18,302 nucleotides of DNA from Candidatus Sumerlaeales bacterium. GTDB lineage: Bacteria; Sumerlaeota; Sumerlaeia; Sumerlaeales; Sumerlaeaceae. Below are positions 1-18,302 of this stretch, in pieces; positions within the stretch are counted from its first letter, which is position 1, and each line of letters starts with the position of its first letter. A program made the translations under genes and the position numbers. The notes under the pieces were generated by a model. That model saw only the letters and a program-made list of their open reading frames with translations, searched no databases and was not told the origin of the DNA. The stretch lies in the NCBI GenBank assembly GCA_038243585.1, contig JBBSQY010000060.1, positions 1-18,302 of the forward strand, in the 5' to 3' direction.

Positions 1-106
1 GATACTCGTCGTAGTAGGCATTTATCTCATCAATGATGGGGCGAATGCGTTTCATATCTCGGAGTTGCTTGTTTCCGAAGACTTTGCCGAGAAAATTTTT
101 CATCAT
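1..106 (-). CDS. secA: Preprotein translocase subunit SecA, N-terminal fragment (runs off window start)
   Basis: Manual translation of the minus strand from ATG 106 (or 103) gives MMKNFLGKVFGNKQLRDMKRIRPIIDEINAYYDEY, which fits the typical SecA N-terminus (..KxFGxKxxRxxKRxxPIVxxIN). Only 35 codons are visible; not in the ORF track. Confidence 0.8.
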   Translation of the reverse strand, partial: MMKNFLGKVFGNKQLRDMKRIRPIIDEINAYYDEY

Positions 107-254
107 GCCGGTTTACGTAACCCTTTCAAATAGACCGCCCCTCTATCCTGTGGAACAGAAGCGGTCGTCTTACATTGCAGACTTATTACCAATTGCTGGA
201 TTTGCCGCAGAAAACCTTACCCTGTTTATCCGCAAATTATTTGAGCGCCTTTAC

Positions 255-1352
255 TCATCTCACAGAGCATTCCACAGGCTCAGCCTGAACTTCCGGATTT
301 GCTCGCAGTTCTTCAAGGATATGCTCATTAACCTTAAGCGAAACCTGCTCGGCTGCCACGCGAACAGCGTTACGTATCGCTTTCGCACGAGATGATCCAT
401 GGCATATTATGCATACGCCGTTCAGGCCAAGCAGCGGAGCGCCGCCGTACTCTGCATGGTCCACCTGTTTGCGAAACCGTTGCAAGGCAGGGAGCATAGC
501 CAAAGCGCCCACCTGCGAAATAACGCTCCGGCGAACTTCGTCTTTTAAATTGGTCATGATGAACTCGGCCAGGGCCTCGCCAAACTTAAGCACCACGTTT
601 CCTACAAATCCATCGCACACGACGACATCAAAGGTGCCGTTCATCAAATCGCGGCCTTCGGCGTTGCCGGAAAAATTGAGCGTGGAAGCCCGCAAAAGTC
701 CTGCGGCCTCTTTAACCATCTCCGTGCCCTTGCAGTCCTCTTCGCCATTAGATAGAACCCCCACCCGGGGTTTGCGCCTATGAAGCACGAAACGGGCATA
801 TGTGGAACCCATAATTGCAAAGTGGAGCAGATTGCGTCCCTTGCAGTCGATATTTGCACCCACGTCGAGCAACAGGCACGGACGCTTTGGATGCGGCAAA
901 ACCGTGGCAATGGCGGGCCTTGAAATCCCTGGCAGGCGCCGCCACTGCACCATGCAAGTGGCCATGGTGGCCCCTGTATTGCCCGGCGAAACAACAGCGT
1001 CTGCGATCTTATCCTGCACAAGTCGCGCGGCCACGGCTATGCTGCTGTTCTTTTTTTTAAGAGACTGATGTGGCTGCTCGCCCATCCCGATCACATCATC
1101 GGCATGTTCGATGGCTATTCTTGAATGAGAAATTGCCAGACGGAGCATGTGGGTTTCGATCAGTTTCTCGTCGCCTACACAAATCACAGTGACCAGCGGG
1201 AAGTCTTCCACGGCCTGCAAGGCCCCCCGAAGCATCTCGTCCACCCCGACCTCGGTGCCCATAACGTCCAGGGCAACCGTCACGGGCCCGCGATAACGGC
1301 CCTGGCGGCGAATACGAACTTCTTCTCTCAATCGGCTGAATCTACTGGCCAT
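255..1352 (-). CDS. plsX: Phosphate acyltransferase PlsX
   Basis: Motifs ALDVMG, SPGNTGA, GISRPAI, LDVGAN, DVVVCDGFVGNVVLK and YGGAPLLGLNGVCIICHGSS. Lies next to rpmF. Start uncertain: a GTG at codon 24 is an alternative. Confidence 0.95.
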   Translation of the reverse strand: MASRFSRLREEVRIRRQGRYRGPVTVALDVMGTEVGVDEMLRGALQAVEDFPLVTVICVGDEKLIETHMLRLAISHSRIAIEHADDVIGMGEQPHQSLKKKNSSIAVAARLVQDKIADAVVSPGNTGATMATCMVQWRRLPGISRPAIATVLPHPKRPCLLLDVGANIDCKGRNLLHFAIMGSTYARFVLHRRKPRVGVLSNGEEDCKGTEMVKEAAGLLRASTLNFSGNAEGRDLMNGTFDVVVCDGFVGNVVLKFGEALAEFIMTNLKDEVRRSVISQVGALAMLPALQRFRKQVDHAEYGGAPLLGLNGVCIICHGSSRAKAIRNAVRVAAEQVSLKVNEHILEELRANPEVQAEPVECSVR

Positions 1353-1466
1353 TCTCCTGCTTATCGCTGCAAAATTCCGACGGGTCCGCTATTTAACGTG
1401 CCCGTCGCACAAGCATGTTACTACACGGAAAGTGAAAAAAGATTAAAGGGGATTTCGGGCTAAACG

Positions 1467-1510
1467 CAAAATCGCCCGGTTTATCCGGAAAACTCCGAAA
1501 AACCGGGCGA
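1467..1510 (-). terminator. Probable intrinsic terminator after rpmF
   Basis: Inverted repeat TCGCCCGGTTT (1472-1482) / AAACCGGGCGA (1500-1510) with an inner CGGA/TCCG stem, followed by TTTTG on the minus strand. Confidence 0.65.
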
Positions 1511-1563
1511 CAAATTTGACGCCTTCTTGCGTGGCGGTCGATTACCTCGACCTGACCTGGCTG

Positions 1564-1755
1564 TTAAGCCTGTTCCGCGTTTTTCTTGCCGTAGATACGG
1601 CCTTTAAACTCGCCACAGCTTTGGCAAATACGGTGAGACAAACGCGGCTGCGAGCAGTTTGCACAATCACTGAAACCCTGAATGGCTGTCATCTTATGGT
1701 TGGCGCGCCTGCGATCCCGCCGTGCGGGGCAGTGTCGCCGTCTTGGTACTGGCAT
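1564..1755 (-). CDS. rpmF: 50S ribosomal protein L32, zinc-ribbon (4-Cys) type
   Basis: MPVPRRRHCPARRDRRRANH..CANC..HRICQSCG; GGAGG ribosome-binding site 8 nt upstream of ATG 1755; upstream of plsX. Confidence 0.95.
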   Translation of the reverse strand: MPVPRRRHCPARRDRRRANHKMTAIQGFSDCANCSQPRLSHRICQSCGEFKGRIYGKKNAEQA

Positions 1756-1959
1756 GATTATTTCCTCCGGTCTGGCTGAACCACGCACCTATATCAGAAA
1801 TAGGGCTGTTTCATTCACGAAATGATGATGGAAAATGCGGTTTTTTCAGCCTCAATGATTCCGACTTAAAAGCCTCTTACAGTATTAATCCGGGACGACC
1901 GCAGGCTCCGGAACGCTCTCGTCTGAGAGCGCCGGTATCCCCCGGTTCCCTGCTTACTA

Positions 1960-4758
1960 TTAAACTAAAGCCACCGATCCGGGCTTTGAGTCTCCCAGAT
2001 CAATCAAAATAGCGCGACAGTCATGCTGATCCAGCGTTCGGAAATCACCAATTCCCTGGGCGCGAATCAATGTGCCGAAAGAATAATCCGCTTCGGGGAT
2101 TTCCAGATCATTGCGAGGCTCATCCACTATAACAATGAAGATGCCGTTGTTCGCGCCGCCCTTATGAAGCTGGCCCGTGCTGTGCAGATAGCGCGGGCCT
2201 ATGCCAACCGTAACGGCGCACCCGGTCGAATCCCGTAAAGCCGCAGCTGCCCGGTCCAGCGACTTGCGCATTGCGTCTGAAGGGGTCGCAAATGACAAAA
2301 TCGCAATGTAATCCCCGTCCGAAGCCGTCGAGATCAGTGCCTGCACCGCTTGCTTGACTGATTTGCTTTTTACGCCCGCTTTTCCGGCAGCGGTACTAAA
2401 GGACACTGCAACGCCATTTTCTGAAAACGCCGCCTCCGGCGCCGGCAGTTCGCCCTGGTCCTGATATTCGTCAAGCAGAGTATTAGTGTTGGCCTTGGCC
2501 TCGCTGACATTTGGCTCATCAAACGGATTTATCTTTAACAGGGCCCCGGTGACGGCTGTCGCTATTTCCCATCGCATGAATTCCGCGCCCAGATCGTACA
2601 CATCGTTAACCCGGATTCGGACAACGGGATGCCCCGCCTCCTGCAGAGCGTCGAGCCGGTCCTTCACGCCCTGATCTCCTTCAAACTCTATTCCGACGAA
2701 CAGGCGGTCCTTACCATATTTGCGCGGCGCGGCGGGTTTTTCTCCGGTAACGGGTAATATGCCTTTTCCCTGTTTCCCGGTGCTTTCCGCAATCAGTTGT
2801 TCAATCCACGCGCCCAACGGTGCCAGGCGATCTGATGCAACAAATGTGACCTTGTCGCGGCCTTCCTGCGCAAGAGTGCCCAGCACGGCTCCCAGCCTCA
2901 CCGACGGCTCATGTTGGACAAGAACCAGGGTGGCCAGATCCGCAGTAAAGGCAACGGCGCGCCGAAGAACTTTCTCGACATCGATTCCGATAAGCGCCAT
3001 CGGAACAAGCCCAAACATGGAAAGAGCGCTATACCTGCCGCCAATGTCAGGTGGATTAATAAATACGGCACGGAAGCCTTTTTCGCGGGCAAGGCTTTCA
3101 AGGCTGGTTCCTGGATCGGTGATTGCGATGAAATGGGCTCCCGGCGCCTTGCTGCCCGCGCTTTCGAGCTCCTGGCAAAAATACTTATACAGGCTCATGG
3201 TTTCGAGCGTGCCACCGGACTTACTGGCGACGATAAACCATGTTTTCCCGAGGTCCATGCGCTTGCGAGCAGCGCGAATGGCATCGGGCGAAGTTGTATC
3301 CAGAACAACCAGTTGCGGGAAGCCCGCCTGGTTGCCAAAAACCTTTTCGCATACCTCCGGACACAGGCTGCTGCCGCCCATACCCAACAATACGACATGA
3401 GCGATCTTCTCACGCCGCGCGGCGTCGGCTACCTTACGAATTTCTGTCAGGCGCCCTAGCATGTCCTGCGGAACATCCAGCCAACCCAATCGATTGCTGA
3501 TCTCTTTAAACAGGCTCTTGTCTTCAGAAAAAAGCGACGGATCCTTAGCGGCAAGTCGCCGCGCGTAACGGGCTTCGCTCATACTCTCCATGACGGCTTT
3601 AACGGATTTTTCGTGATCTCCAAGAGCTTCTGTTTGCGTGTCTGCCCAGCCCAGATGCGCCAGTCGCTTCTCAGAAATGCTGGCCAGCAACTTGTCAAAC
3701 GGCGCATTGAATTTGCCGACGCCCTCTTCCACCAGCTGCGTCGTAACAGCGTTTAGGTCGATACCCACCGCCGCCAGGTCATCCAGAATCTGGCGTTCCT
3801 GTTCCAGGTTCGTTTCAAGAGTTGCCTCTGTCACCTCACCCCTGGCGCGCCAAGCATTGATGGTAGGCATTGGCATGGTGTTAACGGTGTCGCTGCCGAT
3901 AAGCGGCGCAACGTAAACCAGTTCGTCATAGAGTGGATTCTTGCTGCTTGTGCTGGCCCACAAAGGGCGCTGCACCCGTGCTCCGGCTTTTTTAAGGGCC
4001 TCCCAGCGTCCGCCTGCAAACACCTCCTTAAAATCCTGATACGCCATTTTTCCCGAAGCCAGCGCTACCTGTCCCAAAAGTGCGTGCGCTTTTGAATCAA
4101 CGCGCGCGCTGATCAGCTTGTCCACCTGCACGTCAATTCGACTGATGAAAAAGCTGGCGACGGATGCGACATTGTCTATCGGCTCTTTTGCCTTTTTCCG
4201 ATCTTCCAGACCGGAAAGATAAGCTTCCATGACGTCCCTGTATGCATTGCGGGAAAAGATTAACGTCACGTTTACGTTAATGCCGTCGGCGATAAGCTTC
4301 CTGATAACGGGAATGCCTTCCGGAGTCGCAGGCACCTTTATCATGACGTTAGGCTTGTTGACGGCCTCCCAAAGGCGATGCGCTTCCACCAGGGTACCGT
4401 CTGTATCGAAAGCCAGGTACGGAGAAACCTCCAGGCTGATGTATCCGTCGACGCCATTCGAGTCGTCATACACGGGGCGCAGAACATCGGCGGCCTTGCG
4501 AATATCCTCAACAGCGATCGCTTCGTAAATGGACTCGGCGTCTTTGCCCGCCATGGCCAGTTTCTTTAGCTGCGCGTCATAAAGATCGCTGCCGGAAATG
4601 GCTTTTTGAAAAATGTCTGGATTTGAAGTGACGCCACGAAGACCATCTTCCTTTATCATGCGGCGCAGGGTGCCATCCTGAATCATGGAACGGCTGATGG
4701 TGTCCATCCAGAAGCTTTGCCCAAATTCCAATAATTGCCTGAGACTGTTATTTTTCAT
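1960..4758 (-). CDS. Bifunctional transaldolase / phosphoglucose isomerase (Tal-Pgi fusion)
   Basis: N-terminal ~365 aa is transaldolase-like ([22 protein letters not shown] with the Schiff-base Lys, [15 protein letters not shown]). The C-terminal part is a PGI/SIS domain ([56 protein letters not shown]). Confidence 0.93.
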
Positions 4759-4953
4759 CTTTTCTGTATGCCTTTTCGATGGATATTTTTGTGGCGGAAG
4801 TGCTGGAGCGAAATCTCCGTTGCCATTAGTAATTCGCTGTAACGAACTCCGTAATATGCTAATGTTATTCTCAATGAATCACTTGAAGCGAAAAGCTTTT
4901 ATTCAACGACCTGGGATAACCCGACAGTGCCGACTGTGAATGAACAACTGTCT

Positions 4954-5946
4954 ATGGAAGAAGACAAACTCGTTTCCATCGTTATTGTTAACTACGAAAC
5001 GAGCGCTTACGTGAAGCGCTGCGTCGCATCCCTTCGTGCGCAGGATTACCCCTGGGAAGCATTTATTGTCGACAATCCGTCACCCGAAAACGACTTTGAA
5101 AATCTACCTGATGAGCCGCAGGTACAGGTGGTGCGTTCTCAGGAAAATGTCGGGTACGGTCCAGGCTGCAACCTCGGCGCCGAGAGGGTTTCAACAAACA
5201 GCGAATACATCTGCATTCTTAATCCAGACACGGCTGTGCCGGACGGCGAACTGCGGCGCTGGGTGGCTTCACACCAGCTGCATTGCCCAAACGGCGGCGT
5301 CGTTGGTCCTGCGCTTCACAATGATAATGGTGCCGTTCAAAAATCACACTACCGTTTCTTTAACGCCGGCAACTACTGGCTCACCCATTCACTTCTCGCC
5401 GGATTTCTCATCAATGTTAAAAAGGGATCATGGACGGGCGGCAGAGGGCGTGGATTTTCTGACGCTCAGACGCCGCAGGGTCTGAGCAAGACAAATGCAG
5501 CGTCAGCCAATCTGTCAGCCAAAGATACCGACTGGCTGATGGGAGCGGCACTACTGATTGATCGGTCGACGTGGAAGAAACTAAACGGTTTCAGCGACCA
5601 GTACTTTCTCTATTCAGAAGATACGGACTTGTGCTGGCGATGCGGCCAAATGAGCCTTCCCGTTATTTACGATCCCACTGTGCATATCTGGCACAGCCAG
5701 GGCGATCCCGCGGCCGGGGCGCGAGAGACAGGCATCGTCAGACTTTTTGACGGCATGAAACGCTTTGTCGATTTAAACTACACAGGCCTCAGAAAAAGTT
5801 CAATGTACGGCGTTGTCATCACAGACATGCTTCTCCGCCTCGCCATCCTGTCGCCGCTTCAACTTTTTCGTAGAAATAATACATTATTGCAAAGTCGCCT
5901 GCGCGGATACAAGCGCGTTCTCAGTCAATGGGGCGGCCAAGAATAA
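4954..5946 (+). CDS. Glycosyltransferase family 2 (WbbL/rhamnosyltransferase-like)
   Basis: Motifs VSIVIVNY, IVDNPS, ENVGYGPGCN, ILNPDT, DWLMGAALLI, GFSDQYFLYSEDTDLCWR. ATG 4954 preferred over GTG 4927. Confidence 0.88.
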   Translation: MEEDKLVSIVIVNYETSAYVKRCVASLRAQDYPWEAFIVDNPSPENDFENLPDEPQVQVVRSQENVGYGPGCNLGAERVSTNSEYICILNPDTAVPDGELRRWVASHQLHCPNGGVVGPALHNDNGAVQKSHYRFFNAGNYWLTHSLLAGFLINVKKGSWTGGRGRGFSDAQTPQGLSKTNAASANLSAKDTDWLMGAALLIDRSTWKKLNGFSDQYFLYSEDTDLCWRCGQMSLPVIYDPTVHIWHSQGDPAAGARETGIVRLFDGMKRFVDLNYTGLRKSSMYGVVITDMLLRLAILSPLQLFRRNNTLLQSRLRGYKRVLSQWGGQE

Positions 5947-6373
5947 TCAGGTTATCCACGGCGGTTCGGTTGCCTGGCTCAATTTTCAATATGTGCTCGA
6001 AAATATTGCGGCGGTCTTTTGCGTCTGCGCACAGCGCTGCTTTAAGTTCCCACGCCGGCACGAAGTTCTCATCCGCCGCAAGCACATCATCCAGCAGCCT
6101 CAGCGCATCGACATCCAGCCCGTTGCTATAAAAATAATAGGCAGCCTCCAGTTTCAGCTGCATATCATCAGATCGCAGCGACGCCAATCTGCGCCACACT
6201 GGAACGGCAACTTCGGGATTTAACGCAAACCGGTTTGCGAGACTCCGCAGCATTTCCGAATCCGCCGTAAGCTGAACCCGCAGCACCAGATTCGATCGCG
6301 CGTTTTCATTCTGCGGAAACTGAGTTACGCGAACGGCATAGGGCATCAAATCTTCCAGGGTTACTTCAGGCAT
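5921..6373 (-). CDS. Hypothetical protein with TPR-like helical repeats
   Basis: 150 aa; patterns AYYFYSNGLDVDALRLLDDVLAADENFVPAW and ILKIEPGNRTA resemble TPR helix pairs; AAGGGA ribosome-binding-like motif upstream. Confidence 0.65.
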   Translation of the reverse strand: MPEVTLEDLMPYAVRVTQFPQNENARSNLVLRVQLTADSEMLRSLANRFALNPEVAVPVWRRLASLRSDDMQLKLEAAYYFYSNGLDVDALRLLDDVLAADENFVPAWELKAALCADAKDRRNIFEHILKIEPGNRTAVDNLIILGRPID

Positions 6374-6433
6374 AAATCCCTTTGCGACTTATGGTTCTTT
6401 GCACCGTAACTGATCAATGTTCTTTTAAATCTT

Positions 6434-7270
6434 TTAACGTTCCAACCCATATCGAATCCGAATCTTTCGTTCCAACGTTCCAAAGACCAAGCCATCCACA
6501 ACCAGCCCGATGACCAGAATTGAAATAATTGCCGCCAGCATCAGCGCCACGTCATTAAGGCTGCGCCCCGTTTCGAGCAGGCGCCCGACCCCAAACACAT
6601 CCTGTCGGATAAGCTCCGCCGCCATAAGGCTGCGCCACGCGAACGTCCAGCCAAGTTTCAGTCCTCCGATCAATTCCGGTAGCGCCGCAAAAAATAAAAT
6701 ATCCTTTGCGAACACATATCCTCGCGCGCCCATCACCCGCCCCACCTTCAGGTAAATAGGTGGCACGTTGCGAATCGCCCCCTCTGTCGCAACGGCAATA
6801 CTGAACAAGGCTCCAAGAATAAGCACCGCCAAGATCGCACCCTCGCCCAGTCCAAACCATATCAACGCCAGCGGCAACCATACGATGCTAGGGAGCGACT
6901 GCAGCGAAAGAATCAGTGATCCGACCGTCTCCTTAAAAATCCAGCTCCGAGCCGCCAGCACCCCAATCGTCAAACCGCCCACGACGCTGACTCCATACCC
7001 CAAAAACATGCGCTTCATACTTAGTCCAATGCTATGGAGTAACTCGCCCGACCTCGCAAGCTCCACCAGTTTACCTAGTACTGCGCCCGGTCCAGGAAAC
7101 AGATAAGGCGGCACCAGTCGCAGCAAATATACCCCCTGCCATATCCCGATCAACAGTACAAAAAAGATAAGTTTGGCAACGATCCGTTTCCACCGTGCCG
7201 GTCGCTGGTCCGAAAACATCTGCGACATTCTGGAATTTGACTTACTGGAACTTAATTTAGCTGAGTTCAT
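6434..7270 (-). CDS. ssuC: ABC transporter permease, SsuC/TauC/NitT family
   Basis: Multiple hydrophobic helices; LQSLPSIVWLPLALIWFG and AWRSLMAAE motifs; ATGA overlap (7267-7270) with the upstream binding-protein gene. Confidence 0.88.
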   Translation of the reverse strand: MNSAKLSSSKSNSRMSQMFSDQRPARWKRIVAKLIFFVLLIGIWQGVYLLRLVPPYLFPGPGAVLGKLVELARSGELLHSIGLSMKRMFLGYGVSVVGGLTIGVLAARSWIFKETVGSLILSLQSLPSIVWLPLALIWFGLGEGAILAVLILGALFSIAVATEGAIRNVPPIYLKVGRVMGARGYVFAKDILFFAALPELIGGLKLGWTFAWRSLMAAELIRQDVFGVGRLLETGRSLNDVALMLAAIISILVIGLVVDGLVFGTLERKIRIRYGLER

Positions 7271-8358
7271 TGTTCCAACCCCGCGCTTGTTTCGGATGTC
7301 GAGGTAGAAATCTCATCAATTAACTGACCTTGAGAGACTCCCTGTGCAGCGTCTAGTTTTGCCAGCGCCCTGTCCAGCGGGCCGCTTACAAATAACGTTG
7401 CGGTATCAAGTTGATCTGCTTTTATAATGCCCACTTCTTTACCCATCTTAAAAAATCGTTCGAATGACCTAATCGCCGGATCGATGTCAAACCCTGTCCG
7501 CTGCAGAGCTCCCGTCACAACCTCAATAGGTAGTGACTTGGTCGTAATGCGTTTTAACTCATCATTTATCGTTACGGCAAAACGCTGGGGGTCGTGCTGC
7601 AACTCGCGCGTCAGGCGGATATGTGCCTCCAGGAATCGCTGCACAAGTGCAGGATGTTTCTCAACGAACGCGCGCCTGGCAATTACGCTCGTGTTCGCAA
7701 AAGCCCCCTCCGGCCAGAGATCCTTTTCTTCCGCAACTAACAAAACCAAGTCCTTATGCAGCAATCGCGATCCCCACGGTTCCGGGACCCACGCAGCATC
7801 GATCTGGTTCTTTGCAAAGAGAGTTTCAATGTCCGGGTTCGGTATAGGAATAAGATCGGTCTCACCACCCTTAGAGGAAAGGGTTGCTCCAAGATCGTGC
7901 GTCAGGTAATATCGGGCTGAGATATCCTGCGTATTGGCGTATTGCGGAGTTGCAACCCGGCCTCCTTTTAACTGCTGCAGTTTCGCAATTCCCCGCTTCT
8001 TATTCCCCACCACCATTACGCCGTTTATAGCAGAACCGGCAATTACGCGAACCTCTTCCCCTTTGCTTTGAATAAAGCCATTTAAAATAGGCGAAGGCCC
8101 TACGTAGGCGATATCAACATGTCCGGCATAAACAGCTTCGATCACTGCAGGACCGGCGTTAAACGTCTGGCCAGTAACTTTTACTTCAGGTCCGACGCTC
8201 TTTTGAAAATCTCCTCGTTGCATCCCAATCAGAGCCTGTGCATGAGTAACATTCGGAAAATACCCGACTCGCATCTCAACCGGTTCACCATTAACACCAA
8301 TTTTCGGCTCGCTGGCGCAACCGCAAAAAATAATGGATAAAGAAAGCAGGATAGGCAT
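7267..8358 (-). CDS. ssuA: ABC transporter substrate-binding lipoprotein, SsuA/NitT/TauT family
   Basis: GYFPNVTHAQAL, FNAGP, YVGPSP, TQDI, AAWVPEPW; lipobox-like IIFCGC. Start uncertain: the ORF is open to 8484, but that overlaps the ATPase tail, so ATG 8358 was chosen as it precedes the hydrophobic signal region. Confidence 0.85.
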   Translation of the reverse strand: MPILLSLSIIFCGCASEPKIGVNGEPVEMRVGYFPNVTHAQALIGMQRGDFQKSVGPEVKVTGQTFNAGPAVIEAVYAGHVDIAYVGPSPILNGFIQSKGEEVRVIAGSAINGVMVVGNKKRGIAKLQQLKGGRVATPQYANTQDISARYYLTHDLGATLSSKGGETDLIPIPNPDIETLFAKNQIDAAWVPEPWGSRLLHKDLVLLVAEEKDLWPEGAFANTSVIARRAFVEKHPALVQRFLEAHIRLTRELQHDPQRFAVTINDELKRITTKSLPIEVVTGALQRTGFDIDPAIRSFERFFKMGKEVGIIKADQLDTATLFVSGPLDRALAKLDAAQGVSQGQLIDEISTSTSETSAGLEQ

Positions 8359-8446
8359 TCCTGCCTGTCGAGCGATTTTCTTAAACAGGAGCGGGAACGC
8401 GAGTGCGACGGGAGTGTAAGTGCCAGGAATGCCGGGACTACGCCCG

Positions 8447-9298
8447 TTAGATACCGCCGGCATAATCGCTAACATCCGCCGCAACAGTAGAAGCTTCCGG
8501 CTCCCAATCCGGATCCAACTCCCGCGCCGCCACCTTGTCCACCTCAGACTTTATCAGCTCGTGAAGCTGCGCCGTAAATCCACTAATCTCGGTAGAAGAC
8601 TTGCTCCTCGGGTGCGGAAAGGGAACAGAAACAATTTTCTTAATACTCCCCGGTGCCGCAGTCATGATCATTACCCGGTCCGCCAGATAAACAGCTTCGC
8701 GCAGGTTGTGCGTTACGAAAAGCACGGTCTTTCCCGTCTCCTGCCAAATTCGCTGCAATTCATCATGCAAAAGATCCCGCGTTTGTGCGTCCAAGGCACT
8801 AAATGGCTCATCCATCAGCAATACCTTGGGTTCAAGCGCCAGAGCCCGGGCAATGCTGACCCGCTGCCGCATCCCGCCGCTCAATTCATGAGGCATGGCC
8901 ATGGCATATTTTGAAAGATGCACCATTTTAAGATATTTGTCAGCCCGTTCGCGTCTTACTTCTTTCGGCAGGCCCTGTAGCTTCAGCCCATACTCTATGT
9001 TGCTTTGCACGTTCATCCACGGCATAAGTCCTGCCTCTTGAAATACTACCACGCGATCAGGTCCCGGCTCGTAAACCATCTGGTCTTCCAGCGTCACGTG
9101 CCCGGTGGTTGGAGTTTCCAAGCCCGCCAGAATATTGAGCAGCGTACTTTTACCGCAACCGGAGGGTCCGATGATACAGAAAAACTCCCCCTCCTTTATA
9201 TCCAGACGGACAGGGTTTAGCGCCTGCGTCCGCCGTCCGTTAGCTCCGTTGGCAGCCCGCGCGAATGATTTGCTCACATCATGAAAATGGATTGTCAT
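8447..9298 (-). CDS. ssuB: ABC transporter ATP-binding subunit, SsuB/TauB/NrtD family, with acidic C-terminal tail
   Basis: Walker A GPSGCGKS, Q-loop VFQE, signature LSGGMRQR, Walker B LLMDEPFSALD, H-loop VTH. Confidence 0.93.
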   Translation of the reverse strand: MTIHFHDVSKSFARAANGANGRRTQALNPVRLDIKEGEFFCIIGPSGCGKSTLLNILAGLETPTTGHVTLEDQMVYEPGPDRVVVFQEAGLMPWMNVQSNIEYGLKLQGLPKEVRRERADKYLKMVHLSKYAMAMPHELSGGMRQRVSIARALALEPKVLLMDEPFSALDAQTRDLLHDELQRIWQETGKTVLFVTHNLREAVYLADRVMIMTAAPGSIKKIVSVPFPHPRSKSSTEISGFTAQLHELIKSEVDKVAARELDPDWEPEASTVAADVSDYAGGI

Positions 9299-9339
9299 AG
9301 TAATACTTTCGGAAACGCAAAAGCAAAAAATTACTGCGC

Positions 9340-9369
9340 TGTGAGACAGGTAAGTGTGAAACAGGTAAG
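9340..9369. repeat. Tandem 15-bp direct repeat upstream of the ABC ATPase gene
   Basis: TGTGAGACAGGTAAG (9340-9354) and TGTGAAACAGGTAAG (9355-9369), 14/15 identical. Confidence 0.8.
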
Positions 9370-9398
9370 GAAGTTCAATACAGTAAAAGAGGCGCGAC

Positions 9399-9413
9399 GC
9401 CTATTCTACTTCT
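9399..9413. repeat. Left arm of inverted repeat bracketing cysK
   Basis: GCCTATTCTACTTCT; its reverse complement matches 10415-10429 at 14/15 positions. Confidence 0.7.
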
Positions 9414-9425
9414 ATCAGCGTCTGA

Positions 9426-10397
9426 TCAGTTCTTTATAAGATCGGAGACGTCATCGCTTTCGGAGCTTATGTCTTCATACAGCCATGTGCTGAGGTAACG
9501 TTCTGCGGAGGACGGTATAATGACTACGATGGTTTTGCCCTCATTTTCCGGACGTTTGGCTACTTGGCAAGCAGCCCAGATGGCGGAGCCGCTGCTGATT
9601 CCCACAGGAAGCCCCTCTTCGCTGCAGGCGCGCTTCGCATAAGTTGAGGAGTCTTCTTCGTTCACCAAAATTGTCTCATCAATCATGCTGACGTCAAGCG
9701 TGCCTGGAATAAATCCAGCTCCAAGCCCTTGCAGGCGGTGCTTGCCCGGCTCGCCCCCGGAGATGACAGGCGACCCCGCTGGCTCAAGTGCAATAGCCTT
9801 AAACGACGGCTTAAGAGGCTTGATATACGCGGAAACGCCGCTGATGGTTCCGCCAGTGCCAACGCCGCTGATTAAAATATCAACCGCGCCATCGGTATCT
9901 TCCCAGATTTCCGGCCCTGTAGTCGCCTGGTGGATTGCCGGATTAGCGGGACTTTCAAACTGCTGTGCGATAACGGCGCCTGGAATCTGTTTCTGAAGCT
10001 CTTCCGACCGTGCGATAGCACCTTTCATCCCTTTGGAACCATCTGTCAAAACAAGCCGTGCACCGAGGATCTTGAGAAGTTTCTTACGCTCCGTGCTGGC
10101 TGTCTCTGGCATGGTTATAATCAAAGTATAACCTTTCGCAGCAGCCACAAATGCCAGTGCGATTCCAGTGTTGCCACTGGTCGCTTCAATAAGAGTTGTT
10201 TTACCTGGTTCAATCCCCTTAGTCTTTTCCAGGTGTTCGATCATTGCAAGCCCGATGCGATCTTTCACGCTTCCCAGCGGGTTAAAAAACTCAAGTTTCA
10301 GAAGCACCGTAGCCTTGGCGCCGTCCGTAATCCGGTTTAACTTAACTAGCGGAGTACGACCAATCGTCTCCAGAATGTTGTTATAAATTTTTGCCAT
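9426..10397 (-). CDS. cysK: Cysteine synthase A (O-acetylserine sulfhydrylase)
   Basis: IGRTPLVKL, NPLGSVKDRIG (PLP lysine), EATSGNTGIALA, GVGTGGT, QGLGAGFIP, GISSG, ERYLST; GGGAG ribosome-binding site 6 nt upstream. Confidence 0.96.
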   Translation of the reverse strand: MAKIYNNILETIGRTPLVKLNRITDGAKATVLLKLEFFNPLGSVKDRIGLAMIEHLEKTKGIEPGKTTLIEATSGNTGIALAFVAAAKGYTLIITMPETASTERKKLLKILGARLVLTDGSKGMKGAIARSEELQKQIPGAVIAQQFESPANPAIHQATTGPEIWEDTDGAVDILISGVGTGGTISGVSAYIKPLKPSFKAIALEPAGSPVISGGEPGKHRLQGLGAGFIPGTLDVSMIDETILVNEEDSSTYAKRACSEEGLPVGISSGSAIWAACQVAKRPENEGKTIVVIIPSSAERYLSTWLYEDISSESDDVSDLIKN

Positions 10398-10414
10398 GCG
10401 ATGCTCCCTTTATC

Positions 10415-10429
10415 AGAAGTAGAACAGGC
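10415..10429. repeat. Right arm of inverted repeat bracketing cysK
   Basis: AGAAGTAGAACAGGC in the cysK 5' intergenic region; also overlaps a local hairpin ACAGGC-attcc-GCCTGT (10424-10440). Confidence 0.7.
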
Positions 10430-10460
10430 ATTCCGCCTGTATCTCTATTACTCTACTACG

Positions 10461-10895
10461 TTATATGTACCACATCAGCGCTTCTATATCCTGCTCGCTA
10501 AGCGCCTCATCAGCCATCTCCTGCAATGATACCGTCTCTAGCTTGTTGCGCACATAAATGCGGATGTCTTCCATTAAAACAAGGACGCCGGAAGGCGCCA
10601 TATTTTCAGCCGAGCCTATCCCCGACCGATCATGAGACATAGGCTCTTCCACCGCCGAAAGTATTCTTCCCACTGAGACAAGCTTTGGATTGCCCGACAG
10701 CTCGTATCCACCCTTTGGCCCAGCCTTGCTTTTCACCAGTCCGGCTGATTTTAACGCTAGCAGAATCTGCTCTAGAAATTTTTTCGGCAAATCCTGAGAG
10801 GTAGCCACCTGCGTAATCGTCATGGCCGACTCACTGTTGCGAGCCAGCGCGATCATCGCACGCAAAGCATACTCTCCTTTTTTGCTCAATCTCAT
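10461..10895 (-). CDS. cymR: Rrf2-family transcriptional regulator, CymR-like (no cysteines)
   Basis: MRLSKKGEYALRAM..FLEQIL..GLVKSKAGPKGGYEL winged-helix pattern; no Fe-S-ligating Cys; C-terminal MWYI like CymR MFYI; directly upstream of cysK. The symbol is inferred from these features. Confidence 0.8.
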   Translation of the reverse strand: MRLSKKGEYALRAMIALARNSESAMTITQVATSQDLPKKFLEQILLALKSAGLVKSKAGPKGGYELSGNPKLVSVGRILSAVEEPMSHDRSGIGSAENMAPSGVLVLMEDIRIYVRNKLETVSLQEMADEALSEQDIEALMWYI

Positions 10896-10916
10896 CGCCG
10901 TTTTCTAACCAACGAC

Positions 10917-10941
10917 AATGTCTATATATTCGGTAGATATT
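10917..10941. promoter_or_regulatory. Putative Rrf2/CymR operator palindrome
   Basis: AATGTCTA-N9-TAGATATT (7/8 dyad match), AT-rich, 21 nt upstream of the regulator start. Confidence 0.55.
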
Positions 10942-11166
10942 AGGAGGATTGCGTAAAAAAAGACCAGAAACAGAGAAGGATCGGTCAGGTCAGCGGGTTC
11001 TGTTCACGACCGACGCAATTCAGAATTGTAATATCTGTACGGACGTCCCATAAAGCTCTTACACAGTAAGCGCGAAGGAGTCACCGTAGCACGGTTAGTC
11101 CGTCGCTTATCAACAGCATTTTTGTTGTCTTTCAATACCAGGAGATTTTGCTGGTTGTAAAAGAGA

Positions 11167-11607
11167 TTAAGTGTCATACTCTCCGCTATCGAAAGGCTCA
11201 GGAAACGCCATGTAATTTCCAGGCTCAAAATGCGCCCACCACGGATCATCATCGGTCTCACCTGGCCGAAGAATAAGCCCGAAAACAAGCCCAAACTGTT
11301 CAACCTGGAACGGTTGGATTTTAATGGTCTCGATGCTGATCTTACCCAGCAGGGAAAGAAATTTCGTCGGATATGCCTTTGCACTTTCTGCCGCTGCGTG
11401 GCAGTTAAGGCCAAGGTCTTCTATTTGAGAACTTACCAGCGCCCCTGCGGCGTCGAAAATGTACAGAGCAGCAAACTCCCGACCGCTTTCTTCACGGCTA
11501 GCAGCCACAAAGGGAGTCGTCAGGAAAAACTGGCGACCATCCAGAGTGCGACCGACATTCTCGGCATGGTACTCATCAGGTGTAATAGTAACCAGAATAG
11601 ATGACAT
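11167..11607 (-). CDS. Hypothetical protein (146 aa, ends PFDSGEYDT)
   Basis: Begins 12 nt after the gatB stop on the same strand; composition looks like a globular protein, unlike the overlapping alternative ORFs. Confidence 0.75.
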   Translation of the reverse strand: MSSILVTITPDEYHAENVGRTLDGRQFFLTTPFVAASREESGREFAALYIFDAAGALVSSQIEDLGLNCHAAAESAKAYPTKFLSLLGKISIETIKIQPFQVEQFGLVFGLILRPGETDDDPWWAHFEPGNYMAFPEPFDSGEYDT

Positions 11608-11619
11608 TAACGGAATTGA

Positions 11620-13056
11620 TTACCCCAGTTTTTTCGCCAGCAGTTCGTTCACCATCTGCGGATTTGCCTTCCCGCGGCTTACTTTCATGACTAAACCAAC
11701 CATCGCCTGAATTGTTTTCGTCTGTCCTGCTTTAACTTTTTCCGCCATATCAGGGTTTTCTGTAATAACTTGGTCCACAAACGCTTCAATTTCTCCAGTA
11801 TCTGAAACCTGAAGCAGACCCTCCCGCTTCACAATCTCCTCCGGCTCGCCGCCGCCCTCCAGCGCCTTGACAAGTATCGTTTTGCCAGTCTTGCCATTGA
11901 TCTTTTTCTCATCGATCATCCGCACGATCGAAGCCAGTCCCTCTGGCTTCAGTTCCACATCATCCGGCTCAGCATCCCTGTCTTTCAACTCCCGTAAAAA
12001 CTCCGTCATCATCCAGTTAGAGATGCCCTTCGGATTAGCGTGAGTCGCGACAGCTTTTTCAAAATAAGACGCCACTGGCTTGCTCTGCGTCAAAACCTTT
12101 GCGTCATATTCCGGCAACGCATACTCTTCAATAAATCGCCTGTACTTTGCGCCCTGCAGTTCCGGAAGATGCGCTCTTACATCCTCTCGCCATTCCTCTG
12201 TGATATGGACCTCCACAAGGTCCGGGTCGGGAAAATATCGATAATCATTTGCCACTTCCTTGTTGCGCATGGCGCGGGTGCACGAGGCCGGCTCATCCCA
12301 CAGGCGCGTCTCGGGAAGGATCGTTTCGCCCCGTTTCACCATTTCGCTCTGGCGAGAAAACTCATGCTCGATGCATTTGATAGCCGTTCTCATAGAATTA
12401 AGATTTTTAATTTCAACCTTTGTCCCCAGCTTCGTAGTTCCCTTTTCTCGCACGGAGATATTAACCTCAAAACGGAGCCGCCCCTCCTGCATCTTGCAGT
12501 CGCTCACTTCCGTGTACTCGAGTAAGTTCTTTAGAGTGTTCATATATGCAAGGGCGTCCTCTACCCCCGTCAGATCGGGTTCGCTCACGATTTCCATCAG
12601 CGGGGTTCCCGCCCGGTTCAAGTCCACCAGCGAATAATCTGCTCCCATAGTTTCCGGATGAATAAGCTTGCCGGCGTCTTCCTCCAGATGGACGTTGTTG
12701 ATACGGATACGCCGCGTCTCCTCCCCCACCTGCATATCCAAAAAACCACCCATCCCCAAGGCCGCGTAGTTTTGCGAAATTTGGTAATTCTTCGGCAGGT
12801 CAGGGTAATAATAATTCTTGCGGTCAAAGTTGGTATGTTCGGTAATATCGCAATTCAACGCGAGCGCAGCTCGAATCGTATACTCGACGGCCTTGCGGTT
12901 AAGCACCGGCAGAACCCCTGGCATTCCAAGGCAAATTGGGCACACTTGAGTATTAGGAGGAGCGCCAAAGCGAGTGGGACACCCGCAGAATACTTTCGAT
13001 TCCGTACACAGTTCAACGTGTACTTCCATACCAATAACCGGCTCAAGGTTCATCAT
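11620..13056 (-). CDS. gatB: Asp-tRNA(Asn)/Glu-tRNA(Gln) amidotransferase subunit B
   Basis: VIGMEVHVEL, FDRKNYYYPDLPKNYQISQ, HLEEDAGK, NRAGTPLMEIVSEPD, EIKNLNS, DYRYFPDPDL, GKANP. Confidence 0.97.
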   Translation of the reverse strand: MMNLEPVIGMEVHVELCTESKVFCGCPTRFGAPPNTQVCPICLGMPGVLPVLNRKAVEYTIRAALALNCDITEHTNFDRKNYYYPDLPKNYQISQNYAALGMGGFLDMQVGEETRRIRINNVHLEEDAGKLIHPETMGADYSLVDLNRAGTPLMEIVSEPDLTGVEDALAYMNTLKNLLEYTEVSDCKMQEGRLRFEVNISVREKGTTKLGTKVEIKNLNSMRTAIKCIEHEFSRQSEMVKRGETILPETRLWDEPASCTRAMRNKEVANDYRYFPDPDLVEVHITEEWREDVRAHLPELQGAKYRRFIEEYALPEYDAKVLTQSKPVASYFEKAVATHANPKGISNWMMTEFLRELKDRDAEPDDVELKPEGLASIVRMIDEKKINGKTGKTILVKALEGGGEPEEIVKREGLLQVSDTGEIEAFVDQVITENPDMAEKVKAGQTKTIQAMVGLVMKVSRGKANPQMVNELLAKKLG

Positions 13057-13202
13057 AGCTTTGCGGATTTCCTTATACGATGTCGATTTGCGCTACACAA
13101 TGTGCTACTCTTTCACAATCGATATAACCATTATGCGATTTTCATTGCCCGGGGCAACCGAAACAGTGTCTATTTGCATCGAAATTCGTACAGGAGCCAT
13201 AT

Positions 13203-14867
13203 ATGTTAGACCAAATAACAAAAAAGATCACGCTTTCCGTTTTCTCAATTATTGTGGCCATTCCAGCCTCATCTGCAGCAGCTGAGTTAATGGTGCCTTT
13301 GCCCTACACAACTATCCAGTCCGCTATAAACGCTGCGGGTATCCGCGACATCATAAAAATAGCTCCTGGCACCTATAGTGAAAACATCTCACTCGGAGGG
13401 AAAAATGTTACCATTGAAGCTTTTAATACCAATTTCGATACGATTATCGACGGCGGAGCGAAAGGTCCTGTTGTAACTTTTCAAGGCAGCGAAACCTCAG
13501 AATGCGTGCTGCGTAATTTAATTCTTCGGAACGGCAAAGCCGCTCAGGGGGCAGGGGTTACTGGCAACTTCACCATGGCGACCATTAAAAACTGCACTAT
13601 CGGAGGAAACATCGCATCGGGATCCGGTGGCGGCGTACACGGCCTTTCAGGATTAATGCAAAATTGTGTTATTACGTTAAATCAGGCAGTCGACGGGGGC
13701 GGCATAGCGGGCTGTGACGGCTTAATAGACAAATGCAAAATCACCCTTAATAAAGCCAGTGGGGCCGGGGGCGGCATATTCGACACAAAAGGCGTAATCA
13801 AAAGGTCTGAGATATCAAAAAATGAGGCAGTCACTGCCGGCGGCGGTCTTCACCAGATAGACGCGGTGGTTTCTGAAAACGTAATCAAAGCCAATGTCGT
13901 TACCGCTACCGGCCCAACTGACACCCCTGCCAGTTCCGGAGGCGGCATTAACGATTGTAGCGGTACGATGACTCTTAACATGATTTTTGAAAACACCAGC
14001 AACGGTGACGGAGGCGGCATTTCTAATTCCGATGCACTGATTCAAAACAATATTATCACAAATAACAGCGCTCGCCGCGGCGGGGGTATGGTTGGATGCA
14101 AGGGCCGGGTTGAAAACAACACTATCTGGGGTAACGGAGGTGTCACGTTAGGTGGCGGTTGTCTGAACATGGGCACCCTTGTCGCAAATTGCATTATCTA
14201 TGGCAATAGCGCACCGGCCGGAGCACAATGGTCGGGTGATAATTCGCCCACATATTCCTGCGTCCAGGGATGGACAGGTGGACAGACAGACATCATCACA
14301 GAGTATCCGCAATTTGAAGACGCGACCGCGAAACGTTTCAAGCTTCTTGCGTCCTCCCCTTGTGTCGACGCCGGCAAATTTATACCTGGGTTATTCGTTG
14401 ACTATGATGGAGATGCACGACCTTATGATGGTTCCGCCGTTACTCGTGGAGACGGATCAAACTTCGATATAGGAGCCGATGAGTTTGTTCCAGCTAACAT
14501 TGACCTCGCCACCCAGTGGGGCATAGTGAAAACGAAATATAAGAAAGCTTTTCCAAAACTGAAGACACAAATTGTAGGAAACGCAGTTGTAGCAAACGTC
14601 GGATCTGAAGCCACTGCCTCGCCCTTTAGTATCCAGTTTTATCTTTCTGTCGATTCCATATTTGATGCCGGAGATCTTGCCGTGGGCAAAACGATCAATG
14701 TGAAAAAGTTAAAAGCAGGGAAAGCGAAGAAAGCAAAAGTTCAGGTTAAGCTGCCCCTTAACCAGGTAGCGACCGGATTGTTTTTAATCGCGGTGGCCGA
14801 CATTGGAAACACTGTCGCGGAAGGAAATGAACTAAATAACATAGCCGCTTATGGTCCACTTCCTTAA
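13203..14867 (+). CDS. Secreted right-handed beta-helix protein with choice-of-anchor-Q-like segment and C-terminal Lys-rich CARDB-like domain
   Basis: Signal peptide ending ..PASSAA; YTTIQSAI..IAPGTYSENI beta-helix cap; repeated N.A..GGG units; LLASSPCVDAG..D.DGDARP..DIGADE; terminal domain with FYLS.D and VAEGNELNN; AGGAG ribosome-binding site 6 nt upstream. Confidence 0.8.
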   Translation: MLDQITKKITLSVFSIIVAIPASSAAAELMVPLPYTTIQSAINAAGIRDIIKIAPGTYSENISLGGKNVTIEAFNTNFDTIIDGGAKGPVVTFQGSETSECVLRNLILRNGKAAQGAGVTGNFTMATIKNCTIGGNIASGSGGGVHGLSGLMQNCVITLNQAVDGGGIAGCDGLIDKCKITLNKASGAGGGIFDTKGVIKRSEISKNEAVTAGGGLHQIDAVVSENVIKANVVTATGPTDTPASSGGGINDCSGTMTLNMIFENTSNGDGGGISNSDALIQNNIITNNSARRGGGMVGCKGRVENNTIWGNGGVTLGGGCLNMGTLVANCIIYGNSAPAGAQWSGDNSPTYSCVQGWTGGQTDIITEYPQFEDATAKRFKLLASSPCVDAGKFIPGLFVDYDGDARPYDGSAVTRGDGSNFDIGADEFVPANIDLATQWGIVKTKYKKAFPKLKTQIVGNAVVANVGSEATASPFSIQFYLSVDSIFDAGDLAVGKTINVKKLKAGKAKKAKVQVKLPLNQVATGLFLIAVADIGNTVAEGNELNNIAAYGPLP

Positions 14868-15075
14868 CAGTAATCGGGCCGCTTAGGCCGTACCAACCGT
14901 ATACTGTTATTTTTATATTGACAACAGGTAAATCATTAAAGTTTTGTCGTGGTAGTTCGAACTGTATCATCGAACTTAACACATTAATCTTTTTGCATGA
15001 AAAAGCGCAGCCCGGCAACATCAAGGGCCCCGCGCGAATGTGCTCTTTGACAACCAGGAGGTAGAAAACGTTTCC

Positions 15076-16644
15076 ATGGAAAACGGTGTAATAATTACCG
15101 TTGTCGTGAGCGTGATCGTTGTGCTGATCATAGCTGCGGCAATATATTGGGTAATGAAGAAGCGTAACGAGGACTTGATCAGCTCGGCGGAGAGAACAGC
15201 CCGTCAGGTTGTAGAAAAAGCGGAAATTGAAGCTGATAATATCCGCAAGACCGCTGAATTGGAGTCAAACGAACGCATCAATCAGAAAGAGCGGCAAGCC
15301 GATAAAGACAGCCAGCGCCGAAAAGGCGAGGTTGAACGGATCGAAAACCGCTTAAAGAGCAAAGAACGAACGCTCGATACTAAAATCGAGCAGTATGAGC
15401 GCCGGGAACGTCAAATTGCGGACAAAGAGCTGCAACTTGACGACCGCACCGCCGATGTAAAAAAACGCGATGGGGAACTGGCTAAGCTGGAAGACGAAAC
15501 GCGGCGAAAGGCTGAGCAAATAAGCGGAATGACCGCTGAGGAAGCAAAAAAAATGCTTCTCGACAGTCTGGAATCCACACTTAGGCAGGAACAGGCAGTT
15601 GTAATACGACGGGTTGAAGGGGAAACAAAAGAACAGGCTGCAAAAAAAGCCCGTCAGATCATAACCCTCGCTATTCAGAAATGTTCTTCCGAGCAGGTTT
15701 CCGAATCCACGTGCTCTGTGCTTACGCTCCCCTCGGAAGATGTAAAGGGACGTATCATCGGGCGAGAAGGTCGCAACATTCGGGCCTTGGAAGCGGCAAC
15801 GGGCGTTAATCTTATTATCGACGACACCCCTGAAGCCGTTGTGCTGTCATGCTTTGATCCGCTCCGTCGGGAAATTGCACGACTCTCGCTGGAAAAGCTT
15901 CTGGCCGATGGACGCATTCATCCCGCTAGAATCGAAGAAGTTGTAAAGAAAACTGAAAAAGAACTGCTGGAACATTTACGGCAGGAAGGTGAGCAGGTCG
16001 CTTTTGACCTGGGAATCCATGATCTACATCCCGAGATTATTAAACTGCTCGGGCGTCTCAAATTCCGCACCTCGTATGGCCAAAACATCCTTCTCCACGT
16101 GGCCGAGGTTGCATTCCTATGCGCTTCCATGGCAGCTGAAATTGGTGCCGATATAGGACTGGCTAAACGGGCCGGTCTGCTGCATGATATCGGAAAAGCT
16201 GTAAGTCACGAAGTTCAGGGCACGCACGCTCTCATAGGAGCCGATCTTTGCAAGAAGTACGGCGAAAGCGCCCCGGTGGTTCACGCCATCGCGGCACATC
16301 ATAACGAAGAAGAACCAAGAACCCTCGTCGCAATTCTCGTTCAGGCTGCCGATGCCATTTCTGCATCCAGGCCTGGAGCCCGCCGCGAAAGTCTCGAAAG
16401 CTATGTAAAACGACTGGAGAAGCTGGAAGAAATTGCAAACAGTTTCCCGGGAGTTGAAAAAACATATGCTCTTCAGGCCGGACGTGAAGTCCGAATCATG
16501 GTGGAACCTGAGATACTCAATGACGGTGAAGCTGCCGCCCTTGCCCGCGACGTTACAAAACGAATCGAAAATGAACTCGAGTATCCGGGACAAATTAAAG
16601 TCACTGTTCTAAGAGAAAAGCGGATAGTCGAATACGCAAAGTAA
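15076..16644 (+). CDS. rny: Ribonuclease Y
   Basis: N-terminal transmembrane helix, coiled coil, KH domain ([16 protein letters not shown]), HD domain (AGLLHDIGK), [27 protein letters not shown] 15076 preferred, with AGGAGG upstream. Confidence 0.97.
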
Positions 16645-16718
16645 TACTTTAACAACCACGGTGCCTGTCCCCTGGCAGTCGCCGCAACCTGCACCGCGAA
16701 CCATTTATTACTGCAAAC

Positions 16719-16750
16719 GCCTCGGCGGTCCTCGAAAGGACCGCCGGGGC
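16719..16750. terminator. Strong hairpin between convergent rny and the PQQ dehydrogenase gene; possible terminator or stabiliser
   Basis: GCCTCGGCGGTCCT-cgaa-AGGACCGCCGGGGC, a 14-bp stem with one G-U on the plus strand. Only a weak GTTTG tail on the minus strand. Confidence 0.55.
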
Positions 16751-16826
16751 AAACGTCAGCAAAAACCTCCTGGGTCAAACGCCGCGCCTCTGCGCGTATT
16801 TCTCATTTGTTTCCTTACGTTAGTTG

Positions 16827-17999
16827 TTACTCCGGCTCTATCCGAAGCAGTTCGCCTACTGCATGGTCGGTTAACACATAAAGATTTTCGTCTGGCCCCT
16901 GAACTACCGCGCGGACCCGGCGGCCAATAGGTAGGCTTTCTTGTTTGGTGATTTTGTTGTTGTCCAATTGAATTCGTCTGACATCCTGCGTCACAAGTCC
17001 GCCGGAAAACAAGCTGCCTTTCCAGTTCGGAAACTTGTCGCCCGTGTAGTACGCCAGGCCAGAGGTGCCAGTAGAGGGTACCCATACGACGATAGGATCT
17101 ACCATACCTGGGAGTGATTTTGAAGGGGTAATAAGTTCATTTGTGCCGTAATCGCGGCCAAAGCTCGCCTTAGGCCATCCGAAATTTTCTCCGGGCTTAA
17201 TCTCGTTCAACTCATCACCGCCACGGGGGCCGTGCTCCGTAACCCATGTACGTGTAGTAGTCGGGTCGACGGTAATGCCTTGGATGTTCCGGTGTCCAAA
17301 AGAATATATTTCAGGCAGCGCGCCGTCTTTGTTGACGAAAGGATTGTCCTTCGGCACGGTGCCATCATCTTTAACGCGCACTACAGATCCGTTAGCGCTA
17401 CCCAGATTTTGAGCCTGATCACGGGCTAACATGCCGTCAATTTTAAGGGGCGGATTTCCGCCGTCGCCGATGCTCATCAGCAAAGTATTATCCGGCAGCC
17501 ACTCTAACACCGAACCAAAGTGCTGTCCTCCAGATTTCATTTTGTTGCCTTTAAAGATTTCTTCGACCTGCGTAAGTTGTGTGCCGTCAAATTTGGCGCG
17601 AGCAAGCACCGTGTGATTCGCCGACTCATCGCCGGCGGCATAGGTGAAGTAGATGAGCTTATTCTGTTCGAACTGGGGGTGAAGCGCAATATCTAACAGC
17701 CCTCCCTGCCCTTTTGCAAAGACTTCCGGCACACCTTTAATCGGTTCCTCAACCAGCTTGTTATCCTTTATCAGTCGGAGGCGACCAGGACGTTCCGTAA
17801 CCAAAATGTCGCCACTAGGAAGAAAAGCTAAACCCCAAGGATTCTCTAAGTTGCCAACGATCATCGTCTTTTTCCAACCGGTAGCCTTGGGGGAATCGGC
17901 GGTTGGCTCAACGGAGGCCGCTTCACCGCCGGGGATAAGAGTCGTGCATATCAGGCCAGCAGCCAAAACTGTAATTCCTTTTTTATACAACATGGGCAT
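16827..17999 (-). CDS. PQQ-dependent soluble aldose/glucose-sorbosone dehydrogenase (GSDH/YliI family), exported
   Basis: Signal peptide; LENPWGLAFLP, VTERPGRL, GQGGLLDIALHPQF, HFGS, EIYSFGHRNIQG, EHGPRGGDELN, NFGWP. Confidence 0.92.
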   Translation of the reverse strand: MPMLYKKGITVLAAGLICTTLIPGGEAASVEPTADSPKATGWKKTMIVGNLENPWGLAFLPSGDILVTERPGRLRLIKDNKLVEEPIKGVPEVFAKGQGGLLDIALHPQFEQNKLIYFTYAAGDESANHTVLARAKFDGTQLTQVEEIFKGNKMKSGGQHFGSVLEWLPDNTLLMSIGDGGNPPLKIDGMLARDQAQNLGSANGSVVRVKDDGTVPKDNPFVNKDGALPEIYSFGHRNIQGITVDPTTTRTWVTEHGPRGGDELNEIKPGENFGWPKASFGRDYGTNELITPSKSLPGMVDPIVVWVPSTGTSGLAYYTGDKFPNWKGSLFSGGLVTQDVRRIQLDNNKITKQESLPIGRRVRAVVQGPDENLYVLTDHAVGELLRIEPE

Positions 18000-18180
18000 T
18001 TAAACTCCGGTATAAATTTGAGATTCATCTAAGGTAGGCAAACAATGTGCCCGGTGCTGGAGCAACTCAGATAGATATAAAGTCTATAAAGTTCGCAAGC
18101 GAATGCTGGCAATTGCGGGGTGGATTTGCGGATGGCCGGTCCCTGAATCTTTGTCGTATGTGCCTGCTGGTTCCGGGCAC

Positions 18181-18221
18181 AAAAAAACCGGCGGGAAGAG
18201 TTTTGGTTTCTTCCCGCCGGT
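18181..18221 (-). terminator. Intrinsic terminator for the gene entering from the window end
   Basis: 13-bp stem ACCGGCGGGAAGA (18187-18199) / TCTTCCCGCCGGT (18209-18221) running into a T-tract on the minus strand (A7 at 18181-18187). Confidence 0.85.
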
Positions 18222-18248
18222 GGTGTCAGCTTTGACCTGTTTGCCGGG

Positions 18249-18302
18249 TTATGGCAGCGGGCCGTAGATGATCAGGTTGTTGGTCTCGTTGCCTTCGAAG
18301 AC
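18249..18302 (-). CDS. C-terminal fragment of a protein ending in the same CARDB-like/YGPLP tail as 13203..14867
   Basis: Manual translation VFEGNETNNLIIYGPLP-stop; 12/17 identical to VAEGNELNNIAAYGPLP-stop; followed by a clear terminator. Confidence 0.8.
   Translation of the reverse strand, partial: VFEGNETNNLIIYGPLP

Follow-up and report, generated by a model that had tools for sequence, protein, structure and literature searches.

Docking of a peptide with a C-terminal isoleucine into CysK is a known means of sensing O-acetylserine (OAS), and its described clients in bacteria comprise the enzyme CysE, the repressor CymR and the toxin CdiA-CT. CysE from E. coli, Salmonella and H. influenzae carries a flexible tail with an Ile end, the carboxylate of which is held by a Thr/Asn loop and a Gln residue of CysK; GDGI is the conserved anchor of CysE in E. 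coli and its relatives (bioRxiv 10.1101/2025.03.26.645513). The same source reports that an Ile end is insufficient, given that the N. gonorrhoeae CysE ends in this residue but formed no complex with CysK in vitro. In Bacillus subtilis and Staphylococcus aureus, the client is the Rrf2-family regulator CymR, which has an aromatic-Tyr-Ile tail and is encoded next to cysK; the decapeptide EDLDGYMFYI from S. aureus CymR has a Kd of 25 nM for CysK (bioRxiv 10.1101/2024.09.19.614015). For CdiA-CT of E. coli UPEC536, the C-terminal Ile is essential for CysK binding (PMC4961446); here an unrelated protein has acquired the Ile, which shows that the docking site is open to co-option by new clients.

The control of a transporter by a metabolic partner also has precedents. 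In Arabidopsis, the cytosolic cysteine synthase (OASTL) binds the STAS domain of SULTR1;2 and lowers transport, and the enzyme becomes more active (PMC4158793, citing Shibagaki and Grossman 2010). As in the model discussed below, the last enzyme of cysteine synthesis sits on a sulfur transporter, and this is the closest functional precedent for a cysteine synthase that gates uptake; in contrast, SULTR1;2 is a eukaryotic secondary transporter of the SLC26 type, the contact involves a folded STAS domain and, as far as this source goes, apparently no C-terminal Ile peptide takes part. In cyanobacteria, PII binds the ATPase subunit of the nitrate ABC transporter NrtABCD and locks it in an inhibited state according to the metabolite (PMC10945777). 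The importer described here is of the same broad ABC family, the nitrate-type model ntrCD being among the best matches of its ATPase; however, PII senses 2-oxoglutarate, binds the large C-terminal regulatory domain of NrtC instead of a short peptide, and serves nitrogen and not sulfur.

The locus studied in this work lies on the minus strand of a stretch of 18,302 nt (the window) from a Candidatus Sumerlaeales bacterium, and its genes are arranged in the order Rrf2 regulator, cysK, ABC transporter ATPase, SsuA-like binding protein and permease. The ATPase shares with CysE a flexible tail with an Ile end, and its G-x-G-I pattern matches the enterobacterial GDGI; the carrier, however, is a transporter subunit and not a pathway enzyme, it is a candidate client, and many relatives with the ATPase tail have a CysE that lacks the terminal Ile. 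The resemblance to the CymR system lies in the Rrf2 gene that adjoins cysK, the product of which ends EALMWYI, a match to the ...YMFYI of the S. aureus CymR peptide, and in the proposed logic, by which the occupancy of CysK would report low OAS. It departs from that system in the score of the regulator (see below), in the phylum of the host, whose relatives are publicly named Sumerlaeota or Hydrogenedentota, and in the presence of a transporter subunit as a second candidate client, for which the described system has no equivalent. With regard to CdiA-CT, the client is an interbacterial toxin for which CysK is the activator, whereas the protein considered here belongs to a housekeeping importer of the cell itself, and the presumed purpose is the control of uptake. 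A literature search found no paper that describes a bacterial ABC ATPase as a client of CysK, in line with what the preliminary description of this DNA had stated. We assign a probability of about 0.6 to the reading in which the ATPase tail plugs the active site of CysK, so that OAS status gates uptake.

Gene content of the locus and the tail of the ATPase

The first gene of the locus (10461..10895, minus strand) encodes a CymR-like transcription regulator of 144 residues that belongs to the Rrf2 family (Pfam Rrf2, 102.7 bits). Its score exceeds the cut-off of the Rrf2 superfamily model TIGR00738 (102.1 versus 73.3 bits) but reaches only 83.2 bits with the CymR model NF047409, for which the cut-off is 195; therefore, by this model the regulator is not a CymR equivalog, and its likeness to CymR is one of position and tail. 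It is followed by cysK (9426..10397, minus strand), which encodes the proposed receptor of the tail, an O-acetylserine sulfhydrylase A of 323 residues (TIGR01139, 419.9 bits; cut-off 350.95). The protein is of the CysK type, the CysM models of NCBIfam scoring 275.8 and 274.3 bits, both below their cut-offs, and no other CysK-type gene was found in the assembly. The intergenic region between cysK and the ATPase gene (9299..9425, minus strand; 127 nt) contains a small terminator-like hairpin (9402-9390) with a T-run and a tandem repeat of 15 nt (9340-9369); in addition, positions 9390-9413 form a 24-nt inverted match with 10415-10438.

The ATPase gene (8447..9298, minus strand) encodes an ATP-binding subunit of 283 residues (Pfam ABC_tran, 116.9 bits) with the ABC fold and the Walker A, signature and Walker B motifs (GPSGCGKS, LSGGMRQR and LLMDEP), which are invariant or nearly so in its homologues. 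The best NCBIfam matches are all of the NitT/TauT type and all lie below their cut-offs: SaoA (253.4 bits versus 360), ntrCD (243.4), TauB (237.9 versus 357) and SsuB (181.6 versus 395). Downstream are found a substrate-binding lipoprotein of the SsuA family (7267..8484, minus strand; NMT1_2, 108 bits; SsuA_fam TIGR01728, 162.8 bits with a cut-off of 163.5) and an ABC transporter permease of 278 residues (6434..7270, minus strand; BPD_transp_1, 60.6 bits; SaoP, TauC and SsuC-type models below cut-off). Together, the fold, the motifs and these neighbours place the ATPase in the NitT/TauT family. The cargo of the importer is probably a sulfur compound. The assembly that contains the window (89.7% complete) was searched for a NIR_SIR sulfite reductase and for TauD, and neither was found; it has one luciferase-like monooxygenase, and NIR_SIR is present in the five relatives checked.

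The last 75 bases of the ATPase gene (8447-8521, minus strand) comprise its final 24 codons and TAA, and encode ELDPDWEPEASTVAADVSDYAGGI-stop; the full translation of 8447-9298 ends ...KVAARELDPDWEPEASTVAADVSDYAGGI*. In the AlphaFold2 model the mean pLDDT is 90.1, with values above 90 throughout the ATPase fold, whose final helix spans residues 236-260. Past residue 260 there is no secondary structure: residues 261-283 are coil, with block-mean pLDDT values of 58, 49 and 49. These residues, LDPDWEPEASTVAADVSDYAGGI, correspond with the stop codon to positions 8447..8518 (minus strand) and form a tail predicted to be disordered. The ATPase is thus predicted to carry a docking-type peptide on an exposed and flexible C-terminal extension. 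The preliminary description had placed the ATPase directly downstream of cysK and a regulator ending MWYI on the other side of cysK, and had read the end of the ATPase as DYAGGI-stop behind a probably flexible linker; all of this agrees with the genes, the translation and the model given here.

Conservation of the tail among ATPases

The tail was compared in a set of 120 sequences formed by the query and the 119 homologues listed, with identities of 50-100%. Ile is the C-terminal residue in 106 and Leu in 12 of them, 97 end in Gly-Ile, and the pattern [G/A]-x-[G/D/E/N/A]-[I/L] fits 113. Among the proteins of a crude ORF set from this genome, Ile ends are rare (92/2554) and Gly-Ile ends even more so (14/2554), hence the frequency of these ends among the homologues exceeds chance. 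An E-G-I end is also present in three further proteins encoded by the genome (C8, C45 and C61), which show no link to sulfur and were taken as chance occurrences. An alignment of 98 homologues has a conservation of 90% or more at G282 and I283, and the conserved end of the tail reads D-hydrophobic-[G/A]-x-G-I. The 15-20 residues ahead of the terminal motif vary freely, as does the length of the linker (15-20 residues in most homologues), and a stretch E-x-D-x-D-W is conserved in front of it.

An orthologue of the ATPase was found in 18 of 75 genomes of the phylum (E <= 2.4e-113, 64-100% identity), and the tail is kept in all 18, as -GI in 16 and as -EI in two. In contrast, paralogous NitT/TauT ATPases, with 39-49% identity, have an Ile end at none of 37 loci. 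The tail exists, is conserved at the protein level and is specific to the orthologue group. The preliminary description had pointed out that a terminal Ile not conserved among orthologues would speak against docking; on the contrary, it is kept in every orthologue of the phylum and, as mentioned above, in most homologues. The family alignment was also searched against the phylum of G080, which is the genome of L189 and is labelled Thermodesulfobacteriota. In these 401 genomes there were three strong matches, and the tail was present in none of the three, a result of little weight given that six candidates per genome were scored.

The distribution of G-x-G-I was also followed on a tree of 376 family members built with the last 30 residues removed. 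The pattern requires 11 changes, versus 62.6 on average, and never fewer than 55, over 200 shuffles of the labels. The 67 sequences that bear it are not gathered in a single clean clade; 58 of them are inside a clade of 115 with a support of 69. This clustering shows that the tail is inherited, not that it has a function.

Conservation of the last codons could also have an origin in the nucleotide sequence, if they served as the ribosome-binding site or as an overlapping start for the binding-protein gene, coupling its translation to that of the ATPase and leaving the peptide without function. The end of several orthologues, GGA GAG/GAA GGA ATH TGA/TAA, is similar to a Shine-Dalgarno sequence, and an overlapping ATGA is present in some; moreover, from the comparison of orthologue N-termini the start of the binding protein in the window is uncertain (8484, 8475, 8463 or 8358), and the earlier of these starts overlap the codons of the tail. 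However, ends of the type present in the window (GCC GGC GGT ATC TAA; GCC AGC GGN ATH) are unlike a Shine-Dalgarno sequence, the tail is kept at two loci (L038 and L041) where a gene for the binding protein was not detected downstream, and G-x-G-I is retained in homologues with only 50-57% identity. Furthermore, across the 18 orthologues all four Gly codons are used for the Gly, and ATC, ATT or ATA for the Ile that follows it; since the codons change synonymously and the residues remain constant, selection acts on the protein. The comparison of codons largely refutes the coupling explanation, which we regard as very improbable.

Neighbourhood of the tailed ATPases

The tail tends to adjoin cysK and genes for Ile-tailed Rrf2 proteins. 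cysK is immediately upstream of the ATPase at 10 of the 18 orthologous loci, and probably at an eleventh that is split by a contig break; given that a CysK over the cut-off is present in 67 of the 75 genomes of the phylum, its mere presence in a genome tests nothing. Rrf2 regulators with an Ile end flank 11 of the 18 loci. The one ending MWYI precedes cysK at all eight orthologous loci where the contig extends far enough, and is also found in L309; at three further orthologous loci a different Rrf2, ending GGLGI or GGEGI, is directly upstream of the ATPase.

At four of the 18 loci (L042, L043, L045 and L049) the tail is kept, and cysK and Rrf2 are absent from the flank. These loci favour the idea that the tail is functional but its receptor is not CysK: it could be an autoinhibitory latch on the ATPase dimer or the permease, a ligand for another cytoplasmic partner or a stability signal, and the proximity of cysK would merely reflect a shared sulfur regulon. 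Such a receptor seems to us a good deal less likely than not. The E-x-D-x-D-W stretch ahead of the linker points in the same direction, as we know of no counterpart in the tails of CysE or CymR. On the other side stand the CymR-type Ile tails of the neighbouring regulators, and also the fact that, to our knowledge, a free C-terminal Ile has no further cytoplasmic receptor in sulfur metabolism.

As a background for the wider family, two arbitrary samples of 80 ATPases each were taken among the matches listed, selected on generic ABC motifs and not on the tail clade. An Ile end was present in six of the 80 from genome contigs and in four of the 80 from metagenomes (10/160). The two ATPases whose operon is headed by an Ile-tailed Rrf2 (L136 and L235) have an Ile end themselves, in favour of docking to CysK. 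At 12 loci of these samples a nearby Rrf2 lacks the Ile end, and the ATPase has none at any of the 12. There are counterexamples in both directions of linkage: in L161 an Ile-tailed Rrf2 adjoins an ATPase without tail, and in L132 it is cysK that adjoins such an ATPase. In a count of 168 loci, from which were omitted L039, located at the end of its contig, unlinked loci below 6 kb and ORFs that lacked a complete 3' end or whose length lay outside 200-400 residues, 15 were tailed and linked to cysK or Rrf2, 10 tailed and unlinked, two untailed and linked, and 141 untailed and unlinked, an association that rests on relatives. The tree provides only three phylogenetically independent pairs on supported branches, for which a sign test has no power, so the linkage is inseparable from shared ancestry. 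The enrichment of Ile ends in linked ATPases, for which the preliminary description suggested a test with cysK- or cymR-linked members, is thus seen in the raw counts, where it may reflect common descent.

CysK as the proposed receptor and the possible gating of uptake

Residues T73, N76, T77 and Q146 of CysK are invariant in eight orthologues; in the S. aureus enzyme, T73, N76, T77 and Q145 hold the carboxylate of the terminal Ile (bioRxiv 10.1101/2024.09.19.614015). Judging from this alignment, the CysK of the window retains the residues that hold the terminal carboxylate of a client. The last six residues of the ATPase likewise match the pattern of a CysK anchor (acidic, aromatic or hydrophobic, small, any residue, Gly, and Ile with a free carboxylate), and some ATPase homologues end in GDGI, the last four residues of E. 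coli CysE; both features argue against a receptor other than CysK. A weak point of docking as an explanation is the -EI end of two orthologues and the Leu end of 12 of the 120 homologues, which may or may not fit CysK.

The resemblance of YAGGI to a CysE tail, noted in the preliminary description, extends to the same genome, the sole CysE of which (TIGR01172, 231.6 bits) ends STYAEGI, and the CysE proteins of three close relatives end FGDGI, DGTGI and TGEGI. Nevertheless, 11 of the 18 genomes that bear the orthologue encode a CysE that lacks the Ile end, and in these a habit of docking peptides into CysK is not evident; this speaks for another receptor, and for this reason mimicry of CysE is limited to the genus of the window and a few relatives. 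Covariation of the two tails was rejected as a general argument, since it is seen in this genus and in G065 and fails in those 11 genomes and in four of five outside genomes.

A complex of CysK with residues 240-283 of the ATPase was predicted with a score of 0.52, rated as weak support, the best of three controls being 0.00; no contacts were returned. In the calibration, 116 of 157 solved complexes and two of 215 mismatched pairs attained the score mark; only 18 of the 157 passed at 0.60 or below, both passing mismatches lie in this range, and a score in the band of 0.52 is considered wrong in the majority of cases, save where the guess had been likely from the start. Between runs, at least 87% of contacts agree, and the partner pLDDT is at least 52. 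The weakness of the score leaves room for a receptor other than CysK, whereas the score of 0.00 obtained with an unrelated protein in place of CysK argues against it. Many relatives of CysK have been solved, and co-crystal structures of CysK with peptides have been described (bioRxiv 10.1101/2024.09.19.614015); therefore, the score may reflect the memory of similar complexes. With all this evidence, we consider binding of the tail to CysK somewhat better than an even bet.

According to the mechanism that we favour, the final D-Y-A-G-G-I of a flexible tail of approximately 23 residues would be a docking peptide for CysK, and the terminal Ile with its free carboxylate would enter the active site and compete with OAS, as the CysE and CymR peptides do. 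With ample sulfur and little OAS, CysK would occupy the ATPase subunits of the transporter, holding uptake down, and also the neighbouring MWYI regulator; when sulfur is short, OAS would accumulate and displace the tails, so that the transporter would be freed and the genes derepressed. We infer that OAS releases the tail. By analogy with CymR-CysK, with plant SULTR1;2 and cysteine synthase, and with PII-NrtBCD, CysK binding would be expected to inhibit rather than activate transport, at odds of about two to one.

The comparative evidence for docking would fit equally well a contact without gating, in which the tail recruits CysK to the membrane to receive the imported sulfur, or titrates or inhibits CysK as CysE does. 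The plant case is a precedent for an effect of the contact on the enzyme, because cysteine synthase on the STAS domain of SULTR1;2 gains activity as transport falls, and both directions are known (PMC4158793). On the other hand, CysK is inhibited by a client peptide that occupies its active site in competition with OAS (bioRxiv 10.1101/2025.03.26.645513 and 10.1101/2024.09.19.614015), which argues against channelling through an occupied subunit, and the transporter ATPase, probably much rarer than CysK, would be a poor titrant. Docking without gating is therefore rather unlikely in our opinion.

If gating by CysK were correct, a transporter ATPase as client would add a direct, fast and post-translational control of sulfur uptake in bacteria, the sulfur counterpart of the control of nitrate uptake by PII and of the plant SULTR1;2-cysteine synthase contact. 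In that case, an ABC ATPase with D-hydrophobic-[G/A]-x-G-I as its terminal motif could be annotated as part of a regulated sulfur importer, also in phyla without cultured members. Such a client is also relevant to the design of CysK inhibitors from client peptides. A broader and more speculative idea, which we hold as doubtful, is that CysK is a general sulfur-status hub in many phyla. Its active site would sense OAS and hold, by interchangeable Ile tails, several Rrf2 regulators in each genome, NitT/TauT ATPases and even the CysN subunit of ATP sulfurylase; OAS would be the second messenger by which uptake, activation and transcription are released at once.

Some observations are leads in connection with such a hub. 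L136, from a Chloroflexi MAG, and L235, from a metagenome contig, contain operons formed by an Rrf2 ending Y-x-I, a binding protein and an ATPase ending YAI; the Rrf2 that heads the operon ends ...EMYHI and the ATPase ...RYAI in the former, and ...EAYSI and ...SYAI, respectively, in the latter. One genome, G039, carries three Ile-tailed Rrf2 regulators together with the tailed ATPase. Finally, in two records of actinobacterial type (L176 and L269), within a sulfite reductase-cysH-cysD-cysN cluster, the terminal residues are DGYL[T/S]I in CysN and DGYVSI in the ABC ATPase encoded beside it.

Ile-terminated tail of the ATPase and its gene cluster

On the evidence of its sequence and a structural model, the importer ATPase carries a conserved, orthologue-specific C-terminal tail that ends in Ile and is predicted to be disordered, and its usual gene neighbours are cysK and an Ile-tailed regulator. 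In the window, five minus-strand genes are arranged head to tail: an Rrf2-family regulator of 144 aa ending in EALMWYI (10895-10461), cysK (10397-9426; TIGR01139, 419.9 bits with a cut-off of 350.95), the ABC ATP-binding subunit of 283 aa (9298-8447), an SsuA/NMT1_2-type substrate-binding lipoprotein (about 8484-7267) and a permease (7270-6434). The top-scoring models for the ATPase are SaoA, ntrCD, TauB and SsuB (NitT/TauT-type), all below the equivalog cut-off, and by these matches the protein is placed in the broad NitT/TauT-type importer family, below every named equivalog. As described previously, the 75 bases at 8447-8521 comprise the final 24 codons of the ATPase and the stop codon (ELDPDWEPEASTVAADVSDYAGGI, then stop). 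The suggestion that this region is a flexible linker agrees with the AlphaFold2 model, which has high confidence across the ATPase fold (mean pLDDT 90.1) and gives coil, with pLDDT values of 58, 49 and 49, after the last helix (236-260).

Several other features of the region were recorded. The spacer between cysK and the ATPase gene (127 nt) contains a small hairpin plus T-run, together with a tandem 15-nt repeat (9340-9369); a 24-nt stretch in it (9390-9413) is 83% complementary to 10415-10438 in the Rrf2-cysK spacer, with AGAAGTAGAA and its complement in common. These repeats and complementary stretches may be operator sites for the Rrf2 regulator. The earliest candidate starts of the binding-protein ORF (8484, 8475 and 8463) lie in another frame and overlap the final 6-13 ATPase codons; in the orthologues this gene starts directly after the ATPase stop. 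CysK has a conserved acidic C-terminal extension in this clade (residues about 308-323, window 9426-9476), of the form W-L-[F/Y]-x-D-I-x-x-E-S-D-D-[V/I]..., that continues beyond where the cysK family model stops. A 932-aa minus-strand ORF at 1960-4758 combines two domains, transaldolase (277.3 bits) and phosphoglucose isomerase (56 bits), and a 146-aa ORF at 11167-11607, in the gatB-Rrf2 interval, matched no Pfam or NCBIfam family.

Conservation of the tail and its linkage to cysK

Lack of conservation of the terminal Ile among orthologues had been named in the preliminary description as refuting its proposal; the residue is kept in 106 of 120 proteins (the query and 119 homologues listed at 50-93% identity in a search of a 5.8-billion-protein collection), the others ending in Leu (12) or another residue (2). 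Gly-Ile closes 97 of these proteins, query included, and the pattern [G/A]-x-[G/D/E/N/A]-[I/L] closes 113. Counting from the C-terminus, Ile (106) is preceded by Gly (108), a variable position (S, E, G, A), Gly/Ala (113), a position occupied by hydrophobic or aromatic side chains (Y 22, I 20, P 19, L 19) and Asp (62) or Asn (14). Most homologues have 15-20 unconserved residues between a conserved E-x-D-x-D-W and the tail motif, and a 98-homologue alignment has G282 and I283 among its columns of at least 90% conservation.

A clear orthologue was detected in 18 of the 75 genomes of the phylum (E <= 2.4e-113, the next matches being paralogues at 1.7e-72 or worse), and flanks of about 8 kb per side were retrieved for these and for 37 paralogous NitT/TauT ATPase loci. 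All 18 orthologues are Ile-terminated (-GI in 16, -EI in 2), and none of the 37 paralogous loci is. The Ile is encoded by ATC, ATT or ATA and the Gly before it by all four codons, and this synonymous variation argues that selection acts on the tail peptide. In a library of 50%-identity representatives, the motif occurs in about 10 of the 150 best-matching clusters, mostly within the top 17 ranks; on a 376-member family tree built without the last 30 residues it requires 11 changes versus a shuffle mean of 62.6, and does not form one clean clade.

The arrangement noted earlier for the window, with the ATPase gene directly downstream of cysK, occurs in 10 of the 18 orthologous loci; an 11th genome has the ATPase operon at the end of one contig and Rrf2(MWYI)-cysK at the start of another, in matching orientation. 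An Rrf2 gene ending in MWYI lies upstream of cysK in all eight loci where the contig extends far enough. Three other loci have a different, Pfam-confirmed Rrf2, ending in GGLGI or GGEGI, directly upstream of the ATPase, and four of the 18 are tailed with neither cysK nor Rrf2 close by. Since nearly every genome of the phylum has CysK (67/75), its presence in a genome tests nothing. When linkage was scored as cysK or an Ile-tailed Rrf2 close to the ATPase gene, the raw table of 168 loci, which are mostly relatives with only 3 independent pairs on supported branches, held 15 tailed and linked, 10 tailed and unlinked, 2 untailed and linked, and 141 untailed and unlinked loci. One genome (L307:3368-5865, L072:631-1993) has three Ile-ending Rrf2 regulators: two, ending in IMYHI and DDYSI, flank cysK, and one, ending in GGEGI, is directly upstream of a tailed ATPase ending in GEGI.

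The CysK pocket and a putative docking mechanism

The likeness of the tail to CysE extends to the window's own genome, where the single CysE (TIGR01172, 231.6 bits) ends in STYAEGI and the ATPase in SDYAGGI; among about 2554 ORF-derived proteins (92 ending in Ile, 14 in Gly-Ile) only these two end in Y-A-x-G-I. Three close relatives have CysE endings FGDGI, DGTGI and TGEGI. CysE lacks the terminal Ile in 11 of the 18 genomes having a tailed ATPase (loci L090-L107), in which the ATPase, and the regulator if present, are still Ile-tailed; there, docking to CysK, if it takes place, may have a regulatory role instead of forming a cysteine synthase complex. For N. gonorrhoeae CysE, the terminal Ile has been described as not sufficient for complex formation. 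S. aureus CymR ends in YMFYI, which the MWYI of the window's regulator matches; for the CymR decapeptide and CysK a Kd of 25 nM is described, with the Ile carboxylate held by T73, N76, T77 and Q145 of that CysK (bioRxiv 10.1101/2024.09.19.614015). The equivalents in the window CysK (T73, N76, T77 and Q146) are invariant in eight orthologues.

A complex prediction for CysK and ATPase residues 240-283, both partners given as alignments, scored 0.52 versus 0.00 for the best control, which the tool grades as weak support; of 157 solved complexes 116 attain the mark, as do 2 of 215 mismatched pairs, and scores of 0.60 or less account for just 18 of the former and for both of the latter. Contact agreement between runs was at least 87% and partner pLDDT at least 52, in an output without contacts. 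Because CysK has many solved relatives, and CysK-peptide co-crystal structures have been described (bioRxiv 10.1101/2024.09.19.614015), the pass may reflect the predictor's memory of similar complexes.

In the docking model, the tail would enter the active site of CysK, competing there with O-acetylserine (OAS). When OAS is low (sulfur replete), CysK might sit on both ATPase subunits through their tails and restrain the transport cycle, and a build-up of OAS might then free the transporter. The inhibitory direction was chosen by analogy with CymR-CysK, SULTR1;2-Cys synthase and the PII-nitrate transporter. In the CymR-CysK system, repression occurs at low OAS. Plant Cys synthase acting on the SULTR1;2 STAS domain is described as lowering transport (PMC4158793), and PII as keeping a related nitrate ABC transporter inhibited (PMC10945777). 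The preliminary description knew of no described CysK client among bacterial ABC ATPases, and a full-text literature search, outside the 2015 CysK moonlighting review, likewise found none; the docking principle is known, and the client class and consequence are new, both putative.

Neither a NIR_SIR-type sulfite reductase nor TauD was found in the whole assembly of the window's genome (89.7% complete), and NIR_SIR is present in five of five relatives. The absence is due to a gap in the assembly or to genuine loss; the latter, if true, would bear on the sulfur source of the importer.

Ile-tailed proteins beyond the phylum

Two scans of 80 loci each, taken as arbitrary family members among the matches listed, contained 6 and 4 Ile-ending ATPases. 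Two of these ten, from a Chloroflexi MAG (L136, 3935-7495) and a metagenome contig (L235, 439-3955), belong to Rrf2-binding protein-ATPase-permease operons in which Rrf2 ends in EMYHI or EAYSI and the ATPase in RYAI or SYAI. At all 12 sampled loci with a nearby non-Ile Rrf2, the ATPase also lacks a terminal Ile. The exceptions are L161, where Rrf2 ends in GEGI and the ATPase is untailed, and L132, where cysK adjoins an untailed ATPase.

Two actinobacterial-type records (L176:4457-6795 and L269:4268-6792) have a sulfite reductase-cysH-cysD-cysN cluster, whose CysN-like GTPase (GTP_EFTU and GTP-eEF1A_C) ends in DGYLTI or DGYLSI and is followed by an ABC ATPase gene whose product ends in DGYVSI; the L176 genome also has a CysE fragment with the ending AMYYI. 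Judged by these endings, the two records may hold another set of Ile-tailed sulfur-assimilation proteins, independent of the first.
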